A stretch of DNA of 63,717 nucleotides, filler included, from Phoronis australis (taxonomy: Eukaryota; Animalia; Phoronida), in the NCBI GenBank assembly GCA_002633005.1. It is 8 parts of 8 records of this genome, joined end to end, with 100 filler letters (N's around TTAATTAATTAA, not from the genome) between each part and the next. Parts side by side here need not be neighbours in the genome. Positions count along the whole stretch, not along the records: positions 1 to 28,946 come from NMRA01001189.1; 7 more parts are not named here. The stretch is one strand, 5' to 3'. The position numbers and the translations under genes were made by a program. A model generated the notes under the pieces. It was not told the DNA's origin and did no database searches. It saw only the letters and a list, made by a program, of their open reading frames with translations. How positions within the stretch are numbered: position 1 is the stretch's first letter; each line of letters begins with the position of its first letter. Shown in pieces: positions 1 through 63,717 of the stretch.

Positions 1-713
1 GACAACAACATGTGTGTTCATCCAGAGATTTTTCTCTTGTTGTGGAGTACGATGTAGCGCACATTTGGACTTAATCGCAATTAATCTGGACTCCACATGA
101 ACTTTAAAAATTGTAAAACATCAGGAAGATTTCAGGTAATTTGTTGAGTCGAAACTATATTTTTATTCAAGAGTACAAGTTTTCCTATTGACGATGGCGA
201 TTCAGCGGCGACGCATCAGTCGGCAAGTTTTCGCCCTGTGATGAGCACAATTTTTTGAAAAATTATCGTAATTTAACAACGGAAGTTCATAGCAATGCAC
301 CACAATTTTGTAGAAAGACTGTCATAGGCTAAAAATTCGTCACAAAGCGTAAATTTTATGAATCCTAGCTTCCGATTTTACCCGTTTGGGAAACCGGCTT
401 TCAACTGCCGTACGCTACAATAAGAATCCCCTACCCGTGAAATGATTTTTTCTAAGCGTTTATACAAGTATACAGCTTTCCACCAAGGCTAGGTGATACT
501 ATGACATTATTCTTTGTTGCATTAGTAACTGGTCTAGGCTAATACTATCATTTTATGGCCTGGTCATCCATTCAGCCAAAAGTAGTTCCAGAGGTGGCTT
601 ATCAGCCAATTATTCACGCATGCTGACTCACAATAGAAGCCTGATAAGAGTGAAGGTGGATAAATGCGGTGTTCCTACAGTTTCTTGTTTTAGTGGATGT
701 GTTCACGACATGT
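1..713. repeat. Dispersed non-coding repeat; inverted copy of 20315-20560 plus 21394-21843
   Basis: The reverse complement aligns by eye with those segments at high identity (e.g. ctccacatgaactttaaaaattgtaaaaca; ttcagccaaaagtagttccagaggtggcttatcagcc). This copy lacks the MITE present in the other copy. Confidence 0.9.
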
Positions 714-1196
714 GATTTCCTCCCACGAACATAGAATGCTGTTTACCGCATCAACTGGTAGAGCACGAATTTCACCGATCTTGCCCGATTTTTGCCAAAC
801 ATTTCCAACTTCGGTCTCTACTTCCTATTGTAATTTAAAGCATGTTTCATGTGTGTTGATTGCTGTGGTGGCAAATGCACAATCAAAAGTAATTAATCTA
901 GGAAAACTTAAATTTTAAGTTTGGAAGTTTTCACAAACTATCAAACGTATATATACGGAATTATTGTTGGTCTTCGATACTCGCAGTGGCGACTTCGTAG
1001 TGACATTTCCCAAGTCACCAAACGCAATCTGATGTCGCAAATCGAGCGCTTCCTGGTCTGCATTCTAAACAATGTTTCTATTTGTTTACTTGAAGGATGG
1101 GTCATAATTTCCTTTTGGTTTTAACTGTTCACGCTGTAGTTTGTCACTCATTTCCTAGTGTTTATTAAATCACAATTTTTCCTCATTCCACTTTAG

Positions 1197-1624
1197 CACC
1201 AGCTGTGCCAGTCAGGAATATGTCTGCAGGTGAGGCTCAGTGCTTGGCAGGGGGCAAGTCAGCAGGTGATCCCACTGCTGAACAGAAAATCACAGACTTA
1301 ACCAAAGAGGTAGGCACAGCTAGGTCTCTACAGCTATGACTGCAGTGTTAAGAAAGTCCAACCATTCTTTTTATTGAGGAATGTCTGTTAAACTGTCAAG
1401 TCCAATGTCAAGAGAGTATGCTGTTCCCATTACTTATAAAATACATTTAATTTATTATAATTATTAACCCTATGTGCAAATGTGTACATCTAGCTAAATA
1501 TCTGCAAGAATTCATTAAGGGGATCAAGCTCGATGAAACAATTTATTTTCTGAAAGAAATCTTGTAAAATAGTCTTTTCACATTGTTTCAAGCATGGACA
1601 GTTGGAGTGCACACTGCCTATCAG
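1197..1624 (+). CDS. Two candidate coding exons (1197-1309 and 1593-1624) of an unidentified gene
   Basis: Boundaries ctttag|CACC...AAAGAG|gtaggc and tttcaag|CATG...ATCAG|gtaaag are phase-compatible and give an open frame, PAVPVRNMSAGEAQCLAGGKSAGDPTAEQKITDLTKE/HGQLECTLPI. No homology recognised. Confidence 0.3.
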
Positions 1625-1709
1625 GTAAAGCCCCAGGGTACAGCAAAAAAAACAGTGCTTTCCGCGTTATCTCGTGACTGCATTTCCAAGAAGGTAGCCG
1701 ATAAAGGAG

Positions 1710-1899
1710 AGTGAGTGAGCGTGCGTGTGCGGGTCATCGACGATAGACTTTTTTGATACAAAAGGCGGAGGATTATGCAAGAAAATGGCGTTTACTAGAT
1801 TGTTTTTCACTTAAACGGCTGTAACGTGCAAGGTGAGTGCTGGTTAACTCACAGATTTTGTGTGCACAGGCCGACTGTCGTTAGCTCTGCCGTGGAGTA
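1710..1899 (+). repeat. Direct copy of the repeat segment at ~21885-22072
   Basis: Both copies share gcgtgcgtgtgcgggtcatcgacg...gttagctct(g/a)ccgtggagta. Confidence 0.9.
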
Positions 1900-2099
1900 N
1901 CCCAGATAGTGTAAATAATCACCATTTTTTACATCTTGTACCTTTTAGTGTATTAATGTAGATGATCCAAGAAACAAATAACATGGTTCAATAATGGAAA
2001 TTGTTAATGGCATCACTAATTTGCAAAACAAAAGCAACCCGGAGCATTGAAATGTGCCCACCAATGCACCGCAAACAGTGTGCTTCCAGGGGTGTTTAA

Positions 2100-3440
2100 T
2101 TGGAACATAAAAATTACCACATGATGGCACAAAATACGTTGAATCCATTCGAAAACTGTTATGTGTCATGAAAGGTATTTATAAAATTTCTTAAAAATCC
2201 GTCAAGAACCTTTTAAGAAACACAGGAAAATGAAAACAATAAAATTGCCACTACCAGGCTATAGAAGAAAAAATATAACTGCCACTAAGAGGCGCCACAG
2301 TAAATGAAGTCGTCGGAAAATCATCGTCAGACTTCCTGTTTATTGTAGGAACATATACATGCAAATTTCCACAACCATACTAAGACTGGTTTGGTTGATA
2401 GAGGGCGGATGCCAAATAATAAGACTCAAAAACAGTAAAACTGGTAACTAGGTGGTGCAAAATATCCCGAATCAAACTGAAAACGGGAGGATAGCATCAA
2501 CTCAATAATAGTTTCTTATCTGCCAAATTTTGTGAGAATCCGTCGATGACCAATGAACACAGACTGAAGTAAATTTTTTTAAAAAAAAATTGCCACTAAG
2601 GGGCACAACAGTAGTCCGATCCATATAAAAGTTGTGTTTGTTGTCAAGCTCACATGAACACTGCAGAGGGTTCAGGATATACAACCATGGGCAAAAAAAT
2701 GCCACCAGCAGGCACCACAGTTGTAGATGTTATTGGAAAAGCTTCGTCAGCCCTCATCTTCACATTTGGAATGTACATGCCATTTCCCTTATCATCCTTA
2801 GGGTGGTTTGGTTGACAGAGAGAGGCAGATGCCAAAAGCACACTCAAAAACAGTAAAAATGGCCACTAGGTGTCACTCAATGCCTCGATCAAATTCAACC
2901 GCAAAACCGGAGGATGGCGTCAACCCATTATTAGAAGCCTGTCAAACTTGTTGAAAATCTGTTGACGACCTTTGAAGATGCAAAAGTATACGTAAAAAAC
3001 TAATACTGCCAAAACAGGGCATATCAGTAGTCCAACCTGTCCGAAAGTCATCGAGCTCTATAATTGCTAACTACGTCCAGCAAAATTCAATAAAGATCCA
3101 GTTGATCGTTTACGAGATACAGCCATGGGTGTAAAAAAATAAAACTGCCAGTAGGAGGCGCCACAGCAGTCAAAGTCATCGAAAAATCATTGTTAACTGC
3201 CCTCCTCACAGTAAGAACATATATGCCAATTTCCAAAATCATCCCTGGAGCAGTTTGGCTGACAGAGGATGCCAAAACACAGACTCAAAAACAGTAAAAA
3301 TGGCCACTAGGTTGCGCAAAGCATCTCAATCTTTCTGAAAATGGGAGGATGGCATCCTCTCACTTATAGATGCCTAAATGCCAAGTGAGGGTAAAAAACT
3401 AAAATTGCCACTAGGCAGCTCACCGGTAGTTAGAGAGGTC
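2100..3440 (+). repeat. Diverged tandem array with a ~430-bp higher-order unit and recurrent TGCCACTAG-GGC motifs; resembles the central repeats of Helentron/DINE-like non-autonomous elements
   Basis: Homologous blocks recur at 2279/2699/3145 and 2441/2860/3301 (e.g. actcaaaaacagtaaaa three times). The family assignment is inferred from caaatttt...aatcc-type motifs. Confidence 0.7.
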
Positions 3441-3449
3441 TGAAATTCG

Positions 3450-3797
3450 AACTTACTTTAAACACTTGATGGAACAGTGCTCAACCGCCTAAACCAAGAC
3501 CATCTCTAGTAGGCGGGCGGTGTTCGTATTCGTAATCCTATTCGTTCCGGTTGATGTCGTTTGTGGTCTGTCGTTGGACTCTTCTTGCATCCTCCCTCTT
3601 GGAGAGTCCTGAGGTTGTCTTTCTGTAAATTTGGACGTAGCAATATGAGTGGGTGTGTCCTCGCGAACACAGCAGACGGACTGCTAATCCTAGCTGAACC
3701 CGTTGCTGTCTTTCCAAGCTCAGTCTCTCCTGATGTACCTTGTCTTTCCAAGTGTCATCCATCCTATTCATGGAAGTCACGGCTTCGCCGATAACTA
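3450..3797 (-). mobile_element. Putative HERO 5' UTR/N-terminus fused to an internally deleted second copy of the 3' UTR
   Basis: 3450-3510 repeats 3798-3900 with a central deletion. The intervening DNA has an open low-complexity frame, IATSKFTERQPQDSPRGRMQEESNDRPQTTSTG. Its identity as the HERO 5' end is inferred. Confidence 0.5.
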
Positions 3798-3819
3798 GAA
3801 CTTACTTTAAACACTTGAT

Positions 3820-3893
3820 GGAACAGTGCTCAACCGCCATCTTCAGTTGGTCTCCTACTGTCCTTAATGGTTTCGTCCCTAAACCTAGACCAT
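3820..3893 (-). ncRNA. Candidate permuted (pseudoknotted) hammerhead ribozyme in the HERO 3' UTR
   Basis: Minus strand reads ATGGTC-TAGGTTT-A-GGGAC-GAAACCAT-taaggacagtagg-AGACCAA-CTGAAGA-TG. Stems III and I pair; stem II is weak. Confidence 0.55.
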
Positions 3894-4693
3894 CTCTAGT
3901 TGATCAGGCTCTGTCTGACGGTTGTTGGTGGTGTTGCTGTTGGTATTTAATCCAAATCCAACAAGATGCCTGTTCAGCTTCAGTGGCTGCGTCGCGTAGC
4001 AGAGCCTTCTTTCCCGACACGGAGACGCCAAGACACCTCGCCATGGTAATGACCGAACTGGCCGGAAAACCCCGGCAGCCGACCTCGACAGGAAAACTCC
4101 AACATCTCCAGCCGTTAACATGACAATCATTCCTAAGGTCTGCGTACTTCAAGTTCTTTCGCTCNCCGACCTCCACAGGAAAACTCCAACATCTCCAGCC
4201 GTTAACATGACAATCATTCCTAAGGTCTGCGTACTTCAAGTTCTTTCTCTCGTGTGCCTCTTCCACCCTACTCTCCCACGGGATAGTGGGCTCAATTAAG
4301 ATGACCTGGTGGGAACTGTCCGAGTATATAACCAAGTCAGGGCGCTGGGTCGTCTGGACAATGTGTTGAGGGAAGAATGACTGATGACCGGAAAGGTCTG
4401 CCCACACTCTCCAGTCGTTGGCTGTGTGCAGGATACCTTTCTGCGCAGGGGTCTTCCTTTTATTCGCCTCATCACCACTTCTTAAGAAATTGATGAATTC
4501 GACGCGGTGGCTTCTCGGCTTCGGTTTGCTCTTCACCTCGTCGACCAACACCCTTGCAAAAACTTTGAGTACCTGGTTGTGTCGGTAAGTGTACCTTCCT
4601 GATGCCAAGGACACACTGCAAGATGATAGGATGTGCTCTAACGTACATCTGCGTCCACACTGAATACAGCTCGTGTTGTCAGCAAGGCCCCAN

Positions 4694-4780
4694 CCACGTC
4701 AGTACACCCACGTCAGTACACCCATGTCAGTACACCCATGTCAGTACACCCATGTCAATACACCCCATGTCAGTACACCC
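4694..4780. repeat. 14-bp minisatellite (GTCAGTACACCCAY), about 6 copies
   Basis: Direct inspection; it lies between two overlapping HERO fragments next to an N-join. Confidence 0.9.
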
Positions 4781-7764
4781 AAGAGGATAGGATGTGCTCT
4801 AACGTACATCTGCGTCTACACTGAATACAGCTTGGGTTGTCAGCAAGGCCCCAAGTAGCAAGGTTGCTGGGAGTAGGCAGTACGTCGTAAACAGATCTAA
4901 TGAGGAATTTGGCTTTCAGAGGAGACAACTTCCACAAATCAGCCCACTTGACTTCCCTTTGTAAGACTTTGTCCCACTTGGTCCATGCTCCCTGTTGGCC
5001 CATCTGGACTGCTCGGGCGTACCTTTCTTCGTTCTCTGATGATCTTACCTCCCTGATTATTCTGTCTCTGCCCGGGTCTTTAGATCTTTCCCTTGCTGGC
5101 TTATCGGTCTTGTAGCCCAGCCCTTGCCTACCCTGGCAAACTGTTCCTACTAACTGCCTGTGCCTCAGTCGACTCTCTGCTTCACTGATCGCCAAGGTTG
5201 TGGACCACTTTCTTCCGGTGCGTGATTGGATACTGCATCCTCTGATGGCCTGGACAGATGTATTCCGCAGAGTGATGCTGGCTCGGACTTTGGTAACTTT
5301 GTATTCTTCTACAACAGATGAGACTGGCAGGACAAGTTTTGACGACGTCCGACGTTGCTGAATGACGCGGGTAGTCCAAGCCACCTTCGAATGAATCTCC
5401 TTGCTTCCCTTTCCATTTCTTCCACTAATATACTGACCTTGAGGAACAGCGTGTCAACGTGACGTCACCAGCTTTTACGCACACTTCCCCTTCGGTGCAA
5501 TCCTTTACTGTACAATTCAAAGCGGTTTCTGTAACGAAGTCACTTTCAGACATGTTTGTTGGAATTAACATTGCTTATTTCGCAATTTCCATGTTCAGGT
5601 CGTGGGGAACAAATGCCCTTTTTTAAACGGGTATTGTCGACAAGAAAAGTGATTTTCTACACGCTAGACCAACCTGTGCTCTGAATCGATCCTGGCGTGC
5701 GCTCAGTAGACGCTAGGACCTACGCTAGGACCTAGCTAAAGCCTAGTCAAAGTCACGTGTTCTCATTTAAAATGCACGGCAATGTGTCACGTAGTCTCGC
5801 GAAGTCTTGCTTTTTAGCGAGGTCCTAGTGTTACTGAACGGGAGGCTGAACTCCCCGCTGCCACAGTTTGAAGCCCTGATAACTTAGCTAAACACTACTG
5901 AATTACTGAATGTGGAGTTCAAGCGTATCTATATTTGGAAAGGTGGCTGGCTTTGATTTCAGGCTCTGAACGATGATTTGTAACAAAATCACAAGGATTT
6001 GTGCCCAAAAAACCAAAGATGTCACTTCAAGAGATAACAAATGATTTTTTCAGAGAATGATTAATTTTTTTGTTATTTACGAATGACCTGATATTTTGTT
6101 ATGCTCTCGTTTTCGAGAGTCCCTCGTTGCTGCAGGGATCCTAAACGACCGTTTATGTAGCAAATTCTCGAGACGACCGTGCTATCCTTAAAATATTTCC
6201 GGTTCACTTAACCCTTCCTTCACGTACCCCTCTAAAACGGGTACATGTACTTGCAAGTCACCAGGCAAATACATCATTTTGTCACTTTTCATAGTGAGTA
6301 CCCGTTTTGTTGAAAAAATATTTTCACAGCTGAAAAAAATAGCTCTTTTGTCATATTAAAATATATTTGGGCCCTTCACGTTCTCATATCATGTGTGCGT
6401 AGCACAAGGGTAAACATGAAAGCGATTTTAATTTGAAGAAATGCAGACACTTTATTCTGAGCTAAAAACGCAGTATAGAGTNTTGCACTCTAAGCAAATG
6501 CAAAATGTTTTCGGATATGACAGAAATATATTTTTCAAAATAGTTCTCCAAGAAAGCTGAGATATGTCTTTTTCAGCAAATCTACCTTCTTTCGTCCTCT
6601 TTTGAGGATTTGTAGTTCCCTTTTGAAGTTGTGTAAAAAAACAGCGTACAGTGACTTCTTTTTCATTATCAACCTGCAAAAAAATCTGTATTAGTCGAAA
6701 GTTCTAGTATGCAAGTCCACATTTCAAACCAAAAATGCAGTTGTACAGACATTGACGTCAAAATTTGTCAATTAAGGCAAAACCTCTAATTTGTCTGTCC
6801 AGACAAATTTTGGAGTGCATTTTTATACTACTGGGTATCTTTTATTGGTTAACAGAACAATGACGTACTGTATGCGCTCACGAATGCGGTATTGTCATTG
6901 TAAATAGTCTATACAAATTTCAGTAAGTGACCAACTTTTTATAAAGAATCTTTCCTAAATACTAAAATATTCTCGTTAAATGACATGCTAGATATAGATG
7001 GAGATTTTCTTACACACAATTATATATATTTTTCAAAAAGAAATACATAAAATTATTGTTTTGCAATACCTTTGTTTGGTCAATTCAGTAAAGTCTTAAA
7101 GCCATTCTGAAAAGTGTTATTCAACATGTCAATTAAAAAAAGTGAGCGCAACTGTTTTACAGTCTACTCCATAAAATTGAACATGAACATCTTTACAATG
7201 NCAGTAAAGTCTTAAAGCCATTCTGAAAAGTGTTATTCGACATGTCAATTAAAAAAATGAGCGCAACTGTTTTACAGTCTATTCCATAAAATTGAACATG
7301 AACATATTTCCAATGTATCAAAAGGAAATCAATTGAAGGATACTCCTCAGAGGAAGTTTAAAGATTTACGATTTAAATTGCCATTAGGCGGCACAGTGTT
7401 TCTCGGACTCATCTGAAAGTTGTCATTGTTGGTTCCCAACTTCATAAAAATACACTTGTTGAAATTAATAACAATCCTGCTGAGGGATTAGGAAATACAG
7501 GCATGGCCATAAAAAGGCATCTAGGAGGCACCACAGTAGTCGAGGTCGTGGGAAAATCATTATCAGAAGTGTTCTTCACATTAAAAACTTACTTTCTGTT
7601 CGCCAGCAGCAGCTTTTTCAACGGCTCCTTCACCTATGAAACAAAGTAGAGGACTCATGAATCAGCTTAGATATAATATTCGGTAAATAATTCAAAGAAA
7701 GGTAAAAATAGGTTTAACCAAACATGAGTTCCGTCTTGTTTTCTCTATTACCAATTTGAGACTT

Positions 7765-9659
7765 GTCAGGGCGCTGGGTCGTCTGGATAATGTGTTGAGG
7801 GAAGAATGACTGATGACCGGAAAGTCTGCCCACACTCTCCAGTCGTTGGCTATGTGCAGGATACCTTTCTGCACAGGGGTCTTCATTTTACTCGCCTCAT
7901 CACCACTTCCTACGAAATTGATGAATTCGACGCGGTGGCTTCTCGGCTTGGGTTTGCTCTTCACCTCGTCGACCAACACCCTTGCAAAAACTTTGATTAC
8001 CTGGTTATGTCGGTAAGTGTACCTTCCTGATGCCAAGGACACGCTGCAAGATGATAGGATGTGCTCTAACGTACATCTGCGTCCACACTGAATACAGCTC
8101 GTGTTGTCAGCAAGGCCCCAAGTAACAAGGTTGCTGGGAGTCGGCAGTACGTCGTAAACAGATCTAATGAGGAATTTGGCTTTCAGAGAAGACATCTTCC
8201 ACAAATCAGCCCACGTGACTACTTCCCTTTGTAAGACTTTGTCCCACTTGGTCCATGCTCCCTGTTGGGCCATCTGGACTGCTCGGGCGTACCTTTCTTC
8301 GTTCTCTGATGATCTTACCTCCCTGACTATTCTGTCTCTGCCCGGGTCTTTAGATCTTTCCCTTGCTGGCTTATCGGTCTTGTAGCCCAGCCCTTGCCTA
8401 CCCTGGCAAGCTGTTCCTACTAACTGTCTGTGCCTCAGCCGACTCTCTGCTTCACTGATCGCTAAAGTGGTGGACCACTTCCTTCCGGTGCGTGACTGGA
8501 TACTGCATCCCCTGATGGCCTGATCAGATGTATTCCGCAGAGTGATGCTGGCTCGGACTTTGGGAACTTTGTACTTTTCTACCACGGATGAGACTGGCAG
8601 GACAAGTTTTGACGACTTGCAGTATAGTCCGACGTTGCTGAATGACGCAGGTAATCCAAGCCACCTACGAATGAATCGGCTTGCTACCCTTTCCATTTCT
8701 TCAGCTGAGGATGACGTGACGTCATAGACAAGCAGTGGCCACATAAGCTTCGGGAGCAAGATGAACTGATAGCACCAAACCTTGAACCTTCCGGGTATGC
8801 CATCTTTGTCAATCTTCACAAGCCATACCTTGAGCTGGGCTTTCACGTCTTTAACTCGGGATGTGTCTCGTAGGCTGCTGTCATAGTACTTGCCCAGGCA
8901 CTTGACTGGTTGTTCACTGATTGTTGGAATTCTGCAACCTGCTATAGAAAACGACTGTCTCTTGAGCAACACTCCTTTCCTGATGATTAATGATATGGAC
9001 TTCTCTGCCTTGAATGACATACGTGCCCATTTAGTGAGCTCTTCTAGGCGACAGAGAATTGTCCTGGCTCCCACTGGTGACTCTGTCACTATCGTAATGT
9101 CATCAACAAAAACTCTGCAAGATGGCTGTCTGACTTCATCGAGCTTGGGACCTCTCCTCTCAGACTGGGCTCTCTTCAATAAGACGTTCATTGCCATAAT
9201 AAAAAGGATGACTGAAACTGTGCAGCCCGTCATGATTCCTTTCTCTAGGTGTTGGCACTTGGTAGTGAAGTTGCCGACTGTGAAACGCATCACGCAGGAG
9301 CTGTAGTAAGACTTCACTATACTCTTGACTTTCTCGGGAATGCGGTAGATATCCATGACACGATAAACTAAAACATGTGGAACAGAACCATACGCATTTG
9401 CCATATTGAGCCACACCATAGACAGGTTCTTCTTGATCTTTGCTCGTTGTGTGAGTTCACTAATTATGGAATTATGTTCCAGACATCCAGAAAAGCCTGG
9501 CACCCCGCCTTTCTGCGATGACGTGTCGATGAACTTATTCTTGATCATAAAGTCAGTCATTCTGCCAGATATAATGGCTAAGTAGATCTTTCCCTCTATG
9601 CTGAGCAGTGAAATGGGTCGAAACTGGCCAATCTGCTTCGAGTTTTCTTCCTTCGGGAC
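7765..9659 (-). mobile_element. HERO-clade non-LTR retrotransposon copy 2 (RT domain to start of endonuclease; ORF 7692-9560 open upstream to the N at 9660); probably inactive
   Basis: RT motifs FRPISLL, QKGGVPGFSGCLEH, VWLNMANAYGSVPH (catalytic D replaced by N), GIMTGCTVS and FVDD, plus a CCHC knuckle. It has a 1-bp deletion near 7823 and is truncated at 7765. Confidence 0.93.
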
Positions 9660-10140
9660 NCCTCAGAGGAAGTTTAAAGATTTACGATTTAAATTGCCAC
9701 TAGGCGGCAGAGTGTTTCTTGGACTCATCTGAAAGTAAGTTGTCATTGTTGGTTCCCAACTTCATATAAATACACTTGTTGAAATTAATAACAATCCTGC
9801 TGAGGGATTAGGAAATACAGGCATGGCCATAAAAAGGCATCTAGGAGGCACCACAGTAGTCGAGGTCGTGGGAAAATCATTATCAGAAGTGTTCTTCACA
9901 TTAAAAACTTACCTTCTGTTCGCCAGCAGCAGCTTTTTCAACGGCTACTTCACCTATGAAACAAAGTAGAGGGCTCATGAATCAGCTTAGATATAATATT
10001 CGGTAAATAATGCAAAGAAAGGTAAAAATAGGTTTAACCAAACATGAGTTCCGTCTTGTTTTTCTCTATTACCAAATTGAGACTTGTTGCAGTGATGAGT
10101 TTGCATTTTACCATGACAAGTATTACTCTCCTTCGTATAC

Positions 10141-10288
10141 TTTGGAAATTGTAAGCAGGGGCAGATCCATAATACTGAGTTACATGTGGCTGGGCACAGT
10201 ATTAGTCAGCAGTTTGGAAATTGTAAGCAGGGGCAGATCCATAATATTGAGTTACATGTGGCTGGGCACAGTATTAGTCAGCAGTTTG
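10141..10288. repeat. 72-bp minisatellite, 2 copies, cut by an N-join
   Basis: Same unit as 14957-15246. Confidence 0.85.
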
Positions 10289-13200
10289 NCATCTGGACAA
10301 TGTGTTGAGGGAAGAATGACTGATGACCGGAAAGTCTGCCCACACTCTCCAGTCGTTGGCTGTGTGCAGGATACCTTTCTGCACAGGGGTCTTCCTTTTA
10401 CTCGCCTCATCACCACTTCTTACGAAATTGATGAATTTGACGCGTTTGCAACCACATAATATGGGCAAATAAAAATGCACGTGGGACACTTTTTCAACTT
10501 AACAAAATTTTTCATTTCTCACACTTGAAACATTTTAACCTTAAAAAAACATAAAGATTCATATTCAATCTCAAAACGCCCCTGACGCATATGAAAGCGC
10601 TCGAGGTGTTTCGTTATTTTGTACGCAGAGGTCTTTCGTTTTTCTGCATTGCACTCTAAGCAAATGCAAAATGTTTCCGGATATGACAGAAATATATGTT
10701 TCAAAATAGTTCTCCAAGAAAGCTGAGATATGTCTTTTTCAGCAAATCTACCTTCTTTCGTCCTCTTTTGAGGATCTGTAGTTCCCTTTTGAAGTTGTGT
10801 AAAAAAACAGCGTACAGTGACTTCTTTTTAATTATCAACCTGCAAAAAAATCTCTATTAGTCCAAAGTTCTAGTATGCAAGTCCACATTTCAAACCAAAA
10901 ATGCAGTTGTACAGACATTGACGTCAAAATTTGTCAATTAAGGCAAAACCTCTAATTTGTCTGTCCAGACAAATTTTGGAGTGCATTTTTATACTACTGG
11001 GTATCTTTTATTGGTTAACAGTACAATGACGTACTGTATGCGCTCACGAATGCGGTATTGTCATTGTAAATAGTGTATACAAATTTCAGTAAGTGACCAA
11101 CTTTTTATAAAGAATCTTTCCTAAATACTAAAATATTCTCGTTAAATGACATGCTAGATATAGATGGAGATTTTCTTACACACAATTATATATATTTTTC
11201 AAAAAGAAATACATAAAATTATTGTTTTGCAATACCTTTATTTGGTCAATTCAGTAAAGTCTTAAAGCCATTCTGAAAAGTGTTATTCGACATGTCAATT
11301 AAAAAAAGTGAGCGCAACTGTTTTACAGTCTACTCCATAAAATTGAACATGAACATCTTTACAATGTATCAAAAGGAAATCAATTGAAGGATACTCCTCA
11401 GAGGAAGTTTAAAGATTTACGATTTAAATTGCCACTAGGCGGCACAGTGTTTCTCGGACTCATCTGAAAGTTGTCATTGTTGGTTCCCAACTTCATATAA
11501 ATACACTTGTTGAAATTAATAACAATCCTGCTGAGGGATTAGGAAATACAGGCATGGCCATAAAAAGGCATCTAGGAGGCACCACAGTAGTCGAGGTCGT
11601 GGGAAAATCATTATCAGAAGTGTTCTTCACATTAAAAACTTACCTTCTGTTCGCCAGCAGCAGCTTTTTCAACGGCTACTTCACCTATGAAACAAAGTAG
11701 AGGGCTCATGAATCAGCTTAGATATAATATTCGGTAAATAATGCAAAGAAAGGTAAAAATAGGTTTAACCAAACATGAGTTCCGTCTTGTTTTCTCTATT
11801 ACCAATTTGAGACTTGTCAGGGCGCTGGGTCGTCTGGACAATGTGTTGAGGGAAGAATGACTGATGACCGGAAAGTCTGCCCACACTCTCCAGTCGTTGG
11901 CTGTGTGCAGGATACCTTTCTGCACAGGGGTCTTCCTTTTACTCGCCTCATCACCACTTCTTACGAAATTGATGAATTCGACGCGGTTGCAACCACATAA
12001 TATGGGCAAATAAAAATGCACGTGGGACACTTTTTCAACTTAACAAAATTTTTCATTTCTCACACTTGAAACATTTTAACCTTAAAAAAAACATAAAGAT
12101 TCATATTCAATCTCAAAACGCCCCTGACGCATATGAAAGCGCTCGAGGTGTTTCGTTATTTTGTACGCAGAGGTCATTCGTTTTTCTGCATTGCACTCTA
12201 AGCAAATGCAAAATGTTTCCGGATATGACAGAAATATATTTTTCAAAATAGTTCTCCAAGAAAGCTGAGATATGTCTTTTTCAGCAAATCTACCTTCTTT
12301 CGTCCTCTTTTGAGGATCTGTAGTTCCCTTTTGAAGTTGTGTAAAAAAACAGCGTACAGTGACTTCTTTTTCATTATCAACCTGCAAAAAAAATCTCTAT
12401 TAGTCCAAAGTTCTAGTATGCAAGTCCACATTTCAAACCAAAAATGCAGTTGTACAGACATTGACGTCAAAATTTGTCAATTAAGGCAAAACCTCTAATT
12501 TGTCTGTCCAGACAAATTTTGGAGTGCATTTTTATACTACTGGGTATCTTTTATTGGTTAACAGTACAATGACGTACTGTATGCGCTCACGAATGCGGTA
12601 TTGTCATTGTAAATAGTGTATACAAATTTCAGTAAGTGACCAACTTTTTATAAAGAATCTTTCCTAAATACTAAAATATTCTCGTTAAATGACATGCTAG
12701 ATATAGATGGAGATTTTCTTACACACAATTATATATATTTTTCAAAAAGAAATACATAAAATTATTGTTTTGCAATACCTTTATTTGGTCAATTCAGTAA
12801 AGTCTTAAAGCCATTCTGAAAAGTGTTATTCGACATGTCAATTAAAAAAAGTGAGCGCAACTGTTTTACAGTCTACTCCATAAAATTGAACATGAACATC
12901 TTTACAATGTATCAAAAGGAAATCAATTGAAGGATACTCCTCAGAGGAAGTTTAAAGATTTACGATTTAAATTGCCACTAGGCGGCACAGTGTTTCTCGG
13001 ACTCATCTGAAAGTTGTCATTGTTGGTTCCCAACTTCATATGAATACACTTGTTGAAATTAATAACAATCCTGCTGAGGGATTAGGAAATACAGGCATGG
13101 CCATAAAAAGGCATCTAGGAGGCACCACAGTAGTCGAGGTCGTGGGAAAATCATTATCAGAAGTGTTCTTCACATTAAAAACTTACCTTCTGTTCGCCAG

Positions 13201-14956
13201 CAGCAGCTTTTTCAACGGCTACTTCACCTATGAAACAAAGTAGAGGGCTCATGAATCAGCTTAGATATAATATTCGGTAAATAATGCAAAGAAAGGTAAA
13301 AATAGGTTTAACCAAACATGAGTTCCGTCTTGTTTTCTCTATTACCAATTTGAGACTTGTCAGGGCGCTGGGTCGTCTGGACAATGTGTTGAGGGAAGAA
13401 TGACTGATGACCGGAAAGTCTGCCCACACTCTCCAGTCGTTGGCTGTGTGCAGGATACCTTTCTGCACAGGGGTCTTCCTTTTACTCGCCTCATCAACAC
13501 TTCTGACGAAATTGATGAATTCGACGCGGTTGCAACCACATAATATGGGCAAATAAAAATGCACGTGGGACACTTTTTCAACTTAACAAAATTTTTCATT
13601 TCTCACACTTGAAACATTTTAACCTTAAAAAAAACATAAAGATTCATATTCAATCTCAAAACGCCCCTGACGCATATGAAAGCGCTCGAGGTGTTTCGTT
13701 ATTTTGTACGCAGAGGTCATTCGTTTTTCTGCATTGAACTCTAAGCAAATGCAAAATGTTTCCGGATATGACAGAAATATATTTTTCAAAATAGTTCTCC
13801 AAGAAAGCTGAGATATGTCTTTTTCAGCAAATCTACCTTCTTTCGTCCTCTTTTGAGAATCTGTAGTTCCCTTTTGAAGTTGTGTAAAAAAACAGCGTAC
13901 AGTGACTTCTTTTTCATTATCAACCTGCAAAAAAAATCTCTATTAGTCCAAAGTTCTAGTATGCAAGTCCACATTTCAAACCAAAAATGCAGTTGTACAG
14001 ACATTGACGTCAAAATTTGTCAATTAAGGCAAAACCTCTAATTTGTCTGTCCAGACAAATTTTGGAGTGCATTTTTATACTACTGGGTATCTTTTATTGG
14101 TTAACAGTACAATGACGTACTGTATGCGCTCACGAATGCGGTATTGTCATTGTAAATAGTGTATACAAATTTCAGTAAGTGACCAACTTTTTATAAAGAA
14201 TCTTTCCTAAATACTAAAATATTCTCGTTAAATGACATGCTAGATATAGATGGAGATTTTCTTACACACAATTATATATATTTTTCAAAAAGAAATACAT
14301 AAAATTATTGTTTTGCAATACCTTTATTTGGTCAATTCAGTAAAGTCTTAAAGCCATTCTGAAAAGTGTTATTCGACATGTCAATTAAAAAAAGTGAGCG
14401 CAACTGTTTTACAGTCTACTCCATAAAATTGAACATGAACATCTTTACAATGTATCAAAAGGAAATCAATTGAAGGATACTCCTCAGAGGAAGTTTAAAG
14501 ATTTACGATTTAAATTGCCACTAGGCGGCACAGTGTTTCTCGGACTCATCTGAAAGTTGTCATTGTTGGTTCCCAACTTCATATGAATACACTTGTTGAA
14601 ATTAATAACAATCCTGCTGAGGGATTAGGAAATACAGGCATGGCCATAAAAAGGCATCTAGGAGGCACCACAGTAGTCGAGGTCGTGGGAAAATCATTAT
14701 CAGAAGTGTTCTTCACATTAAAAACTTACCTTCTGTTCGCCAGCAGCAGCTTTTTCAACGGCTCCTTCACCTATGAAACAAAGTAGAGGGCTCATGAATC
14801 AGCTTAGATATAATATTCGGTAAATAATGCAAAGAAAGGTAAAAATAGGTTTAACCAAACATGAGTTCCGTGTTGTTTTCTCTATTACCAATTTGAGACT
14901 TGTTGCAGTGATGAGTTTGCATTTTACCATGACAAGTATTACTCTCCTTCGTATAC

Positions 14957-15246
14957 TTTGGAAATTGTAAGCAGCGGCAGATCCATAATACTGAGTTACA
15001 TGTGGCTGGGCACAGTATTAGTCAGCAGTTTGGAAATTGTAAGCAGGGGCAGATCCATAATATTGAGTTACATGGGGCTGGGCACAGTATTAGTCAGGAG
15101 TTTGGAAATTGTAAGCAGGGGCAGATCCATAATATTGTGTTACATGTGGCCGGGCACAGTATTAGTCAGGAGTTTGGAAATTGTAAGCAGGGGCAGATCC
15201 ATAATATTGAGTTACATGTGGCCGGGCACAGTATTAGTCAGGAGTT
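14957..15246. repeat. 72-bp minisatellite, 4 copies
   Basis: tttggaaattgtaagcag begins at 14957, 15029, 15101 and 15173, explaining the 24-aa repeat ORFs. Confidence 0.95.
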
Positions 15247-16384
15247 CGGAATGCTTAAATATGCTCGACATGCTGTTCTAAGCATGCCTTTCCATGGGGG
15301 AAAGTCAGATTTCATGGCTTTCTCCACTGGCATTCGACATATTTTGCGCCATTTTCAATGCTAATAAACACCCCGCTGGGTGCATTTCAATGCTCTGTGT
15401 TGCTGTAGTTAGTTTAGTCAAGTAAATAATATCGTTGTTGCAATTATTATAGATTTTGTCATGCGTTAAGAATAAAACATCTCGGCATATTGTAATTAAA
15501 GCTTGGCATACATTCAAGTTGTTCTCTCAACACACAGTTTTGATTGTAATACAAGTATTATTACTAATTGCCACTGTAGACACTTTTATAGTTTCTGTTA
15601 TTCATTGTCATGTGATTTTGTTTTAATTTCTAGTCATTATACATCAGATTGAAAATTATCATGTTAAATCCAGTGTGCAGCTGATTGTGTATTTTCTTGC
15701 TTCAACAAGCGGGCATGCAATAAAATGATGTATTTGTCAGCTGGCATTTCTACATTAAATTATTCATGCCACAATTCAAGTATGTTGTAGTCTTGCATCC
15801 AGTATTTTTTCTGGTGGTTTGCAGAAACTTCTATATAACCCCATGAAGATGTTTGCGGCAAGCTTGTAGCAATGTGTGCGACTGGGTTGCAGCAACTGTT
15901 CCTTATAGGGACATAGAGATGTTTGCTGCAAGCTTGCGGGCAATAAAAGGTTTGACTGTTTTCACTGTCTCTTTGTTTATCTTTGCTTGGTGAATTACAC
16001 GTAGTAACTAATATAGTACCACTGGTACGATTCTGATGTCTGACAGGTACGAATTACAAACCGGTCATGTGAATCGTACTTTTATTGACTTTTCTACAAC
16101 CGTGTTTTGCAGCTAAAACATTCTTCTAAATCACATGTGCGGTTAGACATGTGAAGCCACTTAAGGCTATGACATAGCTCCCGATTCCGTGGCTAGTTCA
16201 GCGTGGCGTACAAAGGGGTGCACCCTTAAGTGGTATGAAACCAGTAACTTTCCTCTACTTAAATAAGTACCATAGAAACCTGAATCTCGTTTTTTTCGAG
16301 TATTTCTTCATGGCGTGGGAAAATGATGTGAGTACATAAAATATCCGAGTTCCCACTGTCTTATGAGACCAGGACTGAGTTGCA

Positions 16385-16650
16385 TGGTCGGGTGGGGGAA
16401 TTGGGTTGGCAACTGGGGGAAAGGGGTGGTGAATGGGGGGCANGCAACAGGGGGTGCGATGGGGTTGGGAACTTGAGGATTGTGTCCACACTGGGGAGGG
16501 AACCAGGGGGTGGGGGTGGTTGGTTTGCTACTGGAGGGGGTAGCCGGGGAGTGGGGGTGGTGGGTTTGCTACTGGAGGGGTGCAACTGGGGGGTGGGTGG
16601 TCACTGGAAAGGTGCAGCCGGGGATGGGGGTGGGAACTTGAAGGTGTCCA
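16385..16650 (+). repeat. G-rich low-complexity tract with G-quadruplex potential
   Basis: Many G3-G6 runs on the + strand, with recurrent caactggggg and gggaacttga motifs. Confidence 0.8.
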
Positions 16651-16872
16651 CCTTGCTGCAGTTAGTACCTTCATGGCAATTTTGAAAGAGTGGGCATCTT
16701 CTGTTAGTATTTCGCCGAAAGTGTTTAAAAAAACTTGGTTTACCGACCTCTGATTTTGTGGAATAAGCAAACATTAAAATTCGAATTTGCATCGTAGTTA
16801 TAGTACTTTACGTGTGCTATAATAATCGTACCGATTTTCAGCCCTGCACGTCGAAAAATGCGGCCTCTATGA

Positions 16873-18717
16873 GCATTTGAATCTGAAACCGAAAACAAAA
16901 TGGCCGCCATGTCCACCATTTAGAATCCGATCATGACCAAAAACAATAAGATTCCAGGACTTTCTGATCTACACGTCTTGTGTGAATTTCGTGCCAATCG
17001 GACGAAAATTGCGACCTGTAGCGAGCGAACAAAAAACAAAATTGACGGCAGACCAACATACTTGTCTTGAATTCAGCCAAGTAAAGAATGCACAAATGAC
17101 AACAAAAACACACTGTACTGGTTGGTTTAGACACATAAATTATATACATCAGCTAGGCGGAAGAGTCGAAGTACGCATTTGCACGACCCAACTTCCTGAA
17201 AGATGCTTAGAATTGTGTAGTCTTCAGATTATACCAAGGAATAACAATTATATCAATATGCAGAATGTTTTTTTTTTAAAAATAAAAGGCTTGTCAGGTG
17301 GGCTGAGTTGTCTCAAGGAAAATTGCTTCAGTCATACACACGTAACTTTTGCTTCTGTCTAGTAATACTTGTCCTCAACTACTTAATTTATCTTAGCTTG
17401 GTGAACTGATAATTTGTACAGTATGAAACAACATGGTCTCACAATTCAAACAGTTGTGTCATAGACTCTGTTGAAAAAACAACATGACGACTGCAATACA
17501 TGTATATAAACAGAATTAGAGATTTTAAATGGCGTTGGCATTATTAATTTTTACCAATATTATTTTTTACACCAATCAATGTTCTCTGTTACCCGTCCAT
17601 GATGTACAGAATCGCAGATATTTTTTTCTATCAGTAACAAGTACAGTGAGTCCACCTTATTGGCCATCCAGAATGCATTACAGCATTCTGTCGTTCAGTA
17701 AGTTTTCCAGACATGAGGGGTGCTGAGCATGTGATAATTTCTGGCTCTTTTGTTAACTGCCCAGCTCAGTCTTTTGTCTGATAACAAGCCAGCCNGCATT
17801 TGAATCTGAAACCGAAAACAAAATGGCCGCCATGTCCACCATTTAGAATCCGATCATGACCAAAAACAATAGGATTCCAGGACTTCCTGATCTACACGTC
17901 TTGTGTGAATTTCGTGCCAATCGGACGAAAATTGCGACCTGTAGCAAGCGAACAAAAAACAAACTTGACGGCAGACCAACATACTTGTCTTGAATTCCGC
18001 CAAGTAAAGAATGCACAAATGACAACAAAAACACACTGTCCTGGTTGGTTTAGACACATAAATTATATACATCAGCTAGGCGGAAGAGTCGAAGTACGCA
18101 TTTGCACGACCCAACTTCCTGAAAGATGCTTAGAATTGTGTAGTCTTCAGATTATACCAAGGAATAACAATTATATCAATATGCAGAATTTTTTTTTTCA
18201 AAAAATAAAAGGTTTGTCAGGTGTGCTGAGTTGTCTCAAGGAAAATTACTTCAGTCATACACACGTAACTTTTGCTTCTGTCTAGTAATACTTGTGCTCA
18301 ACTACTTAATTTATCTTAGCCTGGTGAACTGATAATTTGTACAGTATGAAACAACATGGTCTCACAATTCAAACAGTTGTGTCATAGACTCTGTTGGAAA
18401 AAACAACATGACGACTGCAATACATGTATATAAACAGAATTAGAGATTTTAAATGGCGTTGGCATTATTAATTTTTACCAATATTATTTTTTACACCAAT
18501 CAATGTCCTCTGTTACCCGACCATGATGTACAGAATCGCAGATTTTTTTCTGTCAATAACAAGTACAGTGAGTCCACCTTATTGGCCATCCAGAATGCAT
18601 TACAGCATTCTGTCGTTCAGTAAGTTTTCCAGACATGAGCGGTGCTGAGCATGTGATAATTTCTGGCTCTTTTGTTAACTGCCCAGCTCAGTCTTTTGTC
18701 TGATAACAAGCCAGCCA
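16873..18717 (+). repeat. ~923-bp tandem duplication (16873-17794 and 17796-18717), likely two haplotypes assembled in tandem
   Basis: Near-identical copies with scattered substitutions, bounded by single N at 17795 and 18718. Confidence 0.85.
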
Positions 18718-19819
18718 NGGTCTATAATAAGACTGGTAGATAATTAGCTTGCCTGTTTTCATACCAGACAAAAGACTGCGCTAGGCCGCTAACATAGAAG
18801 ATGGATGTTATCATCCGCTTATAATTTTCTATGACTGGCGTTCTAGCATTTATTGTGCTGCTAAGGTGCAGCATGATTTTATGAGTCAGCTTTCAGCACC
18901 ATGAAAGTACGTCACCCATTGGCCCGGCCAAATTCTTTTTTTTTGACGATTCGTCAATCAGCTGTAGTTCTTTCACAAGGTTGCGTACACGTCAAAACAA
19001 ATTATTGCAATTTGTTTTACTTCATTGCATTTTTTAGTATTTTAATGCCAGAAAACCGAATTTCAGAACAAATTTGGCATTTATTATATTTTTCTTCACT
19101 TAAACTGCTGTAACTGGCAACGTGAGTGTGGCTTGACTCCCAAATGTTGCATGAGCCTCGCTGGTATTTAAAGCTCTACATGTTGATACTAGTTTCATGG
19201 CGATGTGACCAGCAGAACTACCCGGGCTGCGTGCAATTTCGAGATCTGTCGGAGGTCAACACAGTGGTACGAAGCTGCATTTTCACACTTAATTATTTAT
19301 ACAGCTAGCTGACTAGGTGGCTAAACAAAGTGATACCTCAGCCAACTAAATAACTACATTTAGGTTAAACTTGCACACGGCGTTATCTTCTACGTCTTGA
19401 AGAAATGGCTGCCCTTTCTAAAAGGTTTAAAGTTGCATCTTCACTTATTTTCCCCATAATCTGTGTTTTATTTTTCCGGTGTAGTTAGCTTATAAGGAGG
19501 ACTGCCTCCCTCCAGAAACTTCACATTGTTCCGCTTGACAAATGAAAATGAGAACACCCAAAAAGATAGCACGGCACCAGTCATGAACAAGTCACCTCGC
19601 GTATCATGTTTCTGCCTCGCGGTGTATGGACTAGAACAGTTTTCAAGGGGTGGGAACTGTCGCGCCAGCGGCCACACGGAGAAACGTCGCGCTGTACTGC
19701 AAAATCATATGGCTGGACCAAAATACGGAAAACACCACATAGACTATACGGTCAACCTATCTGAATAATTGCAATATTTTTTATAGTGATAACAAAGGAC
19801 AATCACTGTAATTTATGTT

Positions 19820-20000
19820 TTACTTCATGGTGCTCAAATATGGAGAACAAGTTACAAAAAAGACACAGAAAATGTAGAAAACAAATTTTGTAAATGGTTG
19901 TTGATGACTCAAACAAAACAACGAATGTCATCGCCAGAGGTGAATGTGGACAATAGAGTTATCAGTATGCTGAAGCCTATTAAGTACTTTTTAAAACTCA
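19820..20000 (+). pseudogene. Decayed LINE fragment, RTE-X-like post-RT region
   Basis: LHGAQIW...ENVENKFCKWLL, then after a frameshift TTNVIARGECG...KYFLKL, matching the YG.E.W / FCK..LG / N..GE.G pattern. Confidence 0.6.
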
Positions 20001-20314
20001 CCACTGTAATCTAAAGCCTTCAGCCGACACAACTCGCTGTGCATGCTCTGCAGCTGATCACCCTTCACTTCCTCAACTTCGTTGAGAAGGGAGTTGAAGA
20101 TGGCGTTACATTCCTTCAAGGTCTGTGGCGACAGAGAGGCTAACTTCAAACGTTGACAGAGAGGTGAATTAATGCCACAATCTCAGCATGATCAACTTCA
20201 AATTTTGTCCCCTGGTTTAAAAAACCTAGTTTTTCCGACTTCATTCTAATTTATCATTTTCCAGTCTCTCGTCTTATTTTCAATGCAAATACATAAGGGA
20301 AGGGGCCCTATTTG

Positions 20315-22072
20315 ACATGTCGTGAACACATCCACTAGCACAAGAAAGTGTAGGAACACAGCATTTATCCACCTTCACTTTTATCAGGCTTCTAATGTGA
20401 GTCAACATTCGTGAATAATCGGCTGATAAGCCACCTCTGGAACTACTTTTGGCTGAATGGATGACCAGGCCATAAAATGATAATTAGCCACGACCAGTTA
20501 CTAATGCAACAAAGAATAATGTGGTAGCATCACCTAGCCTTGGTGGAAAGCTGTATACTGTATTGGCTCTACAGTCAAGTGACCTAATTATCGGACGTTT
20601 TGGCACATTTTGCATTATATTTAATTGAAAATATTACGGATTGTTGTAAATTCTTTGCTGAAATAAAGATTTACCTTCACGGAATTGTTCTGTTACTATA
20701 TCTTGTCACTGAAAGCCACATTTATGTTCCGACTGATCTTCAAAAAACACAACAACCAAACCTTCGGGGGACCTAAATATCGGACACCATGTTTCTCCAT
20801 ACGCCACACCGCGGAAAACTGACTAACCACGTAATGGCCGCGGGCACCTTGTCGCCAAATTTCAGCTCGAGTGTTTTGACATATATGCTGCTGAACCCAG
20901 GTCCATTCGCAACAAAATTATCCATGAAATGAAATCTGATGACGGCGCCAAGTCGTCTCGATGAATTAGTGCAGACGACTAAAGCACGTGCAAACTCACT
21001 GCAGTTTTTTAGTATCACGTAGGCTTCTTGATATGACACCCGCACGTGCGCGGCCGGGGTTTGACTTGAGTTTAAAAACAAACGAAAAATGGAACAGTGA
21101 CATATTGTCAGTTCAATGAGATGGTTTCATTGTGGAAAAAGATTTTATTTTCAACTTTTATAACCGATTTATGCGATCGTCCATTTTAGGCCGACTTGGG
21201 GGTCTAAATTGCATCCTCTCTCTGTGAAATCAAAACGAGGCAACGCTGTAAAAAACGAGACGGTGCCGGACATTGAATGCATTACAACGGAACAAAAATT
21301 GGTGTCATTTAATTCTCAGATTATGCTTCAAGTAAGATTCTATGAAATGTCCGATATTTAGGTTCCGTCCGATAATTAGGTACACTATGTGTAATAAACA
21401 CTTAGAAAAATTCATTTCACGGGGTAGGGACGCTCATTGTAGCCTACTGCAGTTGAAACCCGGTTTCCCAAACGGGTAAAATCGGAAGCTAGGATTCATC
21501 AAATTTACGCTCTGTGACGTATTTGTAGCCTATGACAGTCTTTCTACAAAATTGTGGTGCATTGCTATCAACTTCCGTTGTTAAATTATGATAATTTTTC
21601 AAAAAAAATGTGCTCATCCCAGGACCAAAACTTGCCGACTGATGCGTCGCTGAATCGCGATTGTCAATAGGAAAACTTGAACTCTTGAATAAAAATATAG
21701 TTTCGGCTCAACAAATTACCTGAAATCTTCCTTATGTTTTACAATTTTTAAAGTTCATGTGGAGTCCAGATTAATTGCGACAAAGTCCAAATCTGCGCCA
21801 CAACACGAGAAAAATCTCTGGATGAACACCCATTTTGTTGTCACGTGACGTTGGTTTTGAAGTTTGTCTGCATGCGTATGAGAGTGGGTAAGCGTGCGTG
21901 TGCGGGTCATCGACGACAGACTTTTTTTGTTATAAAAGGCAGAGGATTATGCAAGAAAATGGCGTTTACTAGATTGTTTTTCACTAAAACGGCTGCAACG
22001 TGCAAGGTGAGTGCTGGTTACTCACAGATTTTGTGTGCACAGGCTGACGGTCGTTAGCTCTACCGTGGAGTA
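20315..22072. repeat. Dispersed repeat element hosting a nested MITE
   Basis: Homologous to 1-713 (inverted) and 1710-1899 (direct). Confidence 0.85.
20572..21391. mobile_element. Tc1/mariner (pogo-like) MITE, ~820 bp, TA-flanked
   Basis: Imperfect TIRs ta|cagtcaagtgacctaattatcggacg and cgtccgataattaggtacactatgtg|ta. Absent from the homologous site near 465. Confidence 0.8.
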
Positions 22073-22344
22073 TTAATAGTCCAAGGCTCGATCTACATGT
22101 TGGGGACGAGGTGAACTACCCGGGCTGTGTCAAATTTCTGGGTCTCACCGAGACACTGACGCAGTGTCAGCCAGCTCGCTGTAACAAGACTTTAGTCAAA
22201 ATCCAAATTCGTTTTATCGTGTCCCTGTCAATAATAACGGCATGCTAAAGTTTCTTAATTTTCGTACGTCAGGAACATAACAATAATCACGTGTTTTGTA
22301 CATACGCGCACGCCACAGATCACATCTCGGAAATTGCCGATTTG

Positions 22345-22875
22345 ACGGATGCCTGAATGAGCACAATGAAATGAAACAACGTCGTTTTACAGCTTGTAAG
22401 ATTCATAATAAACGTATTTTGAATATTGCAATTTAATGCATGTGTTCCAAAATCTAAATAACTTGGGTCCTATATTTTTGTATTCGTGCGCGCCGAATGA
22501 AAGTAATCGTGAGTGTTGCTGTGTTGCAAAATGTCTTATTTTGGGCCGATTTGAAAAATTCAAAGTTGTACTCATATTTTTTTTCGCTCATCTTTTCAAA
22601 TATTACAGTAAAAGCTACGTAAAACTCTCTGCATAAAAAGTACACTCTGCTAACTAGATTGTAATCAGCTGATCATATCCACGTGAGCGAAGCCAATTGT
22701 CCTCGCTCGTGACTCGATGAATAGAGCAGCTTGTCGGCATCCCTTTGATCGTGAGCCGAGCGCGACTCGGCCAAGGTGGATAAATACGGTCTAGTTCAAT
22801 TTTCCAAACCCCACCGTTTACCTTGACCATTGGGGTTAGGACCAATCGTATTTAGTGTGAATGTTTATAGCATGT
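22345..22875. repeat. Left arm of a ~530-bp inverted repeat pair
   Basis: Reverse complement of 28420-28946 with modest divergence. Confidence 0.9.
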
Positions 22876-23129
22876 TACCCAGAAAGCATATCATTAATGA
22901 ACAGTAGATACGGCTGGGGTTGGGTAGCTCCAACTACATATCTTTACAACTTACTAGTAAGAGTATAATATATCATATTAATTGAACAAATAAGTATTTG
23001 GAAAATACTCCTAATGATTGGGTGAATAATTAGCCGCTAATAATATAAAAAGGGGGGACGGCGGGGAAGGGGAAGGACTTTCATACACTCATTCACACTC
23101 ACATTCACACAGTTTAATTATCTTAAGAA

Positions 23130-25075
23130 ATTTGTTCTGGCTATTAAAAAAATCTTCACAAAATATGAGGCCTGCATTGTACAGCTCTTGTTAAAATAAT
23201 GATTTACCGTTAACAGTTAAGTTACAATAGTTCCATATCACTGTTTGGCTATTGGTACTTCATTAAAAATTTTAGGATTAAGAATACCCAAGATTGTGAG
23301 AACAATTTGTAAAAAGGTTCTTAATTTCGCATTTTAGGGTTTTCAGTTGAAAATTGGATGAAAAAATGAGCACACCGTCAAGTTGCCTAATAAGATGCCT
23401 CGGGTATATCTTCCAACTTGCCTCATCCTCTGTATAAAAACGCTGGACCCAATTAAATAATATGTTTAACTTGATCAGTTCCATGTTAGGATATTTCAAA
23501 CCACCCTCTTGATATGGCGAGATAGTCAGTTTCTTTTATTTTTGGTGGTTTATTTAACCAAATAAATTGTCTGACAAGTTTATTAACTTCACAAATATTT
23601 TTTTGGTGATAGCCACAGCTGACACCACATGAATGAGTTTAGAAAAACCAAGTTTTCGTAAGGAAGATTCTGCCTTTTATGGACAAATTTTGTATTTTCC
23701 AAAAATTAAACAGGTCTTTAAGCTTTTGGATTTTATCATCAAAATTGAGTTTTTCAGCGTCATCCCCTTTTCCACAAAAGAATATTCCTAGACTTTTAAT
23801 GGTTTACGATTTCGGTGCGTTGTTGAGGCAAACATACCTTGGTATTTTTCATAATTCAAGTGGAGTTCAGATAATGTTCCAAAACAATCTAAAAATCTAA
23901 AACAGTTATTGCCAGATTCTACATCTTTAATGAAAAGACCTGTATCGTCGGCATACTGTGCAATTTTGATTTCGTGATTGGCTATTGTGAAGCCTCTAAT
24001 TACTTCATTGCTTCTGATATGATGTGACACAATTTCCGCACACATGACGAACAGCGGACTTGATAGTGGGTCTTCTTGTCGGAGGCCTTTCACTATGTCA
24101 AAATACTGTTATGAAGATGTAAATCCGTAGTTCAACACAGATGACGGAATTCCAGAATACAATGTACAGATTCTATTGATAAAAACGTCACCAAAATTAA
24201 AAGCTTTCAAGGACTAAAATAAAAACTCCCACTTTACAGTATCGTACATTTTCTTGAAATCGAGGAATACAATGTGACCGTCGGTGTACTTTTCCTCATA
24301 AAATTCAATCTTATCGTCAATTATACGTATATGTATATTCTGGCCTATATAACGTTTTGGCAAGGATGTTTGACCTGGATGAATTAAATTGTCAACATAT
24401 TTGTATATTTTGTTTTCAATTGTTAGTCACAGTTCAAAAGAGAGACAGGTCTCCAATTGTCTAAAGATAGTAATTCCTCGGACTGTTTACTTTTCGGGAT
24501 TAGCGTGATTACGCCTTGCTTTTGAGAGTAGGACATGTGACCGTTTCCAAAGCTGTATTTGACGCTCTCCAAAAAATCGTCTTTAATTACCTTCAAAGGT
24601 TTTATAAAATTCATAGCTAATGCCATCATTACCAGGCGTCTTGTTAGATTTTATCTCTAACAGAGATTCATATAATTCTTCTTCTGTTAGATTTTTTCTA
24701 AATCGTAAGAATCTGCAGCTTTTTATGTATTGGAAAATTAAAAGGTCAATTAGATATGTTCTTTCTCCGTTGCATTCTTCAATATCGGGGTAAAGTTTTT
24801 TGTAATAGTTCAATTGCATATTCCGTATGCTTGCTGCATCATGTATAATTTTAGCACCATCTTTAAGGCCATTTATATGTTTTTGCTTGCCGTGGCGCAA
24901 CTCTAGGTTTATGAAATATTTTCCATTCGTGCCTTGTTCTGCCCACAGTGCTTTACTACGCAGAATCGAGCCCTTAATTTTTTGGGTCTGGATAATGTGC
25001 AAATCAATTTTGGCTTTTTGTAAATCTTTTTTTAATTCCTCTGAAGGGTCGCTTTCCACCTTGGCAGTCACAGTT
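23130..25075 (-). pseudogene. Degraded L1/Tx1-clade LINE ORF2 (reverse transcriptase)
   Basis: Motifs GSILRSKALWAEQG..KYFINLE, KTPGNDGISYEFYK, GVITLIPK..NWRPVSLLNCD, GLRQEDPLS, QYADD and GGLKYPN are spread over several frames with stops. Confidence 0.9.
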
Positions 25076-26789
25076 TTTTTCTATTAAAACAATTTTTGTC
25101 AGAGCGGGTATTTTTTGCAACCTCTTTTGCAATAAACCCCCTTATAACTTAACATTTTTAAGGAAGGAAACTGTCTATGACCAATGTTCCTCAAACCGTG
25201 ATATTTTAATTTCATGGCGTTTGTAAACATGGCGGTGTGCACACATGGTAACATAATGTTGAATGGCCATTTATTTTTATTTGATGACAATAAGCACCAT
25301 TTTGTTATTTAAAAAGCAATATTTACATTTGCAATGACCATTTGTGTTACTGAATTCCACATGGGGGTACGTGCACTACATTTTGTTAGCCTTTTTGGCC
25401 CATTTTCAACGTAGCCCAGTCAATATCCAAACTTTTGATTTGTTGATATTAAATAATTTGCTGTGTTGCCTAGGCCAACATATTCAGCAGTATGTTTTAT
25501 CACTGAGTGTGAACGTTAGTTTTTAACCTTCTTTATAATAGATGAGGGTTAGAAACACAGAATTTACAAATTTCATGAAGAGTGCCTGTTTTACGATGAA
25601 CCATATCATTTCCCAATGATTAAGCATAACATCATCTAAGTGACTCTTAAAGTGACTCAATTTATTCCCAGTAAGTGCTTACTTGATCAAATATTTTTTT
25701 TCTACTGTTAACAGTTGAAACTTGTAATTCTTAAAATGGCCACTCGTTGTGCATGAAGTTCATAGACAAAAACATGCATAAACTCCTCAAACATTGTGCG
25801 AATTTGATGATTCTTTTTTTAATTTGCACAACTAAATAACTCGTTGCATATGAGATTCAGTTGGCATTTGGTAAATGGCCAAAAAAATTTTAGACTGTTA
25901 CACAGTCAAGTCTTGAACATGGACCTTGATTGTGATTTAGCTGACTGTCACTGACTCAACTTTCACGTCGGCAACTAGCCTTGTGCTCTAGCTCAGTCTT
26001 TCAATGGCTCCCGTGAAGAACAATATCGCCGTATCTGCATATTACCTGAAATTTGTGAGTATTTAACGCCGCATAATCTAAACGTTTTATCGGTGACCTA
26101 AAAGAACAATTTTACCCTGTAAAAATGCAGAATTTTTTGTCTCAATGATGAATGCGAGCTGGATTTTGAAAATACATCAAGACCTCGGTTTCCTTGTTTT
26201 CTGCAGGTGTATCTGCACGTAACTTGGTTATGACATTACAGAATAGTTATCCATATAGTACCATCATGGGTTATTGTGTACAATCTGACTCTATAAAAGT
26301 GCATACTTGATACTTGAATATTTTCTGAATCCTCTAGTCACGGTGATTCTAAAAAATACTGATTGGCCGCTTCTTGTTCATAATTTCCGGGTTTTTCCAA
26401 GTCCTTCATTTGTTTATGTGCGTCACATGATTTAATTGTCATGTTGTATTACATTTGCCATTTCATGCAGCACAGTTTATGAATCACACCAATGATGTCA
26501 CAGTTCCTGCACCAACAAATGAGTTACTGTATTTGCCCTAATAACCGCCCATGCCCTCATACAGAACAGCCACTGAATTATTAGACTCCGTCCGGTCTGC
26601 CTGATGCCTGGCCAGACCGGAGTTTAACTGGAACGCAGGCGTGAGAGAAATCTGTCAAGGCCTCCTCACGCCTACTCTCCAGGTAGCTCTCACGTTTACC
26701 TCCGCTTTGCTTAACGCTTTCCTCACGCTTTTCACACGCTTCCGTCACGTTTAGCTCACGCCATCGATACCTGCGGTAGCATACAGTAC

Positions 26790-27818
26790 CGTGATGGTGT
26801 GCTGGGCTAATTAAAATATCATCTAGATCTGTGTGTACAGGTGACGTTGTTTGTGTAGCTTTCGAGTAATCGGTTGTTTTTGGCACCTTACTCTACTGAG
26901 CTCCGTCAAACTCCGCAATTTCTCATAAGAACGAACTCCTTTAACACGTCTGCGTTACATTTATGTTGTCCAAGTTATTACTGCAAATCATGGCCCATCA
27001 AGGACTTAACCGTGATTATTAAAGACTGAGTCCACCTTAGTGACCTAAAGACAAACAAACGCAACACTCTACACTCATTTTCACAGTTTACACGGCTGCA
27101 AACGTCACGAAGTTCACTACTGCCGGATATACTTATTTCGCCCTAGGAATATCCCACCCATCTCGACTCGCGTAGTCATGTATTGTCACTCCGTGGAACC
27201 GCACTCGTGGAACAGAAAATTTCAATTAACTTGGATCACGACATGTGGCAGTCCCCATCCCCAACTGAGTGTGCATAATACTGTAACTCATACTTTCCTC
27301 ACACCTACGGTAACTATGGCAACATATAACCGTTATTGTGTGCCGGGCTAATAAAAATAACATCTAGATATGTGTGTACAGTAATACGTTGTTTTGGCAT
27401 CTTATACAATGAGTTCCGACAAGCTCCATAATTTCTTGTATTTGTCACTCAAACGGATTCCTTTAACTCTTCGGGTGTTGTATTTATGTAGTCCAGTTTA
27501 TTACTCCAAATCATGTCCCATCAACGAATTTAACCTTGGTGAGTAAAGACTTAGACCATTTAGTGGCCTGGAGATAAGACGAACAAATGCGACCCTCAAT
27601 ACTTGCATTCACAGTAATGTTTACATGGCTGGGGGGCTAAATGAAACTCATCACAGCTGGATATACTATAGGCTCTAAAAATAGCCTACGCATCTTGACT
27701 CCATTGTCATGTATTTTCACTCAGTGGAGTCGTGCACCGCACTCGTGGAACAGAAAATGCTCGCTTCTGCGGCTGACGGCATGTACCACTCCATCCCTTA
27801 CTGAGAGCGCATAGTATG
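26790..27818 (+). repeat. Old, diverged tandem duplication with ~540-bp period
   Basis: Paired anchors: gggctaat/catctagat at ~26804 and 27345; accgcactcgtggaacagaaaat at ~27198 and 27737. Confidence 0.8.
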
Positions 27819-28419
27819 TTAAGTCCCCAACCCCTTGTAGGGGTTTATTTAATTTGTTGCCCCATATGTTTATTTTTGTGTGCCCACGTAGTCCAGGGGG
27901 AATTCTTTACTAAAATAATAATAGCAGTAACCGAAAAACTAGTTTAACTCACAAGAACAAAATTCTATGAGAATATGCACATCACTCTAAGTTACCTGCA
28001 AAACTAGAGTCGGTCAAAATAAGACTTTTTAACAAAAATACAACATGAAAAATGTGAAAATAAATTGGAATACATCAATGGCAACTTAAAACACACTAAC
28101 ATTAACTTTTGCTGTAACGAAAATAGCACCTTGTATCCCGTTTCGGCGGCACGTGGAAAATCGGCGGACTTGGCTCGGCTCTAGCACTACCAGCCAACTT
28201 GGCAACTGCCCCAACGGGCTTGCACGTGGGATCGAACAAAAGACTTTCCTACATCACTCACATCCCACGTACGATTCCAATCCAACGAATTAACGGTTAC
28301 AGTCCAATTTCCTTTCAGAAAGCGTTTTTCTTTGGTTTCATCGATTTCAGGTAGGTCTACCCAATTTGGCCACGCACGCCGTAATTGTCCCTCTGTCAAC
28401 ATTTACACAGCGTAAACCC

Positions 28420-28946
28420 ACATGCTATGAACATTCCCACTAAATAAGATTGGTTCTAACCCCAGTGGTTAAGGTAAACGGTGGGGTATGGAAAATTGAA
28501 GTAGACCGTATTTATCCACCTTGGCTGAGTCGCGCTCGGCTCACGATCAAAGGGAAGCCGAAAAGCTGCTCTAGTCATCGAGTCACGAGCGAGGATAATT
28601 GGCTTCGCTCATGCGGATATGATCAGCTGATTACAATCTAGCTAGCTGACTGTACTTTTTATGGAGAGAGTTTTACGTAGTTTTTACTGTAATATTTGAA
28701 AAGAGGTGCGAAAACAAATATGAGTACAACTTTGAATTTTTCAAATCGGCCCAGGATAAGAGATTTTGCAACACAGCAACACTCACGATTACTTTCATTC
28801 GGCGCGCACTAATACAAAAATATAGGACCCAAGTTATTTAGATTTTGGAACACATGCATTGCAATATTCAAAATACGTTTATTATGAATCTTACAAGCTG
28901 TAAAACGACGTTGTTAATTTCATTTTGTTCATTCATTGTCATCCGT
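28420..28946. repeat. Right arm of the inverted repeat pair, ending at the spacer
   Basis: Reverse complement of 22345-22875. Confidence 0.9.
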
Positions 28947-29046
28947 NNNNNNNNNNNNNNNNNNNNNNNNNNNNNNNNNNNNNNNNNNNNTTAATTAATT
29001 AANNNNNNNNNNNNNNNNNNNNNNNNNNNNNNNNNNNNNNNNNNNN
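28947..29046. other. Artificial 100-nt spacer; identical spacers at 34526-34625, 37723-37822, 41880-41979, 45832-45931, 55428-55527 and 60627-60726
   Basis: 44 N + TTAATTAATTAA (stops in all six frames) + 44 N, seven times. Confidence 0.97.
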
Positions 29047-32000
29047 AGGGTGCATTGATGAAGCAGGATTTGTGAGTATACACCCAGACAGCTTGTTTGC
29101 TATTGCCCTTTGGCAAAGATGGCCAATCCTTTTTGAAAAGTAGAGGGGGGTGTGGCGAGGAGAAATGTCAATTAATGAAATTTGTTAGTAACTCAAGGTG
29201 TTCAAAATGTCGAACACATGAGAATAATCAAAAGATGCAATTATTTTCATTAAAAACTTCAACTTTCATTGCCACAGGCCTTTGACAATATTTTGCTGGA
29301 GTTTAGCATGCAACTATACCAAAGTGAACCAAACCAAATTTTAGAATACCTGCATACATAAAAACAGTAGGACCCTTATTATTTTTATGAATGAAAGGAA
29401 CTACTTTCATGGCCAACTGTGTGTAGACACGCCTCCATATCAGCTGATTTCACAAACCCACTGATGACAGAGACAACCTAACTTTATGGGTCACTAGTTT
29501 GAAGACCTAATTTATGTGATAATGAATTAGCACACATTGGTAGTAAAGTGCTCTGATAAATGGCCAATTTAGGTCACAACCATGTTAAGCATAGGTACCT
29601 TGAAAATGGGACAAAAGACAATAAAAAAACAAGAGAATTATAAAGGTGAATTCCCAAAGCCTACTTTTATCCATTTGCCTGCATTGTATTAATATGAATT
29701 TCTACAACGGACCTGTAAAATCCCAGGAGCATACCAAGAGTAAGTAAGACAAGGTTCATCCACATTTCAGAAAGGCAAAATGGCAATTAACTAGAAGTGT
29801 TAGACAAATGCATAGCATTATTGTAAATTGTAACATTTGGGCCAAAGGTAATCTATGAACAAAATAATTAAAAATTCAAATCCAAAATTACGAAGTACCA
29901 TCTCCTACAAAACAAATGCCCATAGGTAATAAGAACTATGTTTCATTATCGATGTCACTTCTCTTTAAAAGCCCGTTTGATCAGATTTTTAGCATAAATT
30001 AAATGAGCAGCATCAATTCATTTGTACATTAAGATTTCAAAAGGTAGGAATCAGTTTGGTTACATCGATTCGAAACCAACTCTACAAGCGGGTTGAGGTT
30101 GAATTGATTTAACCTAAACCACTGATATTTTAAACACGCCTCCCTTGAACCTAAAACCATTTTTAAATCGGTATAAGATAATGTCAGTCATCAAATAATT
30201 TCATCATGTTTTCTTAAAGGCCGGAGTCCATGGGTAACGGAGTTTTCATTAATTTATGTCTTCTCTTTTAATTTTTTCACATTTTTATTCACATCAGAGT
30301 AACAAGACAATGCAATCAACAGCTGATTTTGAAAGGCTTATTCGACACTTTCATCGTGTTCCAACTGCCCAGGATCTAGAAGAGCACCACCTCTACACAA
30401 GACCTCATAGTGACCAGAAATAACACATTTCCAAAAACATAGGCGGTATCAGTCCTGTTGAAACAAATGAGAATCGTAGATAAGAATTACAAATTTGTGT
30501 TGTTTTTGCCAAAAATTCCATTAGCAGGCGATTACCAACAGCCAGGGTTGATTTCCTTTAATCATTTGAATGAACAGATTATCAGATTATCTGTAAAGCC
30601 ATGATAATGAAGGAATTACAAACTGCTTATCTCCTACACATATCAAGACTAAAGATCATCACCAAGACCACAGTTGAATCAGATAAAACAGCTTGACAAA
30701 ATTTCTCAGAAAAAAACAGTTTCGTTTTCAGATTCAACTAAAGATGCTACATCAAGTATCCATTTCTTGGAAATACAGGACCCAAACGGCAACGGTTAAG
30801 TAAACATCAGAAACAAAAGCAATTACAATCCTCCCCCTTGAAAGGCCCCACAGATAGGACAAAACACACTCTCCGTACACAAACCTTGGGCTTGTTTTCC
30901 AAACAAAGATAACCAAACGATCAATTTGTACAACTCATAAAATAATGAGGCAAAGTCTTCAATTATGGATGAATGAAATTGCCCAAATTTCTTTTTTTTT
31001 TTACTTAATGCAACCAGGCTTTCTTTTTTTTAACTTAATGCAACCAGGCTTAGAATTTTAATTTAGTTTAGGGGAAATAGAAGCATGTGGTCAGATGCTA
31101 GAAACATAAGAACCTGGCCTTTTCAAATATACATTCTGAGACTTATTAAAATACATTGGTATCAACAACTGATATGTTTAATACTTGCCACAACATCAGT
31201 TATACCATTCAATCAACTCTAGCTCAACCACAACAAAGCCCTTGAACTTCTCAAAGAGTTACCCTCATTTACTTAGTGCAACCTCAAATTCATTTGTCTG
31301 CCAGCCTATGGGAGTTTAATTGGTTTACTTGAACATGGTAATTCACGAAGAAACTGACATCGCAATTGAAAAGAAGCATATTGATTATGCAAACGAAGGT
31401 CGTCAAAAACACAGCGGGCATACATAACTGGTCACATTTTCAAACACAAAACTGATGCCAAAAATATCATTTCAGTCCAAACTCACACTTGATTTTAAGG
31501 AAATTACACAAGTACACTAACTCTAGGACACAATGAAAATCGTCAGGACAACAATTTGAAATTATATTTAAAACCAGGAATTCAGGCTCGAAAAACGGTT
31601 TCCAAAATAATCCCAAAGGGCGTAGGTCTAATAATAAGTGGACACACGGTGTAACGTCAAATAACTATAAATAAATATTGCGTCTTTTTCAGATAAAAGT
31701 TGGTTATCTTGAATGCCACTATGGAAAATTGTATTTATAAGTGGACAATTACAATTGTTTGAACAATTGTAATGCACCATCCAAAACACAACACTCAATT
31801 TAACATCTTGGACGATTGTGCCATTTCAACACAGTAAGCCCTTGCTTTTCCCAAGTTGAAAATTGCTCAAAAGCCAAGTCGACTGGGTTTGATATTGGGT
31901 CGAATTATGTCGACTAGTACAACTTTCCACATTGAAATTGCAAAACCCAGGTTACAATTTTCGACTCAGCAGCCACTGTTTTGAACTGCGACAATAATTT

Positions 32001-32910
32001 AAATTTGGATTTTTCAATATAGGCGTACAATTTCACACTGCAAAAAGACATCACGAATTTTGATTTTGTGTAAAGTTTACTGAGGTGACAACAGAGAAGA
32101 CATGTTATGCCACCCTGCAATAACTTCGATGAAAGCGCGACCTAGCGGTGACCTAGCGGTGACTTCAATGTCTGTTAACTATGGAAGCTAATGAAAAAGC
32201 TTAAGTTAACTGCAGTCTACGTCTTCGCTTTGTTAGCACCGGATATAACTTGTAGGAAAAAGGTCATTAGACAGCTACACAGAGGTAATGTCATTCTTAT
32301 TCCAGTTCTAAAATGTTTTAAGCTGATTATAACAAAACAATCTGATTTGTAATCGGATGATGCGCAGGGATCAGATATCATCAGCTATGACACAAGGCAT
32401 GACAAGAGTGCCAAGTAAATGATCATAAATTGCCAGTAAACTGGGGTGATTAGGAGCCATGCATTAAACAGCATGCAGACACACATTATCAGCTCAACAC
32501 TAATACTTCTCTTATTGTGTCTGATTACTAATCAGCCATGGTCACAACACAGACAGAGTGTGTAAAATCAATACAGTACAAAAGCTAAACAGATGGCTTA
32601 CCCCACATGACTTGATCAGCTTGCTTTCTTGGCCAGAACATCAACAGTAAATGTGTGTATTAGTCCTTCTCACCAGCAGTGATTACACTGTGCATCAAGG
32701 GACCACTACACAGAGTAATTAAGAAAGACCCCAACAAAGACATAATTTTATTTCCATGCTCCAAGAATATCAAAATGGCATATTCATAGTGACAGCACAA
32801 TAAGTACTAAAGCTTACAGTAAAACAGCAGATTTTATAAATCAATATTTGCGTAATCTAAACACAATCAAATCATTTCTAACCAACCTCTTTACAATGCA
32901 TTAAAACAAT

Positions 32911-33377
32911 NNNNNNNNNNNNNNNNNNNNNNNNNNNNNNNNNNNNNNNNNNNNNNNNNNNNNNNNNNNNNNNNNNNNNNNNNNNNNNNNNNNNNNNNNN
33001 NNNNNNNNNNNNNNNNNNNNNNNNNNNNNNNNNNNNNNNNNNNNNNNNNNNNNNNNNNNNNNNNNNNNNNNNNNNNNNNNNNNNNNNNNNNNNNNNNNNN
33101 NNNNNNNNNNNNNNNNNNNNNNNNNNNNNNNNNNNNNNNNNNNNNNNNNNNNNNNNNNNNNNNNNNNNNNNNNNNNNNNNNNNNNNNNNNNNNNNNNNNN
33201 NNNNNNNNNNNNNNNNNNNNNNNNNNNNNNNNNNNNNNNNNNNNNNNNNNNNNNNNNNNNNNNNNNNNNNNNNNNNNNNNNNNNNNNNNNNNNNNNNNNN
33301 NNNNNNNNNNNNNNNNNNNNNNNNNNNNNNNNNNNNNNNNNNNNNNNNNNNNNNNNNNNNNNNNNNNNNNNNNNNNN
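32911..33377. other. Sized assembly gap (N run)
   Basis: Pure N run without the linker. Confidence 0.98.
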
Positions 33378-35720
33378 GAAACATGCAAATGTGCAAGCAG
33401 GACAACCACACACAGAATTTGCCAGAAGACCATAACTCAAGACACTGACAATAAGCACAGGGTTGGAACATAGATAAAGGATTTTTCTTTTGATATCTGT
33501 CACTTAAGTCATTAGCACAAGAATCAAGAAACATTGCATATCAGAAAGTGTTACAAGATGTTGAAGCCATAAATCTCCTTATCAGGTCAAAGATATTGTG
33601 CAGACAAAGACTGGCAATGATATACACCCAGCATATGACAGTTCACATGAGATATGGTGACTTAGCACTGATGGACACCACCAGGCACACCACTGCCAAT
33701 GAGACAACAAAGAAATAGTTGGCATGTTATGCACACTTGGGACAAGCCATACACCTGATTTCAGGAACATGACACCTACTGAAGTACAGCAACCATAGGT
33801 CTCGGTAAAAAATGAACAAACTGACTAGGCACTACGAACAACCGGCAGATGCTGTTCAAATTGGAATACTGGACAAATAAATGAAAATGGTCTTCATAGA
33901 ACACAGTATTGTGGTTTTCACTGGAACTACTCATACCTTATATGGCACAATTAGTTAGAACAGTTTATTATATAACTACTGGCAAACAGTTCTATGAAAT
34001 GTGATTCATATACATCTGATCTTGTGAGTTGACAAAAACATGTTGATAAAATAGATTAACAGCCTGTAACAAAGCACTGTTTGAGTGAAGATCTATTCCA
34101 GACTCCTCACCTACATACATATGTCATACCAATTATACAACTTTGGTACAGGACTGAACACTGCTATACCACAATGTTCTCCTTGGAAGAATGATAAATA
34201 CTATTAAGCTTGAATAATCCTCATTGAGTAATATTAATTGCTCACAGGTTTGTAGTGTCATATTCAAGCTTGGCCAGTACCATCTGTATTCAAGCCTTAT
34301 TCAAGTTTCCACAAAACGGATACAAACGATATTATTTTTGCACACTGAGGTGTACAGCATGAGTCAGTTCAGACTCTCACAGTTCATGTGTGGTATGTGT
34401 TGATTTTCAACACCAGTTAACAACACACAACTACCATACTCATCCGGGATAACGCCAAAGGCACTGAATTGTTCAACTTAAAAATCAAGAGTGGCATGTT
34501 AAGCTAAGCATTGGCGTTGAAAAACNNNNNNNNNNNNNNNNNNNNNNNNNNNNNNNNNNNNNNNNNNNNTTAATTAATTAANNNNNNNNNNNNNNNNNNN
34601 NNNNNNNNNNNNNNNNNNNNNNNNNCAGCTTGGCTTTAAAGTGGCCATGTGGCATGAATTATGTAAATATTCCAATGAGTCTGGCCAAAACACATATCAA
34701 GTTCAGCTTTTGACCTTTGAGGTCAAAGTTCACTTTATGTGTCTGTATGAAAACCGCAAAGGTAACCATGCTTGTTGCGAATATTCACGTAATCCTGACC
34801 AGATGGCACCTTTAAAAAAACAGTTAATGTTGTGGCTTTTAATCTGTAGGAGGCAGGTAATGTCTATGACCTTTTCTATACTCGTCACGCCTTGCACAGA
34901 AAGGTGTATCAACATAATATCAAACTTGTGATCGAATACATGTGAGTATTTCTGACTCCTTGTTTGCCTTCGTCCCCATGGTGGTGTTGGTATCAACGTA
35001 AATATTTGTCCTGCACAAGTTAGTTTATAGGCACTCACTCCTTGCTATGCTATTTCGTGTCCATCGTTTGAGCACCGAATGATCTTTTTTCTTGCATTGT
35101 GTAAAGTAATTAACTCTAAAACAACAGTAGATGATTAAGAAACTTTTGTACAGTAATGCTTTCAAACTGTAGGAAGTTTCATAGTTTTACATCTCTGATG
35201 AATGACTGCTCATTAAAATTGGGCATTGTTTGATGCGTATTTTTCCAAGGTCACATGCAGAGTTCCATTATTAAATAAAAATCCTTCATTATCTACATAA
35301 TGTTGCAAGTCAACAGTGTCAGTCATGCTGTCTTTTACATTTTCATGCGCCCACATATTTATATGTGCGCTCATGCCGTCATCTCCGTGCGTACGTCTGG
35401 TGTTCACCCAGTGTCCAGCGTCCATTGCTGTATCTCCAAAACCCCTAGATGCATGTTCAAAGCCGGAACTCGATCACTGGACCTTCTGCTAATCATAGGG
35501 CGCTGACCAGACTTAAAAATATTTGCGATATACATTTCCACGTTGGTTTAAAAATTACATGTTTATATATTCAAGTTTTATTTTCTACAAAATAGTTTCT
35601 TTGTTTTATGCCATAGCTTGCCACGAAATGGGAAACTCTTGTGGATGCATGTTTCAATTTAATGATCGATCACACTATGTCCTAATTGAAGAGATCAGAA
35701 GTTATTCCATTTTGTTGCAG

Positions 35721-35777
35721 GATTTCAGAAGCCTTTGTGAAAGCCAATGACCACTTCATGGTTTCTGGAAAAAATGG
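35721..35777 (+). CDS. SAMHD1: SAMHD1-like dNTP triphosphohydrolase, internal exon
   Basis: ttgcag|G ATT TCA GAA...AAT GG|gtaact encodes ISEAFVKANDHFMVSGKNG (cf. human ITDAFLKADDYIEITGAGG). Phase 2 matches the next exon. Confidence 0.85.
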
Positions 35778-36416
35778 GTAACTCTATCTCATCATCACAT
35801 ACATTTGAAGCTTTTAGTATTTGCTATCTATCTGTAGTGTTCATTTATGACTGTTGAAAAATTTGAACAATTACCAAAACTCTCTTTATAACCATGGCTC
35901 TATACTTGTCTGTCTACTTTCAACACGATTCCCAATCGTGGAAAACTGGAACATTGCAAAAATGGTTTTTATGTATGTAAAACTAACTCATGGAAAATGG
36001 TTAAAATGGTCAGGAATATCTCATAAGATAAAAAAGTTGTCTGAATTGCATCGAATGAACGAAGGCCACATACTGATAGGCACAAAACACTTGATTTGAA
36101 ATCCATCATATCCTTGTATCACATTCCAGTTGGTTATCTCTCCAGCCACCTTCGTAAGTCTACTACATAAGTGTACCCTGTGCAATAAAACCACTGTGAA
36201 CACTTGTAAGTGGCTGGAGAAATAACCAACTGAAATGCTCTGACAATGTAAATAGGCTAGAGGCTGGTGTAAATAGACCAACACATTTTAGAATTACATA
36301 CTATTGTAGTGTTCCGGTTATTCAGTCAAACATGGACTTTGAATTGTATGCACTAAAATGTCCCAGTTCACCATCATGGTCCTGTCCTTGGTAAATAAGT
36401 ATCCTGTGCCTGAATA

Positions 36417-37127
36417 CAGTAAAAATTCTCCAATTTGGGACAGTGAAAAATAAATTATTTTACTCAAGGTCAGTGCTTGTCCCAAAATCTAGTATTGCCA
36501 AATTCAAGAATCACGGGAAAGATTGCAAAATTACCCACTCAATAGGTTGAAGACATATCCGAAATTTGAAATATATGGTGAATGCCGAAATCACCCTTTT
36601 ATTACATTCCAGAATCAAAAAAAATAATTTCCCAGGGGTTTCCGTGTCCCAAATTCTAGAGACTGAAACATCTTATTATTTAAAATGACTTATTCTTGTT
36701 AAAATGACTTAGGCAAAAAATTGAATTTCAGGCCTCAAAAGCGAGGCTTCCTATATTCATATAGGGGACCTCGCCGAAAGGGGGTCGAAGAGCGGGACGC
36801 CTATATTAATATAGGTGGGGCCCCGCCGAAAGGCGGCCGGAGAGCGGGGCCCTCTATATTAATATAGGCAGCCCCGCCGAATGGTGGCCTATGAACGGGG
36901 CCTGCTATATTAATATAGAGGGCCTCGCTCTCCGGCAGCCTTTCGGCGGGGCTGCCTATATTAATATAGGACCACGCTTTTTGACCCCTTTCGGCGAGGC
37001 TCCTATATTAATATAGGGGGCCTCGCTTTTGAGGCCTGAAATTCAATTTTTTGCGTATGTCATTTTAATAAGAATAAGTCATTTTAAATAATGAGCTGTT
37101 CTGACCTAAATTGGAGAATTTTTACCA
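36417..37127. mobile_element. TA-flanked pogo/Tc1-like MITE in the SAMHD1 intron
   Basis: TIRs ta|cagtaaaaattctccaatttgggacag and ctgacctaaattggagaatttttacca|ta. Confidence 0.75.
36672..37095. repeat. ~425-bp foldback palindrome with an internal ~50-bp array
   Basis: Arms cttattatttaaaatgacttattctt...aaattgaatttcaggcctcaaaagcgagg and its reverse complement; six (c)ctatattaatatag(g)-type units. Confidence 0.9.
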
Positions 37128-37189
37128 TACTAGGTTGTCAGTCAGTGAAACCTTCCCACTTCAACTGTGATTGTGTTCTTTCAAACTAG

Positions 37190-37382
37190 ACCAGTGAAGT
37201 TGTCTGAGACAATCTACGACATGACTGCCTTTTGCAAGTTAACAGATCATGTTTTCCATCAAATTCTCTTCTCTACGGATTCAAATCTGGAAGAATCTCG
37301 TGCGATTCTGCAACGAATTGAAAAGAGAGATTTGTACAAGTGTGTGGGACAGACACAGCCGGACAACACAACGATTTCTAAG
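37190..37382 (+). CDS. SAMHD1: SAMHD1-like dNTP triphosphohydrolase, internal exon
   Basis: actag|A CCA GTG...TCT AAG|gtaggg encodes PVKLSETIYDMTAFCKLTDHVFHQILFSTDSNLEESRAILQRIEKRDLYKCVGQTQP (cf. human [54 protein letters not shown]). Confidence 0.92.
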
Positions 37383-37467
37383 GTAGGGTGTACAGTGTCA
37401 GTCAAAAAGGAGGTGCTTGGATCTAGATACTAGAAGTTAACTTTGTTAACATATTCTTTCTCATAAG

Positions 37468-37592
37468 ACTGACCTAAGAGGAATAGGAGACACCGTTATG
37501 CAAAGCTGGATTGTCAGCCAGTGAAGCCAGGATTTGAACCGGGGTCTCCAAGCGGGGGTCCGGAGCTCTAACCACTGAGTCACACTGTCTCC
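37468..37592 (-). mobile_element. tRNA-derived SINE-like element
   Basis: Minus strand has an A box (TGACTCAGTGG) and a B box (GGTTCAAATCC) at tRNA-like spacing, but no proper acceptor or anticodon stem. Confidence 0.7.
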
Positions 37593-39561
37593 TCAACATT
37601 ATCCTTAGGGAAGAGCCTTGTAAGATTCATGAGATTGATATCTGTAGTGTTCTAAATGCCCACTTTTTCTAAAAGGAAATTTATAGTTGTAGTGTTTTAT
37701 CAATTTGTCATTAATGTCCCTANNNNNNNNNNNNNNNNNNNNNNNNNNNNNNNNNNNNNNNNNNNNTTAATTAATTAANNNNNNNNNNNNNNNNNNNNNN
37801 NNNNNNNNNNNNNNNNNNNNNNTGTAGATCGTACGGTGCTATACTGCACGTACATGTATAGGCCTAAGTAAACGTAAACGACTTCTCCAAACTGATTGAC
37901 ATGACGTATTATGTTTGTTGCAGTCTAAAAATAGGCGTTGCTGATGTCCACCCGGTTATAAGTCATAACGGTAGTCTAAAATTCAAACAACTTAGAAAAC
38001 CGATTTTGATCAAAATGGAGTAAACTAGGTTGATCTAGTCGTATTGAGAATTATACAAATGTACACTCAATTAACCAAACATTTCTATAGCTCAATGTCA
38101 TAACGACAAAACAACAGATTATGAACATTCACAATAGAAAGAGCATTTATGAATATGAAAATCTTATAAATCTCAACCGGCGTGGAAATTTAGATCGCTA
38201 ACATTTTTGAGTCTCTTCTGCACGCCGCCTATTGGCCACATCACGTCACCTAATAAACAGAAGTCGGGGCAGAATTCTCTTTAGACTTCCATGCATTACC
38301 GTGGCGAACTTAGAGGGGGGTCAATGGGGCCATGCCCCGCCCTAAAATTCTCCCAGATTCCATTTGGCAGTTCGGGGGTGCGCATGTCTGACGGTCAAAA
38401 TCATGGCTAATATTCTGCCCTGCCCCCCAACTTAAAATCCGATATCCGGCCCTGCATTAGGCCACGTGATGCTGCCATTAGATGGCGGCAGACCAGACTT
38501 CAACATGCTTGCCATGAACAACATTATTACCTCAGAATATCTTGATTTTCCGGTCTCTGAAGTTTCTTCCAGGAGACCATTCTGTTTTTTAAAATGTAGA
38601 AGAAGTTGTCGCTTCCCTAGGATAGACAATTTTATATGAGTGTAAATAATATCAGGAAGACAGTTAATACGTTCATACAACAAGTTCTACAGAGGAAAGT
38701 GTTCACTCATCTTAAAATGTTGCCCAAAACTAAAGCCTTAGAGAATTTAAGTTTTGGCCAACCTCCTCATACTCTGAAGGGTATCTTGGGTCGCTGTTAG
38801 TGACCATGACGGAAATAGAACCCCATTGACCGTAAATAATTACAAGATCGATATTAAGAGAGCAAACGGACTCATTTGATTTTCGTCTTTATACCAGCTG
38901 AGCAGAGCAAAATATCGCCTGTATTTGAGGGTTTAAAATGTTTTCTTGCACTCCAAAAGCTAAAATTTCTGGATAGTAGAGCACTTCAAGAAAATTAATT
39001 CTTTGAGGAAGATTTTATTATTTTAATCTTGATCAGTACTCAAGGTGATTGCGCGCTGCCGAATAAGTATGATTGATTACAATTCAATGGCGCGTGTCTC
39101 ACTTTCGGTTTGATTTTACTCTTGCCTGAATAACAGGTTAGATTTCTCAAACATCGAGTTTAAACTTTTCTACTTTTCCAGCTTTAGAAACGTACGTTAC
39201 GTGGCGAAGCTCAATACACTTGTAAGCGTCAGGGCCTATCTCCGACAAATCAAAAAATCTCAAAGTCGTTTTATCCTAGAAATTGCAACTATACCACCCA
39301 AGGTCAACTCAGTGCACGTTAAAGTTCATACCGTCACGAAGAGTAGTATAGAACGAGCTTTGCATCCGAGTCTGTATTCTTCAAGCTCTGACTTTATCAG
39401 GTCTGAAATTGTTAGCACACTCATACATCTTTAGTTTATTTGCGGTGACAAATCGTGACTATTTTAAAATGACATCGATTTTTTAATGCCGGTATACATC
39501 CACAGAAAGATTTGTTAGAAACACTTTAAAAGTATATAAATCGCCACGTAGCACGAAAACA

Positions 39562-39754
39562 GGTCACATCACGTGATTCACAGTTAAGTCTAAAATGATC
39601 TCTGCTCCAACTGGGATTCGAACCTACCAGTGGTTCCGATGGCTCTGATCAGTGGCCACGTCTGCACTGTTAGCAGAAAGTCTCGGGTTCGAACACCCGT
39701 AGGGGCAGAAATCTTTTTCAGACATAACTAGCCTATAGGCCACGTGATGTGACC
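39562..39754. mobile_element. Palindromic element with two outward-facing tRNA-like B-box arms
   Basis: Perfect 14-bp terminal inverted repeat ggtcacatcacgtg/cacgtgatgtgacc. Each arm has GGTTCGAA followed by a T-rich run. Confidence 0.7.
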
Positions 39755-41979
39755 AAGATATGGCGTGTATGAAGACCGGCTATTAATACACACTCTAAGA
39801 ATATTTCTCTGGGTCTCCAGTTTGATCCAGGGAAGTTTGGTGAGTTTTAAAGTCTACAGTGAAACAACGGCGAAACGATCCTTCTGTCGCCTTACAATCT
39901 CTGGCACGATATAATTTCATTCATTTCGAACTGCCTTACGGACGTCGAATGCCAAAATAACTATCTTCGTATTTTTAAGCGCAAACGTTTGGCTTTGAGT
40001 TTGGACATTAACGAACTTGGTTTAAATTTACTTTAGACCAGCAGGTCACGTGATGATCTCAGTGAGCCCTTGGTTAACACAAAAAGGGATAGTTTTCAAG
40101 CGTTGCATTCATCCGTCAAAAATAACAAGCGACAGCAGTCTGTTACACTGTTACAAAAAACTAAGCTTTGTTTCTAGCTATGTGTATACGATTTTATGTT
40201 ATGTAGTGCTGTGTATTAAGAAAAAGAGCGAATGCAACTACCGACATAACTACGACCGTGACGATGCAATGCGATACAGTGCATCACACACAAGAGAAAG
40301 GATGCAGTATACGAAATCTACAATTCCTGTTTAACGCGATCTAATCGCAACCGAACCGACATAAACTACATAAAGACTAATTTTGGAGCAGATCTTGTAA
40401 GTCGTGAACCTTTTGCTGTTTTCGCTTAATCTATGTTCCAGTAACTATCTTGAGTTATCAGTTTCCATAGTTTTTGCATTTTCTTACCTTCTACTTCATC
40501 TAACGTGGCATTTTCAAAGTCCTGTGTAATGAAAAGAGAGATGTATACCATCAAGCGAGAGAAATAAATATAGAGGTCGCTTTAATCACACAAGTGCGTT
40601 CTGCCGCAAGGTTCATTGTAGTGCAGTCTCCTGTCCGTAACGTTTGACGTTAAGTTATCTCCGCTGTGAGAATCCAAATTTACATTACGGCGTTTTCCCG
40701 CTGCTCCCATCTTGTTGGATTCCATATAGCCCAACAACAAGTTGGAAAGTTTACCCCTGTAGCCAATATCTTACACGACTGATTACCTCCATTCTGGTAT
40801 TTATGGTTGGAGGGCCAGCTCTCTTTTGTTCGATAATTCCTCTAGCCTAATCTCCAATAAGATCCTAGCTAACCTGACTGGGCTGTGCTGTTAAAAATAA
40901 AAGTTAGTTATAACATATTTGAACATAAACCAAAAGCATTTCTGAAACCTGACTCAAATGGGGATCGTTGTTTAGTTTTTGAATCTCCAAAATCGCCCAA
41001 CTGCAACTGAAGTTACGACAATCTATTTTTTTTCGAATACACCAATTCACTCTGAGTTTGACTGTGTTCACACGTGGCCTGTAATAAGCCTGGTAGATAT
41101 TTTCCAGCTTGTTGTCATGACAGACAAAAGACTGTGCTTGGCAGTTAACAAAGAAGTTAGATGTTATCACACGCTCAGAACCCCCTACGTTTGGTAAAGT
41201 CACTGAACGGGAAAACGCTGTAATGCGAGTAACTGACATTTGCAGCTGAAAGTATAGCGATCTTTTTTGAACTGGGACTAGGCGTGGGTGTGCGGACCAT
41301 TGATTGAGAGCACGGTTGTATTGTACAGACGGTGATCAAGTCAGCCTCAGGCACGATTAGGTTGAGAAAGAATGAACTACTCTAATACGTACCCGGTATC
41401 AATAGTATCAGTGTTGATATCAAGAAAGATTCCATTTATACTATTTTAGTCGATATAAGTAATATCGATATGAGAAGAATAAAGTGTAATGCTATCACGT
41501 AGTTTTACTGTCAGTTTTCGGTTTTGATATTTTAGCACTATAAATATTAGCATCAAAATCGAATGAACTGTAAGTAAGTAATATCCACGTGGTTCTTTGA
41601 AAATGCCAGAGTGAAATGGCTACATCAGTAATATTATTTAGTTCAAGGATAGCTATTAGAGAATCATTCCAACAAAGAAAGAGTAAGCTTACGTAATAGA
41701 CTGGAAGTATTTTGTCATCTTTCAACAACACGTGGTTCCCGAGTTGCTCAAAGTTTCGGACAGCAGACGATATTAACTGAAAATCAAAGGGAACATAAAA
41801 ATCATCGATTCTGAAATCCATTGGGGTGCTAAATTTCGGTAAGGCCTGAGTTGGGTTCAAGTGTTTCAAACCAGTCACANNNNNNNNNNNNNNNNNNNNN
41901 NNNNNNNNNNNNNNNNNNNNNNNTTAATTAATTAANNNNNNNNNNNNNNNNNNNNNNNNNNNNNNNNNNNNNNNNNNNN

Positions 41980-42835
41980 TTCTGTTTGGATTGTCATTTT
42001 GAGCTCATTTCGTTTTGCCTGATTCCTGGCGTGTATTTTGCGCAGATCTTGGGTGCCACTTTCGATTAATTTTTCCATCAACGTTCGAAAATAGTTTTTA
42101 ATTGCCTGTTCTTCCTCTGATAAGGTGTTGCTTGAAATATCATCGTTCTTCTCGATCTTTTCTCTAATCTTTTTCAATATCTTCAACTTATTATCGACCT
42201 TGTCTAATATTTGAGTGAGGTTGGTCTTTGCCGTCTCGTGTGCCGCGCTAATCTGACAGCGGTTTTCGCCACTGTGACGACAACAGGCCAAGTTCACACA
42301 GTCTGTACACAACAACAATTTGCATTCCTTACAGTAGTATTTGTATCTCTCGTTGTGTTGCGCGCACTTGGAACTCTGAAGTGCTCTGATTGCTTCATCA
42401 TGTTTGCCTTCACGGAACTCGACAAGGCTGACTATGTTATGTGACACTGTGTGTACGCGATGGTTCTCTTCACACGTTGCACACAACCGCTTTCCCTCAC
42501 ACGTAATACAGATGAAAGTGGGGGCCACGTTGTGGCAGAATGAACAAGGATGATCCGCNATCCGCTTTATGCTGTTCTAAAAGATCCACCAGATTCTTGA
42601 TCATGACATTACATCCAATCCCAACAATGCCCTCCGGCGGAATTTCCATTTCGTGTCTGCAGTACGGGCATGGGTATTTGCCGTGTTCGAGCCGTTCTTC
42701 GCTATCATTCTGGAGACATTTCAAGCACAAGCTGTGTCCGCAGGGTAACGTCCTCGGATCTGTTAACGTCTCTGTGCAGATGCAGCATTCCAATATCCCG
42801 TCGTCAATGATGGTGTCTCGAAGATTTTTCGCCAT
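41980..42835 (-). CDS. TRIM-family E3 ligase (RING, B-box1, B-box2, coiled coil), 3'-incomplete
   Basis: RING CCICTE..LPCGHSLCLKC..CPYCR; B-box1 CSFC..CITC..LCATC..H..H; B-box2 CAQH..YYCKEC..CTDC..H. The frameshift at N 42559 is removed by deleting the duplicated gcggat+N. An acceptor AG lies just upstream of the ATG. Confidence 0.93.
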
Positions 42836-45800
42836 TGTATCACAGATCTACAAAAATGTAAACCTGTTATTCATTTCATACATGCAAGTTTGTTGTTTCC
42901 CAATATCAAAAACAACAATGATCTGTTCGGAGGCCTAAAGATGATATTTTAATGACAATTATAAATTTTCAAACATTTGAACATGAATGAAAAATGTTTT
43001 CACACGTTTGGAATGAACCACATTTTCACTAGACTGCTATGTAATATGGTCGAGTCCACTGTCGTCTAGTAAGACCCTGAATGTGAAAAAACGCTGTCGA
43101 GACGTTTTTGTTTGTTGCAGTGTTTCACTTAATCCTTTGTAACTCTGCTGTTTTAAATTCTCCTAAAACTGTTTATAAGAAATGAGCTACACGACACGTA
43201 CTGTATAGCTGTAGATCGCCATGAAAAGGTTGACATAAATAGGCCCGCGAGGACTCCTCGCTTGAACACAAAAATGGCCTGGAGTCGACACATCACCGAA
43301 AAAAATCTGTTACTTGCTTAGGAAGTTATAATTCGTAAGAAGACATCAACAATGCAAGTGGATAAATGTGTGGAAATCATTTATTTTATCTCCTGTAATT
43401 TTCAACGACCAGCGAGACGAGCAAACAACTTAAAATGCAGCATCCAAAATCCGCAATTTCTTTACTCACGAAATTACCTTTTAGTATGAATTTGTGGTCC
43501 TGTCGAAGACATATATCGTTGGTCAAATGTATGAATGTTACGCACGTAAATTACTTGCATAACTTTAAGTTTTATTATGAGCGTAAATTAATCATAACGG
43601 TGCAATTTAATTATTTGCGACATAAATAAATTACTTGATTAACTTTTAACTTCGTAAATTAGTTATTTGTGGTGTAAATCAATTTTTAACGGCATAAATT
43701 TAAGTTGATTTACGCAAGTAACTTACTTGCGTAATGCTTTTTATAATGTTTATTACGAAATCTTCGATACAATGAATATACTTAACACAGAAAGCGCCAA
43801 GAAGAATTATATTTGGGTAAAAAAGTACAAAGAAATCTATATACAATTATTTTACACAAATACATAAATTAAAAAAACTGTTGTTAAGATTACAATGACA
43901 TATGATTACGAAAGTAAATAAATCATTTTCATACACACAAAGAGATTTAATATTATAAAGAAATTTTGATACTGTATGTTTATTTGTATTTGTATTGAAG
44001 GCCTCTGGCCCACAGTACAATAAACAAAACAATTAATCAGGCACATTTGCACAAGCAGTCAACCCATTTAAGAGTTGTTCTCGTCTTTTNAATGTGGCCA
44101 TTTCGGCTCAGAAAATATGAATACCAAGCTAAAGTGAAGGCACCAATATTTTTGACGGCTTTAGCATTTTTAATTAACATCATAATCGCAGAAATTCATT
44201 GGCAGACATAACATACTCCCTAGTCTCTTAAAGTAGTTCATGGGCAGAAGTCATGCTACACATTTGGTGGTTGTTATGAAAAGTTATGATGACTACCTAT
44301 TTTCTATGCCAATGTATACATGTAGTTGTATAAACATCAACACATTTGAATAAGATATGATTAAGCAATAAGGCCCAAGTTATAAGCAATCACGGTGTGA
44401 CAATAAAAGTATTTTGCATGAATGACGTGCTTCTAAAAATATTCCTCAGGGTCAGACCCTGGAGTTTAGTGATTCCTACCTGAGCTCACACGAAGCAGGA
44501 CGTTGAACCTTGACTTAACGTCTTTGGTCATTTTCAGACCTCTATCAGGCTCTATCAGATTTCTCCTCTAGTGTGTAGTGGATGTTCTCAGTGTCTTTGG
44601 CGACAGCAATATATCTCGAGTGTTGTAACGATGATTCGGGCAAGTGAATCTAATAAGGTAGATTACGGTAAAGTCGCGTGATTTTCGGACGGCCCGCCAT
44701 TTTCGACCAAGAATAAATATTTACGAAATGAGTTTTTCATAGTCCACGAAATTCGTACAAGGTCCAAAAACTGTTTTTCAAAGATCCTCGAATTTCGGAC
44801 ATGTAGTATGTAGCTCCTGCTCCACACCTGCCTCCGAGGCAGACACTGAGACAGACTACTTCTCAGGACTCAGGAGGACACGTTCCACCTCCACATCAGC
44901 TCCACGTACTCTTATAAGGTGCTCAAATGTCTCGCTCTATACCTTGTGCATTTCCCAAGAGTTTCCAAAGTTGTTTCTCTCCGCAATTTGTAGAAATACC
45001 ACATTCGATGCGACTGGCAGTGCCAGACGGATAAATAGATAAATTCGCAAACCCGCACTTTAGGTCAGCCATCATTCAACTAACGCATTGTAAGCTTTAG
45101 TTTGGTATTCAGACGAGTTGGATGAACAAATTTAGTATAATTTCATATTTTAGTGGGAATTGCTAGTGTCTTTAACATTAATTAAAAACATTTAAGCAAA
45201 CCAATTCTTTTAATTGTTGTATTATACCACGGCATATTAATGCGTAGAAACGGCGCACAACTAGTGACTGGAATTAACATGACAAATACACATACGCGGT
45301 CTGAAAATAGTGAAATTCAGACACCTTTTACCAAGCCTGCCTGAAGGGCTGACAAAGTTTTCATTGTATTAATTTCAAGGGCATGGAGTCTTCTACATGT
45401 CCATGTTATTATTTTTAGTTTTCTCGCGGGGGCAGCGTCAACTTACTGCTGGTTTTTCACAAGAAGGAAATGTACCTCCACGGAAACAGTTCCAGTGTTA
45501 CCATGGTAACAGATATTGCAGTGTCGGTGCCGTTTTTACTGACATTGGTCATGAACCTATCATGTGATATCAAAATTGTTCAGAAACGATTCTGTTTGAA
45601 GCAGAAACTGGAGTAGAAAATTTGGTCAAAAATGACTCATTCCACACCAAGAAATTGCCTCATTTTGCCCCCAAGAACACTTCCCTTGTATCTCCTAAAC
45701 CACCAAACTTTGTGGTGTCATACTTCACCCAATTTCTCTCATCCCTAATGTGATTTATCAGACTAAACATGGATCTGAATGGCTGACCCCCCACCTTGCC

Positions 45801-45965
45801 GCCTGTTGGCTGTACAGTGGTCGGTGGATCCNNNNNNNNNNNNNNNNNNNNNNNNNNNNNNNNNNNNNNNNNNNNTTAATTAATTAANNNNNNNNNNNNN
45901 NNNNNNNNNNNNNNNNNNNNNNNNNNNNNNNCCTTACTTAACATTCGGAACAACTACATTTGTAG

Positions 45966-46183
45966 CTATCATCTGTATCCTTATGCTGAAGGAAACAAAA
46001 GATCAAAGTATGCCGGACTATCTTCCTCCGCCAAATAAAGAAGGGCCAATATCAGAGATGGAGGTCGAAATTGCGGTTGTTGACGGCGATACAGTGTTAA
46101 AATCTGATCAGCAATTATATGCCAAAGAAACCGAGTCTAAAGGCGGAGTTAATAATCCATCAAACGAAGTCACTGCTTTTTAA
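45966..46183 (+). CDS. Last exon of an SLC22-like (organic cation/carnitine) MFS transporter
   Basis: tttgtag|CT ATC encodes IICILMLKETKDQSMPD (cf. LLLPETKG..LP) and ends in the class I PDZ motif TAF*. Confidence 0.7.
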
Positions 46184-48369
46184 CAGTGAATGTCTTAGGA
46201 TCAGTATCAGAATGAATATGGTACTTAAAGTTTCGGATTTCATTAGTTTAACTTCTTCTTCTGAGTTCAATGTACCCCCACAGTGTTTGAGTGATAGAAT
46301 TTGTTACATAACAAGTTAACATGCATTCCTTTTAAGTCAAGTTTCAACAACCCACCATACATAGGTTTAACCGAATATCTTGGCCTGATTTTAAATTTTG
46401 AAATAAAATTTCACAACGCTCAATCATTATTTGTTCATTATTTGATTTTAGAGTATCTAGAGGTTAGCTTGTCTGCTGTTTTAAAATGGACAGCTTTCCA
46501 CAGAGCAGGTTTTTCAAATGAGTTCCTGTGACCGTGACGACGGATGACAATGCCGTTCGAGAGGTTCCAACGACGTAAAGCGCAACTATGTCCTATTTCC
46601 TCTGTACCCTAATCGGATATTCAAGAAATTTGGCAAATATGTTTCGGCATTTTAGGAGAATCGAGGTACCATTTGCACTCCAGTGGCCTGTGTTTTATTT
46701 TCGAGCCTTCAGTTTTTTTTGTTTTTTTTTTTTGGCGTCCCCGCAGGGTTATCCATCCAACAGTTCTAAGAGTCCGGTTTGCAGTTCTGTTCTTACAGAC
46801 AAAAGAACTGCTGATGTTTGTTTTCGGAAGAGCGAAACTACAAGTTCGATTATAGCTTTTTCTTGTGGCTCAATATCTACCGAGTTCCTCATGGATCTTC
46901 ATGAAAAGCCACGTTAGACCCATCAATGGAGTGGAGTAGAACCGACGTCGATTTTGGGTCGAATCCTACAGTTTTAACTTTTTGCGTTTGACTCAATATC
47001 TGTCTAGTTCTTCAATGAATATTTATGAAACTTGGCTCATACGTTCCTGTCATTATGAAATTCAGTTTATGCGAACGTGAGGAGAACGACACTCTGTCGT
47101 TGATTTTCGGACAGATACACTTACTATGGCGTCCCCTATTGGCGATTTTTGCGCTTGTCTAGTTTTTACCTTCTAGTGTCATAGCAGACTAGGCGGTTCC
47201 AATTTATTCTGGCACATGATTGATCGAAGAAACTTCGTTGAGTAACTGATCAACGAAGGCTGTTCTCAGAGCACAGATTTACTCCCACGTCACAACAATG
47301 TTGACGCCCATTGGTTAAGGACAACATTCATTCATAATCCCAGGGGCATAGAACACTAGTTCTATGGTTCGTAATAGATGCGCAACACTGAGGCAATCAG
47401 ACCAGTCAATTCGCGTGACTTTCCAAATTGTCCAAAACTTGACCAATTTCGGCGACTAATGTCTTATTGCCTGTACGTGGTTACCCAAGTACTGTGATGT
47501 ACCTCGATAACAGTTGCCGCTTACTGATCCTTGTGAAGAATTGAACGTCCCTTGAGTGACAGCTAAACCCCTTGTGGCACAAAGCTTTTTTTTGCTGGTA
47601 CCTTTGTATAATGTGTGGAAATATCCGTATGTTGTGCAGCTCTCGGTTACGACACACCCACTCTCCCTGCCCAAACCACGGGAGAAACCTTTGGGAAATT
47701 TAGCACTTGTGTCTCTGTTACAGATCAGATGACATCTCCCAATTTTCGGACAAAGGTCACCAGTGCTGCGTCTTGCAGCGGCATTTTTTGTCCACCTCAG
47801 AATCTTCCAACCTGATTATTCCATGTTCGGGTAATTCAGCTTTCATGGACCAATTACTTTGCGCCCCCTAGAGGCTATTTTAAGTTAATTAGTAATGCAC
47901 CTCCAAATAGAAATGTTTTAACCATAGTTTCTTGTGTCCGTATTGTTTACGACGCACCAATTGATGAATATCAACGCTCTGGGTAGCTCTTGACGTTTAG
48001 TCCTTACAACGAAATAAGATTACCACAATGTGAAACCTTCAAACTGCACTAAATTGACATTGTTTCAACCTGTGATCCCAACAAAATGAACACACAAGGG
48101 TACACACAATTGGATGAAAGAAAATGAAATCTCGAAAATCCCATCAACGCGACAGATTCAGTCGCATAAAACTGAACCTCATACGATTACACTCATCTGG
48201 ATAACAGCAATCACACACTACTGCAGGCAAAGTTACAATTGTTGAACAATGCTTTGACCTACGGAACCGTGAGTAATAACCTAAGTTACACAATGGATGT
48301 TTTCTTTCAAATGCATGACCAGTGACTGCTTGGCATGTAATCATCTCAACTGACAGGATGCTCAGCTGA

Positions 48370-48620
48370 TTGATGAAGACAGAGAAACTGACAAATGCAG
48401 CATTAAAAGAATCAACGAGGCTATTCGGATAAGGTAGTGTGTTTTAACATGCCAACTGAAATTGTCATGAACAGAGTCAAAGAAGTTACAAGTTATCGCG
48501 GGCTTCGAATTTCCTGATCACCACCCCACCTAGTGGTCATTAACTTCTGAAGATGGCTGTTGTGATAAGCTGAAACTGTTTTAAAAGAGGTGATTAACTC
48601 AACAGGTTGTGTCTCAAGAA
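48370..48620 (+). mobile_element. Decayed Penelope-like element end (GIY-YIG C-terminus plus pLTR)
   Basis: DRETD..KRINEAIRIR...VMNR..Y.LS fits the RE..R..KEAI.I..MNRD.G pattern and is followed by a hammerhead core. Confidence 0.7.
48542..48591 (+). ncRNA. Degenerate minimal type I hammerhead ribozyme of the Penelope-like element
   Basis: actt-CTGAAGA-t-ggct..agct-GAAA-CTGTT; stem I is poorly paired. Confidence 0.55.
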
Positions 48621-49527
48621 CTTGTCAAGTATTTGAAACTCTAACATTTTGTCCATTTAGTCATCAAAAAGAAATATCGTCAACATTAAAAGAAAATTAC
48701 TGTACTTAAATTTAATTCCATCTAAAAATTACAAATTACAAATGAATCCATTCAGTACCAGTTAAGATGTCGCTAAAGTTCCATAAATGGAATGCTACAT
48801 ATATGTCTGGACTCAATATAATAAGTTTAAAGAACACCACATAAAAATAAAACAGTGACACCAGTACAAATAATGTTGTGAACAGGTCCAGCCTGCTTTT
48901 CATGATTAAATAATGGAGAATACATCGAAGAACGCTGTGACTCAGCTGCCATCACTTGTGAACATTGATACACATTATACACCAGCTGTCATAACTCGCA
49001 AAAGTCTTTAATTCATAAAGTTTGAGAAATGAAATTTTGAGTGCCCGTGTTCTTGCTGCTCACCCAGTGATCTCAAATAAACAAACCATTATGCACTCAC
49101 ACCTTTCCCTGAAAACTGGATTCGTTTTCCATAACTTTGATAAAAACTAAAACATCATATCAGTTGTACTAATGAACATAATTAGCTCCAAAAGAATGAA
49201 AAATACTTTAGGGTTAAAAAGAACCAATATCTCACATTTTCATGAAAAGGCTAAATGAATCCAACCTAGATTCATTGTCACAAACTGTTGAGATATCCTA
49301 ATTTTGAGCTGAGTTCTAGCTCACTGTCATCATACAACAATATTGTAATTCTTCCAAGAATATCAAAGTACCACAACATGACCACTGTATGCAGGAGATC
49401 CCCGTCTGTTACACAGTTTCATCGATGTATCTCGTAATGCTCCAGCAGGGGTCACTGCAGCCCTAAAAGTACCAAATCTCCAGTTTTCTTCTGCATAAGT
49501 GCCACGAGACCTTGACACAAACTTTTC

Positions 49528-52290
49528 TCATGAAATGCTACAAGATTTTGATTCATTGTCCTCAAACTCCTCATCGTCACTTGGTAACCTGGGTATATTG
49601 TCCAGGACACGGAGAGAGGGAAGTGCTTGGAATATCCTAAAAATGGAAACACAGCACCAGTTATACCACAACAGGAGTTTCTGACAGTAAACACTATATA
49701 TTTGGAAAAAGCAATATTTTTACCTTCCATGAACAACAAATGTATGCCCAGGTACTTCTTTAAAAACATGGGCCTATAAACACAAAATGTGCTGGCAATA
49801 CTAATGTGAAAAGAAGATCAATATCTGTAGTTATAAGACTTTACATTAGCAATGGTATGGTTCAGTTTATTTCGTAGATAAGCCAAAAATGTGCTGAAAT
49901 AAACTATGTCCTCGTAAGACACCCGCTGACAATGTCATTTTCGGAAACTCTACAAATCATGGAAATTTTTTATTGTTGTTTCTAATATAGGGCCATGCAA
50001 AATTCCTGATACATAAGACATGTTTAGAAATGGATTTCTAATGTTTTCCCAGTTCAACAACTGATAATAAGTTTGGATTTGACATTCGTAGTGGCAAGAA
50101 GAAAACTTAGTCAAATTGTCAGTGGGATTCCACTGTAAAAACTGGAAAGTGGAGGACCTTGAAGGGCTTCTGCACATTAGTTTTCCATGAAGCTTGATAG
50201 AGATTCAAACGTTGAAAACACTGCCAACAACTGGAACAACTCAAGTTTGTGGGAGAATTCGAATTGACAACAGGCAGAATGTAAGTTTGGATAATTTTGT
50301 AAACAACCTCAAAGTTTTAAATAATGATGACTTCAGGTCAAAACGACTCAATCCATATACACTCGATGCAGAAAGAAGCAGAAGTCTGAGTTGTTCCTGC
50401 ACCCTGACCTCACCTTTGTCGGTAATTTTCCAGGAATGTGATGGGGTTACCACTCAAATCCAGAAGCAGTAAGTTGGTCATTTTTTTAAGATGCTCCAAA
50501 CCCCTTAATGACTGGATGTTGTTGTCAGTTAATATCAACTGCTCCACCTGAAGCATTCTGGGTAACCTAGCGAAGGCATCCAGGTGGTTTCCAGACATGT
50601 TGATTATTTTACAGCTGAAAGTAGTCACGAAAATTGTATTAAGCCACAACACAAACAGAAAACAAATACTAGGCATTGACAGATAGAACACTTTATCATT
50701 AATTTTAGATACAAATACAGTTCAAATGTTTTGTTTGTTTTGTTTTAAGTATCGAACATAGCCTGTGACACTACCTGACTCAAGGTATTAAAACATGTCA
50801 TTATAGTTCAATACAAATTTGAACAGAAGTATAAATGTTCCCAAATGTTAGTTGACTGAACATCATGAGGACAAATTCAGTTGTTAAAACTGATGCATGT
50901 TACTTGCGATGAGGCATTCATCACTTCACTTCCTAACATTGACAGCTTGAATTTTAGTCTCAATGATGAAAAAAAATCAAAATTCATAAAAAGTTGAAGT
51001 CAGCAACACGCATTCAGTGTGACCGAAACTAGGCTTGGCTCCCTGGTCTGTCCAGTTCTGGTGGGGCAAAGCTCATAATATACAAAGTCATGAGCTCTGA
51101 GGCTCAATGACCATGACCATCCATTAGATTAATCATTAAAGATAAAATGTGCTCAGGTGTATTTTCTGAGCATTCACACTAAACCCGTGTCACATCTGGG
51201 ATATGCACACATTTGGTGGAGCCTTAAAAGAGCCAATGGGCTTGTTACGTCAGGAACCACCATTTATTTCACAGTTTACTATCAATAGGGTAATAACATC
51301 TGGAACCACATTTTCACCCGTTCCTTTTTGAATCACATACCATGGAAAGCTGAGAGACTGTAGATCAACCATCATGTTACACATGATGTTAATTTCCACG
51401 GCACGGCAGAGTCTTCGAAGAATTCTCACAAAGTTGGCCTTCTGGAAATCTTCACTCAGGTTTTGATAGGAAAGATTACACATCTAAAATAATGGATAAG
51501 TGAGCATTATGTATTTACCGATCACTACAACAGTGACAGTGTGTAATAAAGATGTTCCACAAGCTGCAATAAGAAAGTCAAGAGTTTTCTATATTTATCT
51601 CAGAAGCATCCTTATCATTGATTGACACTAGAGGAGCCTTCCCTCATCTACAACTGTTTTTCTGCGATAACCAATAGGTGTTTCTCAAAGTGGAATGGTA
51701 CTGGATATCCTTGTGGTCCAACAGGTAAACAGAAACAAAAACAGGGTTGGGTCTAACAGCTATGTCAGTTTGCAACCAGCAAATGACTCTGTGAAAGTCA
51801 ATAAGGTATTCATCTACTCAATAGGTATATAACAGATGTGCACCAAAGAAATGTACATACCACTGTGAGTAATATAACATTCACCAACACGTTATGGTTC
51901 AGCAATAGGGTTTGGGGGATTGTAGCTGTTACAGTAATTATTTTGACCCCTGCTGATATCTATGACCGGTATGCAATTTCAACGTCATATGCGCAACATA
52001 ACTGCATGTAACACATATCAATATCCATTTAAGTTGCCATTCTATCAGTAAATTTCATAAAAGCTCACTTCAACATTTTCCCAGTTTTCCATCTCATTTT
52101 GGTAGTCTCTCCGCTCCCTTCCTTTCAGGTCATGATGTATTAATGCACCCTGACTGTTCTCCAAAGTATAAAACATCCTCTCCTTGACTGAAGGACTCTC
52201 TCTCACTCTGGGTGCCTTGAGGTCATTTCCCCTGAGTTTAGCTAATCGAAGCTCATGCCAGTTGGTGAACTTGTATCTGTTGCTTGGCAA
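49528..52290 (-). CDS. Spliced SDS22/U2A'-type LRR protein with LRRcap and C-terminal CaaX; exons 52290-52069, 51483-51341, 50614-50414, 49636-49528
   Basis: All junctions are AG/GT with consistent phases (0, 2, 2). LRRs include INMSGNHL, LILTDNNIQSL and LDLSGNPI; LRRcap YRQRIFQALPSLRVLDN; ends SKSCSIS*. Confidence 0.88.
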
Positions 52291-52919
52291 CTGAAAATTA
52301 AAAGTACTACTACAAAACCAGTAAACAGATGGGATCGTCCTACTTTAAATAAACATAATTTTTGTTTTTGCTAATAAACTAAACATAAAAGTACATAGTA
52401 GATGCAGCATAAGTTGCCTGCTCCATGTCTTTATCTGAAACATGTTATTAAGAATAAATTATAAATTTCTGAGTGCTTGTGAACCTACTCAACCGTATAA
52501 CTACATGTAATCTGAATGTTCAGGCCCAGGGCAGTGTGAACCAACAGATATTTGAAGAATCTGCTGTTAATTCCTCAATCAAAAAACTCATTAACAGACA
52601 CGTTGAGGAAATCCGCTCAGAATCATCACAGTTTTTAAAAATCATCAACATCATTACCTTGCTACTAAAAAAGGACTTTGATGACAATATCAAGATTATA
52701 ACTATTACCCGTATCTGTTACTAAAAAATATCAGGTCAAATGTGCATTGCACTCATTCACTTACAATATCATGACCTCTGTAGGCAAACCTTAGACTTAC
52801 CAATGGCATCAGTCCAAAAAAAGAATTAGAGAACAATTACAGGATTCACGGACCAAACAAATATAACGGAAATGTGCATGACGACATGCGTGTTATCACT
52901 CAGCAGTAGTGGTACTTAC

Positions 52920-53137
52920 AGGGTGTAAAATCTGATTGCCGTCACTTCGAGCCTGTTCATCTTTGTATGAGCTGGTGAGAACCAGGGGTAGATTGGTGCC
53001 ACTGATGTCAGTCTGACTAGAGTCACCAGTCTGGGCACTGGTGCCACCTTCTGTGATAGAGCTGAAACAAACATGGTCTCCAGTTTCACACCGGATGCGG
53101 GACACACTGGATGTGACACAAACCACGACACTCAATT
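52920..53137 (-). CDS. Candidate additional or alternative Ser/Thr-rich exon of the LRR gene
   Basis: cctag|AA...CCT|gtaagt; the open frame ends in phase 0, in frame with the exon at 52290, but has no in-frame Met. Confidence 0.4.
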
Positions 53138-54580
53138 CTAGGCAGTTCAGGAAAATGGAAAAGCAAGAGGGCTATGTTAAATATGAAATCATGTCTTCAT
53201 AAATCATCGGCAGGAGGATGTTTAATGATGACTATTGTGATGCGATTTGGTCCCCCAAATACGAATAGAAATGCATTCATGTCACATTTGGAAAATTTAG
53301 CAGGTTTTGCACTTTTTACAATTCAAGTAATCACAGGGGCGATTTTGCACTCCAAATTTTTGCAAAATTATATGTTTTGATTAATCGGCGAGGTCCAACA
53401 ATTGCACCCATTGTATGCTCCTAGAGAGTTGGGAAGGATTCAAGATCCATAGCCAGGTTATGAAAATCTGGCCTGATGGTCATTGCTTTCAATTTCGACA
53501 TTTTTATTCGTTGGACTGGATCCAAAATGTCAAAATGACATTCGAATTGACACTTGAAGAGCACCTGTTACTTGGGCTTTGCATGTGAACAAGGCCAGGC
53601 TTTGGCTTTTAAAACAGCCATGCATTGTCCTTTTGAAAATAAATTTGTTGCACAGTATGAAATGCTGTGGTAGACTTTAGACCTGGTAAATATCAATTTC
53701 AACAATCCATTAAAAAATCCACTGTGATGTCCATTGTGACCACTGGCATCGACGACAAACGTAACGTGGATGGACTATAACTAGCAAGGGAAGGTGGAAA
53801 AAGTTAAAGTACCAGTACGGATTTAACCTCATTTGTTCGGCAATTTTTTTTTCATAGCTTCTTTTTTACGAGCTCAAGTCTGGAAATTTATACGAATGGC
53901 AAATAAGCGATTACCGGTATTTTAGAGCAGATACTTTCGCCTGCTTACAACACTAGCACATCAGGCAAGTTGATTTCCAGCCAGCACCAGGCCTCTTGTG
54001 TGATCAAATCACATACTGAAATCCAACAATTGGGGTTTCCAGGCTGTCTCTCTTTTCTACTACAAGAGTCAGACTGATCACAGCACACCATAAATTTTGT
54101 AACTTTACAGCACATTCCTTCAGTACAGGATTCATGTTAGGCATGTTCCCTGTATCACTTGGGCATTAATCTTAAAACTCTTGTTCGCCTCATTGTAGTG
54201 GTAGGCAATATTCAGTCTGGGTTAGTGGAAACATACCCATTTTGCCCATAGCGTATACCAAATTAGAAGAATTTGCAATTTTGGACATTCCAAATTGAAA
54301 TGCACAGGCACCAGCTTATACTGATATGTAAATGATCATCGTTACTTGGTCTGGTCAGGTCTTGTTACTCTGAGACAGCATAACAGGCATTGGTCCACAA
54401 CTTGGAAGAAAGGAAAATTCAGCTTGGATCTCAGTGTCCTAAAACTGATAGAAGGTTTTTATCATGTATCCAAGACAGCAGCACAATAATATTTCTAAAC
54501 AAACCCAGAGCTTCAAGATTTATGGGAAATTGCTACAAAGCAACATGAACACTGAAGGAAAAATCAAACATTTACCTTAC

Positions 54581-54640
54581 TGACATGCTGAACTAAACGA
54601 ACTGATTTCTTTCTTTACATGTTCCTCTGTCTTGTATCAA
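54581..54640 (-). CDS. Candidate first coding exon of the LRR gene (5' UTR plus ATG TCA at 54586-54581)
   Basis: ttttctacag| acceptor and ATGTCA|gtaagg phase-0 donor give MS-LPSNRYKF, about 226 aa in total. Confidence 0.45.
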
Positions 54641-55281
54641 CTGTAGAAAACAAAAGTTGTTTAAAGCCACATAAGAATAAATACACTGGATTTTGTATTT
54701 TTTTGAAGTTTGGTAGCAATATTAATGTGAAAATCAAGGTAATGAAACATCATGAAATGCAACACTTGAATAAATAAGAGATTTAATGGTTCAGCAATAG
54801 TTCAAAAGACAGATGGCCCTTGAGCAGTATACTAGGATTAAAATGGATCATGTTGGAAATGACAGAATGCTGTCAATCACACTGCTCAGGTAATCCCAAA
54901 GGGTTGACCAATGTGTTCGGGGTTCTTGATTCAAGTTAGATGACGTGACGTAATTTTTGAATTGTGAAAATGGTAAAATAAAAACTGCAGTGGGGCCTAG
55001 CTCAACAAAAAATATGGTAGGGGCTTGCAGGTTAAGACTCCTTAATTCTGCACTCTATAGTTACAACTCAGTGACATGATGACAGTCAAAAACAGAGTAA
55101 GTAAGCAAGTAATTTAAAAACGTTTATTTTTAAATTGAGCATAGCAGCTCAAAATTTAACCGTGATGGTTAAATTTGAGTGTGGGCTCATATGCCCCACT
55201 GTAAGCTGTGTAAAAATGACCAGTTAATAGTGTAGGCAACTGAACAAAAGACTGTTGGAAAAAAGTGGGAGGGCTTTAAAC

Positions 55282-55406
55282 AGTCGAATACATAGTCATA
55301 GGTCCCTGATTTGAGGACCAGATACTCCCACTGAATAACGGATGTTATTCAGTGGGAGTAAATGGTTCTCGTATCAATTTCAAATCAGGGACCGACCTAT
55401 CCGACT
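55282..55406. repeat. Palindromic element with a perfect 17-bp central stem
   Basis: tactcccactgaataac-ggat-gttattcagtgggagta, plus outer arms ggtccctgatttga/tcaaatcagggacc. Confidence 0.85.
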
Positions 55407-55527
55407 TTTACCAAAAAGTTTGTAGTANNNNNNNNNNNNNNNNNNNNNNNNNNNNNNNNNNNNNNNNNNNNTTAATTAATTAANNNNNNNNNNNNNNNNN
55501 NNNNNNNNNNNNNNNNNNNNNNNNNNN

Positions 55528-58500
55528 ATGTGGATGCCTAAGTGCACTAAGAGACAGTCCCAGTCAAGCACACTGAGGTTAACGTTTTAGCCAGAAATAT
55601 GAGTTGTACAGAAAGGGTCATTTTCATATGGTTTGGGATTAGGGGTCATTCTTATGTGGTCCAAATCAAATCGGTCAAAACACATTTATTTTCTGCTATA
55701 ATGATATACAAAGGCCTCTGTTAATCCTTTGCGAAACATGTCCTTAAAATGAAGTAAGCGTTCTGGCTATAAAAGTGCTAGAAAAAACACCAACAGGTTT
55801 GAGGTAATTCCAACCGACAGTAAACACCAGTAAAGGCGACTCTTGTAACCCTTCACATTGGTAGCATTTTTGCTACTAGCGGAAAAAAACCCCTTTCAGC
55901 CAGTTTGTTCACCTTGCTTGAAATTTAAACATTAAAAGTGCGTAGTGTTTAACATTTTTGTTGAATAACACAGGACTGTCCCTTGAGATAAACTCTCGTT
56001 CATGTGTTCCCTATCTTAAATATAAGCAAATTTGTCTCGTTCCATGTGATTTTCATTAGCTTAACTAATCCACAAACCTTTGAGTGCCTAATGCTATGTT
56101 GCCTTGTCATGTTGGGAATATCCAAAGAACTGTTGAAACTTGGTTTAGAGTTTATCTCTTCAGTCCTGTCCAGACACAGTCCACCCTAGAACAACTTGCA
56201 CTTTTGTCTTGTGCAAGTTATCCCTCTTTAAGTGAAGCATCCACACGCACAAAAGGTAAGGTGGAAGTTGTCACTCTGTGGGTGATAATGAACATCTAAT
56301 ACAAGTACACTGTTCAAAAGAAAACCTGTGTGTGTGTAACCCCAGGTGATAATTACTTCTGCCCTACTCCCCTTTTGCCACCACACAGCCATTACAAGTG
56401 ACCCAAATTACTGTAGAACAAGTTACTCCACCTCAAGTGGTGCAAGTTATCTTACAATAAGTTACCCCACCTTGCTAATGTGGAGTAACTTGTCACAAGT
56501 GGGGTAAGTTGTGCTACTTTAAGTAGCATCCAGACAGCACTCAAACTTGAACCTGGCGACAACTGGTTCCACTCAGGAGTAACTTGTTCTAGGGTAAGTC
56601 AGCGTGTGGATGGTACTTATTTCAGACAAAAGTAATTGCCTAAAATGGTAATGTTTAAAGACTTGATGTCACTGTGAATTTGCACTACTCAAAACATTGT
56701 CTGATGGTACCTATGATATGAATATAGAAATGGTGAACATCAACTTGGTACTGTGGTAAAATCTCACCAGTTTTCAACTCATATGACGAACATGCGAATA
56801 ACTGGAGAGATATTTTTCGCATGTTGTTCTTTACCCCTGAAACATCGGAGTAGGATGGAGCCTGTGAGCAAAGTAGCGATGGTGAATCTCAGTCATCTGC
56901 ATTTTACATGATCTTTGAACTGGGTGACATTTTGTTCCATCAGTTCTGTTTACACACATTCTNCCTGCAACAGCATGAAGGTATCCTGCTTTTTAACAGG
57001 TGTGATGATATTTACATACACCTGTCATTGTGTTGACTTCTGGCTATTTCCTTTTATGCCTTTCTATATATTTACCCCCATTTTGCTGTTCCGTTTCATC
57101 AGGGAACGACTAAATGCTGTTGGCATGCAGTTTCTGGAGTGCTATGTGGCCTCCCCCTCAAACTTGTTGTGTCGGGATCCACGACGTCCCGCTTTTTCAT
57201 TTTGAACTGTTTAAAATTATATCCGCAAACATTTTTACACATGTGCAATTATGTGGATGCCTAAGTGCACTAAGAGACAGTCCCAGTCAAGCACACTGAG
57301 GTTAACGTTTTAGCCAGAAATATGAGTTGTACGAGAAAGGGTCATTTTGATATGGTTTGGGATTAGGGGTCATTCTTATGTGGTCCAAATCAAGTCAGTC
57401 AAAACACATTTATTTTCTGCTATAGTGATATACAAAGGCCTCTGTTAATCCTTTGCGAAACATGTCCTTAAAATGAAGTAGGCGTTCTGGCTATAAAAGT
57501 GCTAGAAAAAACACCAACAGGTTTGAGGTAATTCCAACCGCCAGTAAACACCAGTATAGGCCACTCTTGTAACCGTTCACATTGGTAGCATTTTTGCTAC
57601 TAGCGGAAAAAAAAAACCTTTTCAGCCAGTTTGTTCACCTTGCTTGAAACTTAAACATTAAAAGTGTGTAGTGTTTAACATTTTTGTTGAATAACACAGG
57701 ACTGTCCCTTGAGATAAGCTCTCTTTCATGTGTTCCCTATCTTAAATATAAGCAAATTTGTCTCATTCCATGTGATTTTCATTAGCTTATCTAATCCACA
57801 AACCTTTGGGTGCCTAATGCTATGTTGCCTTGTCATGTTGGGAATATCCTAAGAAGTGTTGAAACTTGTTTTAGAAATCTCTTTAGTCCTGTCCAGACAC
57901 AGTCTACCCTAGAACAACTTGCACTTTTGTCTTGTGCAACTTATCCCCCTTTAAGTGAAGCATCCACACACACAAAAGGTAAGGTGGAAGTTGTCACTCT
58001 GTGGGTGACAATGAACATCTAATACAAGTACACTGTTCAAAAGAAAACCTGTGTGTGTGTAACCCCAGGTGATAATTACTTCCGCCCTACTCCCCTTTTG
58101 CCACCATGCAGCCATTACAAGTGACCCAAATTACTGTAGAACAAGTTACTCCACCTCAAATGGTGCAAGTTATCTTACAATAAGTTACCCCACCTTGCTA
58201 ATGTGGAGTAACTTATCACAAGTGGGGTAAGTTGTGCTACTTTAAGTAGCATCCAGACAGCACTCAAACCTGGTGACAACTGGTTCCAGGAGTAACTTGT
58301 TCTAGGGTAAGTCAGCGTGTGGACGGTACTTATTTCAGACAAAAATAATTGCCTAAAACGGTAATGTTTAAAGACTTGATGTCACTGTGAATGTGCACTA
58401 CTCAAAACATTGTCTGATGGTACCTATGATATGAATATAGAAATGGTGAACATCAACTTGGTACTGTGGTAAAATCTCACCAGTGTTCAACTCATATGAC

Positions 58501-58676
58501 GAACATGCGAATAACTGGAGAGATATTTTTCCCATGTTGTTCTTTACCCCTGAAACATCAGAGTAGGATGGAGCCTGTATGAGCAAAGCAGCGATGGTGG
58601 ATCTCAGTCATCTGCATTTTACATGATCTTTGAACTGGGTGACATTTTGTTCCATCAGTTCTGTTTACACACATTC
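55528..58676 (+). repeat. ~1.43-kb direct duplication (55528-56963 and 57251-58676), likely haplotype duplication
   Basis: Near-identical copies; the first ends at the single N at 56964. Confidence 0.85.
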
Positions 58677-60810
58677 TTGGCTCCACAAATATCTTGTTCT
58701 GAGGCAGTTGTTCCAATCATTTCATTCAGTGTCAGTCTTAAATACAACATAAGCCTGCTCACCTTGTTTTCATAAACTTTCTAGGTAGTGGTAGAAAAAT
58801 TTATTTGCGTTGTATTCCGTTTAGGCCTGTCTATGTCCCCCAGTCAAGCAGTGTTTTCTCACTATAGGTGAAGATTTGGTAAACGCGAAAGGTCAACTCG
58901 GGTTCTTAATCTACAAGTGAAACTTGCTGAAAATAGTTGGTCTTAAAAGCGAAGCTTCGGTACTCATGTAAGCTGTTGTGTAGTGGGAAAGGTCAGAGCG
59001 AAACTTCGGTGACGTTATCGATAGAGATCGTGGTAATGATATAGGATCACGCGAGGAAATCATTATCCCACAAAACGTGTTCTTTGGTACTGAATAGTCA
59101 GTTTACGTTGGTACATTTCAATTCATAAATAAATAAAAGAGTACGTATCAGATGAAGCATGACATGATCATTTTTATAAACACATGTAAGTGTTGGAAGA
59201 ACAATTTTCAGTTAGCCTCAAACCCACCGCTCAATATTCATTTGAGGGTACGAATGAACTACGCCGTCTGGAACTTTTCTCCGATGACTGAATCACCGTA
59301 AGTTCAATATTGCTATCTAGTGGGAAAGGTAATCAAAGTTTTGGCGAAGCTTCAATAAACCGAAGTTCCCCTAATGGGAAAGCACCTTTGGCATTTAATA
59401 TGCTTTCTAGTGTCCAGGAAGTTTTTAAGATAATAAAGTCACACTGGTGAGGTGATCAGTGTCGTGGATTGTTATTCATTTTAAGAAGATTCAACCCAGT
59501 TTTATTTTATCATGGAAGTAGTAACAGTCTGATACCTATTTTAGTATGTGCCTGCTACAAGTCTATAAAACTGGGCGTCATTGAATTAGGTTTTCCGTTA
59601 CATGCACGTGAACTCAAGCATTGCCTACAAAGTTGTGAAATTTACATGAGTTTCTGAAAGGCCAACTAATTAAATTAATGATTGAAGTCCTTTTAAGAAC
59701 TGAAGGTTTTCATACTTATAAAACATAGACAACATAATATAAATACCAGCATTAGATAACCTGAATAATGCCCAAAATCATGCCATTCAGGTTTGAACAC
59801 AGTTTTGTGTGTTGATACCAGTCATGAGGTTTTCTTGTACGTTATGAAATGGTTGTATTGTAGGATACTTGCATTTTGTGAAATAATGTAATTTGCTACG
59901 CTTATTATTACCCATTGAAGTGATCTTCAATCTCGTAAGTATTGTACCAGATTGCTCAACTCACGTGCTACCCTGACTTGACCTGGCTGTTGGAAATGGG
60001 CCACCAGATGATCGAATGTGCCCCAGCCTGTTTCAGGTTGGACCAAATTGCGTTGGATATTTTTATGGCTGAATTGAAACATAGTCCTGCAGATGGCATG
60101 TAACATAGAAGAGTCCAAATGAATTTAAGCAGCGGCACATAATGTTTTGCAGGCAGTTTATCCCGTTCAATCCGCTTGCAATACATTCCACGCCTCACTG
60201 AAAAAGGAATATTTATACAGATAATGTTTTGTTGTGATAATTTTGCATTATGTTTTGTTTTCAATAAAAAGTTCAACTCAGTTGACAGTTCACCATTGAC
60301 AGAAGTTTATCAGGTGCCCTAGATTTTATAACAACTCATATCCTTAAAAAATTGGTTAATGATGATTGTCAGGTTTTCTCAATCACCATCTTGTATTCAC
60401 TCATTTGTTATAGGTGTGGTGTCTTAAAGAATTGAATGTTTATGCGATGGCTAATGTCCTCAGGACAATTAAAGGTGTCATTCTTTTGTAATAAATGAGT
60501 TTAAGATTTAAAATTTTACCTTAACTGTCTTGAAAAATAAGTTGTCCTCAGCTGTGTCTGCTCCAGCCTTGTGAAAAGTGTAATTTGCATTTAGTGCTCG
60601 GCTCGCTTGTAAGTATGAAGGAAGGANNNNNNNNNNNNNNNNNNNNNNNNNNNNNNNNNNNNNNNNNNNNTTAATTAATTAANNNNNNNNNNNNNNNNNN
60701 NNNNNNNNNNNNNNNNNNNNNNNNNNGTTTCAAACAATAATAAACTGCTACTTCTTCCCAAAGTTATATCACAGCTGTGTAAGAAACAAGTCAAGACTAG
60801 CTCTGAAACT

Positions 60811-60976
60811 GAGTACTCTATATCGAAAGGTAGAATTGTGTAACTGTGAGTACTCTATATCAAAAGGTAGAATTGTGTAACTGTGAGTACTCTATATCAA
60901 AAGGTAGAATTGTGTAACTGTGAGTACTCTATATCAAAAGGTAGAATTGTGTAACTGTGATACTCTATATCAAAAG
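60811..60976. repeat. 37-bp minisatellite, about 4.5 copies
   Basis: gagtactctatatc at 60811, 60848, 60885 and 60922. Confidence 0.92.
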
Positions 60977-61632
60977 TATAATAATAATTATTGTTTTAAA
61001 GGGAAGTCAGAGTCATTACATCTTTAACTGTCATGAAGTTTCAGGTCAGGTTGTGTTCAACAAACATTTCCAGAGTATGTTGTGTAATGTGGTAATTCTT
61101 CACCTGTTTAGCACCCAATATGGCGGACAAGTGAAATTCTGTTTTTGTAAAATATGAGAAAGAAAGATTGAGAAAACTTAAGTCTGTTACTAGCTTCATT
61201 TGGTTTGTTCTATTTACATGATTGTCATAAAACAACATTTATCAAGTTACCTGAAAGATAATCACTATTTTTGTATTCTCAGTTGATGAAATTTACATAA
61301 ATCTAATGTGTTCTAAAAATTCATTAAATTATTTAAAGTGTTAACTGTTCAATTTGAATGGCAAAACAGTTCCTGAGGACAGTATCACCCAAATGAGAAA
61401 ATTTTGATTTACATTCCACAACTTTCTTTAAAATCTCACCAATTTTGGGCCAAAATAATCATCAAGATTGGTCATTTTCTCATTTTTCAAAGGCTTTTAA
61501 TTTTGTTGTGAAACCTGGATAATTTCTCAAGGTAGCATTTGCTTTGTGCTCATTTTGAACAGAACAAAAAGTTCATGTCTGTGGATTAGTAATTGCTTCC
61601 TGTTGAGATTGCACCCTATTTGTCTTTTGCAG

Positions 61633-61747
61633 GGTAATGGTTCTAGACAAGGGCGAGATAAAAGAGTTTGACAGTCCGGAAAACCTTTTGAATGCCCCTG
61701 ACTCCATTTTCTATGGATTGGCCAAGGATGCGGGTCTTGTCTTGTAA
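61633..61747 (+). CDS. Last exon of an ABCC/MRP1-like ABC transporter
   Basis: ttttgcag|G GTA ATG encodes VMVLDKGEIKEFDSPENLLNAPDSIFYGLAKDAGLVL*, the typical MRP1-type C-terminus. Confidence 0.92.
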
Positions 61748-61895
61748 CCATGGAAACTGGTTTAATGTAACTATTCTAGGAGATTACAATGTCCTGGAGA
61801 CATTTTTTATAATTTGTCAAATCTTTGAAATTTTTAAAGCTGCTATAAAACGGTCTTCTATCAAAAACTAACTTTTGAACAAGCTCACTTAAAAA

Positions 61896-62044
61896 TGGTT
61901 TGTACTTGCTGCTTAGTGACGGTGGTTTGTACTTGTTGCTTAGTGACGGTGGTTTGTACTTTTTGCATAGTGACGGTTGTTTGTACTTGTTGCTTAGTGA
62001 CGGTGGTTTGTACTTGTTGCTTAGTGACGTTGGTTTGTACTTGT
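61896..62044. repeat. 27-bp minisatellite, about 5.5 copies, in the presumed ABCC 3' UTR
   Basis: Unit ggtggtttgtacttgttgcttagtgac. Confidence 0.92.
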
Positions 62045-62461
62045 AACTTTGTGAAGGCAGTTTGTGTTCTTGAAAAGTTGAACTTCATTATCAGTTGAGA
62101 CATAACACAAGAGCTTGACTTGTCCTGGCAAGTCATGTTATGTACTGAGCAAAAGAATAACAAGTAATAATATTTTGAATAAGGAACAAATTGAGACAAC
62201 TTATTGCAGTAAATAGTGTAATTCAAAAACTTGACTATTTAAAGGAGCATCCGTTGAGTTGCTTTAAGCCTGTTATTTGACCCTTTAAAGGAGTGTCAGT
62301 TGAGTTGCTTTAAAGAAAGCCTTGGACATTTAGTTCAAGATAGGAGAATTATAGAGTTGTTGTGGTCTATAAAACATCTTATATTTGTTCATTGCCCGAC
62401 CTCTTGGTCATCATTAGCATGATTTTCCTCTTAGCTCACCCTTAAAATGCAAACTATTGAG

Positions 62462-62559
62462 GGTCAGTTCCTGTTGGTCAGTCCCTGTTGGTCAGTCCTT
62501 GTTGGTCAGTTCCTGTAGGTCAGTTCCTGTTGGTCAGTCCCTGTTGGTCAGGTCCTGTT
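62462..62559. repeat. 14-bp minisatellite, 7 copies
   Basis: Unit ggtcagttcctgtt. Confidence 0.9.
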
Positions 62560-63717
62560 CCTTGTCTTTACAATTCAGTTTGTTCCAGCCATTGTCACAG
62601 CTGTTTGGTGGAAAGAGGTTTCTGCTACTTCTTAGGAGTAAAATTTGTACACTTTTGAAAATGTTAACTATATACTATAGGTCACTGGGGTATTATGAAG
62701 GGAATGGTGCTTGTTATGAAAGAAATTTTTGTTCTATTATTATAAATATCTTAAATATCACAGGTTTCATTTGTCCTCGTTATTTTGACAATGAAATGGA
62801 TAATTGTTGTGTAGTAGTTACTGTGTTCTTGTTTAATATGTGAAATGAGATGTTATGCTGGTTAAGTCTAAGAAATAGTTTAACATTTTGGTTCAGTATT
62901 AATATACCAACTCTTATTGAAATGTCACCAGTGTTGCTGAGACTGTCAGTTGGGATTATTTCCATGTTTAGTATTGCCAGCATAGTCTTTTTGACTAGCC
63001 CTGGTTTTTGTTGTTTTTTTGTAAAAATTCTGTATTAATATTTTTACTCTTGATCAACGAATCATTTAAATAATTTTCATGTGTGCTTGATAACATTTTG
63101 GAGAATCGATTCTTACTTGATATAATTTTAGAAGTTTTTATTATAATTATATTTTCCTGTATGTTTTTTAATTTTTAAATCTTTAGCTTGTTCTTTGATT
63201 TTTAAGAAGATAATTAATACATAAATATACAGTTTTAATTAAAAATTGTCTGTGTTTTTATAGTGCAACAATGCTCATTCTACCAACGGGTGAGCGTGAG
63301 CTATTCAGTCCCAAAAGATATAACTATGTACATTTAGTTAACATCATAAACGAATGCCAAAAATATTAACATCAACTTCAGTGGAACTTATTGTAAGAAG
63401 GTTTTCGGGAGGTGCGAAAACTTCTTCATCGGACGGAGTTCATAGACATATGCAAGGCACGGGACCATGAGTCCGAGAACTTTTAAAAATCTGACCCACC
63501 TTGTCTGTTGAAAGAAGCGTTTAACGAAGAAAATCTCCAGTGAACACCATAATGTGCATTTCACCTTAACACGTACATTTCAATTCAGTTGCACATGACG
63601 TACGCTCAATTCCATATAGACCAAAGAAGGAAACACACCCTTCTCTGAAGCCTGTCGCTAACGAAGTGCCTGACACATACAGCCGATTTCATAAATGTGG
63701 TTTAAATTTATATCTGG

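Follow-up and report, generated by a model that had tools for sequence, protein, structure and literature searches.

A deletion-damaged six-helix fold in a HERO-like 3' UTR of Phoronis australis and the predicted split-core hammerhead ribozyme of its intact relatives

Introduction

Hammerhead ribozymes with permuted blocks have been described as type SGC (HRIMA-1 and its variants, together with types CSG and GCS; Eckert et al. 2023, PMC10085705). In that description, the cleavage site, GAAA and CUGANGA (blocks S, G and C) follow each other in this cyclic order, the link between stems I and II is short, and a I-II helix joins the far ends of these two stems. Block C, composed of a stem I strand, CUGAnGA and a stem II strand, is taken as indivisible, and cleavage in vitro has been published (PMC10085705). 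Types I, II and III have the cyclic order C-G-S and a three-way junction. The CChMVd (+) viroid hammerhead indicates that the step between A9 and G10.1 tolerates an insertion, as it has one extra base there and is otherwise canonical (PMC3705267).

Self-cleaving RNAs are also found in retroelements. Penelope-like elements and non-LTR retrozymes contain hammerheads and occur as tandem arrays, head-to-tail or partial (PMC11167929, PMC6765202, bioRxiv 10.64898/2026.07.22.740005), and both a circular RNA and an internal start of reverse transcription have been proposed for them (PMC11167929, PMC6765202). The Penelope-like elements have canonical or minimal type I folds, a telomerase-like reverse transcriptase and a GIY-YIG nuclease. 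In the non-LTR retrotransposons R2, L1Tc and RTE, the ribozymes are HDV-like and are located at the 5' end, which their cut defines (PMC6765202). Hero LINEs, which encode a restriction-like endonuclease, are known from sea urchin, lancelet and fish (PMC9004415).

The fold described here, in the 3' UTR of HERO-like LINEs, shares with type SGC the core letters, the block order and the short link between stems I and II, and its helix P4 is the counterpart of the I-II helix. Unlike type SGC as presented in PMC10085705, it splits block C between A9 and G10.1, closes the opening with two helices, P5 and P0, and connects stem III and P4 through a kink-turn. Where CChMVd has a single additional base, the HERO-like fold has these two helices and the RNA's own ends. 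The hammerhead and the head-to-tail copies are shared with Penelope-like elements, but the host LINE has a restriction-like endonuclease at the C-terminus. With R2, whose protein resembles that of the HERO-like element, it would share the presence of a self-cleaving RNA in a non-LTR retrotransposon, with the difference that both sides of the predicted cut lie inside the element. No report of a hammerhead in HERO, or of a core split at A9/G10.1, was found in the literature searched, a set that has most subscription papers and the Repbase reports outside it; the supplement of PMC10085705 makes no mention of kink, Danio or Branchiostoma.

Results

The host element and its 3' UTR

The window, i.e. 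the whole stretch of Phoronis australis DNA that was analysed (63,717 nt), contains on its minus strand a retrotransposon that we take, as a preliminary description of this locus did, to belong to the HERO clade. The motifs of its C-terminal ORF (4698-3904) are presumably a CCHC knuckle and a restriction-like endonuclease. The homologues of this ORF part are RVT_1-bearing proteins, the named ones coming from lancelet, fish and scallop; P0014 is the nearest full-length homologue, and R2 proteins are its first matches in PDB. The Hero trait of a single ORF with a reverse transcriptase and a C-terminal restriction-like endonuclease is present, the RVT_1 domain (E 4.7e-19) being found in a neighbouring copy of the window that is 93-97% identical to the ribozyme-bearing copy, and P0014 being R2-like. 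The lancelet, fish and scallop homologues fit Hero's reported host range (PMC9004415). Placement of the host element in the HERO clade, which is based on agreement with the description in PMC9004415, is likely.

The features of the element are as follows (coordinates of the window).

4773-5453, minus strand: retrotransposon ORF piece, 5'-truncated (thumb and zinc region), with a weak zf-RVT match (E 0.00098) and 93% identity to the RT-bearing copy at 8047-8702
3904-4698, minus strand: C-terminal ORF of the HERO-like element, stop codon at 3906-3904, with an 87-nt duplication across an N at 4165
3916-3924, minus strand: P5 5' strand, inside the last codons; pairs 9/9 with 3839-3831
3898-3915, minus strand: P0 hairpin, 5' arm and loop, with the palindrome UGAUCA at 3906-3901; the 3' arm is mostly deleted in the window copy
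3897/3898, minus strand: point at which 17 nt are missing, with loss of the 3' arm of P0 and the 5' strands of stem II and P4
3881-3896, minus strand: block S, with kink-turn GA (3896-3895), stem III 5' strand, GUC and stem I 5' strand; predicted cut 3888/3887
3866-3879, minus strand: block G, with stem II 3' strand, C11.1, GAAA and stem III 3' strand
3854-3865, minus strand: 3-nt kink-turn bulge, GA and P4 3' strand
3840-3853, minus strand: block C without its stem II strand, i.e. stem I 3' strand and CUGAAGA
3831-3839, minus strand: P5 3' strand, beginning directly after A9
3797-3830, minus strand: 3' tail; most copies in the species stop at 3797-3799, about 90 nt past the cut
3518-3796, minus strand: run-on, head to tail, into the element's own 5' start (start motif at 3782, 5' UTR, first codons)
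3449-3517, minus strand: second 3'-end fragment, which keeps a portion of the stem II strand, P4 and block S, skips 41 nt with blocks G and C, and continues into tail

A second copy of the HERO-like element (7692-9662, minus strand) has the RT domain, breaks off within the endonuclease region and is without 3' UTR. Units of about 1.5 kb, each holding an endonuclease-region piece of the retrotransposon, are repeated several times between 6482 and 15251 with 96-99% identity; they are often joined at single Ns and may form a true tandem array or result from the assembly. At 4694-4781, beside an N, the ORF is interrupted by 6.2 copies of a 14-nt minisatellite, with a duplicate of 74 nt on either side.

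A hammerhead core that lacks a stem II strand in the window copy

The full fold extends from 3924 to 3831 on the minus strand. A GUC site is followed by GAAA and then by CUGAAGA, the series starting 10 nt past the stop codon. The preliminary description had proposed a hammerhead core with this order of segments in the 3' UTR of an RLE-type LINE, with a predicted cut between 3888 and 3887; all its segments are found on the minus strand where it had placed them, and the proposal holds in these points. The core letters (C3 U4 G5 A6 N7 G8 A9, G12 A13 A14, A15.1-U16.1, N17 not G) are complete. Stem III has 6/6 pairs (3894-3889 with 3866-3871) and stem I has 6/7, with a mismatch at 3886/3848. In the window, a single S-G-C arrangement has stem III at 5/5 and stem I at 6/7 or better; 100 block-shuffled windows, searched on both strands, contained none. 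Single-strand folding of the window copy, by a program that cannot model pseudoknots, was no better than that of shuffles (z -0.7 to -1.3), and P5 is also present in the MFE fold.

Rfam gave no hammerhead match in window positions 1-12000 at E up to 10, and five intact loci, with a limit of E 1, had no match at all. The idea that standard descriptors would miss the fold was therefore right, though the order itself is not new, as it has been published as type SGC (PMC10085705).

The stem I mismatch is peculiar to few copies. Others have U at 3886 in 257 of 263 depth units (contigs of X1), and the same is seen in RNA, with 23 of 24 reads in X5 and 11 of 12 in X6; in the family, stem I is perfect. 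That the mismatch could be removed had been suggested by comparison with a 'sister' copy. The suggestion was sound, but the sister is a fragment (3517-3449) without blocks G and C. The 41-nt skip of this fragment recurs as a joint 3836-3878 in one contig.

More consequential is the absence, between 3898 and 3897, of 17 nt carried by other copies of the same species (8 reads in X5 and 5 in X6, in two main variants, plus single contigs). These bases complete a 7-bp P0 hairpin with 3915-3909, provide, as read by eye, a strand that pairs 5/5 with 3879-3875 from the G10.1-C11.1 pair onward, and supply the partner of 3859-3854 in P4. Part of them is retained in the sister fragment (3517-3508); the P4 3' strand of the window pairs 6/6 with 3513-3508 of this fragment and 5/6 with the post-deletion sequence. 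Stems I-III with the G10.1-C11.1 pair are thus found in the family and not in the window copy, where the stem II 5' strand is gone. No record among those listed bridges the window's deletion, which is therefore private to this copy or an assembly error.

The fold is real at the level of the family and broken in the window copy, which, because the deletion removes the stem II 5' strand, is probably impaired and would cut poorly or not at all. The weak stem II noted in the preliminary description reflects the deletion and not the design, the true strand lying upstream of the cut. A construct in which only the stem I mismatch is repaired would still be without this strand and could give a false negative. 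A drop in contig depth towards the cut (from ~2200 to ~320, three listed contigs ceasing to match at 3883-3885) was discarded as a sign of cutting, being distorted by the reference deletion 10 nt away.

The core is opened between A9 and G10.1

The strands follow each other in the order P5a, P0 hairpin, stem II 5' strand, P4a, block S, block G, P4b, stem I 3' strand with CUGANGA, and P5b. Judged from pairing, the stem II 5' strand is located upstream of the cut site and not after A9. As P5 starts one base after A9 and P0 ends one base before G10.1, the core is opened between these two nucleotides. In all loci listed, a P0 hairpin of at least 4 pairs can be drawn before G10.1, the end that the search had fixed, and in most of them the strand starting right after A9 pairs with the bases just before the P0 hairpin. 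Together with stem II and the G12-A9 pair, P5 and P0 would form a perfect four-way junction.

The preliminary description had placed stem II after CUGANGA. That placement gives 2/5 pairs in the window copy and, at the best of three offsets, 2.95/5 in 20 families, which is the chance level (3.13 in the upstream cross-family control), as opposed to 4.77/5 for the upstream strand. The unbroken block C of type SGC is accordingly not what the family shows, and neither is the arrangement of types I, II and III, the order being S-G-C. If A9 is joined to G10.1 on paper, the cyclic order of SGC, CSG and GCS is obtained, so that the fold amounts to a further opening of that circle. A 7-bp linker helix (3863-3857 with 3827-3821) that can be drawn in the window had also been proposed; other copies have a different base at 3825 in 1832 of 1909 depth units, so that the middle pair is lost and the helix is not conserved. 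In the family, its 5' strand belongs to the kink-turn and P4.

In a kink-turn, two helices are linked through a 3-nt bulge and, after it, tandem G-A and A-G pairs; the motif bends the RNA sharply and binds proteins of the L7Ae type. This pattern is found between stem III and P4 in 18 of 22 families, is absent in L043 and L064 and is altered in L001 and L049. The kink-turn would fold P4 back, allowing it to clamp the far ends of stems I and II. Four loci without the pattern (L043 2142-2212, L060, L064 597-665 and L035 2038-2105) keep P0, P5 and the split core, and would make handy minimal constructs.

Conservation and covariation in a family of HERO-like loci

A protein-based scan of metagenome contigs, blind to RNA, confirmed 162 of 238 candidates and returned 79 loci, of which 43 were positive in a strict fold search. 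The 36 negatives comprised 14 with a mutated or more distant copy, 7 with less than 140 nt after the anchor and 15 in which none was found; among these 15, L046 carries a copy at a greater distance, L033 is internally deleted and L047 is cut short. A descriptor with the permuted order, run on whole loci as had been advised, gave 50 matches in 49 of the 79 loci, all sense and none antisense, and no match in 3,079,440 bases of shuffled sequence.

The 43 loci fall into 23 groups (less than 80% core identity), 22 of which were tested for pairing; L035 was omitted as its spacing differs, and the start of stem II was placed by hand, 21 nt before N17, in L013 and L061. In each case the pairing of a family's own strands was compared with that across families. 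The rows had been picked by pairing of stems I and III, which inflates the values of these two stems: 4.91 vs 2.80 of 5 for stem I and 4.91 vs 3.90 of 5 for stem III (22 families each). The tests of stem II and P5 are free of that selection. For the stem II strand 20-22 nt upstream of N17, own and cross-family pairing were 4.77 and 3.13 of 5, with the same three offsets for both; P5 gave 5.0 vs 2.72 of 6 (20 families) and P4 gave 4.78 vs 2.61 of 5 (18 families). In permutation tests the observed pairing of each helix was reached in 0 of 20000, a count that is not a probability because the families are related. From these comparisons, all six helices are seen to covary across about 20 families, and the check that had been proposed for stems I-III, conservation with covariation, turned out in favour of the fold.

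An alignment supported this conclusion. With MAFFT (A3, 23 rows, without L043, L064, the window and six further rows), 96.4% of the cells of stems I and III were paired, compared with 34-49% in slid controls, and two-sided changes occurred in 9 of 11 pairs; only these stems were counted, as A3 is off by one column at stem II. A first alignment (A2, 31 rows), in which L043 and L064 were misaligned, was not counted.

The catalytic letters are also kept. CUGANGA is exact in 21 of 23 families, one of the others having U3 with G8 and one U3 with A8; the change from C3-G8 to U3-A8 is a known compensating change of the active hammerhead fold (PMC3088659). N17 was never G in 14 of 14 further copies found with this position unrestricted. 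The G10.1-C11.1 pair is G-C in 19 of 23 families and G-U in 2. In the 23 families, the ribozyme lies 75-213 nt past the last conserved tryptophan of the ORF.

In a protein tree of 65 rows, with several long branches, the fold is spread across the tree, which is too weak for counting loop switches. In one well-supported clade (L037, L067, L068, L072 and L074), no ribozyme was found in up to 3.5 kb searched; loss, truncation or another fold 3' of the ORF are options there. The protein scan confirmed 0 of 22 candidates in viral contigs and gave one marginal match in prokaryote genomes (L080, E 3e-4). Fifteen viral-contig matches to the bare motif pattern were rejected, as they reach at most 11/15 stem pairs, and a descriptor match near window position 59130 (13/15, one core mismatch) lies below threshold and is unlike the HERO-like element. 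A lineage with a long 3' UTR has repeated AAUCCC/GGGAUU hairpin-like motifs (L017 1619-2254, L046 1240-1979, L048 3456-3969, L062 1561-1869); in L017 and L046 the ribozyme is located 635-739 nt past the anchor.

A palindromic loop in P0

In 21 of the 43 loci, the P0 loop contains a self-complementary hexamer 32-38 nt before N17 (UGAUCA in 12, UGGCCA in 8 and UGGUCA in 1). With a search pattern whose outer letters were fixed, the remaining loops were UGAUCC in 2 loci, a GACG loop in 11 and others in 9. The hexamer switches within single families, that of L004 holding both main forms, and variant reads in Phoronis australis keep the hexamer with changing flanks. No second copy was found within 400 nt in 20 of the 21 palindromic-loop loci. 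Our guess is that the hexamer may form a kissing-loop dimer; the GACG class implies that such an interaction would not be universal.

Head-to-tail copies and RNA ends

Past its tail, the window copy runs on into the element's own 5' start. The first codons match residues 59-100 of P0014 (tblastn, 43% identity, E 6e-6), and variant contigs cross 3786, in the region of the tail and run-on. The stop of most copies at 3797-3799 was seen in 17 records of X1 (contigs) and 7 reads of X6 (RNA), all of them loose ends.

Run-on into the 5' start was found by motif in 6 of 44 matches. By N-terminal protein match, it was found in the window and in L004, L013, L021, L034, L040, L042 and L064. The start motif was present ahead of the ORF in 5 loci; tail sequence directly precedes it in 4, L053 included, and the fifth, L027, fell outside the test. 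L053 is a flanked insertion starting with 31 nt of its own tail; the junction is nearly the same as in L018/L021, which indicates that it was inherited. Collapsed assembly of repeats may account for L018/L021, L024 and L048. In L002, the upstream unit is only 77% identical to the downstream one, so that the two were not produced from one circle, and L045 was rejected as a run-on because it is part of a longer genomic duplication. L048 begins inside block C and continues with 5' UTR. In L075, a direct repeat of about 32 nt, 94% identical (543-574 and ~1598-1629), flanks a 5'-truncated insertion and is likely a long target-site duplication. The junctions between tail and 5' start fit a circular or multimeric RNA template. 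For the window copy, whose ribozyme is 17 nt short, the run-on is equally explained by an uncut tandem transcript.

Same-species RNA reads cross the predicted cut at a depth of ~24 in X5 and ~12 in X6, in both orientations, and no pile-up of RNA ends was seen there among the ends listed in these low-depth runs. In 25 same-family comparisons, there were no indels at the cut and 2 substitutions at cut+1, no higher than elsewhere.

Discussion

Our preferred reading, which we consider probable, is that the window contains a deletion-damaged six-helix fold in a HERO-like 3' UTR and that the intact copies are split-core self-cleaving hammerheads, likely making unit-length circle templates from tandem transcripts. 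Of the two parts of this reading, self-cleavage by intact copies appears very likely, and the formation of circles has about an even chance.

Cutting, binding of the products, rejoining and internal priming are steps that we infer. After the cut, the 5' piece would stay on the 3' piece via P5, II, P4 and III (about 25 bp or more), so that the RNA would be nicked rather than released and rejoining would be favoured. Where units follow head to tail in one transcript, a circle could be closed by pairing of the 3' half of the upstream ribozyme with the 5' half of the downstream one. Reverse transcription would start within the tail, ~90 nt past the cut, and the enzyme would pass the resealed site and the ORF before going on into the tail again; synthesis beyond one unit would produce the terminal overlaps and tandem copies that we observed. 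This scheme parallels, by analogy, the model put forward for Penelope-like elements (PMC11167929, PMC6765202, bioRxiv 10.64898/2026.07.22.740005). A more elaborate version, in which HERO LINEs replicate via circles, each of the two ends of the unit RNA carries part of the core, which only the four-way junction completes, and the P0 kissing loop pairs ribozyme copies for a strand swap, is tentative and, in our view, somewhat doubtful.

Alternatively, the ribozyme could be active as a cutter of the 5' end, like the HDV-like ribozyme of R2: it would cut the downstream unit of a tandem loose from a read-through transcript, with that unit's own ribozyme staying uncut in the template, and tandem copies would arise from template jumps of the reverse transcriptase rather than from a circle. 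The ribozymes of R2, L1Tc and RTE are indeed described as releasing the element from a co-transcript (PMC6765202), the ribozyme lies just 104-154 nt upstream of the start motif in tandem copies, and the two short deletions and one long jump in the window insertion suggest a jumping enzyme. Yet insertions should then begin at cut+1, and none does among the loci (L053 starts at ~cut+124 and L044 at cut-94). Such a cutter would also leave the four product-holding helices unexplained, and we regard it as unlikely.

Less probable still is a scaffold derived from a hammerhead that cuts rarely or not at all and binds protein, serving as the 3' recognition element for target-primed reverse transcription. 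LINE proteins bind the 3' UTR, so that the position of the fold matches their binding region; kink-turns are protein-binding motifs, and RNA reads cross the cut site uncut. Binding alone, however, requires neither the catalytic letters nor the U3-A8 compensation nor the avoidance of G at N17, all of which persist despite diverged stems.

We see very little room for a contiguous type-SGC hammerhead that would be active in the window copy itself, its stem II being either a single pair that follows an extra U or a helix supplied by 3824-3820. The latter segment can pair 5/5 with 3879-3875, and natural hammerheads with a single-pair stem II exist (PMC3088659), but the family shows no stem II pairing after A9, the strand there is used by P5 (9 bp in the window), and intact copies carry a dedicated stem II strand upstream. 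A chance arrangement of short motifs, compatible with the shuffle-like folding of the isolated window copy by a program to which pseudoknots are inaccessible, is refuted by the covariation, by the descriptor matches as compared with shuffles and by the poor pairing of the viral-contig motif matches, leaving it a negligible probability.

Compared with the literature searched, what is new is the split core and the LINE host, the block order being already known as type SGC (PMC10085705). The HERO-like fold breaks the rule, stated in that paper, that block C is uninterruptible, and the split explains why this ribozyme, common in animal repeats, escaped a search for permuted hammerheads across RefSeq. 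For the non-circularly permuted hammerheads, the fold provides a host whose kind is known, along with dozens of natural variants to test, intact family members being far better specimens than the window copy. The circle reading, if true, would add to these hammerheads a fourth opening point and mean that an R2-like LINE can replicate by rolling circle. Such a LINE, copied from a circular template, would combine the strategies of R2 and Penelope and could be relevant to tools that insert genes from RNA templates. The question of how RNA is made and terminated in RLE LINEs that have no fixed target site becomes testable.

Other features of the window

A very abundant repeat at 3391-3434 is unrelated to the ribozyme; it is covered by 2000 to 2600 RNA reads per run, with the first mate nearly always of one strand. 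Two further ORFs on the minus strand were judged by eye. One (41932-42576) has two Cys/His-rich stretches and a coiled-coil-like tail, with a resemblance to a B-box (TRIM-like) protein. The other (24583-25080) is a fragment resembling an L1/Tx1-type ORF2 just ahead of the RT domain.
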